Shown here: positions 1 through 64,000 of the stretch, in pieces
How the letters are laid out: every line of letters begins with the position of its first letter
How positions within the stretch are numbered: position 1 is the stretch's first letter
Source of the DNA: Savitreella phatthalungensis
Taxonomy: Eukaryota
NCBI GenBank assembly: GCA_051599415.1
Contig: AP039703.1
Location: 1 to 64,000, forward strand
Direction of reading: 5' to 3'
Length of the DNA: 64,000 nt
Made by a program: the position numbers and the translations under genes
Notes under the pieces: model-generated
The model's database searches: none
What the model was told of the DNA's origin: nothing
Seen by the model: the letters and a program-made list of their open reading frames with translations, nothing else

Positions 1-74
1 TGTATGTAGTCTACTCGTTCAGTTACGTATTGCTAAGGTTAAGACTACTTTCTGCCTTTGCGAGAACAGCACCT
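1..74 (+). other. Sequencing artefact: Oxford Nanopore ligation adapter end plus native barcode with flanks
   Basis: TCGTTCAGTTACGTATTGCT (ends at 34) matches the ONT adapter 3' end. It is followed by AAGGTTAA (35-42), GACTACTTTCTGCCTTTGCGAGAA (43-66, recalled as NB06/BC06) and CAGCACCT (67-74), the native-barcode flank structure. Confidence 0.93.
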
Positions 75-180
75 AACCCTAACCCTAACCCTAACCCTAA
101 CCCTAACCCTAACCCTAACCCTAACCCTAACCCTAACCCTAACCCTAACCCTAACCCTAACCCTAACCCTAACCCTAACC
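75..180 (+). repeat. Telomere, (CCCTAA)n, about 17.5 units
   Basis: Perfect AACCCT tandem array at the contig end, in the C-rich orientation expected for a left chromosome end. Confidence 0.98.
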
Positions 181-204
181 GTCAAACTAACCAATGCCCC
201 AACC

Positions 205-273
205 CTTGCTCTGCTTTGCTTTGCTCGCTTGCTTGCTTGCTTGCTCGCTTGCTTGCTTGCTTGCTCGCTTGCT
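205..273. repeat. (TTGC)n microsatellite, telomere-adjacent
   Basis: Runs of ttgc with occasional tcgc variants. Confidence 0.9.
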
Positions 274-539
274 AACCTTGTTTCTTTGCTCACCCCTGCT
301 GCCTTGCTACATGACACTTGTCCGCACCCATACGCCCCTGCTGGTCTTCAACATCATCATCATCATCTTGCTGTCTCCTTGCTGCTCCTCTCTGCTGCTC
401 CTCTCTCCGCTGTACTCCTGATCTCAATCCCTCATCTATCTGATACTCTTCCTCCAGTTTACCTGAAACATCTCATGCCATTTGCCCCCCAACATTCCTA
501 CTGCTAACCGCTTTTCCCTTATTTCATCTCCAACTGCAC

Positions 540-772
540 TGTCACCTGCCACACGCTGGTACCTGCATGTCACCTGCCACACGCTGTTGCCTGCATGTCA
601 CCTGTCACATGCTGTTACTTGCATGTCGCTTGTCAAATGCTGTTACCTGCACTGCCACCCGTCAAACATCTTTATCTTTACCTGCAACACATCTGTCAAC
701 CGCCTTTACCTGCAACACATCTGTCAAATGCCATTACCTGCACCATCATCTGGCAAATGCTGTTGCCTGCAC
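540..772. repeat. Degenerate ~28-bp minisatellite (TGTCACCTGCCACACGCTGTTACCTGCA), about 8 copies
   Basis: Copies at 540, 568, 596 and 624, with more diverged copies to ~770. Variants are mostly C/T and G/A transitions. Confidence 0.8.
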
Positions 773-1361
773 CGTGACCTGACCCACCGCCCCGCTCTGT
801 GGCCTGGCATTTGTCAAAATCTTGATCTGCCAATTGCTGTTCACCTGTCATCTCTTGTTTTCTGTTTCTGTCACTCACTGTTGCCTGCACTGTACCCTGT
901 TTCATTACTGCACTGCCATTGGCTGAATGATGTCATCTGTTCAAACCGCACTGTCACTTGATATTTCATTCCTGCACTGTCACTTGTCACTGTCATTTGA
1001 TCACCTGGCCCCTGCCACTGACTCTGTCTCTGCTTGTTGTGAACATCATCTACTTGGCCCTGGTCTCATGCTGGCGCCTGTTGTGCAACATCAATTGACT
1101 GTGATTGACTCTATTGTCACATGGCATGCACTGTTTCCTCCACTGTTGCTTGTCCAATCCATTGCTTGCGCTGTGCTGTGCCCTATCTGCCACAAATGAC
1201 TCTAATTCACTCTCACTTGCTCCTCATGACTGTCTTGTGCACCATCGCATGTACTTGCCACTGTCATGCACTGTAATCTGTCCACTATGTTGTGTCTGTG
1301 CCTGTCTGTGCTCCTTGTATGCCTCATTCTACTATCTAGTCTGTGTTTTATTGACTGTGAT

Positions 1362-1581
1362 GGCTGCTGCTGCTACCACACTGACTACATCTGACATTCC
1401 CTTCACTCCTTCTAATACTGCCACTACTACAGCTACTGCTGCATTCACTGCTGCTGCCGTCACTACTGCTGCGTTTACTACTGCTGCTGTTACTACTGCT
1501 GTTACTACTGCTACCACTGCTGCTGCCACTGCTGCTGCTACTACCACCACCACCACCACCACCACTGCTGCTGCTGCTGCT
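1362..1581. repeat. Low-complexity trinucleotide tract (GCT/ACT/ACC)n
   Basis: Arrays of actgctgct, actact and accacc. Confidence 0.85.
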
Positions 1582-1736
1582 GGCGGCCACCGGTGTAGCG
1601 CCTAGCTGGCGCTCGCCTGATTGCAAAACCGGTTGCGGCCCCGGGCCGAAATTTCACCAGCCACACGCTGCGCCACAGAACCGTGCGATTGTGTCGGCAA
1701 CATCCTACAACCTTCAGAAGACAGGTTCTTGACAAC

Positions 1737-2124
1737 TGCCTAGTACCACTACCTCCTAGTACTACTACCTCCTAGTACTACTACGGCCTGTTACTAGTGC
1801 CACCACCTAGTACCTCTACAACCTACTGCTAGTACGACCTAGTAGGTGCGAAAAATGATCGACTCGGCGACGACCTAGTACCACTACTGCCTAGTACTGC
1901 CACCTAGCACCACCACCTAGTACTACCACCTAGTACTACTACGACCTAGTACTAGTACCACCACCTGCTAGTACGACCTGGCACTACCAAGTACTGCCAC
2001 CTGGCACTACCTAGCACCGACTGCGACCGAGGCCAACCTGGACCTGGTCACGTGACGGCGCAAATCACGTGTGGGTGCCATTCAGGTCGACGAGCCAAAT
2101 GGCACCTGCACGTGTGGGTGCCAT
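1737..2124. repeat. Subtelomeric CCTAGTACTAC/CCTGGCACCAC repeat family, block 1
   Basis: Short CCTAG(T/C)AC(T/C)AC units plus longer modules: 1837-1878 resembles 4276-4317, and 2011-2072 resembles 3987-4048 and 4457-4518. Confidence 0.88.
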
Positions 2125-3848
2125 CCCTATGCTCCCTGAACCTCCGAATTAATTCGGTGAAAATTCGGTGAATATTTAGTGGTCTAAATTCGGTGAAAAT
2201 ACGGGGGTTTTGGCGACCGCGGTTTTTCGGAGGTACAGTACCGAATTTCCGCCGAATTTCAGATTTCGAGGTAGTATTATTTGTAAAAACTGGATTTGAC
2301 GACTTGAGTGATTTTAGCAATTTATTTGTATCTAAACGCACTGGAAAGATGATCTGAGGAAAGCCGGAGGTTGCACGTGATCGGCCAGGATCGTAGCAGG
2401 TAGACGAGATCGTTTCAGATTGACGAGGTTGTACCAGATAGAGTGCTCTTCAGGTCGTGACTGCTGTGACAGGGCAGACAGGTGCCAGTGACAACCGTGC
2501 AGCGCCGGAGAGATCCTGTACGAGGTTAATCAGCATTTTTCGGGATAGATTGGAGGGAGTTCCTACCGTTTGACATGTTTCACATAGATAGTCTGTTGCC
2601 TTGGCCTGTGGGACTGTCAGTACTGTGCAATGGCAATAGGCTGTTTTGGATAGACGCACCCTGTAATGGAAGTTGAAACCACGAGTCTGTGATAAGGTCA
2701 GTCAGTCGGAATGAATGTGATTCAGATAAACAGACCTTTGTTTCAGATTGACGGGTCAAGTGACAATTCTGCAACGGTGTCAGTGATCTGGTAGAAGGGT
2801 GTTTCAGATAGACGTACCTTTGTATTGTTTCTGGAAGTAACGAGTCTGTCACTGTGTCAGTATAGTGCAGATAAGGGCGTGTTTCAGGTAGACAGACCTT
2901 CGCATTGATCTTTGCCATGAGATTGTCAAAGAGTCAGTGTCCAGTAGAGTCACAGGAGTGTGCGTACCTGGATTGTCTTGTCTCAGATAGACGAGCGTCA
3001 GACAGATGAAGTGTTCCAGATAGATGAAGCGTGCCTGTGACAGCATCAGTAGAGTAGGATGATGAGATGTTGTGGACCACTCGTACCTTGAGTGTATGAT
3101 TTAGATGATCGCAAACACACTGTGTTGAGTCAGCAGGCAGCTAGACAACCGTCTTGTCCTTACAATGAAGTGGTTGTTTCAGGTTGATTAGACACGCGAG
3201 TCTGACAGATGATATGTAGCAGATTGACAGCACATGTGTCAATTCCTCAGTGAGGTGCTCCATACATGCAGCTGGACAGACACTCTTGTTGCGCGTGGAA
3301 GTAGCATGGTCACCACTGTCAATAAGGTTGTGAGTGAATGAGTGTCGGACTGTCTACCTGAAACACGTCGATTGTCTCACTTATATAAGCTACAGAGGAA
3401 CACTGAAAGAAACACTAATCTACTGTAGGCTGTAGGCGCCAGAAAAGCCTCCACATTATCGACTTAGCAATTACGCACTGCTCTACCTCTTGCCTCATTG
3501 AAGCAGCAAAGTTGAATTTGTCTAAGTCCGTTAGAAACTCCGGGGTAAGTCTGAGGTTGATTGCAAGGTCTGAGGTTGATTGCAAGGTCTGAGATTGATT
3601 GCTGCGTTCCAGACATCACGTGATTCTAAATACACAAAATCGGTTGGAATTCGGAGGTGACACTAAAAATCGGTGATTTCTCGGAGGTAAATTCGATCTG
3701 AAAGTCAGATTCGGTGATTTTCCGGAGGCCGCCAAATCTGCTGCGAGAAATCGGTGATTTATCTGTGACTTTTCGGAGGTCAACTTTCGCCCTTCATAGT
3801 AAATCGGCGATTTTTCTGCGATTATTCGGAGATCGGGGATTCATAGGG
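2125..3848. mobile_element. Non-autonomous DNA transposon with CCC...GGG termini, CACTA/CMC(TRC)-like
   Basis: Starts CCCTATGCTCCCTGAACCTCCGAAT and ends ATTCGGAGATCGGGGATTCATAGGG (imperfect TIR). AT is duplicated at 2123-2124 and 3849-3850. Removing the element restores GTGGGTGCCATTCAGGTCGACGAGCCAAATGGCAC, seen intact at 2071-2105. Subterminal AA(T)TCGGTGA and TTCGGAGGT repeats occur at both ends. No transposase ORF. Confidence 0.8.
3549..3602. repeat. 19-bp tandem repeat x~3 (GTCTGAGGTTGATTGCAAG) inside the element
   Basis: Copies at 3549, 3568 and 3587 (partial). Confidence 0.9.
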
Positions 3849-4520
3849 ATTCAGGTCGACGAGCCAAATGGCACCCACACGTGTTTGACCTAGTGCGACC
3901 TGGCACGGCCTATTACTAGTACCACCACCTGGCACCACTACGACCTCCTACTAGTACCACCACCTGCTAGTACGACCTGGCACTACCTAGCACCGACTGC
4001 GACCGAGGCCGACCTGGACCTGGTCACGTGACGGCACAAATCACGTGTGGGTGCCATCCAGGTCAACGAGCCAAATGGCACCCACACGTGTTTGACCTAG
4101 TGCGACCTGGCACTACTACGACCTAGTACTACTACGACCTAGCACCACCACCTAGTACTACTACCACCTACCACCACAACCTAGTACTACTACCAACTAC
4201 TACTACGACCTAGTACTACCACCTAGTACTACTACCAGCTACTACTACCAGCTACTACTCCCACCTAGGACTAGCACCTAGTAGGTGCGAAAACGGATCG
4301 ACTCGGCGACGACCTAGCACCACCACCTAGTACTACCTAGCGCGACCTGGCACGGCCTATTACTAGTACCACCACCTGCCACCACTACGACCTACTACTA
4401 GTACCACCACCTACTAGTACGACCTGGCACTGCAGAGTACTGCCACCTGGCACTACCGAGCACCGACTGCGACCTAGGCCCACCTGGACCTGGTCACGTG
4501 ACAGTACTAATCACGTGTAC
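3849..4520. repeat. Subtelomeric CCTAGTACTAC/CCTGGCACCAC repeat family, block 2
   Basis: Continues block 1 after the insertion. Includes a perfect 16-bp inverted repeat, 4042-4057 / 4075-4090. Confidence 0.88.
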
Positions 4521-4836
4521 AGCTGCCGTTCGCTGGTCATTATCTTATCTCATCTTATCTCCCATCTTATCTCATCTTATCTTCTATCTCATCTTATCTG
4601 TGCCTCTGTGTGTGCGCCACATGACATCATTTTCTCATTTTGTCCACTTTGATAGGCTATATCTTCTGATCCAGATGTCGGATGATCACAAGACTAGTCT
4701 CATCATGACGCCATTAATCAGCTCTATAAAACACATTTTCACATGTACAACCATTTTTCACATTTTCACCTCTGTCAGATTGATGCCTTTGGGTTTATAT
4801 ACTAAGCTTGCCACGTGCCAACAATGCAAGGCCCTT

Positions 4837-4955
4837 GGTCTCGTGGCACAGTGGTTTGGCCCCCACTGAGCTACTGAGTCACGAGCTTTGTGCATGGAGG
4901 GTAGATGCAGGTCTGGCAGGGTTTGAGGTCTTGGGTTCAAATCCTGCTTGGAGCA
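4837..4955 (+). pseudogene. tRNA-derived (SINE-head-like) segment, copy 1
   Basis: A 7-nt leader GGTCTCG, then A-box TGGCACAGTGG (4844-4854). Variable-loop-like AGGTC, then B-box GGTTCAAATCC (4934-4944) and a 12-nt tail geometry. The acceptor stem pairs poorly and the middle is enlarged, so this is not a functional tRNA. Confidence 0.55.
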
Positions 4956-5091
4956 ACAATTAACTGCCAATAAGCTCTAGGCAGTCAGGGAGCAAGAGCG
5001 CTCTCAGGGGCTTTCCCTCCATGCACAAGGTCAGAACATGGTTCTGATCCAGGGGGTTTTGCAAAATTTTTTCACATTCAGGTACCTTGCA

Positions 5092-5602
5092 GAGAATGCA
5101 TAGAATGCAGCGGAATGCAGGGGATGCAGGGGATGCAGGGAATGCAGGGGATGCCAAGAATGCATAGAATGCAGCGGAATGCAGGGGATGCAGGGAATGT
5201 AGGAAATGCAGAGAATGCAGTTTGGTTTTTGCAATTTGGTTTTTACAGTTTGGTTTTGCAGTTTGGTTTTACAGTTTGGTTTTGCAGTTTGGTTTTACAG
5301 TTTGGTTTCGCAGTTTGGTTTTACAGTTTGGTTCACGGCTGCAGTTTGGTTTTACAGTTTGGTTCATGGCTGCAGTTTGGTTTTGCAGTTTGGTTTTACA
5401 GTTTGGTTTTGCAGTTTGGTTTTTGCAGTTTGGTTTTGCAGTTTGGTTCTTGCAGTTTGGTTTTTACAGTTTGGTTTTTACAGTTTGGTTTTACAGTTTG
5501 GTTCGTCCCTAACTGTTGACTCTTGCAGTTTGGTTTTGCAGTTTGGTTTTTGCAGTTTGGTTTTGCAGTTTGGTTTTGCAGTTTGGTTTTACAGTTTGGT
5601 TT
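5092..5602. repeat. 9-bp (GGAATGCAG-like) and 13-bp (CAGTTTGGTTTTA/G) satellites, copy 1
   Basis: Direct reading. The 9-mer array runs ~5092-5220 and the 13-mer array ~5218-5602. Confidence 0.95.
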
Positions 5603-6018
5603 GTCCCTAACTGTTGACTTACAGTTAGGGATGCCATGCAGTGTTTCATCCCTAACTTCATGGCTATAATCTGGCGCTGCTGAAAACAGTTTGGGATTTT
5701 TGAACGGAATATATATAGATGTGCACCGCTTAATTGATCCGTCTTATTCCTATCCTATCTCCTATCTTGTTCAATCTATGCCTCTATGTGTACACAACAT
5801 GACATCATTCTCCCATTTTGACCGCTTTGATTGCCTATATCTTCTGATCCAGATGTCAGATGATCACAAAACTAGTCTCATCATGAAGCCATTGATCAAC
5901 TCTATAAAAAACATTTTTCACATGTACAACGGTCTTTCACCATTTCAACCTATCTCAGATTGGTGCCTTTGGGGATTGCATACTGCAGTTGGCCATGTGC
6001 TCACAATGCAAGGCCCTT

Positions 6019-6149
6019 GGTCTGCAGCACAGTGGTTTGGCCTCCACTGAGCTACTGAGTCACAAGCTTTGTGCATGGAGGGTAAATGAAGGTCTGGCAG
6101 AATTTGAACTTTGGGTTTGAGGTCTCGAGTTCAAATCCTGCTTGGAGCA
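6019..6149 (+). pseudogene. tRNA-derived segment, copy 2
   Basis: GGTCTGCAGCACAGTGG ... GAGGTCTCGAGTTCAAATCCTGCTTGGAGCA. Confidence 0.5.
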
Positions 6150-6314
6150 ACAATTAACTGCCAATAAGCTCTAGGCAGTCAGGGAGCAAGAGCGCTCTCA
6201 GGGGCCTTCCCTCCATGCACAAGGTCAGAACATTTCTCTGAGTGTTCTGATACTGGGGATTTTGCCGAATTTTTCACATTCAGGCACAGACAGATGCAGA
6301 GAAGGCAGTCATAT

Positions 6315-6728
6315 GCATAGAATGCAGTGGAATGCAGCGGAATGCAGGGGATGCAGAGAATGCAGAGAATGCAGTTTGGTTTTTGCAATTTGGTTTTTAC
6401 AGTTTGGTTTTACAGTTTGGTTTCGCAGTTTGGTTTTACAGTTTGGTTTCTGCAGTTTGGTTTTTGCAGTGTGGTTCTTGCAGTCCTGGATGCAGTTTGG
6501 TTTTACAGTTTGGTTTCGCAGTTTGGTTTTGCAGTTTGGTTTTACAGTTTGGTTTCGCAGTTTGGTTCTTGCAGTTTGGTTTTACAGTTTGGTTTTTGCA
6601 GTTTGGTTCTTGCAGTCCTGGATGCAGTTTGGTTTTACAGTTTGGTTTTGCAGTTTGGTTCTTGCAGTTTGGTTTTTACAGTTTGGTTTTTACAGTTTGG
6701 TTTTACAGTTTGGTTTTACAGTTTGGTT
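6315..6728. repeat. 9-bp and 13-bp satellites, copy 2
   Basis: Direct reading. Copy number differs from copy 1. Confidence 0.95.
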
Positions 6729-8234
6729 CGTCCCTAACTGTTGGCTTACAGTTAGGGATGCCATGCAGTGTTTCGACCCTAACTTTATGGCCATAATCTG
6801 GCTCCGCTGAAAACAAATTTGGGATGTTTGGACAGAATAGATATAGGCCATGTGACACAACCTCATCTTTATCAGTAGCGTCCTTGTTGCAAGCTCCATT
6901 ATAATTTTGACAAAGATTGGAATTGGGAACAGTAATGTCTTTGCATTGCCATTTCCAAATTTATCACCAATGCTGCGCTAAATGCATCCTGAATCCAAAC
7001 AAGTGACCGCAGTTCAACCTCATCCCCTGTTTGTTGACCCTGTGCTTAATTTGGCCTCACTTGAAGACAGTCAAGTTCAACATCAAATTACTGTACTGGT
7101 TCACTACTTAGAACAGTTTTTGTGCCAGTGCATCCTTGAGCTTTTGCAAAAACGTTAGGACAGCTGTACTCTTCAGCATTAAAGAGCAATCTATCCTTGA
7201 GATTATCTGTGCATTCTTAAGGACAGTCCTGAGAAAGCGGCAGCTTTTGTTATCTTTTGTCACTCTTTGCATAGCTTTACTCTCTCACTACTCAGGATGC
7301 CCCTCCCTCAGCCCTGCACTTTGATTGATGAGGGTGACAGTCATTTGATAGCGGCTGACAGGGTTCAAGGACACATTTATGTGGAACATATTCTTGCACT
7401 AAGCATATCCCTGAGATTGCTGCATCCTTTCTTGTTTTTCAATGTTTGACAGCCTTCAACACAGCCTCAATATTCACACTCTTTGATGACTTCGACTGAA
7501 GGGTGCGGCCAGTTTGCATTTTTTTGCCTCCCCTTTTTAGGAGGAAAGCCTCCTCAGAATTATTGAATTTTTAAATTTCTCTTGCCCGACTCAGCCATCA
7601 ACCTGACCGGAGCTCTTCCTTTCACCTGTCATGATTGGGTCAAACACAAGCGCCAACGATGCTTACATCTCGTGATCTGGAGGAGGTTCCAGACTGGAGG
7701 CTCAGAGTTCATCCAGCCTGGATTCAGAAGAATCGCCTTCAGATATGGCCCTGAATTTGTCTGTTATGGCTTCAATCTGCAACTGGTCGCCATTCAATCC
7801 AGATCTAGATGAATGACAAAGCTCCAGTGCGTCCATGATCATGGCGAAAGTTGTTACGATCGCTCCAGGTGATGTCAAAGCTCTGCTGACATGGGATCAA
7901 ACTTGATAGCGACAATAATTTCACCGGGCGGAGCCTCTGGCGGCGATTCACGCGCGCCACGGTCGGGCGCGTTCGAATTGCCGGCCCCACAAGAATCGCC
8001 AAGAACAGTCCGCGCAACAACTTACCGGATTGGGTACTGATTCGCTCTTTCCATTCCTCGCAATTCGCTGGCAGGGAATCCTCGATGCTTTTTCAAGTTA
8101 CGTGGAATACCTTCGCAGTGCGAGCTTGCGCTGTAGAAGGTAAATTACGCACAGGCAAGCGCTCAGGACCAGGACTGCCGTCTCTACGCGAAGCCCAATT
8201 CTCTCGCGTGAGACGTCGCTGAACACGCACCACC

Positions 8235-10259
8235 ATGAGCGCAATCCGCAGGCGTCCGCTGCGCAGGCTGAAATCAAATGAGCGATTCACTGGCGCGCGA
8301 CCTAGTGGCCTGAGAGGCTGTTGCACGCTTGACACCCGTCCGCAACATCCGTCGCCGCTTTCGAAAAGCGTTCTGAGACCTGGATTGCAGGTCATCCAGA
8401 TCCCGTGGCAACCGACCATATCCGACGATCTCTTCATGGCTCGGGCTACAACATCGGAAGCTGAGGTTGACCTGTCGTTGGAGGTCTCACTTTCTCCCAG
8501 CCCCGACAACCAGCGCTCTCCACATGATTCGGCTTACAGGACGGCCAGACTACCAGAAAACGCCACGGGAGCGTCGGTGGCGCCCGTCCAGCAGCTGCTC
8601 AACCGTGCTCACGATGACACATCATTCAACAGGGTCGAAACGACGCCAGATCGTGACGAAAACGACAGTAATGTCGACACGTCAGCGGAGCTATCATCCT
8701 CGCCCACTTCTCTCGGCAGTCCACCGCCTGCTCCGCTTAATGTCGACCCGTCAGCGGATCTATCGTCCTCGCTCACTTCTTCCAGCACTTCACCGCCTGC
8801 TCCGGACGAATTCGTCAATGTCGATACGTTGCTCCCGCTTTCACCGTCCCCCAGTGATGTCGTCACCTCGTTCTTCGAATGTGGTTGTGCTAGACATACC
8901 CGTTTCAAGAATCCTGTGCGTCAGTGGCTGGCTTTTCACGATGGGGAGCTGGACGGCGATGGTCTGCTGGAACTTGCGCATGCATTCTCTTGGCTGGCCA
9001 AGCACCTGCCGATGTCGCTTGACATGGCGCAAAAGGTGGCTCCTTGCAAGGCGAACCTTCGGACATCAGGCACTATGGTCGTCCGGCTGAGAGGGCTAGT
9101 CGTCGAGGGTGCCAGTGACAACGGCTCAGCAGGCCTAGTGCCAGCCTACTTAGACATTCTGCAGACTTCTGCGTTCTCATATTGGTTCGAAGCCATCGCC
9201 GAAGATCTTCAGACGGAGGAGGCGCTCACACAGCAAATGACGCTGCTTCTCACATCTGTCCTCCGTCGGCTCCGTCGTGCGGGCGTGCGCGCGGGCGTGC
9301 AAACGGGAGATACCATCTTCAAGAGCCCTATCACAGTGTTGTCTAATGTGCGAGTCGGATGGCCCTTCAGGAATGGGAGACCTTCATCTACCACAAATGG
9401 CGAGCTGGATCTTTGCATCAGTCGTGCCCATGGCACTCGTTCTAAGGATATTTTATTCATCGCTGAGCACAAGTTGATGGAGCGTTCTGCACACGAGATC
9501 ATGCCGCAGCTGATCACATACATGGCCATGCTCACCGAGGACCCGGCCGCCGATGAGTTCCGGCCGAGTGTCACCTTGAACGGCGTCGCGGGCTGCCGAG
9601 TCCTGCCGGCGATGCTGCAGACCGGAACGCATGCAAGTCTCGTCATCGCTTGGCGTGATCGCGGCCTCGAAGGCTCATCAGGATTCTCCGTCTATGTGGG
9701 AAGGAGATACGACTTACTTATTGACACCGAGCGGTCTGAGTTCCTGACGAGCCTCGGCGCCGTATTGCTCGGAACGGCGCAGCTGACAGGCGTCGGGTTG
9801 TCGCCCTCGTACGACGGACAAGAGTATCGCGAGGTCGCGGCGGCATCGACCATGGATCCTTGTAGCCTGCCAGCCTCATTCTTGGACAAAATATTCCTCG
9901 ATGACGCAGAGACGCAGCTGCTGTCGTCCTCGCCAGAGCCCGCAGACGATGAGGAGAAAGACCCAAGTGTGAGGCTTTCGGATCTCGATGACAGCGATGA
10001 TAGTAATGATGACGGTGACGAGAAGAAATCGAGCAGGAAGCGACGAGTCAATGATGACCATGAGACGAAGTACAAACGCAGACGACGAGTTCATGATGGG
10101 CGGGCGGAGATGCGCCGACAGGCGCGCGCGAAACGCCTCGAGGCTCAAGCCCGAGAGAGCTCGATAGGACTGATAAAGAAGGCGGCGCAGAATCGTCATC
10201 GATTGATGGAATGGCACGGCAGCGGAATAAAAAACAGATCTACACAGACTGTTCAATGA
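8235..10259 (+). CDS. Orphan protein with a putative PD-(D/E)xK nuclease-like domain, acidic tract and basic NLS-like C-terminus
   Basis: 674-aa ORF (the start may be a later Met, MARATT). Motif GELDLCIS...ILFIAEHK...MPQLITY, S/P-rich N-terminus, DDSDDSNDDGDE, and KKSSRKRR / KYKRRRR. Confidence 0.7.
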   Translation: MSAIRRRPLRRLKSNERFTGARPSGLRGCCTLDTRPQHPSPLSKSVLRPGLQVIQIPWQPTISDDLFMARATTSEAEVDLSLEVSLSPSPDNQRSPHDSAYRTARLPENATGASVAPVQQLLNRAHDDTSFNRVETTPDRDENDSNVDTSAELSSSPTSLGSPPPAPLNVDPSADLSSSLTSSSTSPPAPDEFVNVDTLLPLSPSPSDVVTSFFECGCARHTRFKNPVRQWLAFHDGELDGDGLLELAHAFSWLAKHLPMSLDMAQKVAPCKANLRTSGTMVVRLRGLVVEGASDNGSAGLVPAYLDILQTSAFSYWFEAIAEDLQTEEALTQQMTLLLTSVLRRLRRAGVRAGVQTGDTIFKSPITVLSNVRVGWPFRNGRPSSTTNGELDLCISRAHGTRSKDILFIAEHKLMERSAHEIMPQLITYMAMLTEDPAADEFRPSVTLNGVAGCRVLPAMLQTGTHASLVIAWRDRGLEGSSGFSVYVGRRYDLLIDTERSEFLTSLGAVLLGTAQLTGVGLSPSYDGQEYREVAAASTMDPCSLPASFLDKIFLDDAETQLLSSSPEPADDEEKDPSVRLSDLDDSDDSNDDGDEKKSSRKRRVNDDHETKYKRRRRVHDGRAEMRRQARAKRLEAQARESSIGLIKKAAQNRHRLMEWHGSGIKNRSTQTVQ

Positions 10260-11063
10260 CTGTATACGACTGTAGAGCGAAAGTGTAGCGGCCGACTCGG
10301 CCTACACCAATCCCACATCGAAAATCAGATGCAGATTTTCGACGCGCTCATACAGCCGTGTCGCGTATTCAATCTTCCGTGTTGACGACTGATCGTATCG
10401 GCCACGCTATATTTATGGTCTGAAATAACAGCGGCAAGCCGGACATGCCAGTCAGACGATGTAGCGCTCCGCCTGGAACGTCGAAGATAGCCGCATACGA
10501 TTGTTATGTCAATGCCAAAGTGAAGTCAACGGGGCTAGCATCCGAACAGACAAGATTCACGACGACGTTAATACGAATGACCAAGACTGTCAGGTCTTGC
10601 TGCTAGATGCTGCCATGATTGGCTGAACGTCCTTGAGGGGCTCTTACGCGCTTGCTATTCTTATTTGCTAAGTTCAGCAGGATCCAGGTGCGATCTCAAG
10701 CTAATCGCACAACGATGAGGCAAAGCCGAACGACTCATTCGGAAACTGGGGCTTCCTCAAAGAATCGAACAGCCCGGGCCTATGAGGTCTTGAGACGAGC
10801 AGAGTACACACACGCTGTACACATCGGTGGCTTGTCGATTGCTCTCCTTTCCAGGAGGATAACTAAGCAATTTTGACTGAACATGGGCAATTTCAGCCGA
10901 TAATGTTTCGAGCTCGGCTAGACTTGCAGTTTGAAGGTCGTACGGCTGACAAGTGCTTCTACGTCATAATCGGGGGAAACGATTTTTAAGTCCGAGCCCT
11001 GCGCGAAACGGTGAATGCCGCGCATAAGGGGTGCTCAAGTAGACCTATGACCGCGTAAGACAC

Positions 11064-14000
11064 ATGCCGAATTACAGTACAAAGACGACAACTCATCCGG
11101 GCTCGTCGAAAGAGGAGATTTCGCGGGAGAATGATAGTGGATCGCGCCACCGGTTTGGCAGTCGCAACGAGGAAGGCCGCCGGGCAGGATTTGCGGGATG
11201 GAACGATTACGACAGAGAGCACGACATCGATGAGGTCTACGAGGGACGTGAGGACTGGAAAGAGCTGGAGGACAGACGAGACAAGGCCAACGATCCTCTG
11301 ACGATACGCGATGTGATGGCCGAGCAGAAAGATTTCAACTTCGTGCACCCTTCGCTCCATGTCGCTTCTCGATTCGTGCTCAATGTGACAGAAGATGAAA
11401 TCAAAAACGATCGACGATGGCCGATCGTCCAGAAGAAAAAGGCTGAGGAGGAAGAGGAACGGCAAAGGACAAAAGGCGAGGAAAAAGACGGTCAGTCGGA
11501 AGGTGCGGCGTCTGACTCTGGCATTTCAACATCAAGCGAACCTCAAGATCACAATGACAAAAGCAAGAAGGATTCAGAAGACCAAGAATTTCTGCGGAAC
11601 CGCAAACGCGAGGGCGGCGATGAGCGCGCCCATCGGGCGCAGCCTAGTGCAGACAATGGAGAGCAAAAAGACGGCTTGTCGTCGACTGAACGCCATCTTT
11701 TACACCACCTGCAACAAGAATCGGAGCATATGGTCTCGCTTCAATCGAACGACGGTCAAGGCGTCTCACCCTTCTACGAACAGCCGTACCGCGAGATTTG
11801 CGTCGATGAAGCTGACCAAAATTCGCCAGATAACTGGATTCCTCGTAGCAAAGACCTCATGCGGATGACTGGTCAACACCCTCTCAACGGGGAGCCAGTG
11901 ATGGAAGAACTTTTTGGAGCCGGCTTAGTAACGCCGACGAGCCTGCACTATGTGCGTAATCATGGAGCCGTGCCAAGGCTGGACTTCGAAACCCACCAGG
12001 TCCATTTCTCATTGCACGATGGCTTAGAGCCCCTCGCGAAGGCGCGTCTCGGGGAGTGGACACAAGATGGACAGCACCTACGGATGCAAGACATCGTCTC
12101 ACTTCCAACTATCAATATTCCTGTGACGCTGGCCTGTGATGGAAATCGACGTAAGGAAATGAACATGATCAGGCGCTCAAAGGGCTTCGACTGGGGGCCC
12201 GGAGCTGTTTCGAACGTCTACTGGAAAGGTCCACTACTGAAAGACGTCCTCGAAGCGGCCGGCATAATCCCAAAACAAAGATCGAAAGCCGATCGTTTGT
12301 TTATTCACTTCGAAGGCGCTGACGAGCTTCAAGAGGGTCGCTACGCGACGAGTATTCCACTTGAGCACGCGCTGGATCCATGTAATGATGTCCTGCTCGC
12401 GCACGAGATGAATGATCGACCACTGTCTCCGGATCATGGGTACCCGATTCGTGTCATCATTCCAGGATTCGTCGGTGGACGATGCGTCAAGTGGCTACAG
12501 AAGATCTGGATCTCGACAAAACCGAATGATTCGCACTTCCACGTCTGGGACAATCGTGTGCTTCCGGAGTTCGTGACGGAGAAGGATGGACCGTTTGCAG
12601 AGGCAATGTTTCGTCATCCAGACACAGCGTGCATGGAGCAGAACTTGAATTCTATCGTAGTGCACCCGAGGCAGGATGAAGAGCTTGTTGTTGAGGGCGA
12701 TGCGTTCGCTCCCGCAAAGACTTACCGAATCGAAGGCTACGCGTATGACGGCGGTGGCCACATGGTGCAGAAAGTAGAGGTCTCGCTCGATGGTGGCAAG
12801 TCGTGGCTGTATGCTTTCCGGAGGTTCCCTGAGAGGGCGCTCAGACATGGCTGGAAATTCTGGACGTGGTGCCACTGGTATTGTGATGTCCAGATCGCAT
12901 CGATGCTTGGAGCATCAGAGATCTGCGTGCGCGCCTGGAATGTCTTCAAAAACACACAACCGGACGACATTACGCCGAATCTGATGGGCATGATGAACAA
13001 TGCCATTTACAGGGTTCGGCCGCGGATCGAGCAGGCACATGGAAAGACGATATTGACCTTCGATCATCCTGTTTCGTCGAACAGCGACCGCGGCTGGATG
13101 AAGCCGAGCGTGACAGATCGAATCAAGGCTGTAGAACAGAAGGCTTCCTCTCCAAGCAAGAGCTTTACTCGCGAAGAGATTGAGAAGCACAATTCTGACG
13201 AGGACTGCTGGATCGTCGTCAACGACAAGGTGTACGATGCCACAACCGTGCTCGAGTGGCATCCTGGCGGCGCACACGCCATTCTTGGCGTTGCCGGCAA
13301 GTGTGACTACTCGACGTCAGAACAGTACAACTCGATCCACGATGATTATGCAAACCATAAGCTACAGGAAGTTTGTATTGGCTCGGTGACGGACAAGGCT
13401 CGACAGGCAATGAAAGCCCAGCAAGAGCGCCGAGCAAAAGAGGCCTCGCAGGAGGACGATCCCACCCTCGGCCTGCGGAAACATCGCTGGACTCCTGTGA
13501 CGTTGACGGACAGGGTAGAGTTATCCGACAGCAGCGTCAAGTACACTTTCAGCTTCCCTGAAAAAAGGCAGAGACTCGGCCTGCCGCCTGGCAAGCATGT
13601 CTTGCTCGGCTTTCATCTCAGGGATAAGATGGTCTTCCGAAGCTACACGCCTACTCGACCGATCATGCCCGAGGAAGAGGATGGTACCTTTGATCTCGTG
13701 ATCAAGACCTACTTTCCAAGCGAGCGCGATGCTGGCGGCACGCTCAGCAACGTCCTCGACTGCCTGAAGATCGGGGAAAAGTGCGACGTTCGCGGCCCGA
13801 CTGGCGAGATCGCCTATAAGGGCGATGGTGTCTTTGATGTTGAGGGAACGGAGCGCCGGTTCGATACCGTCAACCTGGTAGCAGGCGGCACGGGCGTCAC
13901 CCCACACTACCAGCTCGTCTGTCGTATTCTCAAGTCACGAAATGACGAGACGAAGATCAACATGCTGTATGCGAATCGATCAGAGGATGGCATCCTCTTG

Positions 14001-14246
14001 CGAGAGGAACTCGAGGAGCTTGCCGAGAAGCACGAGCAATTCACCCTAACGCATGTGCTTTCAAAACCCGGGAAGAAATGGCAAGGAGAGACAGGTCATG
14101 CAGGGCCAGAACAATTCAACAAGTACTTTGCGAAGGACGACAGCTCAGCCTGCTTCCTATGTGGGCCGCCGCCTTTGGTCAAGTCAGCACACGAATCTCT
14201 GGTAAAGATGGGGTTCGAAGACGAGCGCTCCCTTTTTGCCTTTTAG
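11064..14246 (+). CDS. Nitrate reductase-like molybdoflavohemoprotein (Moco, dimerisation, cytochrome b5, FAD/NAD(P)H domains)
   Basis: LHYVRNHGAVP, TLACDGNRRKE, PDHGYPIRVIIPG, cytochrome b5 WHPGG...SIHD, RSYTP, AGGTGVTP, FLCGPP. Confidence 0.93.
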   Translation: MPNYSTKTTTHPGSSKEEISRENDSGSRHRFGSRNEEGRRAGFAGWNDYDREHDIDEVYEGREDWKELEDRRDKANDPLTIRDVMAEQKDFNFVHPSLHVASRFVLNVTEDEIKNDRRWPIVQKKKAEEEEERQRTKGEEKDGQSEGAASDSGISTSSEPQDHNDKSKKDSEDQEFLRNRKREGGDERAHRAQPSADNGEQKDGLSSTERHLLHHLQQESEHMVSLQSNDGQGVSPFYEQPYREICVDEADQNSPDNWIPRSKDLMRMTGQHPLNGEPVMEELFGAGLVTPTSLHYVRNHGAVPRLDFETHQVHFSLHDGLEPLAKARLGEWTQDGQHLRMQDIVSLPTINIPVTLACDGNRRKEMNMIRRSKGFDWGPGAVSNVYWKGPLLKDVLEAAGIIPKQRSKADRLFIHFEGADELQEGRYATSIPLEHALDPCNDVLLAHEMNDRPLSPDHGYPIRVIIPGFVGGRCVKWLQKIWISTKPNDSHFHVWDNRVLPEFVTEKDGPFAEAMFRHPDTACMEQNLNSIVVHPRQDEELVVEGDAFAPAKTYRIEGYAYDGGGHMVQKVEVSLDGGKSWLYAFRRFPERALRHGWKFWTWCHWYCDVQIASMLGASEICVRAWNVFKNTQPDDITPNLMGMMNNAIYRVRPRIEQAHGKTILTFDHPVSSNSDRGWMKPSVTDRIKAVEQKASSPSKSFTREEIEKHNSDEDCWIVVNDKVYDATTVLEWHPGGAHAILGVAGKCDYSTSEQYNSIHDDYANHKLQEVCIGSVTDKARQAMKAQQERRAKEASQEDDPTLGLRKHRWTPVTLTDRVELSDSSVKYTFSFPEKRQRLGLPPGKHVLLGFHLRDKMVFRSYTPTRPIMPEEEDGTFDLVIKTYFPSERDAGGTLSNVLDCLKIGEKCDVRGPTGEIAYKGDGVFDVEGTERRFDTVNLVAGGTGVTPHYQLVCRILKSRNDETKINMLYANRSEDGILLREELEELAEKHEQFTLTHVLSKPGKKWQGETGHAGPEQFNKYFAKDDSSACFLCGPPPLVKSAHESLVKMGFEDERSLFAF

Positions 14247-14391
14247 AGCAATGTGAATTCCGCAGCGAATTCCGGGCGAGACCGGTCTGCAGCGAAATTC
14301 CAGATGTCAAAGAGCGATATATCAACCGGATCATACTCAAATCAATAGGTTAAATATCCGTGATGCGCAATGCGTGGGATGGCGAGCGGAC

Positions 14392-15828
14392 ATGGGTAAG
14401 CAGACCTTGACCGTCACTGACAACCGCACCGGTAAGACGATCGAGGTGCCGATCAAGAATAATTCGGTACCCGCAACCGCTTTCAAGCAGCTCCGCTGTG
14501 AGGGCCTTCCGCGAGAAGAAGACCCCGATAATGGTTTGCGTATTTTCGACGCAGGATTTCTCAATACTGCTGTGACGCAGTCAAAGATCACCTTCATTGA
14601 TCCCAAAGGGGTCTTGCGCTACCGAGGCTATGCGATCGAGGATCTTGCAGAGAAGAGCACATTTCTCGACACTGCGTATCTCCTCATTTATGGCGAATTG
14701 CCAGATCAGGAGCAGTCTTCCACCTTTTCGAATGAAGTCATGCAGCACACATTCGTTGCGGAAGATCTGAGCACCCTGATCAAGAGCTTCAGGTACGATG
14801 CACATCCGATGAGCATCCTCGTGAGCGGCTGGGGCGCTATGGCGGCCTATGCACCAGATGCAAATCCTGCGCTGCGCGGACAAAACATCTATAAATCCGA
14901 CAAGGCGCTCATGAATAAACAGATCATCCGCATCCTCGGGAAAGCAACGACGCTCGCCGCAATGGCCTATCGATTGCGCATTGGCCGCCCATTCGTCCAA
15001 CCGCGGCGCGATCTCGGATATGTGGAGAATTTCCTGTTCATGCTCGACAGCCACGGCGAAGTCGGCGAGCACTGGCGTCCGGATCCGCGCATCGTAAAGG
15101 TGCTCGAGGTACTATTCATCCTGCATGCCGATCACGAACTCAACTGCTCGACCGCGTCCGCTATGCAGGTCGGATCCAGCCTCGTCGACCCTTACAGCGC
15201 CATTGCCGCAGCGACTGCTGCGCTATACGGGCCGCTGCACGGCGGCGCCAATCAGGCTGCCATTGAGATGTTGCAGGAAATTGGTTCCGTCGATAATGTC
15301 CGCAACTACCTTGCCGAATCAAAGGCAAAAAAGCGCAATATCGCTGGCATTGGCCACAGACTCTATCGAGCCTACGACCCGCGTGCTAAGATGGTGCGCG
15401 CGGCCGTCGATACAGTCTTCGAGATCATGTCTGAGCGCGGCGATCGGGACCCTTTGTTCGACGTAGCAATGGCTTTGGAGAAGGCCATCCTCGAGGACGA
15501 TTATTTTGTCAAGCGCAATCTGCTACCGAACGTTGACATGTACACCGGAATAATCTATAAGGCTCTTGGCCTGCCGGTGGACTACTTCACGGTTCTGTTC
15601 GCTACCCCACGATGTGTTGGCTGGCTTGCCCATTGGAAGCAGCTAATTGACACTCCTGGAACCAAGATTTGGCGACCCAGACAATTGTATGTCGGATCCG
15701 GACCTCGCAAATTCGTGCCCCTTGAGCAACGTCCCCGTCGTGCTGTGCACGATGATAGGGAAGGTCTGAAAGCCGGTTCGTTACCACACTACTACTCCCG
15801 CCGCAAGCTCGTCTCGGCAAAGTTGTAG
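14392..15828 (+). CDS. Citrate synthase, bacterial/plant-peroxisomal type, PTS1 (-AKL)
   Basis: GVLRYRGY, DAHPM, HADHELNCST, GPLHGGAN, GIGHRLY, PNVDMY, KIWRPRQLYVG. ATG at 14392. Confidence 0.95.
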   Translation: MGKQTLTVTDNRTGKTIEVPIKNNSVPATAFKQLRCEGLPREEDPDNGLRIFDAGFLNTAVTQSKITFIDPKGVLRYRGYAIEDLAEKSTFLDTAYLLIYGELPDQEQSSTFSNEVMQHTFVAEDLSTLIKSFRYDAHPMSILVSGWGAMAAYAPDANPALRGQNIYKSDKALMNKQIIRILGKATTLAAMAYRLRIGRPFVQPRRDLGYVENFLFMLDSHGEVGEHWRPDPRIVKVLEVLFILHADHELNCSTASAMQVGSSLVDPYSAIAAATAALYGPLHGGANQAAIEMLQEIGSVDNVRNYLAESKAKKRNIAGIGHRLYRAYDPRAKMVRAAVDTVFEIMSERGDRDPLFDVAMALEKAILEDDYFVKRNLLPNVDMYTGIIYKALGLPVDYFTVLFATPRCVGWLAHWKQLIDTPGTKIWRPRQLYVGSGPRKFVPLEQRPRRAVHDDREGLKAGSLPHYYSRRKLVSAKL

Positions 15829-15959
15829 ATCTGAAAATTTGAATTGATTCGGCACAGCCCGTTCGCAGAGTGGGGTAATACCGATGAGAGACCCATGTGG
15901 GGTGCGATAAAAACACGTATTGTGCGATTCGGTCCGTTCCATTCTAGAGATAGATCGTC

Positions 15960-16979
15960 ATGAAGGGCATTCAACTCAAGGAATACGTCAAGTCGCCGGC
16001 CGATCTGAAGGTCACAACGGACCTTCCAGAGCCCAAGGCCGGACCAGATGACCTGTTGATCGAGATTCATGCCGCCGGCACGAATTTCTTCGACATCCTG
16101 CAGGTCCAAGGAAAGTACCAGACACAGCCTCCTTTCCCGTGGATTGCTGGCGCTGAGTATGCCGGCGTTGTTCTGCAAGCACCAAGCGACTCGCAATTCA
16201 AGGCTGGAGACAAGGTTTTCGGCGGTGCTCAGGGTGCATATGCCGAGCGTATCGCTGTGCCCGATGTTCCGGGCACCGTTCTGCCCATTCCTGAGGGATG
16301 GACCTTCGCCGGCGCCTGCGGACTCTTCATCACTGCGCCCACTGCGTATCTTGCGCTCGTCGGCCGTGGTAAAGTCCAGGCTGGGGAAATCGTTCTAGTG
16401 CACGCTGCTGCCGGAGGGGTCGGCCTTGCGGCCGTGCAGATCGCCAAAGCCCTTGGAGCGACCGTCATCGCCACAGCGGGCACGCAGGAGAAGCTAGAAA
16501 TCGCAAAGCGCTTTGGTGCGGATCATGTGATCAATTATCGAGACAAAGACTGGATCGATCAGGTCAAGACGCTCACGGCCGACAACGGCCCGAATGGTGG
16601 ATGCGATGTTATATATGATCCCGTTGGCATGGTCGACCAATCGCTGAAGGTCGTCGCCTGGAACGGTCGTATCCTGATCATTGGCTTTGCTGGCGGCAAG
16701 ATTGAGAAAGTCGCCATGAACAAGGCCTTACTCAAGCAGTGCTCGATCGTCGGCGTCTTCTGGGGTGGTAACGCGATGCGGATGCCACACGAGGTTCCTG
16801 GGGTGTGGGATGGTCTCCTTGAGATGATGCGCAAGAAGCAAATCAAGCCGACGATCTTCAACAAGGTCTATAACGGCGTCGAATCCACAGCCGAGGCTCT
16901 GATGGCTCTTGGTTCTCGTGGCACCTGGGGGAAAGTCGTAGTCGATATCAAGGGTACATCTGCAAAAGCGCAGCTTTAG
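15960..16979 (+). CDS. NADPH:quinone oxidoreductase (MDR/zeta-crystallin family), possible PTS1 (-AQL)
   Basis: GTNFFDILQVQGKYQ, VLVHAAAGGVGLAAVQ, WGKVVV. Confidence 0.92.
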   Translation: MKGIQLKEYVKSPADLKVTTDLPEPKAGPDDLLIEIHAAGTNFFDILQVQGKYQTQPPFPWIAGAEYAGVVLQAPSDSQFKAGDKVFGGAQGAYAERIAVPDVPGTVLPIPEGWTFAGACGLFITAPTAYLALVGRGKVQAGEIVLVHAAAGGVGLAAVQIAKALGATVIATAGTQEKLEIAKRFGADHVINYRDKDWIDQVKTLTADNGPNGGCDVIYDPVGMVDQSLKVVAWNGRILIIGFAGGKIEKVAMNKALLKQCSIVGVFWGGNAMRMPHEVPGVWDGLLEMMRKKQIKPTIFNKVYNGVESTAEALMALGSRGTWGKVVVDIKGTSAKAQL

Positions 16980-17205
16980 GTCATGGCAATCAGCCGTTAA
17001 ATGGTATACAGAAGCAAAGCTTGCGTGACCGGCGTTCTTGGTTGAGCGGGCCTGCCGTATAAGTTCCGAGAGGCGCAGTCACGGCAGGATCCTCTTTGAC
17101 AGGACTCGTGTGACCGCTGTGCATGACATCATCTGTGCTCCACAGTATCCATAGCGCTGACAGCAGCAGTCGGTATTGGCGGCGACGTTGGTCTCGTACT
17201 TCCGC

Positions 17206-17976
17206 CATGGACGACCGTGGGCTTTGATTCCCATGTCTCGAATCTGGCCGATGTAAGTGCGGCACCGGGAGGCTTGAAAGCACGGTTTCGTGTGGTTCTG
17301 AAGACGATTGTTCCCCTGATGGCCGCGCGGATCGATTCGGCGTTGTCTCTTGGGCACTCAGCGCAGATTCGTCGTCGAGGATGTCAGTGTATTGTGTCGC
17401 CTGCGACTCACTCCGCTTAGCAATAGTCGGTCGCAATGATTCTTGTATCGCGATCGACGTAGAGTCAATGAGACACCATTCCGGCACGCCTGTGACACCA
17501 ATACGCCGTCGCCAGGTCAGCGTGTCTGACGGTAGCCCTTTGGACGGGCGAAATTCGAAGATGCCACTGCCTTCGCTCGAGAGCACATCCATCTCAAGTC
17601 CTCGATCTTGAGAGGCTATCTTTCCGCCGCAAGCACCATTTCGCTTGCGCTTAAGTGAATAATCCCGGGATATAGACTCTCGAGGCCGACGCTTCGTCGG
17701 CGCACACCCTGCTGGCAGGAATTCGCACAGCCTTGCATCGTCCTGCTCAAGTTCAATGACTCTGGTCGCAGAGAGCCTATGGAGCTCGAGGTTGAGGACC
17801 GGCCGAATTCGTATCGATCCGCGTTCACCGTCGTCAGGCTTGACCATCCGCTGGCACTGCACGACACGCATCTCATCATGCAAGACAGTCTTTGGCGGAT
17901 GCACGAAGATGAAGACCTCCCCCTGAATATCCATGACGAACTTTACCGGAGTTCTGGATTGTTGGGTGCAGCCTAA
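17206..17976 (+). CDS. Possible multi-exon hypothetical protein (exon structure unresolved)
   Basis: Protein-like open segments on + (GRAKFEDATAFAREHIHLK...; ...CIVLLKFNDSGRREPMELEVED...GAA*) separated by short GT..AG candidates. The - strand 314-aa ORF is an alternative. Confidence 0.3.
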
Positions 17977-18210
17977 GATGTTTTTACATGCCAGTACACA
18001 AGGGCGTCATTGTATGATCTTCGCTAAAAGGCCTCTCTAGTGGCTGAGCGCGCTCGCAGATTTGAGTGGAGATCAACGCGTTACATTTTCGAAGCGCAAG
18101 AGCGCTGTCACCAGGAGAAGCAATTGACGTCCCTAGAGCTTGGAGTCGGGAATTCAGTCGGGCGACCTTCTCAGTCTTCAAGACCGTGGCAAGCATATCT
18201 GAAGGCTACT

Positions 18211-18729
18211 ATGCCGGGCATATCGGAGCAGGACGTCCTGAATCATGCGCACGTTCAAAGCCTGCACGCCTTGCAATCAGAAATATCGACCTTACGTACG
18301 GACTTGCCCGCCATCTTAAAGCCTCTATTATCCTCCCGTCTGGACGGTAAAGCGACAGGTGCGGGCACATCTCAGGCCGATTTTCGTGAGCGCGCTGTCA
18401 AGCTGCAAAGTGACGTGCGAAGCCTCATCAAGCATTTGGAGGAGATCTGCGACACGCTGGAAGCCACTGAGCAGCTTCGCCAACAAGATGAATCTGGTCT
18501 TGTGCGTGCGAATGTGACGCGGGAGGAGCCGGCGGGAATAAGGACTACCGAGCTTGCGACGGAATCCAATCGACCCGGCTCGCCAGTCCACGGGAATGTT
18601 GCAGACAATGTTACAGTGGGACCACTCGTCAGCTCTACAGATGATGACCTCTTCGGGGATGCATTGATGCAGGACGGCGCGGTCGAGGACTTTGATTGGT
18701 CTGCTTTCGGGCAGGAAAGCAATTCGTGA
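18211..18729 (+). CDS. Hypothetical helical protein with acidic C-terminus
   Basis: ATG at 18211. Coiled-coil-like N-half and acidic DDDLFGD...FDW tail. Confidence 0.6.
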   Translation: MPGISEQDVLNHAHVQSLHALQSEISTLRTDLPAILKPLLSSRLDGKATGAGTSQADFRERAVKLQSDVRSLIKHLEEICDTLEATEQLRQQDESGLVRANVTREEPAGIRTTELATESNRPGSPVHGNVADNVTVGPLVSSTDDDLFGDALMQDGAVEDFDWSAFGQESNS

Positions 18730-18769
18730 GTATAGAGTACGTAGATGTCGCCATGATAATGATATACGA

Positions 18770-19279
18770 ATGACAACGATGGCAGATCTGACAATCCAGG
18801 ACACTGCGACACGACTGCTGCGCGAGATTGATTGGCTCTTTGAGCCAAGCCGAGACTTGCGCATACTTTTGACGCGGGACGAGGCTGCCTTTGTGGTCGA
18901 AGCGCCAGATGGACATGCGACACAAGACCTGATTACCTATGTTGGCAATGTTCTGCGGCGACAGCTTGGCAAGCCTGAGCTGGATCGCATCCTCAATTCA
19001 CATCCGCGACTCGGTGAAAAGCATGTCGAGTCTGAAGCCAGTCAACGAGAACAAGCCAAGTTGCGCGACAGTGCTACACAACTTCAGCAGCTCAACCAGG
19101 AGTACGAAGCACGATTTCCTGGATTGCGTTACGTCGTCTTCGTGGCAGGACGGCCTCGAACATCAATTCTGCAGGATATGCGCGCGCGTATCGAGGAGGG
19201 AGATATCAATAGGGAACGGGAAAGGGCTATATGTGCAATGTGTGACATTGCACGAGACAGACTCAAGCAGAGAGGCTAA
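18770..19279 (+). CDS. OHCU decarboxylase (urate degradation)
   Basis: LFEPS, LNSHPRLG, SQREQA, LNQEYEARFPGLRYVVFVAGR, IARDRL. Confidence 0.88.
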   Translation: MTTMADLTIQDTATRLLREIDWLFEPSRDLRILLTRDEAAFVVEAPDGHATQDLITYVGNVLRRQLGKPELDRILNSHPRLGEKHVESEASQREQAKLRDSATQLQQLNQEYEARFPGLRYVVFVAGRPRTSILQDMRARIEEGDINRERERAICAMCDIARDRLKQRG

Positions 19280-19294
19280 GGTCTATGCATATAA

Positions 19295-20467
19295 CTATAA
19301 TCCGTTGCCGGCCAGGAACGACAGAATCGCCTGAGTAGAGTTACGAGCGTCAGTATGAAGCTGCAAGGCGTGGCCGGCATCAGGTTGCAGCAGGACTGAG
19401 AAGTTACGCGAGCGTGGAAAGAGAAGTGATGCGCTGTCAAGAACTGTCGACACATTGCTGACGCCTGTAGCGGAGCAATTACCGCCGCAGAAAATGAAGT
19501 CCCGATTACCCGTGTTTACGGCAACAGGGCCAGTAAAGTTGGTCTGCACAGTGCCCTGACCGAGCGTCACGAGCTCGCCCATGGTCACTGGCTGCTTTCG
19601 AGACTCGGCGAGCTGGAGCACATCTTGCTGGAAATATGGGTAATGGAAGAAGTCGAGTTGATTGTTGTAGATATCAGACCAGACGAGGTAGGAACTTGGC
19701 AAACGGCGCGTCGATGTGTTGAAGCGCGAGGGCTGGTTCTGTGCCGCGATCTTCGGATTGAAGCCTGCAAATGTCTGGGGTACCCATGTGGCGTTTGCAG
19801 AGAATCCAGTGAGGACGATACCGCTTACCAGGGAAGGGTAGCGATTGACAAAGCCATTCGAGATGATCGATCCATATGAGTGTCCGACGAGGACAGTCCG
19901 ATTGTAGCTGCGGGTCTGTCCGACAAGAGAGCCATTCGATGCAGCCTGCACGACACTGCGAACGACCTCAATATGTGTGGCAGTTTGGACCTGGTTCCGG
20001 CCATCCGGAAAAGAAGAGTTGCCACAGCCTAGACGGTCGATTGCGAGGACAGGATAGCCTGCGGCTAAAGCGTAGTTTGCAAATGACGTACGGTTGTTGT
20101 TCGTTGAGTTGTAGCTCGAGAACCAGTAGTCCTTCGAGAACCCAATACCGTGGATTGCGAGGATGAGAGGCTTGCTGGTGTTTACGGACGATGCGTTTGA
20201 AGGCGTGCAGAATGTGGCGGTGATATTGTACCTGGCGATGTTCTGGTAAGTGCCATTGATGAAGTACTGTGCCTGAGGCTGGGGTTGCTGCAGGTAGCGC
20301 TCGACAAAGGCCGTGACGAGGGTCTGGTTTTGAGGCAGTGCAGCTGTCGTGTTGCTTAGAAGCACGTTTGTTGCGTTGACAGACACCGGGATGGTGATGT
20401 TACGGCATTGCTGGGCCAATGTGAGTCGAAGGAGCGCGACCAGCAGCAGTAAGGCGTCGAAGAGCAT
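19295..20467 (-). CDS. Secreted alpha/beta hydrolase
   Basis: Signal peptide, HGIGFSKDYW, DRLGCGNS, nucleophile GHSYG, AGHALQLH, many N-glycosylation sequons. Confidence 0.9.
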   Translation of the reverse strand: MLFDALLLLVALLRLTLAQQCRNITIPVSVNATNVLLSNTTAALPQNQTLVTAFVERYLQQPQPQAQYFINGTYQNIARYNITATFCTPSNASSVNTSKPLILAIHGIGFSKDYWFSSYNSTNNNRTSFANYALAAGYPVLAIDRLGCGNSSFPDGRNQVQTATHIEVVRSVVQAASNGSLVGQTRSYNRTVLVGHSYGSIISNGFVNRYPSLVSGIVLTGFSANATWVPQTFAGFNPKIAAQNQPSRFNTSTRRLPSSYLVWSDIYNNQLDFFHYPYFQQDVLQLAESRKQPVTMGELVTLGQGTVQTNFTGPVAVNTGNRDFIFCGGNCSATGVSNVSTVLDSASLLFPRSRNFSVLLQPDAGHALQLHTDARNSTQAILSFLAGNGL

Positions 20468-20593
20468 TCTTCAAAAAAGCAATATTGGCTCTTTTCGACA
20501 TCATAGAAGTATATATACATCTTTTGTGTGCTTTCAACGTCACCTGTCGTGCCGGGCGTCATTTCTGCACGGTCGATCCAGTGGCTTCGGAAT

Positions 20594-21580
20594 TCATTTA
20601 GTGACGTCAACTTCCACCAGTATTTTTCCCCCGCGAGATACACAGATCCGCCCGGTTTGTGGATTGACAATCACCGAGAGATCTGATGCTGGGAGAACGC
20701 AAGGTCTTTTGAAAGCCACGCTCACTTTCGTTCCGTCAAGCCCGCTCTGCCGAAGGGCTAGCGCAAGTACGTGATTGCCGTGCGCAATCTTATTGGGAAA
20801 TCCAAGAGCCTTTGCCGCCAGGCCTGAGTGATGAATCGGATTATAGTCCTTGCAAACTTGCGCCCAAGTCTTCGGAATCTCATACGTCAAGACTAGCGAC
20901 CGCGACTCCCCGGAGCAAGTGTTAGCTTGCTGAACGGCTTGTGCAGTCTCTGCTGGGTATCGATGCCGCTGCAGAAATTGTAGAAGCCTCACTTCTTGTG
21001 TAAAGACGAGCCGGCCGTGATGGAGTACACGGATGTGCACGTCGAACTCAAGCCCGCTTTTGACACGTCGACCCTCCATGCCTGCACCGCCAAACTGAGC
21101 TTCCACATTGACCTCTTCTCCGTAAACAGAATCAGCGAGCTTCTCGTCCCAACTGAAAGTGTTGGAAACGTTGACAGCCCCGAGCGGCATAATCGGACAA
21201 TTCGGATGAGCCAAGATGACGAGGACAAGTGGAGTGGTCACTGCCGCCCAGACCATGCGCGTCGCCAAGCCTGAATGTTGCGGTACAGCTCGATCGTACT
21301 TCCGAAGCACGTCATTGTCCACACAGAGCGTGGCCTCAACGGCGATTCGCGGCAGAATGAAGCATTGCCTGGCGCAGTCGTAGTGTAAGTCGGGTCGGAC
21401 TATGTACTTTTTCAGTATACAGAAAAGCAGCGTAATGATGTCGCGAGTGCCTATTTCTGCGAGATCCCCGGACAGTCTGTAGAGGGGTCCTACCTTATCC
21501 AGCAGTAGCGCGCGTGTCGCCCTGCCCAGACAGAGGTAACAGAGACCTGCTGCCAGCACAAAGGGCAAGAAAAACAGCAT
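20594..21580 (-). CDS. MaoC-like (hotdog) dehydratase-domain protein with N-terminal membrane anchor
   Basis: DYNPIHHSGLAAKALGFPNKIAHG, PLGAVNV, VAFKRP. ATG at 21580. Confidence 0.85.
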   Translation of the reverse strand: MLFFLPFVLAAGLCYLCLGRATRALLLDKVGPLYRLSGDLAEIGTRDIITLLFCILKKYIVRPDLHYDCARQCFILPRIAVEATLCVDNDVLRKYDRAVPQHSGLATRMVWAAVTTPLVLVILAHPNCPIMPLGAVNVSNTFSWDEKLADSVYGEEVNVEAQFGGAGMEGRRVKSGLEFDVHIRVLHHGRLVFTQEVRLLQFLQRHRYPAETAQAVQQANTCSGESRSLVLTYEIPKTWAQVCKDYNPIHHSGLAAKALGFPNKIAHGNHVLALALRQSGLDGTKVSVAFKRPCVLPASDLSVIVNPQTGRICVSRGGKILVEVDVTK

Positions 21581-21708
21581 TGCCGTTGACACGAAACCGA
21601 CGAGCTGGAGTTTTATCACGTGTCGCGATGCATCTTACGGAACCCTGGTTTCGGGGGATTTAATTGATCGGGTGGGGAAGCTTAGAAGCAGCCTTCCTAA
21701 CCGACGAC

Positions 21709-22305
21709 ATGACTGTTCTTGCCAGCTACACAACCAACCTGGGCAACGTGGCATGGTGTCTAGCGACTACAGCCTCAGCCTACGCGCTGTTTGCGAATCT
21801 AGGCGCGGCTGAGTATGGCATCATGCCAGTGGTGTCGCAGCGCAAGGTCGAGGCCCAAGCGCAGAAGCGTAACGACGGAGACGAGGCACTGGCCAAGATT
21901 AGCGGATCTCTCACGCACGCACAACGTTCGCAGCTCTTCACGTTCTTCTATGATCGTGCCAAGAACCGCATTGTGCCTTCCATTGTCATCGGCACCTTGA
22001 GCTTCGGCACAGTCGCGTATTTGCTTCCTGCACGCGACGGCTTCCTCCAGGCTCGCAACGCTGCGATTCTTGGGGCTATCTCGTTCGCTGCTGCAATTCC
22101 TGTCACCTTGCGACTACTTATGCCTACGAACAAAGTGCTGATTTCTGTCATGAAGGGCGACACGGTGAAGGAGTCTTACGTGCCAAAACTGCTGGAGCGC
22201 TGGAATCGTGCGCATTTGGTGCGAATCGTACTCTTTGCCATCAGCTTTGGCAGTGCCCTCATCCTGCGCGAGTCTCTCGGAGAGCTTCGTCTAGCACGGC
22301 CATAA
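21709..22305 (+). CDS. DUF1772/anthrone-oxygenase-like membrane protein
   Basis: Four hydrophobic helices, IPVTLRLLMPTNKVL, LLERWNRAHLVR. Confidence 0.75.
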   Translation: MTVLASYTTNLGNVAWCLATTASAYALFANLGAAEYGIMPVVSQRKVEAQAQKRNDGDEALAKISGSLTHAQRSQLFTFFYDRAKNRIVPSIVIGTLSFGTVAYLLPARDGFLQARNAAILGAISFAAAIPVTLRLLMPTNKVLISVMKGDTVKESYVPKLLERWNRAHLVRIVLFAISFGSALILRESLGELRLARP

Positions 22306-23944
22306 GCGCTATACATTTCTCTTCCTGTAGTTGCGGCGTGACGACCTGCACACCAACATTGAGACCAACCATGTCATCAGCGTTGTAAATTGCCGGGGAT
22401 TTCATGAACCCTTGATACATAGCCGCGTGAAATACCCCTTGCCAGCCTTTGTATGTGTCCTTGCCCTCGAGCGCATCTTTGACGGGATCTACCTGCGTGA
22501 CAGGTACAACGCCGGCTGGATAGTCAAGCAAATTGTACAGGTAGGTGGTGGTGGCCACAGGTAAGATTTCTCGCGTTTCGCCATGCTTGACGGCCGGCAG
22601 CGGATAGACTGGGCAAATGATCGCATCGAATCCTCCAGCTCGCCAGATGTTGTCGAGCCAGTGCTGCTTGAGGTCACTGCGTGTCCAATTCCATTTGGAC
22701 AACTCGTCCCAGGACTGTTTGCCACAGATCCTCAGAAGATCAGTAAACTGTCTGTCCTTGAAGTATCCGTCAAGAGCGAAGCCAAGCAATTGCCTGACAA
22801 AACGTGGCAACGGCGGAAACACCATCTCCATGGCCACATTACGCTCCCAGGGATCCTTCCCGAGCAGCTTCTTCATTCCTACATTGCCGTCAGCGGACGT
22901 CAGCGCAACGAAGCAGTGCACAGCCTCCGAGACGCGTGGCGGTACGATCTCCTCGCAGATGTGGCCCTGCGCACGTAGAGCAGCGACAGCCTCCTCCACG
23001 GCACGTCTACACGCCGGAGAGACCTTACTGAACGTATCATCGACATAATACGCGAACCTCTGCCTGCCCTTAGCTTCGTACTTCCGATGTGGAATCTGCA
23101 AGGTGCTTGAATCCACTAGCCATGGCTCGTCCTCGAGCACCACCTGCCACAAAAGCTCAATGTCTTCCACAAATCTACCCATCGGCCCAGAGACCGGCTT
23201 GATGCCGAGATTCTCTGCAGATCGGTCAAAGTCGAACATGCCTTTTCGTGGCCAGCGGTCTTCGCTCGGCTTCAATGAATAGCCCCCTGAGAAGTGCGTT
23301 GGATAGCGTAGCGAACCAGCAATGTCTGTACCAATTCCCAAGGCGGACGATCCAGAGCCTAAGCTGGCACCTTCGCCTCCGGAGGAACCTCCGCAAGTAT
23401 AATCGGGGTTCGCCGGATTGCCCGTCTTGCCAAAAATCGGATTCGAAGACTCGTTCGTCATCAGTGTCTGCGGCACATTGGTCTTGAACATGATGATGGC
23501 ACCGTTGCGACGGAGACTGCTGACCAGCACCGCATCGTTCGATGCTGGATCATCACAGTACCGGGAAATACCGACACTCGAGTCGAGCCCGCGCACATCG
23601 AACTGATCTTTGATACTGCAGGGAACGCCTTGCAGTTTGCCGCGTTTGTCCGGATTCGCATCCTGCTGGCGCGCTTTGTCGAGAGCCTCGACGATCATGC
23701 ATTCCGTGATAAAGTTCAACCGCGCGTGTTGCTCTAGCGCCTTCCTTGCAAAGGCGGCCACTGTCTCGATTGCTTTCCATTCGCCAGCTCGACATTTGTC
23801 AGCAATGGTCTTCGCGCTTGCGGCAAGGATCTCGCCATCATAGGCAGAGGAGGGAATGGCCGCTAGGGCTTCGGAAGCTTTTGCAAGCGCTAGCGTCCTC
23901 TCGCTCGTCTTCTTGGCTAGAGCCTGTTCGAATGTCAAAGTCAT
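22259..23944 (-). CDS. Amidase-signature family enzyme (acetamidase/FAAH-like)
   Basis: GVPCSIKD, KTNVPQT, GGSSGGEG, GTDIAGSLRYP. ATG at 23944. Confidence 0.93.
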   Translation of the reverse strand: MTLTFEQALAKKTSERTLALAKASEALAAIPSSAYDGEILAASAKTIADKCRAGEWKAIETVAAFARKALEQHARLNFITECMIVEALDKARQQDANPDKRGKLQGVPCSIKDQFDVRGLDSSVGISRYCDDPASNDAVLVSSLRRNGAIIMFKTNVPQTLMTNESSNPIFGKTGNPANPDYTCGGSSGGEGASLGSGSSALGIGTDIAGSLRYPTHFSGGYSLKPSEDRWPRKGMFDFDRSAENLGIKPVSGPMGRFVEDIELLWQVVLEDEPWLVDSSTLQIPHRKYEAKGRQRFAYYVDDTFSKVSPACRRAVEEAVAALRAQGHICEEIVPPRVSEAVHCFVALTSADGNVGMKKLLGKDPWERNVAMEMVFPPLPRFVRQLLGFALDGYFKDRQFTDLLRICGKQSWDELSKWNWTRSDLKQHWLDNIWRAGGFDAIICPVYPLPAVKHGETREILPVATTTYLYNLLDYPAGVVPVTQVDPVKDALEGKDTYKGWQGVFHAAMYQGFMKSPAIYNADDMVGLNVGVQVVTPQLQEEKCIALMAVLDEALRETRAG

Positions 23945-23998
23945 GGTCCGGCGTGTCGGCAGAAAAAAAAGGATATGCTGCCCCGCTTTATGACGCAC

Positions 23999-24628
23999 AT
24001 GCTACCGACTCCAGATACGTCCCATGTGACCGGCAAAGATGTCTACGAGCCAGCCGAGGATTCATATGCACTACTAGACGCCCTCGAGGCTGATCGCGAT
24101 TGGCTCGTAGGACGCTTTACGACTCCTTTGCTGATCGATCTGGGCTGCGGCAGTGGAATAGCCGGTGCCTTTCTGGGCTCGCACTTCTTTCCTGGCGGAT
24201 TAGCATTTGCTATCGACATCAATGTACTGGCATGCGAGGTCAGTGCTTTAACGCTTCGCAAGGCAAGGCTCACGGTAGCAACGGATGTCCTTCAGGCGGA
24301 TCTACTGTCTACAGTCAGGGACAAATCCGTAGATATCCTGCTTTTTAATCCACCGTATGTACCGACGGAAGTAGCAGAAATCTACCGCGATGGAGATAGA
24401 AATCCCCTGCGTGCGGCTTGGGCGGGCGGTCAGGACGGCCTATGGCACGTGTGGCAAGTAGTGGAGGAACTCAACCGAATACTGACCGCGAATGGGGTCG
24501 CCTATCTCGTGCTGGTCGCGCGTAACCGGCCGATCGAGTTCATGGCCCAGTGCGGCATGTCTGCGGAGATCGTTCTCAAGCGAAAGGCTGGGCGCGAGCA
24601 CCTCCATATTCTTCGGCTGATGCGTTAA
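23999..24628 (+). CDS. MTQ2: eRF1 glutamine methyltransferase (Mtq2/N6AMT1)
   Basis: MLPTP, VYEPAEDSYALLDAL, DLGCGSG, FNPPYVPT, AWAGG. Confidence 0.92.
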   Translation: MLPTPDTSHVTGKDVYEPAEDSYALLDALEADRDWLVGRFTTPLLIDLGCGSGIAGAFLGSHFFPGGLAFAIDINVLACEVSALTLRKARLTVATDVLQADLLSTVRDKSVDILLFNPPYVPTEVAEIYRDGDRNPLRAAWAGGQDGLWHVWQVVEELNRILTANGVAYLVLVARNRPIEFMAQCGMSAEIVLKRKAGREHLHILRLMR

Positions 24629-24837
24629 GCGTACCTGTCCGCGTCCAGCTCGACCTTGCGAACGTATCGTCCCGGGATTACGATAAGACCGACAAATCTA
24701 TGCTCAGACCCGCGCCATTCATTAGTATCCCCAAGAACTGTGTTACCGTCACGATCCGTACAGTAGAAAGTGCCGACGAAACGTCGACCGTCCGTCACCT
24801 CCACTCGCAGCACCTGATCGATGAGATCGTGAAGCAT
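24625..24837 (-). CDS. MAK31: NatC Sm-like subunit Mak31/NAA38
   Basis: LRVEVTDGRRFVGTFYCTDRDGNTVL...RFVGLIVIPG, an Sm fold. Confidence 0.8.
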   Translation of the reverse strand: MLHDLIDQVLRVEVTDGRRFVGTFYCTDRDGNTVLGDTNEWRGSEHRFVGLIVIPGRYVRKVELDADRYA

Positions 24838-24869
24838 GCGGTGCGGATTGTACCTAATCGACAGATATA

Positions 24870-26789
24870 AAGTCGAATTACCGAAACCTGGACACGTGTT
24901 ATCATGGACACAAAAAAATACTATGTTTCTGTCGCTTCTTCGCCGAGGCCTTCCTCGTAGACTGCGCAGTGCTCGATGGGAGCACCTCTGCTAGGGCTGT
25001 ACGCACGCCAGCCTCGCCCTTAGCCTGTAGCCAAGCCTCTGGATCAATCTTAGCCTTCTTAGCCTCGTCTAGCACGAACTGCCAGCGTGCATCTGAGATC
25101 TCACTGCCTAGCAGGCCTAATAGCCAGTCCATCGAGGCAAACATCGCCTGTGGATGTACCCTGTGCACAGTGCGAGTGAGCCTGCCCTGGAGGGTTTCTA
25201 TGGTGGCCAGGGCATCCTCCAATTGAGCACTGGCGCTCTCAAAGCGCGTGTGCAGCTCCTCATAGTGCGAGGCGAATTGTGTGCGATCTAGCAGTGCGCT
25301 GTCCAGGATGTCTAGCTGCGTTTTGCCTGCCTTCAGCACCAGTGATTGCGTTCTTTTTGGAGGTAAAGGAGTGCTGCCAAGTAGATTAGTAGGCAGTGGT
25401 TGTAGAGGCGATCATAGAGCAGCGCTGCTGTCCTCAACGCCGCCCTGTACCTCGCATCGGTGCTTCGCTAGCCCTCAGCAAATAGCATCCATGTGATAGG
25501 GGTTTATACCTGCTGCCTTGAAGCCAGAAAGGATGTTTTTGCGCGTCATTGCTGCATTGAAGGCTGCACAGAAGGCCTTGATAAACTGCACGCGCGTGAT
25601 TGACTTTCCACCTTGCCTGTAGGATAAGGCCTTCACCTGTTCGCTGTATTTCCTCTTGAGAGGCGAGAATATAGCTAGGTCAAGAGGCTGTGTGATGTGT
25701 GAAGAGTGCGCAGGCAGGTAGACCAGTTTAAGATCGTTTTTCGCACATAGGTATAGAAACCTGTGTGTAATGTGAGGTCCTGCGCCATCTATCACCAGGA
25801 TGCGCGTTCTCTGTGGCTCGCTAGCAGTAGCAGGCAGGAAGATGTCCAGCAGCCAGCTGCACATGATCTCTGAAGTGGCGAAGCCGTTCGAAGAGTGAAA
25901 TGCGCGTACCACGCTGCCTGGAGGTCCTAGGTATGCTGCCTCATCTGGCGGCCTTGTTCCTTCCTCCTTAGCCTTGGCCCATGCCTTGATCTTTGCCTCT
26001 GTGCGTTTGAAGATGAGGATTGGCGGTAGATGCGCGCCTGCTGCAGAGATACAGGCTAGGCAGGTGATTGTTTCACGATTTCCATTGTCTGCTGCGTAGT
26101 TCGCAGTTCCTTGGACCTTTCCCACAGGAACCACTACCTGTGTGGTCTGTGAGCGTCCCACCATGAGGCCAGATTCGTCAGCGTTCCATACGTCTTCAGG
26201 CTGCACACTGTGCGCGGTAAGGTAGCTGCCTAGGCGCTGCCAATACGCGTCCACAGCAGCTGGATTCACCGCGTATAGGCGCGCGTGGTCAATGCGCCTT
26301 GCCAGAGTAGTCTCAATGGTAGGGTGACGCCTTTTGAAGGAGTCAAACCACCTTCCACCGAGCCAGTCTGTGTTTCCGCGAGATCTGTAAAAAAGATCTG
26401 CTAGGTCCTGCACCTCTACAGGCATCATAGGATAACCTGCAGCTGCTCTGCTGTTGACTATGTCAAGGACAGCCTGCTCCTGTGTCTTGGTGAGTCTCTG
26501 GCGTTCTTCTGCTGCTGTGTGGTAGCCCCTATTGCCATTGGAAAGGCGAAGGTGCAAAGAACTGGAGGATACGTCAAATTCTGCTGCTGCTTCGCGAATA
26601 GAGATAGCTCCTGCCTCCTTTCCCTCCAGGTAGTACTCCACAGCCGCCTGCATGCGTAGCTCCTTCTCATGGTCCTTCATAGCAGGTATTGGCTGAATAG
26701 CAGTGTCTTGAAGGTCAAGGTGCTCTGTCAAGACGCGTCTAAATTACGTGTCCATGATAACACGTGTCCAGGTTTCGGTAATTCGACTT
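24870..26789. mobile_element. pogo/Fot1-type (Tc1/mariner superfamily) DNA transposon, 1920 bp
   Basis: Perfect 42-bp TIRs (24870-24911 and 26748-26789: AAGTCGAATTACCGAAACCTGGACACGTGTTATCATGGACAC). TA at 24868-69 and 26790-91. Internal transposase. Confidence 0.96.
24902..26680 (-). pseudogene. pogo/Fot1 transposase (HTH-psq, CENP-B HTH, DDE) interrupted by two in-frame TGA codons
   Basis: SIREAAAEFDV, WFDSFKRRHP, WNADESG, LVIDGAGPH, HSSHITQPLDLAIFSPLK. TGA at 25475-77 and 25412-14 lie in the same frame as the 24902-25339 ORF. Confidence 0.88.
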
Positions 26790-26860
26790 TACATATTTCG
26801 CAAGGAATTGGACCAGATATCTATCTTTGTACGCTTTAAACTTCGATCCAATCGTTGCCC

Positions 26861-28027
26861 TCATTCAGTCGTGTTTATGGTGATTGGCTTGATCCCCGAG
26901 AGGGCACCATATCTCTCGAGCTCGAACTTTCCGTCTCCATTTTTCTCATAGACTCCGCGCTCTGTGACAATGCCATCAATAAGCTCGTGCGGAGTGACGT
27001 CAAATGCGGGATTCCATACTTGCACCTCCGGCAAGCAGACCTCGACGTGACCACGCATGACGACTCCGGCTTGATCTCGCTTGATTGTGATGCCATCGTC
27101 CTCAAAGAGAGCACCGGAGACTTGACGCACTTCCGATGCCGCGCGCTCTTCGACGACGATGTCTTGGCCCGTCTTCGTGTCGAGATCGATCGTTGTCCAC
27201 GGCGCTGCAACCAGGAACTTGATGTCTCCGAAGTGCCTGGCGAGGACCGCGAGCTGGTAGGTACCGATTTTGTTAGCTGTGTCTCCGTTGGCAGCGACTC
27301 GGTCTGCACCGACAACGATCGCGCGCACTGGCGATGTGGACGTTCTCTTATTGGCTCCCGCCAGCAGGGCCGCGATCGACGAGTCTAAAACCATGGAAGA
27401 CGGAATCTTGTCGTACAGCAATTCCGTAGATGTCAGGCGAGCTCCTTGATTGTAAGGGCGAGTCTCGCAGAAGTAGCACATATCGAGCTGCTTCCGGGCA
27501 TGCAGGTTGTTGACAATTGAATAAGCTGTGCCATATCCCGCCGTTGCGAGTGAGCCAGTGTTGCAGATCGTCAAGATCGACAACGGTGCGTTCGAACCTT
27601 GCAGTATAAAGTCTGCTCCATGCTTTCCAATGGCTAAATTGTCCTGCACATCAGCTCGCAGCATCTCTTCAGCCGCTGTTCTGACTGTCGAACGTAAATC
27701 TCCTCCCTCGGCGACCACCTTCTTTAGCTTTTGGGCGGCGTCATGAAGATTGACGGCTGTCGGCCTTGATGTAACCAGGTAGTCTAATCTTTCAGAAATC
27801 CATGTCTGTAGATCATTCTCCTGATGCCGGCTGAGCTCGACAGCAAGTCCGAGAACCGCCACAAGAGCTATTGCCGGCGCGCCTCGAACCTTCATCTGCT
27901 TAATGGCTGCGTGCGCATCCTCGCACGTTGTGATCGGAATGTAGAGCATGTTGTGCGGAACCTTGAGCTGGTCGAGTATGCTGAGGGTGCTCGCCACTCC
28001 ATCATAGCGAATAGCTTGCAGTACCAT
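26861..28027 (-). CDS. MRI1: Methylthioribose-1-phosphate isomerase
   Basis: LDQLKVP, VRGAPAI, SRPTAVNL, CNTGSLATAGYGTA, ETRPYNQGARLT, GADRVAANGDTANKIGT, WNPAFDVTP. ATG at 28027. Confidence 0.96.
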   Translation of the reverse strand: MVLQAIRYDGVASTLSILDQLKVPHNMLYIPITTCEDAHAAIKQMKVRGAPAIALVAVLGLAVELSRHQENDLQTWISERLDYLVTSRPTAVNLHDAAQKLKKVVAEGGDLRSTVRTAAEEMLRADVQDNLAIGKHGADFILQGSNAPLSILTICNTGSLATAGYGTAYSIVNNLHARKQLDMCYFCETRPYNQGARLTSTELLYDKIPSSMVLDSSIAALLAGANKRTSTSPVRAIVVGADRVAANGDTANKIGTYQLAVLARHFGDIKFLVAAPWTTIDLDTKTGQDIVVEERAASEVRQVSGALFEDDGITIKRDQAGVVMRGHVEVCLPEVQVWNPAFDVTPHELIDGIVTERGVYEKNGDGKFELERYGALSGIKPITINTTE

Positions 28028-28113
28028 ACTTGGCTTCGCCTTGGACCTCGAAGGTCTTTGAGACAAATAAACTTCATAAAGAGAATTACGTGCATCGTGA
28101 TTTTTTGTCCCGC

Positions 28114-28698
28114 ATGACGCGCATCGTGGCAGCTCGCATCGACCCGAGGATCGTCGTGCTCGATCTCGCCGGGACAATTGACTATAAATCATATAAAACG
28201 ACGCGTGTGAATCAAGGAACCGCGCTGAAGACATGTAAAAGTATTCGTCGATTCAGTGGGGTTTCGAACTGACCGCCAGGCCATGTCGCTCGCAGACACA
28301 GCTTCTATCCCATAACGAGCCCACCTTCGCGCGATGTGTGGAACGTCTTCGATTGCGAAGGCCGCGACACTTTGGAAATCTCCGTTCTCGAACGTCATCC
28401 ATACACAACGCAGACGTTCGTACCCCTCAGCGCCAAGAATTCATCCGACGCCTTCGTGGTCGTAGTCACAAGTTCTGACCCAAAGACTGGCCTACCGGAT
28501 CTCTCCACAGCCCGAGCCTTTCTGTTGCATTCCGGACAAGCGGTTCAGTACGATGCGAATCAGTGGCATGCACCAATGTTAGCCCTACGCGCAATGCGTT
28601 TCCTCGTCGCAAATGCGGAGAATGCAACTTCGGATGACTTGCAGGAGTTCGGGCTGGAGCGAAAGCTATTTGTAGACCTTACATCGGCACGCCTATGA
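28114..28698 (+). CDS. DAL3: Ureidoglycolate lyase, join(28114..28234,28280..28698), PTS1 (-ARL)
   Basis: NQGTALK in exon 1; LERHPYTTQTFVPL and WHAPM in exon 2. A 45-nt intron (GTAAAA...CTGAC...CAG) joins them in frame. Confidence 0.88.
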
Positions 28699-29067
28699 TC
28701 TGTCCAAGACATTGTCTTTCTGGCCCGGTAGCCGTTCAATCCTCTTCTGTTCCCAGTCATCATCCCAATGCTTGTTTTCGAGACCAGCAGACTGTAACCT
28801 GTAGTACTCATCGCGCGCGTTGACTTTGCGCCTGCCATGTTCCAGTCCAAGAGCCTCCTCACTCGAGAGCAATTTGACTTTCGCATCGCGCCGTTCATAG
28901 CGAACTGTCTGCGTATTGCTCAGCACAAATGCACCAGCGAGGATAATTCCAATGAACGGAACACCGAAGAGCAGGACCGGTCGAGCAGCCACACGCTTGT
29001 ATAAGCGTTGGGAGGCTGGCAGCGGCTCACCTGGCCTTCGGTACGTTTTCGCTTCAAAGGTCGGCAT
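28693..29067 (-). CDS. COX16: Cytochrome c oxidase assembly factor Cox16
   Basis: PVLLFGVPFI..TM..RYERRDAK, RRKVNARDEYYRL, DDWEQKRIERLPG. Confidence 0.9.
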   Translation of the reverse strand: MPTFEAKTYRRPGEPLPASQRLYKRVAARPVLLFGVPFIGIILAGAFVLSNTQTVRYERRDAKVKLLSSEEALGLEHGRRKVNARDEYYRLQSAGLENKHWDDDWEQKRIERLPGQKDNVLDRS

Positions 29068-29183
29068 GACGTACCGTGCCCAACAGCTGGCAGGACGACG
29101 TGTTCAAACACAACCTTGATATCGTCAATATACACAGGAGATCAAATAGGTATGTATGACGTCGAGGGCGCGTGAGAATTTGA

Positions 29184-29700
29184 TCAAACCCGTCCCTTAA
29201 CCACATTCCACCACATCCAGGCACCCAATCCAGTGCACTGCCAAACCTGCAACCACAACGACAGACACACGCCGACACGCCAGGGGACACCTGAAGAAGA
29301 GGTAGGAGATCAAATTACCCCCTCATCATCAGTAGGAACTTACCAAAATATTAAAAACTTTTGATAAAGTTCCTTGGACTTCGTCTCCGGACGACACGTT
29401 GCCCGCTTTGGCTCTTTTCTCCGTGCCGAGCGGGCCGTTCCCGGTTCATAGAACACACTCACGGCGACCTCCCAGCCAATGTCAAGCGGATGCGAAGGCG
29501 TGCCTCGGCGCTCATAACGGTGCGCACTGGGTGGTTTCGTGGACAGACCCCGACGAATGAATATGGTATCTGATGCAAAGTCCGCAGCGTCCCCTGAATC
29601 CCTGCATCATACATGTGACATTCTACGTGCGAATGCGGTGTTTTGATCGCGACGTCGTGCCGTCGTCCTCGAGATCCTCGAATCGAGAAAGAATCCACTA
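29184..29700 (-). CDS. Possible small spliced membrane-protein gene (5' end unresolved)
   Basis: A canonical intron, 29343->29291 (GTAAGT...TTCAG), joins ...GTLSKVFNILG to VPWRVGVCLSLWLQVWQCTGLGAWMWWNVVKGRV* in frame. Upstream exons are uncertain. Confidence 0.35.
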
Positions 29701-30311
29701 TGACTTAAGGCGGGCCGTGTCTTTGTTTGTGAGTTCATAAGGTGCATATTTATGATTATTGCTTGTCGTTCTGCACTGCATGTTTGCCGAAGAGCAGACA
29801 GGTCAGTCTAGGAGTGGCTCCCCAGGCGCGCTGAAGACTCCATAGCCTTAGAAACCAGGATGTATGCCCGCTCAAGGGCTGACCATGCAAGAAAACATGT
29901 TGCAATCCCTTGTTCCAAACAGAGTCCAAGAAGCGCTTATTATCAGCTCATTGCTATGACATCGAGATGCCCTCTAAAGCATTGTATGTACCAGATTGAA
30001 CAGCCTGTCTGGATCCACTTGCATCGTGCATTATCTTGCTGGGATCGCTGAGCTTATTGGTATTGCCGCTGGAGTAGATGATTATGCAACAGAAGGAAGA
30101 ATATCTGCTGTGAGCCAGGTTCCCAACCCTAGCTGACAGCCGTAGTGCAAAACGTGAATCGACCAGCAAATAGAATGCAGCTCCACGGTGGAACGCGTAT
30201 AAACCGCTGTTTCGGCTCCCGCCGATAGTCCTCGGCGGTGTGGGGTATAAATTGACAGTGACGGACAAATGGAGCACGCTTCGACACCTCAGTGCTTCGT
30301 TTGTCACCACA

Positions 30312-31262
30312 ATGTCGGAAGTTGATCTCAGTAAGGCAGCTGGCCACAAGATGGCTGTTGTGCCACAAAGCTGGACGACGCGCGATCAATTGCTCTTCGC
30401 CAACTCGATCGGCGTTCAGGCGCACGAGCTTCACATGCTTTATGAGCTTCACAAGGACTTCAAGCCCTTCCCCACGTACCCAGTCCTTTGCGGATTTCGC
30501 CAGCGAGGCGATGATGACGTTACAGACTTCATTGCTCGATCCTCTTCGACGAAGGGAGCCTTACCCGGTGTACCAAAGCTTGATTACAACCGCATGGTAG
30601 ACGGTGAGCGCTACCTTGAGGTAGTCAAACCGATTCCGAGCTCGTCAGAGGGACGTGATTTCGTACTCGAGTCGACTTGCGTCGGCGTGTACGATAAGGG
30701 AAAGGCCGGTCTCGTCATCGAAACCGAATCTGTGCTCAAGGACAACAAGACGGGCGAGGTGTACACTCGCATGCTCGGCTCCGGATTTGCCGTTGGTCAA
30801 GGCGGTTACAACGGCCCAAAGGGCCCAAAGAAGCCCAGTTATAAGCCCCCTGAAGGAGTGACGCCGAGCGCACAGGACGAAACCAAGCTCACGCAGGAGC
30901 AGGCACTGCTGTACCGTTTGAATGCTGATTATAACCCACTACACGCCGATCCGTCCATTGGCAAGCGCATGGGCTTCCCCGGAGCAATCCTGCACGGGCT
31001 GTGCACCTGGAATCATGCAGCGGTGCACGTACTCCGCGCCTTCGGAGGATCAGATCCGGCGAACTTCAAGTCTTTCGAAGCCCGCTTTGCGTCACCAGTT
31101 ATGCCAGGCACCACCCTTCAGACTCTCATGTGGGAAGGCAAGGTCGACGATCAGGGCTTCACAGAGATCATCTTCGTTACGAAGGTCAAGGAGTCGGGCA
31201 AAGTCGTGCTCGCGAATGGACGTGCAAGGGTCAAGAAGGCTGCTGCCAAGAGTAAGATTTAG
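30312..31262 (+). CDS. Peroxisomal enoyl-CoA hydratase 2 (MaoC dehydratase), PTS1-like (-SKI)
   Basis: LYELHKDFKPFPTY, VDGERYLEV, DKGKAG, ALLYRLNADYNPLHADP, ILHGLCT. Confidence 0.92.
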   Translation: MSEVDLSKAAGHKMAVVPQSWTTRDQLLFANSIGVQAHELHMLYELHKDFKPFPTYPVLCGFRQRGDDDVTDFIARSSSTKGALPGVPKLDYNRMVDGERYLEVVKPIPSSSEGRDFVLESTCVGVYDKGKAGLVIETESVLKDNKTGEVYTRMLGSGFAVGQGGYNGPKGPKKPSYKPPEGVTPSAQDETKLTQEQALLYRLNADYNPLHADPSIGKRMGFPGAILHGLCTWNHAAVHVLRAFGGSDPANFKSFEARFASPVMPGTTLQTLMWEGKVDDQGFTEIIFVTKVKESGKVVLANGRARVKKAAAKSKI

Positions 31263-31297
31263 ACAATGAATGCTATAGTTCCTCGCTAGCACGGACC

Positions 31298-31813
31298 TCA
31301 ATTAGGCATTTTGGCTGCATCGCACGGCGGCGGAACAGGTACATCGTCAGGGATTGGAGGGTGCACAACCTTTCCAACCCTGTAGTACTTTGCATGTGTG
31401 TTGTAGAACAGCTTCCACGCGTCAATCTCAAGCAGACGCTCTGGCTCGATACCTCGCAAATCGTGTGTAAGATCCGTCGCAAAGCATCCCGTCACGTAAG
31501 CGCGCGCGCCGTCTTTCCCAACAAAAAATGAGTACGGTTTGCCCGTGCCATATAACTCAGGAGTAGCAGAGACATCGTAGACGTCTCCGTCAACAGCCAA
31601 CAGTATAGGCTTGCCATTCGTCCCGTCATACTTGGCGAGCTCCGCCTCCGACAGGATGAGATCCGGCTTGAGTTTCTGCAGCCACCATTTTGGATTGGTA
31701 TACTGATTCTGATGGCCGAATGTCAAATTCCCGTATCTTTGATGCGAGTAGCCGATGAGTACACCGATAAGAGCTCCGAGAGTCGCCAAGAAGGCGACCA
31801 TTCGACCGAGCAT
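31298..31813 (-). CDS. MAPR-family cytochrome b5-like heme/steroid-binding protein
   Basis: N-terminal TM, ELAKYDG, ILLAVDGDVYDVS, FVGKDGARAYVTGCF. ATG at 31813. Confidence 0.9.
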   Translation of the reverse strand: MLGRMVAFLATLGALIGVLIGYSHQRYGNLTFGHQNQYTNPKWWLQKLKPDLILSEAELAKYDGTNGKPILLAVDGDVYDVSATPELYGTGKPYSFFVGKDGARAYVTGCFATDLTHDLRGIEPERLLEIDAWKLFYNTHAKYYRVGKVVHPPIPDDVPVPPPCDAAKMPN

Positions 31814-32737
31814 AGTGCGGGTCTGCTCGATTCTCCATTGACGTTCGCCCCGCTTTTCGACGCTCAAGTTTCCTGCATCGTTCAGACAAGTCGACGTCGA
31901 CAATTAGACAGTGCACGTGCGTGGCACAGTCCTGGTCGGTTTGACCTGCCACGCATATATCAGTGAGCCGAATGAGACCGGATCAATCGTCAGCGCTCAA
32001 TTCGAACTGTCCATATATTGCTAGAAAGGTGAGCAGGTTGGATCGCATGTACAAGCTAGAGTCTGATAGTCGGGATCGAAGGTGGCCGCTATCTATTACA
32101 TCCCAAGTACATATGTGATTTCGAGCTTGGCAGAAAAGGATCACTGGCTTACCTCAGTTATGGGCAAGCTCTGAAAACTTGGAAAATCAACCAGAGTCCA
32201 GCCATGATCGAGCTCAATCTCGATCAGGAATGTGCGCCTTTCATTGGAAGGCAATGCATTGTGAGCTCTCGATCGTAATTCGGATCAATGTGCTTACCAG
32301 TTACGGTACAAGTCCAGGGTAAGCCCAATTCGAACTGTCCTCAGATTGTTGGAAATTTGCCGTACTTGACTAGAGTCAATACTTTGCGGATGCCATGGAT
32401 CTCACCGCCGCCTCGATATACAGGCAGAAGGCATCCAGCTCTCACGTCATTTTACACTCCCGCATCATTATTGAAATTCTTTGAGCTGACGCTGGTCTGT
32501 GCTGCGAAGGTGCAGCGGAAGTACAAGGAGATAACGAAATTGTTCGTCTTTGCACTTGGCATGCAAATCTCTCCCTTGGCACACCCGTAGACGAGTTTTG
32601 AGCATCTTGTCTGCAAGGTTCGTTAAAAACCATAGGTGCACCTTTTAAAAGTCAGTTCAGGCCGCTGTCCAAGTTTCATCTTCATTCTGGGGTCGAAATA
32701 TCCGCCCTACAGCGACGGCTCGCAGAGGACTCCCGCG

Positions 32738-34213
32738 ATGCTGAGGCTGTCGAGCAGGGCAGTCATCTTTGGTGTCATTGTCACACTGCTTCTGACTTTG
32801 TCGTTCATCTATCGCGATGAAGCTCGAAAGGGAGCTGAAGATCTTTCTTCGACCTTGCGGCATGAGGCTCCGGCTCGGGTGACTGTCACGGTCACTGCTC
32901 CGATGAATCCAGCCTTAGCCACAGCTGCAGTAGCCGCTACTGGTGATATCTCCGCCGTCCTCGCGAAGCAGCAACAAGAGCTAGATCGTGTGGCTGCTCT
33001 GCTGGATCGTATGACGCGCATCGTTGAGTTGCGTGACGCGAACCGGTTCGACGACCGCATCAAGAACTCCATCACCCGGAATATTGACTATCTTCACTCG
33101 GTCGACCACGAGGAATTCTGGGCAGATGCGCCATACAGCGTCTGGGATCTGAAGAGAAGAGAGTGGCATAACTGGGTAAACAATACGGCGCCGAAATGGT
33201 CTGAGGAGCGATCAAAGCACAACGGTCGTGGAATCGTCTTTGTTGGAGGCAATGATGCGACTGTAGCGCTGGTCAAGGTCACAGTCTCGATGTTGCGTGC
33301 TTATGGCTGCAGCTTGCCGATGGAGTTACATTACCTTGAAGGCGAGCTCGACGAGGAGAAGCTTAAGCTCTTTGGGTCTCTCAAGGTCAAGACACGCAAT
33401 CTCGGGGACAAGAGCAACCTTTTCCCTGTCATCAAGCAGCCCGGCAAAGGCGGTAAGTCCTTCCACATCAAGACAGCTGCAATCGCAAATTCGGCTTTTG
33501 CGGAGGTCATCTACCTTGACAGCGACAGCATGCCTACACGTGATCCTCAATTCTTGTTTGAAAGCGCCAGTTATCAGCGTACTGGCATTCTCTTGTGGCC
33601 CGATTTCTGGAAAACGCATCATACGAATCCGATCTGGCACATCTTCGACACGCCACTTCGCGATGAGTGGGAAGCAGAATCTGGGCAAGTCGTGATCGAC
33701 AAAACGCGGAACTGGGACGTGCTGATGCTCGCCCACTTCATCAACGCGGACGGCGCATTCTATTATCAGCTTCTGAACGGAGACAAAGATTCAATCCGAT
33801 TCGCTGCAAAAGGCTTACGTAGGGAGTACTCGATGTCAAGCCAGTTCCTGGCAGCTGGCGGTTACATTTATATGGACCGCTTCTGCGGACACACTATGGT
33901 ACAATTCAACCCGGAAACAAAGGACGAAGTCTTGTTTGTGCACGCTAATCTGCTCAAAGAACATCCTCATTCGGAGTTGAACACCGACGGCGAAGGATCA
34001 GATCTCGGTGTGTTCCCCGTTTTCAAAGGCTATTTAGCGACGGAGGACAACACGTGGCTGCGTCCACGCTTCATCACCCCTGGTGGGCGGCCTTGCATGG
34101 AACTTGAGGTGGGCAAAGGCGAACCTGATATTCGCGAAGTGCCTTTTGACGAAGCTGTGCCTGGCTGGAACGCTTTCTACAAGAAACACGGTGGCGTCGG
34201 AGGCGGTCAATAG
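32738..34213 (+). CDS. Alpha-1,2-mannosyltransferase, Mnn2/Mnn5 family (GT71)
   Basis: Type II anchor, GRGIVFVGG, YLDSD, LWPDFW, ESGQVVIDK, GDKD, HTMVQF. Confidence 0.9.
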   Translation: MLRLSSRAVIFGVIVTLLLTLSFIYRDEARKGAEDLSSTLRHEAPARVTVTVTAPMNPALATAAVAATGDISAVLAKQQQELDRVAALLDRMTRIVELRDANRFDDRIKNSITRNIDYLHSVDHEEFWADAPYSVWDLKRREWHNWVNNTAPKWSEERSKHNGRGIVFVGGNDATVALVKVTVSMLRAYGCSLPMELHYLEGELDEEKLKLFGSLKVKTRNLGDKSNLFPVIKQPGKGGKSFHIKTAAIANSAFAEVIYLDSDSMPTRDPQFLFESASYQRTGILLWPDFWKTHHTNPIWHIFDTPLRDEWEAESGQVVIDKTRNWDVLMLAHFINADGAFYYQLLNGDKDSIRFAAKGLRREYSMSSQFLAAGGYIYMDRFCGHTMVQFNPETKDEVLFVHANLLKEHPHSELNTDGEGSDLGVFPVFKGYLATEDNTWLRPRFITPGGRPCMELEVGKGEPDIREVPFDEAVPGWNAFYKKHGGVGGGQ

Positions 34214-35014
34214 ATCGAGCCGACTCGATGTTGGTTGGCATTAGAGTACTTTGTATGGTGTGCGTGTAAATATATGTAATCGTGGAAAGGGCAATGTCCG
34301 TCGGCAATTTGGCGTCCTCACGTGCTCATTCCCTGATGGCCTCAACATGCATGTGCAAGCATGATCTCAGATTGATCGTGTCATTATTCCACGAACCGAA
34401 GCCAAACTTCGCCGGCCAGATTCGACAGACAGACGGAGCGAGACCTGCACTGCGCAACTGACACACAGGCACAAAACAGCGACCACTGTCGTATAGATTC
34501 GTCAATCCTTCCAGCATGTTTTATACATGTACATGATGAAAATTAGTCGTAGCAAATGATCGCCTAGCTCGTCCATCCTCTCCTCCGGGATCGCAGGGGA
34601 CAAAGCATGACGACAGCGACCAGGCTACACACCTTGTTACTTCGAAGAGGTCGCGATTGTACGCTCTGATCCTACATGTTCGTATTCTGCTGGAAGGAAT
34701 TTGAGCAGGCGCGCTTGAGCCGCAAAGGATCCTCCGCGCAGGCTCTCGTCATCTCAGCGACCAAAATGGTGCGGGCCACGCTGACCATTGCATTGCGTTC
34801 CTCGTGTATGGTCGTTGGCAGAGCAATGACTGGGCATGTCCGTTGCGTGGGCCAGCTTGCAGCATTTGATGCCGAGCTCGACCGGACTAATTTTGTGACC
34901 TTCCCCTACTCTTCAATTCCTTGATCGTGTTGCCCACAAAGTTATCTAGCTAGATAAACACCATCCGATGCATAGTTTCGAGGGAGAATTAATCACGTCA
35001 TTGCTATATCTACG

Positions 35015-35614
35015 ATGCGAACCATGTTGCGCTACTCGAGACGTTGCTTCTCGAGCTCACTGAGACGCCTGCGTCAGTCCATATGGTCGTACGAGTCCGT
35101 CGCATCTCATGCAGCTTCACCGGCTCAAAAGACGCGCCTCGTGGACGTCCGCGAAACGGATGAGTACGCGGCAGGCGCCATTCCGAGTGCTGTCAATGTG
35201 CCCTTGAGCCGGCTAGAACAGCTACTAGCGATGTCGCCAGAGGACTACGAACGTAGCACTGGCCATGTGAAACCAAAGCACGACGAAACTGTCGTCTTCT
35301 ATTGCCGGTCAGGCGTGCGCTCTTCCAAGGCGAGTGAGATTGCGGATCGCCTCGGTTTCAAGGACATCGGAAACTATAAGGGCTCCTACCTGGATTGGAC
35401 GGCAAGAGCAGCCTCGCCCGATCCTCATGCTGAAGTGGCATCTGCCCAGGCTTCGACAGCTGGCGACCAGATTTCCTTGAAGGAAATGAATGAGCGCGAA
35501 GCGACACGGCAAGGTGAGGCGCAAGCTCATACATTGTCGCACGACGAAGCGTCAGAAAGTGTCAAGAATGGTTCAGAGCTTGCCGACCAAGGACAGCAAT
35601 CAAAATTCAGCTAG
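35015..35614 (+). CDS. Single-domain rhodanese, likely mitochondrial (Rdl2-like)
   Basis: Presequence-like N-terminus, LVDVRE, GAIPSAVNVP, FYCRSGVRS, YKGSYLDW. Confidence 0.9.
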   Translation: MRTMLRYSRRCFSSSLRRLRQSIWSYESVASHAASPAQKTRLVDVRETDEYAAGAIPSAVNVPLSRLEQLLAMSPEDYERSTGHVKPKHDETVVFYCRSGVRSSKASEIADRLGFKDIGNYKGSYLDWTARAASPDPHAEVASAQASTAGDQISLKEMNEREATRQGEAQAHTLSHDEASESVKNGSELADQGQQSKFS

Positions 35615-35992
35615 CCACTGTTCGTAATTGAATGCATCGCCATGTGTGCCGAAGAGCCTGCTAAATTGTTCCGGAGACAGCTTATTGTCGCCAGTGCAGA
35701 GTGCCTTGCGCAGCTCTGCAGAAGCGATCGAGCCGGAAGCGCGCTCATCGAACGTTCTGAAAAGCAGGCGCATGTCATTTGGTATTCTCCGTTGCTGTGC
35801 GGTCATTGTCGCCAGAAATCCAGGTAGAGACCTTACAGGAAGCGTTTTGAGCATGTCCCTAATGGTTGCGTCGTTCTGCTCTAGTCCTAAAGATCGTGAC
35901 ATATTTCTAACATCCTCGAAAGACAACTTCCCGTCTTCATCTGCATCCAGGAGGCTGAAGGCTTCCTTAAGCCGCTCACTCGCGTCTGCCAT
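35600..35992 (-). CDS. EF-hand protein, myosin regulatory light chain-like
   Basis: LKEAFSLLDADEDGKLSFEDVRNMSRSLG, FRTFDERASGSIASAELRKAL, FNYEQW. ATG at 35992. Confidence 0.8.
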   Translation of the reverse strand: MADASERLKEAFSLLDADEDGKLSFEDVRNMSRSLGLEQNDATIRDMLKTLPVRSLPGFLATMTAQQRRIPNDMRLLFRTFDERASGSIASAELRKALCTGDNKLSPEQFSRLFGTHGDAFNYEQWLAEF

Positions 35993-36069
35993 TAATATGG
36001 CTACAGCGCCTTTGTTTACCTTTTTCTCATTTGGCTTCTCTGTGGGATCAATTGGAAATGAATAAAGGC

Positions 36070-36852
36070 TCACGCCAGCTGTTCCGCATGCTTAAACCCT
36101 CCGTCCTGGAGCTTTCGCATGATCTCTGGCAGCCGTTCGGGATCGACGACTCCCGAGGCCACGCCGCTGCCACCTTGTATGATGCGATTTCCCACAATCG
36201 GCACGCAGCGCACGGTCCTTGTGTCTCCAGGTTCAAAGCGCACTGCAGTGCCGGCTGCAATGTCCAGGCGGAGGCCGTAGCTGCGCGCACGGTCGAATTG
36301 AAGCGCCGGATTCGTTTCAATCAAGTGATAGTGAGAGCCGACTTGAATGGGTCTGTCACCCGTGTTTGTGATGCGCAACTCTGTGCGTTGGCGACCGGCG
36401 TTCAACAAAATCTTGCCAGGCTTGACAAGCACTGCCCCAGGCTGATTTTCCGGCCGTAAACTCGCCTCGCTATGTGCAGGAAAGATCTCCGGGTCTGGTA
36501 CAGGCAGAAAAGAGCCTGCCAAAGCTTTCTCAAGGTTGCCGTGCTCTGACGAGATTGGCTGATGGACCGTTACGAGATAGGTGCCATCTGGAAACGTTCC
36601 TTCAACCATGACTTCATGCATAGCAGCAATGACCGGGGCCTGTACTTGTCGTCTGCCGAGCAGCTGCTTGCCCTCTGACATGAGCTGCGAGACCGTATGG
36701 TGCCCATCTCTGATGAGCTCATGTAACTGATAAGCAATCAGCCCGCGGGCTTCTGCTTCATTGAGTTGAACACCGCGAGCCAGTCGGCGCTGCGCCAGCT
36801 GACCGACTTGAACGATCAGTAGTTTGTCAATCTCGCGTGGAGAGAGGTTCAT
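36070..36852 (-). CDS. Urease gamma+beta domains only (no catalytic alpha domain)
   Basis: [11 protein letters not shown]...[23 protein letters not shown] (gamma); [30 protein letters not shown] (beta). Stop after 260 aa. Confidence 0.93.
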
Positions 36853-37382
36853 TGCCGTTGTTAGCCGCGAACGACCTCAGTCCAGTACAGAGCGTGGTCG
36901 TTTGGAAAGATAAGATAGCTCGAGTTTGACATATCACGCACGTGAAATTTGATCAATGTCCCTTCGAGCACAATCTCATCCGTAGCTAATCATACGAAGG
37001 CTACTGCGCGATACCTCGAGTGAGAAGGCCTGGACCACCATGTCTCGTACCTTGTAAATCAGAGGAGCGTCCTCAGTAATCTTGTGCACCTGATAAATGC
37101 CTGAAGTGATGAAGCATATGTTGCCTTGCTGGGAGATGCCCGTCCATTGTGAAACCCGAGCGATGATGTAGCGGACGTCTCGCTGACCCGCTTGGTTCAG
37201 CATGCGCTCCACAGAGCAGTTCCATGCGTTGTCATCTCAAAACTCGAGGACGTAGCAGTCTGGGTAATGCGAGGCGTGCGTGATGATGCAGCTTGATGTC
37301 TACTATATGAGCACGAGGTGCTTCCCAACGTCGAACATCAGTATCGATCAAAGTCTGCCCAGAGACCGCGCTGCGCGGCACG

Positions 37383-38425
37383 ATGCTACTGACTGCGATG
37401 GATCTCTTGATAAGTTTATTGCTCTGTGCTTCAGTCGACGCCCAGCGCATTGCTAGCACATCTGCCGCTCAAGCGACGGCGAATGGCAACTGTCCACGAT
37501 ATATGCTGTTGTCCGCGCGAGGCACTACTGTACGAATCTGGAACCGCCTTGAGAGGCCTGTTACTGATCCAATCTACTTTGACAGGAGACACAGCGAGAC
37601 CCAAATGGCTCACGTGCTTTGAAGCGTGCTGTCATGGGCGGTGTGCCCGGAGGCGTCGTTCACGAGGCTGTATATCCAGCAACGTTTGCCACCATCGGTA
37701 AATCAACAAGAGGATCCTACGGCTTCCAGCTAACATGCCATCAGGACAAGGACCGAACATAGCCGCGCGGGACATGATACAGCAGATCAATGTCATGCGC
37801 GCTCGTTGTCCGAATACTGTTTTCGCCGCTCATGGATAGTGGGTCGTTCTCTAGGTCTAGGTCGAATGCATGGACTGACTCTCTCAGCTCGCAGGGCGCA
37901 ATGGCTGTCGTCACAATGCTCAACAGCCGCGACATGCCGCGAGACATAAATCTGGCGGGTGTAACACTATTCGGGAACCCTTACTGGTCGCCGCAGAGCT
38001 CGCAAGGTATCAATGCTGGCACAGCAACTCGAGGACGAGGCACATTTGCTGGCAGGTTGAATGTACCTGACCAATACCGCGCAGTGACAAAAGACTTTTG
38101 CAATGGTACGCGAGACGACACAAGTATGGAAGATATGCGTGACTGACCAGTCTCAGCAAATGACCTTTTTTGCACTGGAGGAACGAGCCTCGCTGTGCAT
38201 CTCGCATATCCTCGCAGTCCTCAAGGTCGCCAGGCTGAGCAATTCTTGCAATCCCGACTACAGGCTGTGATTCAAAATCCCGGAGCTGGACGAGCAACAG
38301 CTGGGACTGCAAGTGCAAGTGTCGGTACTACAGGCGCTCGTCGCAATCGAGGAAACGCACGCACCCGTGCACGACAACAGGGCAGTAGTGCTAGCACCCC
38401 AGCTCAAGCTACCCCAGCCGCTTGA
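37383..38425 (+). CDS. Secreted cutinase (CE5), join(37383..37529,37586..37697,37745..37838,37888..38105,38157..38425)
   Basis: Splicing four 47-56 nt GT-AG introns with CTAAC/CTGAC-type branch sites gives a signal peptide, ARGTTE, CPNT, GYSQG, LFGNP, FCNANDLFC and HLAY (Ser-Asp-His triad). Confidence 0.88.
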
Positions 38426-39269
38426 TCACAGGCGCATCATTTTCACTGGGAAGTAGAGGTGATCCTGCAGTGACAGACCAGTGGTGGATTTGCGCTAGAA
38501 GTTGCAGCATCTAGCTAGCACCATTAGCAAGCTTCATGCCACCTGATTTGTTTAGTTGAAGGCGAGCTTCGACGATTTGTCGAAAAGAATAAGGAAGTTT
38601 ACTCGTCCAGGGTCTACGTTTCGTCAATGTGTATCAAGCATGCGGTGTCCCCCAGGTTGGGGACGTAGAGAGTGGCACGGCCTCTCGCAAGAGCTTTACC
38701 TGGCCAAGTGTGTGATTCGGTCGCTTGTGAAGCACGAGCGATAAGCACCGCTGGACGGTGTTGAGTAGCGGTTTGGAAAGGTTGCACAAGATACTGCTCA
38801 GCTGCTCTTCCCTATGCATTCGCAATATAGGTGAGATTCTCCAGCGAACTGAGGCCGCTTCCACAAGAGAGGTGTCTAGCTTGCTGTCGAAAGTCTGACA
38901 CATCTCGTTGACAATGAGGCAAATGAACCATGCTGTCACAACATCTTCGCACGATGGAACTAAATCGTTGCGGCAATATCACGTATCGCCGAAGGTGCCT
39001 CGTCCGACAAGATGCTGTGCCACAGTGATCGCAATGGAGGACGGTTACGGCCCTGGCTCGGTTCGCCACAGCTGCGATGCGCTTGTAACGAACCGAAGGG
39101 CGTGGCAAGCCGCAAATTTGACATCACAAGAGCGGATATACCTATTTGCAAGTTGAACTCGAATACAAATGAGCTGGTTGAGGAAAGTTGTACGGTCTAA
39201 AAATGCTTCATTGAGTGCTACTGAACGTTATGAGTGATTTTGAGGCGTGAGAATAGGGGGCCATGCCGA

Positions 39270-40625
39270 TTAAGCCAAAGCAGCGACCAGACCGGCGGCG
39301 ATCAGCCCTCCGACCTGCGCTCCGATCAAGCTTGCGCCGCTGCTAGGACGAGCAAGGCCGCTGGACGAGGCCGCAGACGAGACAGCCCTGGTTGAGGTTG
39401 CCGCGGTCGTTGTAGCCTGACCACCGACGGTCGCACCGCCGGCAGCAGATCCTGACGACGATGCCATGGCAGATGAAAGGGTGCTGTTGGCCGGGGCAGT
39501 GCTGAAGGAGCGCACAGCAGAGGCAGACCTTGAAGAGCTGGAGATGATCACCGGTCCGGGTGCGATGGGCTGGATCGAGAAGCGCGTTGCCTCGGCAGAT
39601 GATGACGAAGGAGTCTGAGATGTCGCAGAGGCAGCTGTGCTGGAGGTGGCAGCTACGGCAGCAACACCGGCAGCGACGACTGGGCAAGTCAGGTCGAATA
39701 GGGGCTGCTGTGAAGGGCTTCCAGAGGGAACGAGGCCAAATGAGGGTGCAGGTGTTTGCGGAGATGCGTCCTGTAGCGTGTACCAATACGTGTTGACTTG
39801 ACCGAAAAGCAAGCCACATCCCACGGCATCCCAGTATGCCTTTGCGTTCTGAGTCGATGGCACGGCGAGACCTTCGGTAGGTCCAGAAACGGGCCAGCCT
39901 GTCTCCGTGACCCATATGGGCTTGCCCTGGGATGCAGCGAGTGTTTCAGCGTAAGCGGTCTGAAAGAGAGCCTTGCCTTGGTCGATGCCGTTGGTCATCT
40001 CCGACTGGAAATAAGGGTATGCGTCCATGGAGATGAAGTCGACTGCTTGGACAACGCCAACATTCGTGCCATTCGTCCACGCATTGAAGGTGTCAACATG
40101 AGTGATAGGAGCAGAGGATAGCGCAGTGCCGGCGAGCGCGGAACGGACTTGGTTGATGTAGTCGATGACGACTGCAGGACCTGCGCCAATGCCAGCCTTA
40201 TTCTTCTGGCCGGTGGCGGAGTCTCTATACAGATCTTCCGAACCCACGGAAACTCCCACGACGCGTGACGTGAAGGCCGAGCCATACTGCTGAATGGCAG
40301 CCTTCAGTGCTGCAATCTCGTTTGTCATCGTCGTCTGGCCGCCAGAAGCCCAAAGGCCTAGAAGAAGAGTGGTGTCTTGAGCAATAGCAGCAGGGATGGC
40401 GCTCGAAGGCGTATTAGCCGTGCCAGCCTGCACGGTCGTGTAAAGGCGGGCAGAATTGAAGCGACCGTTGGTGCCAGGCAAGTTCTTCTGAGCAGCGAAG
40501 AGAGACTCGAAGTCGGCCTGTGTCATGGCAGAACCATCTGTGTGTGTGGCACCGAAGTTATTACCTTGGATAGATGCTGCAGTAGCTGCACCGGCAAGGG
40601 CAAAGAGCGTAGAGGCGAACTGCAT
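39270..40625 (-). CDS. eglC: GPI-anchored GH17 endo-beta-1,3-glucanase (EglC-like)
   Basis: Signal peptide, [36 protein letters not shown]-rich stalk, hydrophobic GPI tail. Confidence 0.92.
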
Positions 40626-41894
40626 CGTCGGGCAGATCGAGAACGAGTGTGGTTGGGTTAAGGTGTCTGTAGAAACCTCGTCCTAATTGCCGCTATGCTT
40701 CTTATATGGCTGCGTCGTGTCTGCCAAGAAAGTGTGTCCAAGCACGCGCGGAACTTTGCTCGAAGGTAGGGCAGCGTACCCGCCCGCAGTACAGCCTGGG
40801 TAACAAATTTGAGGAACGCACGGTTGGAAATGTAGGAGCGACAAGACCTCAATCTGACACAGGCTGATCTGGAGGATACAAGCGGGCAAGCTTTCTGCTG
40901 GAGTTCTCTGGAAAACAGAATGAGGCGTTGATCGTGATCGATTCTTATGACCTATCCCGAATGAAAGCCAGCCCGGACACGGTCTGACACTATTCAGTCT
41001 GTGATTCGATCGAGGAAATTGTCCAACGGTTCATACAGATCGCTCGAATATTTGAATATCTGCAGACATGGTGATCTGCGGCTTCCCATGAAGTTTTACT
41101 TGTCTGAGGTCCGGAGGAATGATGCTTAAAATAGAATTACTGGCGTCATTGTTTCTCAGGCTTCGTGGTTCACTGGCCTGCACTGCACCGCAGGAATCAA
41201 TCAGCCCTTTGGCACGGTATGAATGTACAATACAGAGCATGAAACATGCATCACGCTCAGACAATTCCACCTCCTGTATCCCTTCCCACCCTGGAGTCTC
41301 ACAAGTAGCAGAAGCACTGTGCGGCCGGGTGACAGATCAGCAGAGATGTAGAATGTAGTTGGCGTGATGTGACCTCAGCGCATACATGAGCAATATCTTA
41401 GAGCAGCCTTGACCTCGAACTTTACTGCAATCCACACGATTCAATGATAAATACAATGGCGCCAGCCAGTATCAAGCCGTTATTATTGAGAAAGAAGTGT
41501 CGGTGTGGTTGCTCGATTCGATTCAGTCGAGTCCAGTAAAGTATAGTCGCGGTAGAGTGACGATTGCTCTCCTCGAGTATTGCACTCAATTATGCTGCTT
41601 CAATCAGTTCAAGAATTTTACTAAGTGAGTATGCGAGTATCACGTGCTCACCGAGACATCAGAAAGTTCAGTCTTCCACGTGTATACTTGAGACGGGATT
41701 TATCGCTGCACGTCTATGCGTGATTTACCTGTAAATGATCATGAAGTTTCATACAGTCGGATTTCGTGGAGCCTTTCACCATTCGCTTCCGGCTCGTGTC
41801 TTCATCAGCTTGCAACGGGCGCGCGGAAGACCTGCAATCGCGATAGTCTGCCCCGGTCATTTAAGGCTCGCTGCTCGAGAGAAAGCAGCCGGTC

Positions 41895-43001
41895 ATGCTG
41901 AAGCGTGGCCTCGCCACTGGCGCTTCTGCCACTCGCACTGCTGTGTTCTTTCCCGGGCAGGGCAGCCAACAGGTCGGTATGCTCAAACCTTGGTTAGAGC
42001 GATGGGCATGCGCACGAGAGCTGGCGCAAGAGCTTGACGATGCGATTGGATTCCCGCTCACAAGGCTTATCGATCAAGGTCCACCTTCGGAACTGAACTT
42101 CACGGAAAATGCACAGCCAGCTATCCTGCTTCAATCAAGCATCATTGTACGTGTCTTGAAGGATGAGTTTGGCATCGATCTCGCATCTGTTGCGGACTAC
42201 ACGCTTGGCCACTCGCTCGGCGAATTCACAGCGCTTGCACTCTCTGGTATCGTGACTCCTGCCGCATCTCTCAAGCTTGTCCGAGAACGCGGCTTGGCGA
42301 TGCGGCAGGCTGCAGAGATGTCACAAGAAGCGCAAGCAGGACGGAGCGCATCGATGATAGCCTTGGTGGTGGAACGCGGGCGCAGCAGATTTGTCGTTGA
42401 ACAGCTTGCTCGATTTCGACGAGAGAGGAGACTCGACCTGCCACAAAACAAAGGCGAGGTCCTTTGTGTTGCGAACCACAATTCCGATTCACAGGTGGTG
42501 GTTGCAGGGTACGACGACTTACTACGAGATTTCATCGGATCGCTGAAGAGATTTGACGGTCGAGATCCACGCGCCATCAAATTGCCCCTTTCTGCTCCAT
42601 TCCACACGCCGATCATGGCGCCGGCCCAGACGCGCATCATGACATACCTGCGCGATCACGTCGACTTCACCATCCCCGCAAAAGTACCCTTAATATCTAA
42701 TGTTTCTGCCCTGCCGATGCCGGACGGCGCTGAATCAGCCAGGCATGCAGCTCCAAAATCACCAGCTGGAGAGTCTGATGCTGACGCTTGTAAGCGACTG
42801 ATTGCACGAGGCTGCACGGAGACGGTGAGATGGCTCGATTCAGTTGAGTGGCTTCGAGATGAGGCAGGCGTTGGACGCTACATCTCGATCGGACCATCGC
42901 AGGTCGCGCGGAAGCTCGTCGAGGCGATCGTCGCTAAGGAGCGCGTCCTACATGTTGGCAGAGTTGAAGACTGTGAGCCACTAGCGAAAGCTCTATTGTG
43001 A
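41895..43001 (+). CDS. MCT1: Mitochondrial malonyl-CoA:ACP transacylase
   Basis: FFPGQGSQQVGM, TENAQPAI, GHSLGEFTAL, SAPFHTPIM. Confidence 0.92.
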   Translation: MLKRGLATGASATRTAVFFPGQGSQQVGMLKPWLERWACARELAQELDDAIGFPLTRLIDQGPPSELNFTENAQPAILLQSSIIVRVLKDEFGIDLASVADYTLGHSLGEFTALALSGIVTPAASLKLVRERGLAMRQAAEMSQEAQAGRSASMIALVVERGRSRFVVEQLARFRRERRLDLPQNKGEVLCVANHNSDSQVVVAGYDDLLRDFIGSLKRFDGRDPRAIKLPLSAPFHTPIMAPAQTRIMTYLRDHVDFTIPAKVPLISNVSALPMPDGAESARHAAPKSPAGESDADACKRLIARGCTETVRWLDSVEWLRDEAGVGRYISIGPSQVARKLVEAIVAKERVLHVGRVEDCEPLAKALL

Positions 43002-43129
43002 GGACCAAGCGCCAAACTACAGTCAAGACCTGAAACACGACTCTTGGACGATCATGGGTCATAGTATTGTACACTAACGAAAATGCATCAAATGGTTGAT
43101 TGGGTTGTGGTCCTGGTGCGGAGGACGCT

Positions 43130-45478
43130 TCAGGCAGCGAGGATGATAAATCCATGCTCGAGGGCGAGAGCCCGCCAGCCTCTCATGGTGTCAAGCTCAG
43201 GCCGCTGCCAGACCAGGTTCGCAAACTGACTGACCCGCACGAAATTCTTCGTCCGTGTTGCCTCCGACAGGATGGCAAGGTGTCTCGAAAGCCAGCTTCG
43301 TGCTGGCTGGCCTGCGCTATTTATGCTGCAGAAAGGGTCAGCCACCTCCATCAGTGATGGACTCGTGGGCCCGACCATGCGCATCGATGCTGTTGGGCCT
43401 ACACAAGCTGCTGCCACGTGACTCGGCAAGGCTAGCGCAGTCGCGTATGGCGAGGCTGGACTAAGTCGCGAGACGAGCTCGAGGATCGTGAGTGCTCGAG
43501 CGGAAGCGCGAGAGTCAACAGCTCGCAGGGGCTCTTCTACTCCAGCTTCTCCGTGGCGTGTGGGAGAGCTCGGCTGGGAAGCCGGGAATGTGATTGGCCG
43601 GGCCAATGTACGATCATAGAGTAGGGCCACGGTGGCGCGCCAGATGCGCTTGACGAGGCGCCAGTCGGTCGTCTGACCGGAAAACATCGGTACACAACCT
43701 GCAATATCACGCACAGCCTCAACACCGCCTTCATCCACGTACTCGCGCATTTGTGCGTCAAGTAGAGCACGCTGCGCCTGGCGCGAAGCAGCGGCAGAGA
43801 AGCCAAGCTGTTCGTCGTGATCGAGACGAGATATCATGACAGCAAGCTTGATACCTCGGGCAGGCGCACCGAAATGGACGTCCAGCTCGTCATCGTCAAT
43901 GTCCATTGCCTGAGATGAATGCCCACCTGCGCCAATGTATGACTGGTCAAATGCTGTAAGGTCAATCGGCTCCGTCGTCGGCATCGCGATCTCTGCAAAG
44001 CAGGAGTACTTCAGGACACGTGCGCGGAGATATCGCTCTGTGCCGGAAGTCAGCATCTCGGGCGTGAGATGCGCAACAAGGGATCGAGCGGCACGTACAT
44101 GAAAGAGCCAATTGTCTCCATGATCGACAACGGCCAGCGAGATCTGAGCCAGGACACCTGCAATAAGCTTGAGTAGCGAAGGGGTATTACCGGAACGCTC
44201 TGCAACTGAGAATCCTTGGTAACCTCGATTGTCTGCCATGCGAGTCATAGCGAGTGGTTCAGCTTGCTCAGCAGAGTGACTTTCAACCAAGCGCTTCATG
44301 CCGTTGAGGCTGCGGTCGCGCATTGCTAGCGCTTCCTCAGCTACTTTGTCCTCACCTGTAAGAGATACGCGGCGAGCAGCGGCTGCAAGCTGTGTCGCTG
44401 AGAGTGCAAGCACGCCAGAAAGCACGTCTGCATCTGCGAGAGCGAGTGGAAGAAAGTACTTCAGTGATGGGTTACGCGCGGTTGGGTTCGACTCGGCGGG
44501 ATGGAGGAAACTGCAGGTCTGATGTACGTAGTGATCAAATAGGACGCGCTTAGACGGATCACGGAGAATTCTGCTAACAGCGGAACTCAAAGGCATCGTC
44601 ATGGTCAATGACAGCATCATGTTGTCTGTGGCACTGAGAGCCTGGTCTGCTCTACGCAGCTCAATCACATCTTCATGACAGGCCGCGCCACCGGCTGTGT
44701 AGTCTTGCATGATGTCCGGTATTGTTATGCTTCGCCGGCGCTCGTTGTTGGCGACCACGCCGACTGGGTCGTGATTTGTCCACTGCTCGAATGGGTGCCA
44801 GTCTGGCTCAGAGATTTCAGACATTGGAGTGATGGTAGCCGACTCATTTGTCGTAACGGAGCGCGAGTCGTCATAGGCCGGAGCTCCAATCTTGGATCTG
44901 TTCGAACGAGGCGTAGCCCGGCTTGTGTAAATCTGACCTGCAATCGGCCTGGCTGGCGGTGCGACGAGGATTGAAGATGGTGCTGGCATTCCTGGCTTGA
45001 CCTTGGCACGTCGTCCTGTTCGCTTGTCGTGCTTGGTGCTATTGATCGTGTTGAATTGAATGCGATTGTAAGTGCAGCTGTCGCCGCGTCGTTGGCAGCC
45101 TCCGCAGGCCGGTTTGCCACGGTCACATTTCACGCGAGCTGTCTTACACGGCAGACAGCCATCTGTATTCCGGGTTTTTCTGGGTGCCGCTGAGGGCATC
45201 AGATGTGGCGAGCTGGATGTCGAGTCAGCAGAGCACTCATGGTTGTTCATGTCGCCAGCAGTAGCCACAGCAAGCTCAGGCGCGGTACTTGGGCCTGCTT
45301 GCACCCCAGTCGGATCAAAAGCACTGAAACTGTTGTAGGACTGAAAATTGTCCTGGCTCGTGAGTCCCGCTGGCGCAGCGTTTGGCCAGGTCGTTGCGCT
45401 GCTGCTGGTGTTCATGGAGCCTAGTCCGGTGGTCGGCCTTAAGGGTGTCATAGATGACGTTCGCTGTAAGAGGAGCAT
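43130..45478 (-). CDS. Zn(II)2Cys6 transcription factor
   Basis: GCLPCKTARVKCDRGKPACGGCQRRGDSC, plus a fungal TF middle region (LFDHYV...ALSATQL...WLFHVRAA). Confidence 0.92.
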   Translation of the reverse strand: MLLLQRTSSMTPLRPTTGLGSMNTSSSATTWPNAAPAGLTSQDNFQSYNSFSAFDPTGVQAGPSTAPELAVATAGDMNNHECSADSTSSSPHLMPSAAPRKTRNTDGCLPCKTARVKCDRGKPACGGCQRRGDSCTYNRIQFNTINSTKHDKRTGRRAKVKPGMPAPSSILVAPPARPIAGQIYTSRATPRSNRSKIGAPAYDDSRSVTTNESATITPMSEISEPDWHPFEQWTNHDPVGVVANNERRRSITIPDIMQDYTAGGAACHEDVIELRRADQALSATDNMMLSLTMTMPLSSAVSRILRDPSKRVLFDHYVHQTCSFLHPAESNPTARNPSLKYFLPLALADADVLSGVLALSATQLAAAARRVSLTGEDKVAEEALAMRDRSLNGMKRLVESHSAEQAEPLAMTRMADNRGYQGFSVAERSGNTPSLLKLIAGVLAQISLAVVDHGDNWLFHVRAARSLVAHLTPEMLTSGTERYLRARVLKYSCFAEIAMPTTEPIDLTAFDQSYIGAGGHSSQAMDIDDDELDVHFGAPARGIKLAVMISRLDHDEQLGFSAAASRQAQRALLDAQMREYVDEGGVEAVRDIAGCVPMFSGQTTDWRLVKRIWRATVALLYDRTLARPITFPASQPSSPTRHGEAGVEEPLRAVDSRASARALTILELVSRLSPASPYATALALPSHVAAACVGPTASMRMVGPTSPSLMEVADPFCSINSAGQPARSWLSRHLAILSEATRTKNFVRVSQFANLVWQRPELDTMRGWRALALEHGFIILAA

Positions 45479-48072
45479 TCAGGACAGATGTTCAGTCCGA
45501 TTTCTTTCAAGGACAGTGGTCGTGGACCTGACGATTGTAGCAATGATCTAGCGGTGCTGGGTCTAGACGCGAAGATCCTGCTCTTGCGTGGTCAATGTGG
45601 AACACGCTAGCGTAATAGGTTTGGACGACACAAGCGAGAAGCCAGGTCAGATGCAGGCGTGCGCGTGAATACTTGCGCGTTGAATGTCGATGTGTCCGTG
45701 TAACAGAAACGACGAGCGGCGAGAAGTCCCCTTGTAGGCCCCAAGTGCAACCAAGCGCGTTCGAGATTGAGAGATGCAAAAGTCAGTCCGTCACGAGATC
45801 CTTCTGAAAGGGACTGCCCGGGTTTATATCGCAAACATCATGAACACAAGCACGGAACCTCAATTGCTGGCATCCAGAGGGACGTGCCTTCAAAGGACCA
45901 GCAAGTTACCTCGTTCAAGCTCGGGCTGCACCGGCGACTAAAGACAACCTGGTCTCCAAGCCTGAGGCTTTGGCTGTGAAGTCTGATCATACGTAGTGAG
46001 CCCTACATCAGGAAGCTTCAAACGCACAAGTGGGTTGAAGGGCTGCTGGTATGGGTAAGTACAGGTGCTCCGAGACGTCTCAGGTCTACAGCGCTAGCGT
46101 GTAAGCACGCGCTCGTCAGCCCCAGGCATGGGGTAGCGAGATGATGCCTGCACCACCTCTTCCTTCTTGGCTTTTTACCATTTCACACCTGCCAGCTTGA
46201 TCTTTCACTACGAAAAAGAACCTCACCTGTATTACATTGGAAAGTGCTGAGACTGCCTGCCGCTCGTAATCCATAATGATTCTGGCCGGAGATCAGTAGG
46301 GTGGTTGAATCGTTTCATTCCTTCAAGAACTTATCAATGAATGTGTGTGGAAGCGAGGCGGAAAGGGCTTCACTTCTTCAGACTCCATCTAGATTGGCTT
46401 CAACGGAGGCGAGGAAAGGGAGGCATGGTGAAGACGGGCGCTTTCGTGAAATTGCTCCTCTCCTTGTTAGTCGGAGCATCGGAATAGTGATCGGATATCA
46501 GAACTTTGATCCAACAAGGAATTCAACACAATGGTTTGGTGATTCAGGCGTTGTTAAATACAAACAAATACTTTGTCATATGTGCTTCTGTCAGAACATA
46601 TCTCTGCTCATCATACAGAATCAATCAGAAAAGGCCTCAAAAATCCCGCAAGCTGAAACCCCTTCAGTCACGGGGCGTTAAATAATCAAGTACCGTGTAG
46701 ATATGGTCGGGGTTTAGTGGGATAGGAGTTTATTTGCCCAGAGATTAAGTACTTTTACCGAACAGGCTAAAGTTGAAATGAATGCTTCATTCTACCTAGC
46801 CACCGGCCGCTTCGACGACAGATGAGACGCTGGGCAGATTCATCGGACGTCGTACAGACACAGATAGAGCGATAATCCCACGGTTTCTGCATCAAGCGCA
46901 GTCGGCACTACTTAGCATCGTGAAGGACTCTTTACAAGGCTACGCTTCATGCTGGCTGTTCTGCATGCCATTTGCTGATATGCATAATTTTAAATGCTGA
47001 CTTTCCGCGGACATTCTAGGCATCGATGAGATCAGGAGGTATACCTTTTGTCGGTGATCAGATATGAAGCCACCAATGAGTGCTTAATTCGAATGCGACC
47101 AACCATAAACGTGTTCCAGGAACCTGGTATAAGTTGCACCAAAACCCGAATTTGCGGCACCGTCGACGAGCAGCAAAGATTGAAATTTGCAAGACTCATC
47201 ATGCAGATGCACAATAAATTGCCAGAAGTATAACAAGCATCATCGTGGGCATGAACATTCACATTCGCTCCTCGTCTCGTTGGTATATGGCAGCGATGCG
47301 ATGGGCATCTGTTCTGCTCACCTTCGTCCAAGGGCGCTCAGCCAGGTACAAAGTGAGAAGAGGTACTATTGCTTGACCGTATGACATGAGTAGCCCGATC
47401 AGTCACATTCTATTTTGAGCTTGTTCAGCCAGTCTCAGACGGGACTCCGAACAATACCGAGTTCTCGCTCGTTTTCCCGGTCGATCTGCAGAAATGCACA
47501 TTGCGCGGTTTTTACTCCTCAATCTTACACAAAGTCTTTCTACTGAAGCTGTTCTTCGGGACTGCAGGCTTTGAGCACGAGGCTACAGGCAGGGTGGCCA
47601 GCTTCAGGGTTTGCAGAACTATCAAGGAGATCGAGTCAGCGAAAGTCTCCGACTGAACACCATCTGGGTTGGCTCCGAGCTATGTTCCGGCCGTGCCCTT
47701 GTATCCTCGATTTCTGCATTCTTTCTCTGCATTGCCTTACTTTCTGGGAATGCCAATTCAATTCGTCGACAGCTGTAATCACATTGGCCGAGCAACACAG
47801 TGGCTATTTCGTTCGATAAATTCGGGGGGCCTTGAATACCAGCATGGGATGGGGAATATGGGATTCTCATCATGGAGGCGCCACGATCGGGTGCCAATGG
47901 TGCGGCACAAATGCATCTGCCGGATCGGTTCGGTCTAGGGAGCTCGCGAGGCCACTCCGGCACTTATAGACCAAGCTCGTTGTAAGCGACATCCGCGGGT
48001 CTCGACCGGGCCTCAAGATGTAGAGGGAAGCTCGTTCCCGCGCAATGGCATTACATCTTTTCTACGCTTCCG

Positions 48073-48690
48073 TCATCGACGCACAGCCTCGACCGTGTAG
48101 TAAAAGTCGCCAATCTGCTCGACTTTCGGCGATGCGAGCCATGTCTCTGACTGAACGCGTGGTCGGAGAAAGTGAGATGGCCTAAAGGAGACCATGAGAA
48201 ATCGGCCGCCAGCTCGGAGCACGCGTGCGGCCTCATTGATCTCCGCTGCACAGTTATCCACAACATCCTTAGGAGGGTCCCACGGCGAGCCGGCATGGCA
48301 AAGGAGCGCATCCATTGTACCTTTGTCAATGGCACAATCGAAAGAATCGTCAGCAAGGCGATCGAGTGATCGAATGTCCATCACTTCCCAGATCGCGCCA
48401 GGCCTGCCGTCCGCGAAAAGCCTCGCACTCTCGTCGATCGCATTTTGAGAGAAATCGATTGAAGTGATATCCTTGTATCCTGCGTCGTACAGATCGGCAG
48501 ATAGGCTGGATGTGCCGCAGCCGAGTATCAGAATACGTGCTTTGAAGCCGCCGCACTCGTCGAGGTTGCGTTCGAGAAATTGTCTGATCTCGGAGTAGCA
48601 TTTGAACCAGTCGTAGCCGTCCTTGTCGTCCCCTGCATACCGAGCATCCCAGTACTCCTTTGTCGCCAGTTCGGGCGCACCGAGTGACAT
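48073..48690 (-). CDS. Class I SAM methyltransferase, EEF1AKMT4/METTL13-N-like
   Basis: EYWDARY, YDWF, ILILGCGTS, IDFS, DKGTMDAL. ATG at 48690. Confidence 0.88.
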   Translation of the reverse strand: MSLGAPELATKEYWDARYAGDDKDGYDWFKCYSEIRQFLERNLDECGGFKARILILGCGTSSLSADLYDAGYKDITSIDFSQNAIDESARLFADGRPGAIWEVMDIRSLDRLADDSFDCAIDKGTMDALLCHAGSPWDPPKDVVDNCAAEINEAARVLRAGGRFLMVSFRPSHFLRPRVQSETWLASPKVEQIGDFYYTVEAVRR

Positions 48691-49049
48691 AGTGCGCACT
48701 CGCCGGGAGATGACTATACCAAGGTATTCGCCTGCAACAATCAAATCAAGACCATGTTTGTGTTCCTGGAGGAATTCTCTGTCATTCGATTGTCTATTTA
48801 TAGCTAAATGCGCTTTTGCAGGCGTCCGTGCATAATCAACTGCATAATTCATCGATATGGTGTTTGGAAATGAGCATGAGCAAACCACATGGCCGTTTCA
48901 CCGCCATCTACTTGAGACCACCCGTACAGACCGCGCACACGTTGCACATGACATGCGACTGGTCGCCGTCCGTGATGAAGTAGGATGACCGACGAGTGGA
49001 AAGTAAGCTTGCTATACCAGTATGTGTAGCTAGGGCGCGTAAGATCACG

Positions 49050-49879
49050 ATGCCCGTGCCAGACGACATTCGGACTTTGCTTCGTTCATTTCAGGGTTCG
49101 CATCTGCGGCAGAGCTCTGAACGCCGAGTAAGGCTGGAACATGAGCACATACGTGAGAACGTCATAAACGACATTCGGTCTAATGCCGAACAAGATTACA
49201 AGTCCGCTCGTCTATGAACGCTCGAATCAAACTGACCTGAACAAGCACAGCGGAGAGTGAAGTCCACAGGCGAATTCGAGACATACTTGCCCGGTTGGGC
49301 CAACTTGCGGCTGAGCACGACAAGGACCTCAAGCAGGTTGAGATTCGGGAGATGCAGCTACTGGCACGTCTACAGATGCTGGACGAAGCAACGATGGTCA
49401 CGGTGCGTACCGAGTCGTGCTGGCTACCCCGGTGTTTGTCTGATGCCGGGCGTGAGGGTGTCAGTCGTGCGAACTGGAATCAGGCGATGAACAACGGGTC
49501 TCTCGTCAGCTCTGTGAAGGAAGACCTCCACGAGAGCATAGATGTATGGCCAGACTCGTTCTGGAACATCTGGAAGCCTGAAGAGGCGGCCACAATCCAA
49601 GAAGACGCTCACGACTGTCAGAGCATCCAAACCGAGCTCACTGAAGCACTTGGATTGCTGAAGATTCCAGAGGATTGGTACGTTGAACTTAACTCGGAAA
49701 GCCGCTCACTGCTCCACAGAGTCGACGAGAAGGAACACGTCGTAAGCATGGAATCATATCTCATTGCGCTAAATGATCACTACGAGCGTGTATGGAGGGT
49801 CGAAGAAGCGAAGCTGGCAGCTGAGAGAGACCAGCTCAAGCAGAAGATCCTCGCAAGCCTACAACTCTCGCCTTCGTAG
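49050..49879 (+). CDS. Hypothetical coiled-coil protein, probable join(49050..49201,49246..49879)
   Basis: A 44-nt intron with a CTGAC branch joins two helical ORFs in frame. The donor (GTCCGC) is weak. Confidence 0.5.
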
Positions 49880-49925
49880 ACACTTGGACGCGATAAGCAG
49901 CTTCTGGATGAACGCACGGATGTGT

Positions 49926-51812
49926 CTACCGCTGTTCGTCCATATTGCGAATGAAAGTCCAGAACCATGAGACAGCGTCGAGATGACCGCTAATTGGCAT
50001 ATTCTCATCCACAGTGTGAATCTTGCCGACGCCCTGAACTCGCGAAGGGTTGTAGCGGAAAATATTTGGCGAGACATTCCAGTACCAGCGTGTATCCGTG
50101 TTACCGGTCATCAAGCCAGGCGCAACAATCGTGTCCTCACCAAAGACTGCCCTGATTGTGCCAGACAGCACAGCCCAAGCGGTCGAGTCGAGCGGCGAAA
50201 CAGGCGCAGGCTCGAGCACATTGTCTGTCGCGAGCCGGATGATCCGGGCCGAGCCGCCGCTGGAATGGAGTTCAGAGCCATCGAAGCTTCTCAAGGTATA
50301 ATTATATTCCCTAGCGGTCTTCTTGGCAAGACCCTCGATGCGTTCGAGGACGTCGGCAACACGCTCACCAACATTGACACGATGATTGACCACGAATTCG
50401 ACCTGCTCTGGCAGGGCGTTGACCTTGACACCGCCACGAATTGTATCAACGGCGAGCGAAGTCTGGAAGAGGTATCGCACGATGTCGCCCAGATTCTCAT
50501 GCTCAATAATCGCTTTGGCCAAGTGATCCGGCTTACCGCGACCTTTGCCGTGGCCCTTCTCCTTCTTGCCCCTCTTGCCCTTGCTAAGCTCGACGTCGTT
50601 GCGAGAAATATGCAAGCTCTCCACCGTAGGTCTGTGCCTGAGCAGCTTCGAGTACGCCTTCGGGAACTCCGGCGCATGCTCATTTGCGCAATGAAGGAGA
50701 CCTAGGAATGGGGAGTTGTCGTGGATAGCAGGAGCATATGGATGCCTCTCGATGCGCTTGATCAGGTCTGCAGCGACGCCGATAGCAGTGTGCGCGTAAG
50801 GGATTGAAGAATGGCCACCGGGCGCATTCAGCGTGATGCGCACGTTGACATGACCCTTCTCGCCTGTTGCAGGTGTAGCGAAATTCTGGCCCCAGGCCGC
50901 AAAGAATCCGGCGCCTTCGTCAACAACTACCTCCACGCCGTGCTTCCCATACTTGTTGACGAGATGAGGCCCTAGACCAGAGGCAATGTGCGAGCCAGAG
51001 ATTTCTTCGTCCGCACCAAAGCTGAATATGATCGTGCGGGAGGGAACGAAGCCCTCGTCAATGAGAAGAGTCATGGCTTGTAGTCCGGCCAACAGCTGGT
51101 TCTTGTCATCGGACGATCCACGACCCCAAACATATTCTCCGTCGTAGTGGCCATCGAATGGTGGATACGTCCACTGATCGATTGTTCGATCTGCAACGGG
51201 AACGACATCGTAGTGTGCCATCAGGACGACTGGCTTCAGGCTGGAATTGGTGCCTTCCCAAGTATAGACGAGACCGTACTTGTTGACACGCTCGAGCGTG
51301 AACTTCTCGTGCAGAGCGGGGAATGCTTGCCTGAGCCAGTCGATAAAGGGCTCACGGGTGAGCCATCGTTCATCATCTGAATCAACCTCGCCTAGATCGT
51401 CAAAGCTGACAGTCGGAAACGTGACGGCCTTCGATAGCGTGTTAGCAGCAAACAGCTTGAATTCGTCCCCATGGATCTTATCGCGAATTTCCGAGTAGTT
51501 CCCAACCCGTGGTGTTAACGCGGGTACTTGCTTGCATTGATCTTTTCCGCTCCAAGGAAGAGCTGGTCGAGACTGCTTAGGATGATGTTTAGAATGGTGT
51601 GCAACAAAGGTCGCTGGCTGGAAAAAGAAATAGTAAAAGGTGAAACCCATGAGAAGGGTCATCAATACACGCCGTGCGGCATCCCTCCGACTCGAGGATG
51701 ATGTCCTCTCTGTCGATTCTAAGGCGACTTTCTCAGGCTGATCACTGATGAAGGAAGACATAAGTGGTCGTCTAGGCTGTCTGTGTGAGTCGAGCTGCAT
51801 GCCCATGTGCAT
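49926..51812 (-). CDS. CPS1: Carboxypeptidase S (M20 peptidase)
   Basis: N-terminal TM, MAHYDVVP, WGRGSSDDK, GADEEISG, DEG, GGHSSIP, GNTDTRWY, IHTVDE. The start may be 51761. Confidence 0.93.
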   Translation of the reverse strand: MHMGMQLDSHRQPRRPLMSSFISDQPEKVALESTERTSSSSRRDAARRVLMTLLMGFTFYYFFFQPATFVAHHSKHHPKQSRPALPWSGKDQCKQVPALTPRVGNYSEIRDKIHGDEFKLFAANTLSKAVTFPTVSFDDLGEVDSDDERWLTREPFIDWLRQAFPALHEKFTLERVNKYGLVYTWEGTNSSLKPVVLMAHYDVVPVADRTIDQWTYPPFDGHYDGEYVWGRGSSDDKNQLLAGLQAMTLLIDEGFVPSRTIIFSFGADEEISGSHIASGLGPHLVNKYGKHGVEVVVDEGAGFFAAWGQNFATPATGEKGHVNVRITLNAPGGHSSIPYAHTAIGVAADLIKRIERHPYAPAIHDNSPFLGLLHCANEHAPEFPKAYSKLLRHRPTVESLHISRNDVELSKGKRGKKEKGHGKGRGKPDHLAKAIIEHENLGDIVRYLFQTSLAVDTIRGGVKVNALPEQVEFVVNHRVNVGERVADVLERIEGLAKKTAREYNYTLRSFDGSELHSSGGSARIIRLATDNVLEPAPVSPLDSTAWAVLSGTIRAVFGEDTIVAPGLMTGNTDTRWYWNVSPNIFRYNPSRVQGVGKIHTVDENMPISGHLDAVSWFWTFIRNMDEQR

Positions 51813-52306
51813 CTATGAGGGTATATATACTGGTAGACTTGATCGGACCTTATACACCGCACTTGCGATACGACATGTCTTCCTCGAGGTGCCGTTGGTT
51901 GAGAACTGTGGAGTAAGCTAGATCAATTAGATGTGACTCTCATACACGCAATCAATCAATTGCGTATACTTATATGTACGTACTGTAGAGACAGTATGTG
52001 CAGCTGTTTGACTGGATACAGCAACAGTACATAGATATTTGATTCTGAGCTGGACCAAGTAGCTCGGTTAGTGATCGCTTAAGTTTGCTGATTCTCGATT
52101 CAAACAATCTCAGTCACAATCATTCGTAGATTATCCAGCGGGTATCCTCACACATGCACGTGAAAGTATATATCATTGCAGCTTCCTTCGACGCACGGCA
52201 GACTTCCAGCACGCCTGTCGATGATTGAAAAACGATCGTCCAGCCTCAAGTCATGACTGCATCGCCTTCGAGATAGCCTTGTGCTGCACAGCCCAGATTT
52301 GTATGC

Positions 52307-54067
52307 CTAAACATCGATTGTATTAGCCTCTTGATCTCCTCGCTTATCCTCGACCTCCTGGCGAAGCAACTTGTCAATGTTCGGAGTAAGCACGATCTTC
52401 GTGGCGACAGTGCCAATGACTGTAGCTTTCCGCGGACCAGTTTCCAGGTTAACAGCTTCCTGCACAACCTGCGACGCGGCACCGACACCTACGTCGCATC
52501 GCAGATTACCCCAGTCACATGTCACGCGTCCCGACTTGTGGAAGTTGAGCTTGCCAATGTGGCCTTCGGGCGGCGGGAACGCTGTCGGCCGAGCCTTCTT
52601 GCGTCGCTTTGGCTTTGTAATGGGGACTGAGCCAGCCTCATCTTCGATTTTGATCGGCTCTTGCTCGGAATTCTGCAGTGTAGCGTCCCCTGAGGACAAT
52701 GACTCAACCTTCTCCTCCTTGACGGGCTCAATTTCAGCGGCGGACTCAGCAAGGGGTTGCCAAACCGGCAGAACGTCTGGAAGTTGGAATAGGACCAAGT
52801 TCTGCAGTGCATCATCACCGTGGCCAGCATCTTCGAGCAAATTGCGTAATTCCTCAAGGTCAAACATTGTCCTGTTGTGCTCTTCGAGCTCCTCCTTTGT
52901 CAATTGGATCGGCCTGCTCTCCGAGCGTCTATTGCGATGTTGTCTCTGTGCGGCAGACGATCGGCGCCGCTCTGTCTTCGTATCTGTCACGCCCGACATG
53001 GCGATGTCTCCGTCATTCGTCGCTGGTGATTTGTCGTTCGTATCTATGTCATTAGTCATGCCGGATGCCTTACCGCTCGGCAGCGCGATCTCGTCGTCGT
53101 CGTCTTCATCCTCGTCACCATCTTTCGTACTAGCGTCGACAGTGCTAGTGCCTCCGGATTGTTGGCTCGCAGGGATTGAGGTAGTGTCAACGATGTCTGT
53201 CATTTGAACATCAATACCGTCAGCATGCTCCTCGATCTTAATGATCTTCCCGCTCTCGAGATCCTGCTGCTCCAATTTAATGAGTTGCTCGCCTTGACCT
53301 GGCGGAGCGGCAATGGGAAGGGCATCGCCGAGTTCTGCTTTCTTCACCTCGCGATTCAATGACACTGGCTCCCATCTTGGATCTGCGTCAGCTGCCATGG
53401 TCGCCATGTCACGCATCGGCTCGCCCAGCTCGTCATAATTGTCCTCCGCGAACCGATCATCCGTGGCGGCCTGCTTGTTCTCAGACTTGATTGCCCTCCG
53501 ACGCGACGCAGCCGGTGAAGCTGCCGCTGTAGTGATCTGCGAAGCTGCCTCTGCTGTGGGCACTGCTCCGGCGAGGTCCTTTTCTGTGGTCGGAATGTCC
53601 TTGGCACGCGGTCCGCCGGAGTTGCGCGCGCGGGACATCGGAGGTGCCGCACCCGATGGAGCTGGACCTGCGCTGAAGATGCCGGTAGCAGTCAAAGGAA
53701 CTTCTGGCCGTGAGCGCGGCCCAGATCTTTTGCCTTCCGCCCCACGAAGACGCGCCAACGACGGACTCGAGCTGTCATATTCTCCGGAGCCCGATTCCGA
53801 TTTGACCTGCGGAGACGAGGAAGATGAGCTGGAATTGCCTGCACCTGATTGCCCCGCAGACCTCCTGTTCCTGACGAATGCCTTAGGCTTGATCGATACT
53901 TTAGGGGCAACAGCTCGAGACGCAGGAGACGCTGATGACGGTGGTGCGCGAGGGCTGAGTGTGTCGAGACGCTGACGAGTACTTCCCGAGTTTGAGCGTC
54001 GTACCGACCCCGATGCGTCGCCATTGCCTGTGCTAGATGGTGCGGTGTTGCTGCCGGAAGACGACAT
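52307..54067 (-). CDS. RPC53: RNA polymerase III subunit Rpc4/C53
   Basis: Disordered N-terminus; C-terminal LFQLPDVLP and EGHIGKLNFHKSGRVTCDWG...VLTP. Confidence 0.88.
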   Translation of the reverse strand: MSSSGSNTAPSSTGNGDASGSVRRSNSGSTRQRLDTLSPRAPPSSASPASRAVAPKVSIKPKAFVRNRRSAGQSGAGNSSSSSSSPQVKSESGSGEYDSSSPSLARLRGAEGKRSGPRSRPEVPLTATGIFSAGPAPSGAAPPMSRARNSGGPRAKDIPTTEKDLAGAVPTAEAASQITTAAASPAASRRRAIKSENKQAATDDRFAEDNYDELGEPMRDMATMAADADPRWEPVSLNREVKKAELGDALPIAAPPGQGEQLIKLEQQDLESGKIIKIEEHADGIDVQMTDIVDTTSIPASQQSGGTSTVDASTKDGDEDEDDDDEIALPSGKASGMTNDIDTNDKSPATNDGDIAMSGVTDTKTERRRSSAAQRQHRNRRSESRPIQLTKEELEEHNRTMFDLEELRNLLEDAGHGDDALQNLVLFQLPDVLPVWQPLAESAAEIEPVKEEKVESLSSGDATLQNSEQEPIKIEDEAGSVPITKPKRRKKARPTAFPPPEGHIGKLNFHKSGRVTCDWGNLRCDVGVGAASQVVQEAVNLETGPRKATVIGTVATKIVLTPNIDKLLRQEVEDKRGDQEANTIDV

Positions 54068-54568
54068 AGTCACCAGCCAACTGAAGGCGACTTAGACGAA
54101 CCGCGGGTTCTTGAGTTTCCCTGACCAGAACTATTCACGTCTGCTGCCTTCCATTAGCCCGGGACTAGATACGTCTGGCATGCAGGTTATGTTATTGACT
54201 CTAATTGATGATATCAGAAAATCTATAAAAGTCTGAGTCTAGGAGGACGTACCTGTGCCGGTGGACCGTTGTGCCGGTGTGCCCGTGATCCACCCGGTCG
54301 GTAGGTGTTCTCACTGGATTTGGCAGGCTTAATTGCTTCAGACACGTCCACACGGGGCTAATAAATCTGGCCGTGGCCTAAGGACCAGTTTTGCGCCACA
54401 CAACGTATGCAGTATAGCCACAGCAATTTTCCGCGATTTGCATCGAAGCACTCAGCGACACCTCACTTGGCCGAGCTAGACAACATCGGATCCCAAGATT
54501 GATATCGTTCAAGTGCTCGGATTTGACTCTAGTCTATCATTGCAAGGGTTGTCTCCTGACATCACATC

Positions 54569-55096
54569 ATGTTCAAGAAGCTGACTCGGGAGACAAAGCC
54601 CGGGTTTTTCCAGAAGATCAGGGATGCACTGTCAATCGATGCAGGGCGTTCGTCGGGAGTGACTTTCAACGAGAACTACCGCAATCCTATGCCTGGCAGT
54701 CGGCCTGAGATCTACAAGGAGCCTGTGACGGCTCCGGCAAACGACATTGCAGAAAACCCTTATTATGCGCGCGACGTCCGAAGACAGTACCCTCGGACCG
54801 TTCACTTCACGCAGGGCAAGGTTGCAGGCTTGCTGACGTATGGCAACAAAAGTGCACCTCAGATTGCATCGGGCGAGGCTGGAACGACCGCGATTGCGAC
54901 TGTTGAGGACTTGTCACTTACACAGGCCCTCGCTCAGACGGCTGGCAAGGACATCTCAGTCTTGTTCGGTAAGGACGGACTGCCGCCAAAGCCTCGCGGT
55001 GTCAAGAGACCCAACAACTGGCGGCTCGAGCGTGAAGGCGGATTCGCTGGCCACGAATTGGACGGTGAGGAGTACCCGGTCCGCATGTTTAGCTAG
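54569..55096 (+). CDS. Complex I accessory 21.3-kDa subunit (NUZM/NDUFA7-like)
   Basis: FQKIRDALS...RSSG...YRNPMPGSRP, DIAENPYYARDVRRQYPR. Confidence 0.85.
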   Translation: MFKKLTRETKPGFFQKIRDALSIDAGRSSGVTFNENYRNPMPGSRPEIYKEPVTAPANDIAENPYYARDVRRQYPRTVHFTQGKVAGLLTYGNKSAPQIASGEAGTTAIATVEDLSLTQALAQTAGKDISVLFGKDGLPPKPRGVKRPNNWRLEREGGFAGHELDGEEYPVRMFS

Positions 55097-55336
55097 ACGA
55101 AGCACTTTTCCCGAATGGAGGTCAGATCGAGAGCACAACTAATCGAGGAGACCGAGGAGGAAAAAGGCTCAATGTAATTAATCACCTGAACGAATGAGAA
55201 GCAAAACAATCGAGAGAGGAACGTTACGTTAAGTGATCGTTGAACGTGCAATGGTCGTGGGCATGAAGGCCGAATGGTCGTGATGGGTGTGAGTGATGCG
55301 TCGGTGACGCTGAATGAGTTGTGCGAGAGAGCGTTT

Positions 55337-58246
55337 CTACTGGGCTGCTTGGACAACCCAGACGCTGGCTCCCGCTCGAGATGGCGCCTTAACGACCGAT
55401 GACGTCGATCCCGACGACGAACAGGCCGATAGTGCAGCCTCGCGCACAAATAGTCGGGCCACTTCGCCGAGCTTGCTTGATGCCAGCTCAGCAGCTGGCG
55501 ATTGGCTGGAAGTGGCGGTCCCGCGTGAGATGGGTCTCTCGACGCCTTGAGACGTAGCTGTGGCAGGCGGCGTTGACGATTCTCCAGAGGCAATGCGCCG
55601 AACGGAGAGATCGCCAAAGCGTACCTTATTGTCCTGTCTCGGAGATGGGACGACCTCTTGCTCGTCAGAACCGCATGATGACGCATCATCTTCAGCCGGC
55701 TTCATGGCGCCCATCTCAATCGATGAAGCACGCGCAATTGACTTGCGCGGCGAAACCTCTCCAGAGCGCCTCGATGTAACGCATGATGTCGCGAAGCTCG
55801 CGAGACGCGGATCGTTTGATCGAGCCAGCAGAATGACAGGAGAGCGCTTGCCAGCACCAGAGCTGGTTGAGACACGCTTGAGCTCGATCTTGAAACACTC
55901 GAGAGCCTGCTCAACTGGATTGGCCGACTCGACATGCTCGAACACGCATCTTTCGGAGGGATAGCTCGCAAAAGCCGCGCGAGCAGACTCGAAGAGCTCT
56001 GGGTCAACCTTCTCTCCATCTTTCTCGGTGATCAGCACGATGTGGGATGTCACCTGTGCGTTGCTGAGAAGCGTGCGGGCCAGTCGAAGAGCTAGCAGCT
56101 CGCTCAGACTCAGACTAAAGAGAGGTATAAATACGTGAGGCGCCTCTGCTTCATGTCCGTCTTGTCGGAAGCATGGAGAATGTGCAGTAGCGCTAGTCAT
56201 ATTGGACTGGGATGGCTGTCTGAGCAGAAGTGATGTCATGCTGAGTTGACGGCGACGCGACTCTGGTCGCTCCAGAGATGCTGTCGAGAATGTTGGCGGC
56301 GGGACGAGGACGCATAAGTTTGTTCGTGCTTGGTCCAGCAGCTCAGCGACGACTTCATCCTCGGGTCCATCAACAAAGCCGCCGGATGCAGCAAGCTTAC
56401 TTGCCGACACACGGTAGGACGAAGAGTGGACAAGGGGAGCGACGAGCAGCTCAGAGCCGGCCAGATTGGCCTCTTCAACAATGTTGCGGGCAAATTCCCA
56501 AGGAGAAAGGACGTGGATGCCGAGAGATGACCTAAGACCGAGGATCTGGAAAGCAGTGACGAAAATTGCGACGAATGGGTCGTGGCGTAGCAAATCGTCA
56601 GATTCGGAGACCTTGATGATCTGCGAGAGCTTGTCATTCATCTCCAGAAGTCGGAGGATATGAACTTTGACCGATCTCTCGATAGTATCCTTCGTGGCAG
56701 CGAGGAAATGGGTAAAGCGTAACAACGGCGCAACAGTTTCAGCCCGGTCGAGCACGATCATGCATTTTCCAAGAGATGACAGATGACTTTCTGCTGCCTG
56801 TCTGACGACTGACGACGCCTTTGAGGTCTGACCGCTGTCCGAGCTCGATTGCTGCAAAGCGTTACCATCCCAATCGATCTCGCCAGCACGCCACTTGGCC
56901 ACTTTATCCTGATACCATGTTGGATATGCCCAAATGGTTAGAGGTGTAGTGAGGAAGGTCGTGACGAGCGCCATGATGACGAACATTGTAAAGACCTGCT
57001 GGGTAAGAATGCCTGCTTGAAGACCAACGTTGAGAACAATCAACTCGACAAGACCTTTGCAAGACATCAAGATGCCAACGGCTACTGATTCGCGCCACAA
57101 GAATCCCGTGGTCCGCGCTGCCAGCATCGATCCAAGCAATTTGCTGAAGAGAGCTGTCACACAAATCGCGATTGTATAGCCCCAAGCCCGGCCTGTATTG
57201 AGTAGACCGATGTTCGTCTTCAGACCGGAAGAGGCAAAATAGAGTGGTAGAAAGAGTACTGAGATGAGATCTTCCATCTTTTCGGTAAGAGCCACAGCCC
57301 AGCCATGCTCATGCGGCATGATCATGCCGACAAGGAAGCTGCCGAAGATCGGGTGGACACCAATGATCTCAGTATAGAAGGCAGAGGCGATGACGAGGAG
57401 GGTGGTGACTGCGAGCATGAGGTCGGAAGGACCACGATCCATGCCTGACCTTCGAGCGAGCCAGAGATAGGCAGGCTTGACGAGATAGAAGAGAACGAGG
57501 ACCCAGGCGATGACGAGGAGGATAGTGTAGAGGGCAACAAGTCCTGTAGAGGCGTTGACAAGGGCTATGACGAGAGCGAGAAGCATCCAGCCGGTCACGT
57601 CGTTGCCCACACCGGCAGCGAGGACAGTGACGCCGACGTCACGTCGGAGAAGCTTAAGCTCCGTGAGAATCCGCGCAAGGACTGGGAAAGCGGTGATGCT
57701 GAATGCGGTGCCGATGAAGAGGATGAAGAGACCGACTGATTGCCCTGGCTTGGCATATTCTTTGTATACAGCCCAGGCCATACCACATCCGGTTCCGAAC
57801 GGTAGGACCAGGGAAGCGAGACCTACACTGAGGGCCACGCGAGCGTTCTTACGCACGAGTCGCAGGTCGACTTCGAGACCAACGATAAAGAGGAAGAGGA
57901 CGAGACCAAAGTTGGCGACGAGGTTGAAGGAGGGCATGGACTCTGGCGGGAAGATGTGCTTTGTGAATCCTGGGATGCGCCCAAAGGCTGTTGGTCCCAA
58001 GAGGATGCCTCCTATGACTTCTGCAATGACGCGTGGCTGACGGATGCGTGCAAGAGGCCAGTGTAGGATGCGGCAGAAGATGACGACGATGGCGACTTGA
58101 TAGAGGAAGACTGTGATCGGGTTGGATTTATCCCAGACGGATGGATCATGACCGAGCAGGACTGATGGCGCTGAAGGTCGTGTGGAAGAAGCACGAGCGC
58201 TGCTGGAGATGACGCTACTTGCGCCAGAGGCAATTGTGGAGGACAT
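55337..58246 (-). CDS. KHA1: K+/H+ antiporter (CPA2)
   Basis: RQPRVIAEVIGGILLGPT, FIVGLEVD, ITAFPVLARIL, GNDVTGW, MSCKGLVELIVLN. ATG at 58246. Confidence 0.94.
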   Translation of the reverse strand: MSSTIASGASSVISSSARASSTRPSAPSVLLGHDPSVWDKSNPITVFLYQVAIVVIFCRILHWPLARIRQPRVIAEVIGGILLGPTAFGRIPGFTKHIFPPESMPSFNLVANFGLVLFLFIVGLEVDLRLVRKNARVALSVGLASLVLPFGTGCGMAWAVYKEYAKPGQSVGLFILFIGTAFSITAFPVLARILTELKLLRRDVGVTVLAAGVGNDVTGWMLLALVIALVNASTGLVALYTILLVIAWVLVLFYLVKPAYLWLARRSGMDRGPSDLMLAVTTLLVIASAFYTEIIGVHPIFGSFLVGMIMPHEHGWAVALTEKMEDLISVLFLPLYFASSGLKTNIGLLNTGRAWGYTIAICVTALFSKLLGSMLAARTTGFLWRESVAVGILMSCKGLVELIVLNVGLQAGILTQQVFTMFVIMALVTTFLTTPLTIWAYPTWYQDKVAKWRAGEIDWDGNALQQSSSDSGQTSKASSVVRQAAESHLSSLGKCMIVLDRAETVAPLLRFTHFLAATKDTIERSVKVHILRLLEMNDKLSQIIKVSESDDLLRHDPFVAIFVTAFQILGLRSSLGIHVLSPWEFARNIVEEANLAGSELLVAPLVHSSSYRVSASKLAASGGFVDGPEDEVVAELLDQARTNLCVLVPPPTFSTASLERPESRRRQLSMTSLLLRQPSQSNMTSATAHSPCFRQDGHEAEAPHVFIPLFSLSLSELLALRLARTLLSNAQVTSHIVLITEKDGEKVDPELFESARAAFASYPSERCVFEHVESANPVEQALECFKIELKRVSTSSGAGKRSPVILLARSNDPRLASFATSCVTSRRSGEVSPRKSIARASSIEMGAMKPAEDDASSCGSDEQEVVPSPRQDNKVRFGDLSVRRIASGESSTPPATATSQGVERPISRGTATSSQSPAAELASSKLGEVARLFVREAALSACSSSGSTSSVVKAPSRAGASVWVVQAAQ

Positions 58247-58770
58247 GACCGTGACGTCGGAATAGAAACCCGTCACGAGCTGACGAGCTGGATGATGAGC
58301 CGGCACCGCACACCAGTCCTGTCTTGAACTCCACGGCGCTCGACGTGGGAGGGTTGATCAGGAGTGTTATCTGTGTACGACTGAGTGGCTGCAGCAGTGC
58401 CTGGGAGTTTGCCGCTGAGCGCGCGACACTTTGAAACGACCTGGATTTGGGAACTTGTGATTGTCTGGTGATGTCCTGATAGGGAATAGAGTAGAAGGAG
58501 GCTGTGTGTGGTTGCGCGTGTGCTTTGAATGAGTATAGTGTATGTGTGTTAGGTCATTGATTGATCCGATCAAATACATATATATGTACGTATATACTGT
58601 GTGTACTTTATCCATTGTTACGGTAACGTCCTGACTGCGCATGCATGTGCTTAGACTTTTGTTTTTGACTTTTTGATTTATTCTTGATTGACTTTTGATT
58701 GAGTTTGTGTACGCGCACAAGTACTGGGCTAAGGTTGTGGATGGATGGATCATCAGTGATTGGACATCAT

Positions 58771-58778
58771 CTAACTAA

Positions 58779-58845
<67 letters not shown>

Positions 58846-58884
58846 CCCGCCTGCCTGCCTGCCTGCCTGACTGACTGACTGACT
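58771..58884. repeat. Compound microsatellite (CTAA)2-(CTGC)~22-(CTGA)~4
   Basis: Direct reading. Lies in the KHA1/YRA1 divergent intergenic region. Confidence 0.95.
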
Positions 58885-60167
58885 GTGGAGGGAGTGAGTG
58901 TATTTGTTCTGTTATTATCAGGTCGATCCAAATTTTACAGAAGCGCTTTTGCGCATCATGCACTGAATCACACCTGATCGAGTCTAACCTCGATCTGAAT
59001 ATTATCTGAGAGTGGCATGGATGCATGATGCATACACGTGTATCCATCCACCCAATGATTTATAACTCTCGAGGATTGCTAGAACATATATGCATATGGT
59101 CCACGGCAGAACAATTGATGGTCGACTGTAGTTAATCGATTCATGCAATTCCTGCGAATATGGACTCTCATGTCTATTCCATGCATGTACGTATACTAAT
59201 TTATTAAACTTAGCCAGCTTCTACACTCCCGAAATAGTCTTAGCGCTGCATAGATTCACTTGTACAACAGTATATCCATCCATCTATTTCAGCTGTTCTT
59301 CTTCTCCTTCCTTCTCCTCGATCGTTATTCCTGCTTTCTTGGACTCAGAGATCTCCTTCGACTGGCGCACATACTCATACACGCGCACACGCACGCGCAC
59401 ATACACTCACAGACACACGTCCTCCACACTACGCTCACACTGTCTGTCACACCATCTCTCACTAGGTCTCTTAGACCTGTGCGCTTGCTCAGGCATCAGA
59501 AGTAAATCAACACTCGATTGGGTTAGTAAAACAATCGCCCCTCTTCTACCTCCTTTCTCTCCTCAACAACACTCTCCACGTATGTGATCCATTCGCCTTC
59601 GAAGGCCGCAGGGCGACAAGGATGGCAGGCCGCAATGACAATGACACTCAATTGTCACATGCCGTCAACATCGAGTCGAGATGGCTTAAGCCGACGCTCT
59701 TCTTGTGCCATGGCCAGCTCGTGCTGAGGATCCTGATGTGCAAAGCGCAAGAGCTGTGAAGGCGCGCACATGAAGCGACTCTTCTAGTGATGCATGACAA
59801 ATGCACTTGTAAAGACGTCACACGCTCTCGCATCCTCAACAGATGTGAGGCTGCGATAGACACAGTCCAGTCAGCCTGCAGGAACAGAGATGAAGCCTTC
59901 AGTCACCTTGTGCGATCGTACCAGCTTCCTGGCTGCTATGCTGCGAGGCCGCGTCTGCTCACCAGATGATGTTGAGTCTATTGCCATGATCCTTGTCCTA
60001 CGCTCATGGCAAAGCAAGGAAGTTCCTGAAATTGGCGACTCTGGCAGTGGACTTGCTCGTCAGTCACGATGTTGGGTCCATCCTCTTGACGCGCCTTCCG
60101 TCCTTTCATGCCCCAATCACACAAGGAGACAAACCGACAACTGACGCAAACTACTTAGATAACAGCC

Positions 60168-61106
60168 ATGGATCTCGACAAGTCTCTTGATACCATTCTC
60201 TCAGAAAAGCCGAAGCAGCAGCGGAGGCCACAGAAGAGCGCCGCCGCAGCCTCGGGCAGCAGACCTGCAAATGGTGTCTCCAAGAAGACAGCTGCCTCCG
60301 CAAGACGTCCTGGTAAAGCGACAGCTGCTGCAAGCATCTCAAAGGCATCAAAGTCAAATGCTTTGACGTCTGCAGCGGCTGTCAATGCTGGCGCCTCGTC
60401 TGCTCCTGCTGCAAACAAGATCATTGTGCATGGTCTGCCTGCAGATGTGACCGAGAAGCAGATTCGCGAGTACATGGCCGCCGAGGTTGGTCCTGTAGCC
60501 CGTCTCGAACTGAGCTACAACAGCTCCGGTCAGTCCAAGGGTGTCGCTACGGTCCAGTTTGGCCGCGGCGGTGATTATGCTCTCAAGGCTGCAAACCTCC
60601 TCAACGGTCGCGTTGTCGACGGTTCAGGACCTCGTCCCACGAAGATGCGCGTCGAGATTGTTCAGTCTGTGAAGGAGCCAGGTCTTGCAGAGCGCCTAGG
60701 CGCCAGCAAGTCCGTCACCGCTGGTGTCGCTGCCGGCAATGGTCGTGGCCGAGCTGGTCAGGCGTCTGTGCCTGCCACCGCAAAAGTGTCGTCTGCCGAG
60801 GCAGAAGCGCTTGCTCGTGCCGTCGCCGCTGCTACCTCAGGCCAGACACTGTCGAAGAAGCAAAAGTCCGCACTGCGCAAAGTGGCAGCAGCCGCTAGTG
60901 CCTCTCCTGCGACCACTGCCGCTGCCGGCGGCCGAGCTGCTTCTACTGTGAAGGCCGCCCGCAAGGCTGGCATCAAGACGCAGAAGCTAGCCAAGTCTGG
61001 GCCAGGACGTGTAAAGCGTGTTGCCAAGTCGGCAGCAGAACTCGATGCCGAGATGACTGACTACTTTGACAAGGGTGCCAAGGCAGCCGCCTCTGCCACT
61101 CAGTGA
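60168..61106 (+). CDS. YRA1: Yra1/Mlo3/ALYREF mRNA export adaptor
   Basis: N-box LDKSLDTIL, RRM (KIIVHGLP, SKGVATVQF), C-box AELDAEMTDYF. Confidence 0.88.
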   Translation: MDLDKSLDTILSEKPKQQRRPQKSAAAASGSRPANGVSKKTAASARRPGKATAAASISKASKSNALTSAAAVNAGASSAPAANKIIVHGLPADVTEKQIREYMAAEVGPVARLELSYNSSGQSKGVATVQFGRGGDYALKAANLLNGRVVDGSGPRPTKMRVEIVQSVKEPGLAERLGASKSVTAGVAAGNGRGRAGQASVPATAKVSSAEAEALARAVAAATSGQTLSKKQKSALRKVAAAASASPATTAAAGGRAASTVKAARKAGIKTQKLAKSGPGRVKRVAKSAAELDAEMTDYFDKGAKAAASATQ

Positions 61107-61554
61107 ACCGCTAGTACTTCTTTACTCGCTTGGTCCATTTGGCCGTCTCGCTCTGTCTGATTATACTTTCCTCTCCAACAACGCCCTTCCGACCAAGGAT
61201 CATTCTTGACTTCTCCCACGGCAATTCATCGATTAAACGCTAAGGTAAGCATGCAGCTACTGCACAGGGCAGCCCAGGTCTCAAGTCTCCTCATCAATGC
61301 AAAGCCACACCGCTACCCACTTGAACCGCGCACACCACATTCGTCTGTAGTAACATCCGGATTTTCTGCTCCACTCTCTGCTCCTCCTCCGATTATTCCT
61401 GGCTTCACCGACTCGCCTCAATCTGCCTAGCCCTTTCCAGGCTTCACTAAGATCGGACTGTACACGTGCATGGTTGTCATGCTATTGCATTTATGTAAAG
61501 GTCATCTCGTATAAAGCGTAACTTCGTGTCTCTCTCCTACATCAAAGCAGACGA

Positions 61555-63912
61555 CTACCAGCCCTCATCCCAGGCATCAACATCCTCATCATCTGCGGCG
61601 GCAGCTGGCGTCACTGCGGATGCAGTAGGTGCCTTCTTGAATGACCTTTCTGTAGCTTCGTCTACACCCCAAGGATCATCGTCCTCCTCATCCTCCCCAA
61701 CGCCTCCATCTCGAGCTGTCTCGTGCACGGTGTTGTGTCTTGATGCCGCTGTGCCGGCGTTGTTTCGTGGCTGAGGGGCGGGAGGCTCGTCAAGGAGGGC
61801 TGCACGACGTGCAGTGGCAGAAGAAGGGGCTTTCTGCAGCTTCAAGCCAGCGCGGGCACGGCCATTCGAAGCCGATCCGCTCACACTGGACGCGGACTGA
61901 GGGCGACCGGAATTGCCAGACGCTAGCCCTGGAGACGACGACGTTCGCGCGAGCGAAGGCTTCAAGGAGGAAGCTGTGGTCGCAGTCAGACCGTTCGTCC
62001 CGCCCCGACTTAAATCTGCTGGGGTGGATGTCTGCGAACGTGAGACAGGCACTGATGCTGCTGCCGAGCTGCCGGAGACCGTCAGGTTGTCCAAGTTGCG
62101 TGAGAGCGATGAGACTGCCCAACTAGTCCAGCCGCCTTCAGACGATGCCGCTGGGGTGGAAGCGCCGGACCTGCCTGCAGACGGGGTCGCACCATTTGAC
62201 GAAGTCGGGATCAGCGGTGCCGTCGCAGGATGAATGTCGGCCAAAGTGTTTGCACGGGCCAGGAGAGTCTCCGTCGTAGTCCTCGCAACGATACGGATCT
62301 CCTCTACAGGGTCAAGGAGCAAGCCGACGACAGCCGGCAAAAGTCTCCCACAGAGTTGTTCTGGATCGTATTCCTCCGCGGTCGCTCCGGCTGCCTTGAG
62401 TGCGGCCTCACGAGCAGGTGCAAAGGGATCTTTCGCCGCACGCGAGAGTGCTGCGGACAGTACTTTCGGTCTTGTCCGTTTATCAATCCGAGGCGCGACC
62501 TTGGCAAGACAGATAGTCGTGTTTGTACGGATGCCAGGTTCACGGTCGCCCGCAGTCTTAGCGAGAGCCTTTAAGAGCGGTCCATTTATGGCTCGATCGT
62601 TCAAGCGAGGTAGGAGCTCAACTGAGGCCAAAAGGGCGCGCTCGCGTAGTGCTGGCGCAGGATCTGAAAATGAGGCTTCCAGGCTGGCAAGCACGCGATC
62701 GTTGATGTGCTTCTCGGTCAGGTAGGGCGCACAGACCGGCACACGTTCCAGCAGTAGAAGGCGGAGCGCACGATCCTGTGAAGACCAGAGTCGGGCAAGC
62801 ACCGGCTGCACAAGCCGCTCAGCATCAGCCTCGCTCATGCTGCCGGCCAGCCTGACAATCGCCTCAAGTGCCGGTGCGCCGGCACCGCCAAACTCAAGAG
62901 CCTTGACCACCTCGGGCAACAGGCGATGCGCGGCGTAGCCAGGGGGTAAACGTGTCAGCTCTCCCATGTGCTCCGACAAGAATTGCTCGACCTCTTCCTT
63001 TGGCTTTAACGGCAATTGTGGTACCTGCTCGGCGAGCGTGATGATACTTGACCTGAACCAACCACCTTGCCGTCTTCCGTGCTCAACGAAGTCTGCAATC
63101 GGCATACGTTGCTTTGCTGACGGCAGCAATAGTCGACGCCATTGCGTCAGACACTCTTTTGGGATCTTTCCAGGACTCGTTGCGGCTGTCGATGACGGCG
63201 GAGAATCATTGAAAAGTGACGCGAACAAGCAACCATATTGATATGCATCGACAGAACCAATAGGCACGTCTGAGACGCCACTATATCCACGCTGCTGCAT
63301 ATCCGGCGGTACGGGAGCATCTGAGCGCGGAATCGTTGTGCCAAAGCGCGCTAGAAGTGACGAGCTAGATCCTGCTTCGTCATCCCGCATGGAGGAGAGA
63401 CACTCGAAGCCTCCGAGCTTCCATTCGCCTGCTGCATCGCAGAATACTGCATCCAGACTCAGGTTGCCATGCACGCTGGCTGCGTCGCCATTGACGAACT
63501 TCATCGTTTCTGCAATTTGGTAAAGTCCCCAGAGCAATCTCTCCTTGTCCTGTCCAAGGGCAGGTGTCAGCTGTTGACGCAGGGGCTCGACGCGTTCAGT
63601 CACTGCCCAGACCGCGTCCGGTGTTTCGTGTGAGCTGAGGAAGCGGATGACGCCAGGATGTCGCAGGGATCGGAGCTTGAGCACATAGTTGTCCGCTAAT
63701 TCGCGCAGCCGCCTGTCAGCACCGCCTGCAGATGAAGAAAAGTCAAAATGAAAGACTGTTACATCCGTATCGCCGCCAGCCGCAGCAGCATCCTTGCGCG
63801 TTCCATTATACAGTGTGTACCACCGTTCTCCGGGCGATGTGATGCGGTCACCGAGTGTCACGCCTGGCGGTCCACCACCTGCGGATGACAACACTGACTT
63901 TAGAAAGTTCAT
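61555..63912 (-). CDS. CEX1: SCY1-like pseudokinase-HEAT protein (Cex1/SCYL1)
   Basis: KLRSLRHPGVIRFL, VTERVEPL, VHGNL, GEWKLGGFE, EPGIRTNTTICL, DPFAPAR, acidic W-containing tail. Confidence 0.9.
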   Translation of the reverse strand: MNFLKSVLSSAGGGPPGVTLGDRITSPGERWYTLYNGTRKDAAAAGGDTDVTVFHFDFSSSAGGADRRLRELADNYVLKLRSLRHPGVIRFLSSHETPDAVWAVTERVEPLRQQLTPALGQDKERLLWGLYQIAETMKFVNGDAASVHGNLSLDAVFCDAAGEWKLGGFECLSSMRDDEAGSSSSLLARFGTTIPRSDAPVPPDMQQRGYSGVSDVPIGSVDAYQYGCLFASLFNDSPPSSTAATSPGKIPKECLTQWRRLLLPSAKQRMPIADFVEHGRRQGGWFRSSIITLAEQVPQLPLKPKEEVEQFLSEHMGELTRLPPGYAAHRLLPEVVKALEFGGAGAPALEAIVRLAGSMSEADAERLVQPVLARLWSSQDRALRLLLLERVPVCAPYLTEKHINDRVLASLEASFSDPAPALRERALLASVELLPRLNDRAINGPLLKALAKTAGDREPGIRTNTTICLAKVAPRIDKRTRPKVLSAALSRAAKDPFAPAREAALKAAGATAEEYDPEQLCGRLLPAVVGLLLDPVEEIRIVARTTTETLLARANTLADIHPATAPLIPTSSNGATPSAGRSGASTPAASSEGGWTSWAVSSLSRNLDNLTVSGSSAAASVPVSRSQTSTPADLSRGGTNGLTATTASSLKPSLARTSSSPGLASGNSGRPQSASSVSGSASNGRARAGLKLQKAPSSATARRAALLDEPPAPQPRNNAGTAASRHNTVHETARDGGVGEDEEDDDPWGVDEATERSFKKAPTASAVTPAAAADDEDVDAWDEGW

Positions 63913-64000
63913 AGCCTTCAGACCTGCGTACGAAGCATCTGCTGAAGATGTCTGTGGTCCTCACACAAAGCACTCGATCGCGTATCGAAGGAAGGTTGCC

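Follow-up and report, generated by a model that had tools for sequence, protein, structure and literature searches.

The analysed stretch of DNA, hereafter the window, is 64,000 nucleotides long and carries a stand-alone gene for the gamma and beta domains of urease. Its chemistry is ordinary and its architecture is unusual: it is a conserved gamma-beta gene of fungal descent, which occurs lineage-wide. We assign a probability of about 0.6 to the reading that an old gene fission gave rise to a two-chain fungal urease, in which the product of the 260-aa ORF would be the gamma-beta chain. The ORF runs from ATG to stop, and both domains are complete according to the ORF list, the DNA and the Pfam matches. 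Urease_gamma (PF00547) matched with 128.7 bits against a cut-off of 23.9 (E 1.1e-37, profile positions 1-99 of 99), and Urease_beta (PF00699) with 140.8 bits against a cut-off of 25 (E 1.5e-41, profile positions 1-97 of 98). An initial annotation of this DNA had described an intact gamma-beta frame of 260 aa ending in GFKHAEQLA, which proved to be correct. It had also placed an unrelated EF-hand gene about 78 bp downstream; this gene is present (EF-hand_6, E 2.8e-13), but the exact spacing is 77 nt. The features of the locus are listed in Table 1.

Table 1. Features of the urease gamma-beta locus, with positions counted from the first letter of the window.
Feature	Position	Strand	Description
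Stand-alone urease gamma-beta gene	36070..36852	-	260 codons and TGA stop (36070-36072); ORF, DNA, Pfam
Gamma domain, residues 1-100	36553..36852	-	Canonical start of 11 residues, also in relatives (alignment)
Gamma-beta linker, residues 101-137	36442..36552	-	Contains a 15-residue motif (alignment)
Beta domain, residues 138-234	36151..36441	-	Contains a 17-residue motif; columns invariant in alignment
C-terminal tail, residues 235-260, end GFKHAEQLA	36073..36150	-	Putative fission point in former beta-alpha linker
77-nt spacer, urease stop codon to ATG of next same-strand gene	35993..36069		X3 contig bridges the spacer
EF-hand protein gene, 130 aa	35600..35992	-	Pfam EF-hand_6, EF-hand_7, EF-hand_1; unrelated to urease; marks the end of the locus
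Rhodanese-domain gene, convergent, past the EF-hand gene	35015..35614	+	ORF list, Pfam

With its 260 codons the ORF does not correspond to a single-chain urease, in which a chain of about 840 aa comprises all three domains, gamma, beta and alpha. Full-length ureases of Ascobolus, Coprinopsis and Mucor were searched against the 64-kb window by tblastn. For all three queries only residues 1 to 253-260 matched, at 36852-36079/36088 and with E values from 1e-95 to 3e-100. No alpha domain was found in the window by these queries, the best other match having an E value of 0.21, and the initial annotation had reported the same. Because only the gamma-beta part was matched, there is no alpha within 27 kb on either side of the gene. 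In addition, no splice out of the urease gene was seen in the contigs.

The closest matches of similar length were also stand-alone gamma-beta proteins, among the matches listed. P0002 and P0003 (262 and 268 aa) were 74% identical to the 260-aa protein, followed by a further stand-alone protein of 257 aa (69%), the Protomyces lactucae-debilis entry named 'Urease, beta subunit' (259 aa, 67%), a JGI protein (259 aa, 66%) and the Taphrina deformans PYCC 5710 entry named 'Urease' (260 aa, 65%). No gamma-beta protein with a Savitreella name was among the matches listed in this search. For longer proteins, considering the best 120 of 2343 matches, the highest identity was 64%, to Ascobolus immersus P0121 (833 aa); the full-length fungal forms ranged from 58 to 64%, and none of these 120 carried the name of Taphrina, Protomyces or Savitreella. 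In the alignment all seven complete proteins of the split clade stop 3-16 residues past the motif GF(K/Q)H, whereas the full-length fungal chains continue through about 17 linker residues into alpha. The 260-aa protein ends five residues after GFKH, as do the bacterial fusions P0047 and P0034. Its end thus coincides with the beta/alpha subunit boundary, as expected of the small chain of a two-chain urease. Short 'urease' entries from Pezizomycotina served as control. Four of the five inspected read on into alpha (MEREAY.MFGPTTGD); the fifth, from a contig of 3.7 kb, breaks off within the linker. The entries were rejected as further splits and regarded as truncated models of full-length genes.

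A gamma-beta tree was built from 55 regions, comprising 26 bacterial-type gamma/beta fusions and 29 fungal rows, the latter consisting of 17 full-length chains and 12 stand-alone or short proteins. These 12 formed one clade (SH-aLRT 96), next to which were Basidiomycota (99) and Pezizomycotina (97), while Mucoromycota and Glomeromycota branched outside. Within the clade the 260-aa protein paired with the two proteins of 74% identity (99), apart from the sub-branches of Protomyces and Taphrina. Judging from the tree and the alignment, the split is not peculiar to the source genome and is common to the 12-row clade, including the Taphrina deformans and Protomyces proteins. The position of this clade is, by the same tree, the one that would be expected of vertically inherited Taphrinomycotina genes. 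Four Taphrina-like gamma-beta proteins from Logan assemblies, P0008, P0009, P0365 and P0367, begin with 15-25 unrelated residues and join the alignment at RRLARG. These unrelated N-termini suggest an intron close to the 5' end in the Taphrina-like sub-branch, which is lacking in the gene of the window.

The alpha half was searched for among proteins shorter than 578 aa; the query was the alpha part of a fungal urease, and 120 matches were listed. The matches contained one entry with a Taphrinales name, 'Urease [Savitreella phatthalungensis]' (P0249, 576 aa, on a 715-kb contig), which is alpha only and has no gamma/beta domain. Among these 120 matches an alpha-only protein was therefore present for one of the three named Taphrinales species, and neither Taphrina nor Protomyces was represented by such a protein. 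The Savitreella protein begins with MKIDREEY, where the alpha domain itself begins, and its residues 1-576 align with residues 1-570 of Sporosarcina pasteurii UreC. The nickel-ligand and flap positions are retained, i.e., HIH, K in GLKLHEDWG, H in IHTD, H in YHSEGAGGGH, CHH, and D in SSDSQAMGR. In the tree with wide bacterial outgroups it grouped with the alpha domains of Pezizomycotina (95) inside the fungal clade (96). This placement fits a split that would have yielded two genes of fungal descent; the model is known as an annotated protein only, and a truncated gene model would look the same, since a Met occupies this position in the full-length fungal chains. With the Savitreella protein as query, no close alpha-only relative was picked out of 1.84 billion representatives, in which the 50%-identity clusters merge fungal and bacterial alphas, and the ESM Atlas gave bacterial UreC clusters only. 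Compared with S. pasteurii UreC, P0249 has an insert of eight residues at about 289-298, after GGGHAPDIM. Its terminal branch (0.43-0.63) is also the longest among the fungal sequences of the alpha trees, and the species is reported as urease-negative.

In free trees the split forms were nested among the full-length fungal ureases, with supports of 93-96 for gamma-beta and of 95 and 96 for the alpha half. AU tests left the trees with the split forms outside all full-length fungal ureases unrejected, for gamma-beta (p 0.547) as well as for alpha with narrow (p 0.309) and wide outgroups (p 0.101). Because the alternative is not rejected by these tests, the nesting in Dikarya, and with it the choice between fission and a retained two-chain state, rests on the SH-aLRT values and the species tree. 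A fission in an ascomycete ancestor, as we propose it, rests on the supports of 95-96, on the fact that Taphrina and Protomyces belong to Ascomycota, and on parsimony, and not on a decisive likelihood test. The urease of Schizosaccharomyces pombe is a single chain. One urease is given for this species in a table in PMC3073912.

According to the fission reading, the urease gene would have split at the beta-alpha linker in the ancestor of the Taphrina/Protomyces group, which are early-diverging ascomycetes. The break would coincide precisely with the point where bacterial ureases are naturally divided into subunits, and for this reason one would expect the catalytic alpha chain to be encoded by a gene of its own at another place in the genome. 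The two chains would then assemble non-covalently into a nickel enzyme of the (gamma-beta/alpha)3 type, with the aid of UreD/F/G-type helpers, and hydrolyse urea. We infer here the alpha gene in the source genome, the binding of the two chains and the activity of the enzyme.

The constraint on the gene was estimated in three ways. Firstly, we compared the window with run X3, which comes from another study and has another organism label, and whose short contigs are 95-99% alike to the window. Over 36223-36464 the X3 contig had six listed differences; all six were synonymous third positions, and all were located in the beta domain. In the EF-hand gene there were two differences from X3, both synonymous. 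Secondly, of the 108 columns invariant in 10 full-length fungal ureases, 101 are kept by the 260-aa protein, and 99-105 by the six other complete split proteins. Thirdly, the mean identity within the split clade was 70.1%, compared with 70.2% within the full-length chains of Pezizomycotina. By these counts the constraint is strong, the 260-aa gene behaves as a working part of a urease and not as a relic, and the pattern of differences indicates that it is under purifying selection.

Passages in PMC13531029 and PMC7912804 describe Taphrina species as urease-positive, so some active alpha must exist in Taphrina alongside the 260-aa gene. Urease is given as variable for Protomyces in table 3 of PMC7912804. 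Savitreella is described as urease-negative (PMC8877625) despite its intact alpha, which means that an intact alpha gene is no guarantee of activity. A new genus and several new taxa of Taphrinales are also described as urease-negative in a section of PMC13531029, and activity is consequently not universal in the order. Indeed, intact genes and a positive plate test do not always coincide in Taphrinales.

An unlikely explanation is that the gamma-beta protein is free-standing and has a non-catalytic role, the alpha gene being absent or no longer partnered. It agrees with the lack of alpha in the 64 kb and with the phenotypes, since the only Taphrinales species with an alpha-only model among the matches listed is reported as urease-negative, as are several of the new taxa. 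Non-enzymatic properties of ureases are mentioned in a passage of PMC6077230. However, a protein freed of its alpha partner should relax at the interface positions, while the 260-aa protein has kept nearly all of the invariant columns (101/108) and evolves no faster than the catalytic full-length ureases. A function for gamma-beta only is not known from any organism, and this also counts against a non-catalytic role. A more elaborate idea, which we hold to be improbable, is that the two halves of urease have come to be separately encoded and regulated in the Taphrina/Protomyces order and have become uncoupled in some of its members. The gamma-beta chain would then be constrained without urease activity, as in Savitreella-type yeasts, and might have a role of its own, e.g., in a plant-surface lifestyle. 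If true, this would be the first heteromeric urease of a eukaryote and the first stand-alone function of a urease small chain.

We find it quite unlikely that the split clade is an old partial duplicate, i.e., a gamma-beta-only paralogue in genomes that also have a normal full-length urease. A full-length protein from Taphrinales with about 60% identity could fall below the best 120 of 2343 matches, but no such protein of Taphrina, Protomyces or Savitreella was present among these 120. Moreover, the split clade sits where the Taphrinomycotina orthologues are expected, and the only Taphrinales alpha among the 120 matches of the alpha search was the alpha-only model.

It is to a similar degree doubtful that the gene is a decaying relic, which has lost its alpha part, is unexpressed and is heading for loss. 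The urease-negative phenotypes in the order would be compatible with decay, and none of the runs listed is on record as RNA. Against it stand the intact ORF, the exclusively synonymous differences (6/6), the conserved columns (101/108) and the fact that the ORF is intact in at least seven complete relatives. For the fission reading there is, in addition, a hint of transcription. A contig of X2, the second run, from the source sample, skips 47 nt at 37696/7-37743/4 (+) with the pattern GTAAAT...CTAAC...CAG, a canonical small fungal intron, and these 47 nt are retained in run X1. Because of this one contig without a canonical intron, X2 looks RNA-derived, although it is tagged 'DNA?'. The whole urease gene is spanned, unspliced, by an X2 contig of 4171 nt; if X2 is RNA-derived, the 260-aa gene is transcribed and unspliced, which is only a hint. 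After removal of the 47-nt intron at 37696-37744 by script, no ORF of 150 aa or more was obtained.

A bacterial gamma/beta fusion gene acquired by horizontal transfer is a very remote explanation. The bacterial fused gamma-beta proteins of two-chain ureases (about 254 aa) are 56-61% identical to the 260-aa protein among the matches listed, compared with 58-64% for the full-length fungal forms. The closest of them have the same linker motif (16 residues in P0047) and the same end point. The linker had been taken in the initial annotation as evidence of a eukaryotic type. This argument against a bacterial origin was rejected, as the motif is not diagnostic; in the alignment it is also common to plant ureases. 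A branch with an SH-aLRT of 100 and a length of 0.53 separates the 26 bacterial-type fusions from the 29 fungal rows including the 260-aa protein. This branch, together with the position of the split clade, makes transfer from bacteria unlikely, and the initial preference for fission of a eukaryotic urease is supported by it, as well as by the place of the alpha-only model in the fungal clade (95, 96). The genomic setting is different too. Metagenomes were scanned with the Savitreella alpha protein as query, and 80 loci were kept, all of them bacterial-type and none of them a Taphrinales alpha locus. Gamma/beta was found directly upstream of alpha in 67 of the 80, unlike in the 260-aa gene, whose neighbours are ordinary fungal genes; 20 of the 80 had a continuous gamma+beta match. 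Of the remaining loci, 11 had no upstream room, and two had room but no gamma/beta match. Loci L062 (5992-7716) and L066 (match at 6001-7704) contain urease alpha with 6 kb upstream and without a gamma/beta match even at E 50; the ORF upstream of alpha in L062 is encoded on the other strand. They may be bacterial ureases with unlinked small subunits.

An artefact of assembly or annotation, be it a wrong join near 36070 or an overlooked intron with alpha exons behind it, is hardly credible: the truncated Pezizomycotina models (4/5 reading into alpha) show that such errors occur among short 'ureases', but here an X3 contig bridges 35793-36123, X2 is colinear over 34800-37530 without loose ends or joints, and no alpha-like sequence is present within 27 kb on either side. 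The bridging contig (record 6, 331 nt, three other letters) runs across the urease stop codon and the spacer and into the beginning of the EF-hand gene. Run X1, which may be the origin of the window DNA, is identical to the window over 34800-37800, and between 34800 and 37530 the contig alignments showed neither indels nor joints nor loose ends. A check of the junction had been called for initially and, within the limits of contig data, a wrong join near 36070 is excluded.

The 260-aa protein was compared with several groups of known ureases. In single-chain eukaryotic ureases gamma, linker, beta and the GF.H tail follow in the same order; these enzymes run on through about 17 linker residues to a catalytic alpha of 570 residues, whereas the 260-aa protein stops there. 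Residues 1-258 of the latter align to residues 1-254 of the single-chain plant ureases from pigeon pea (4G7E) and jack bean (3LA4), with 267 and 264 bits. An overlap with the part of plant ureases that yields bioactive peptides had been suggested initially; the alignment is restricted to plant residues 1-254, and this suggestion was not upheld, as we take the peptide region to lie mostly beyond the end of the ORF. The second group comprises the two-chain ureases of Planctomycetota/Verrucomicrobiota type (e.g., P0045; alpha P0302 and P0313). They share the chain architecture, the linker motif and the end after GF.H, and in the alpha tree they are the sister group of the fungal ureases (99). Their two genes are adjacent in operons, whereas in the source fungus the partner would be separated by 27 kb or more, or be located on a different contig. 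The urease of Helicobacter pylori (UreA/UreB, 1E9Z) is also two-chain, and its small chain is a gamma-beta fusion of 238 aa; however, it is bacterial, operon-encoded and without the long gamma-beta linker of the eukaryote type. The bit scores do not indicate close kinship to Helicobacter UreA (1E9Y_A), which is far more distant with 177 bits in two stretches, compared with 267 bits in one stretch for plant urease. Two-chain forms had initially been called typical of Helicobacter; they are also abundant elsewhere and account for most of the 120 similar-length matches listed and for 20 of the 80 loci kept from the metagenomes. The Taphrina deformans and Protomyces lactucae-debilis entries have the same domains and the same stop position as the 260-aa protein and belong to other sub-branches of the same clade.

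A passage of PMC6077230 describes plant and fungal ureases as having a single polypeptide as their functional unit, with two-chain forms known only from Helicobacter. No description of a split fungal urease was found in the full-text literature, subscription journals and supplements being outside the scope, and no papers remarking on the split state of the Taphrina deformans and Protomyces entries were found. The proteins of the split clade are already public under plain 'urease' names, while their split state is apparently undescribed in the full-text literature. A conserved stand-alone gamma-beta gene across the order to which the peach leaf curl pathogen belongs would mean that the single-chain rule has an exception in nature. 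By fission at an old subunit boundary, it would reverse the fusion that made the eukaryotic enzyme. It would also offer a ready system for studying what the covalent link between the chains contributes to assembly and nickel loading of eukaryotic urease, whether the small chain is capable of acting by itself, and what makes the urease reaction, a classical taxonomic test, variable within the order. Annotation is affected too: where 'urease' is counted from a single Pfam domain, pipelines will report too many or too few in these genomes.

The other large ORFs of the window are ordinary fungal genes, among them those for nitrate reductase, citrate synthase, an amidase, eIF2B and a Zn2Cys6 factor, and none is related to urease. 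No UreD/F/G accessory genes were found among the 23 window ORFs scanned. Two genes of nitrogen metabolism share the contig with the gene for the urease small chain, i.e., nitrate reductase at 11043-14243 (+), which is full with Mo-co, cytochrome b5, FAD and NAD domains, and the amidase at 22262-24001 (-). An unbroken ORF of 422 aa with HTH_psq and DDE_1 domains, of the pogo/Tc5 transposase type, was found at 25478-26743 (-), with an amidase gene on one side and an eIF2B-family gene on the other. The 3' ends of the rhodanese and EF-hand ORFs overlap by 15 nt (35600-35614), and this overlap together with the 77-nt spacer points to a very compact genome.
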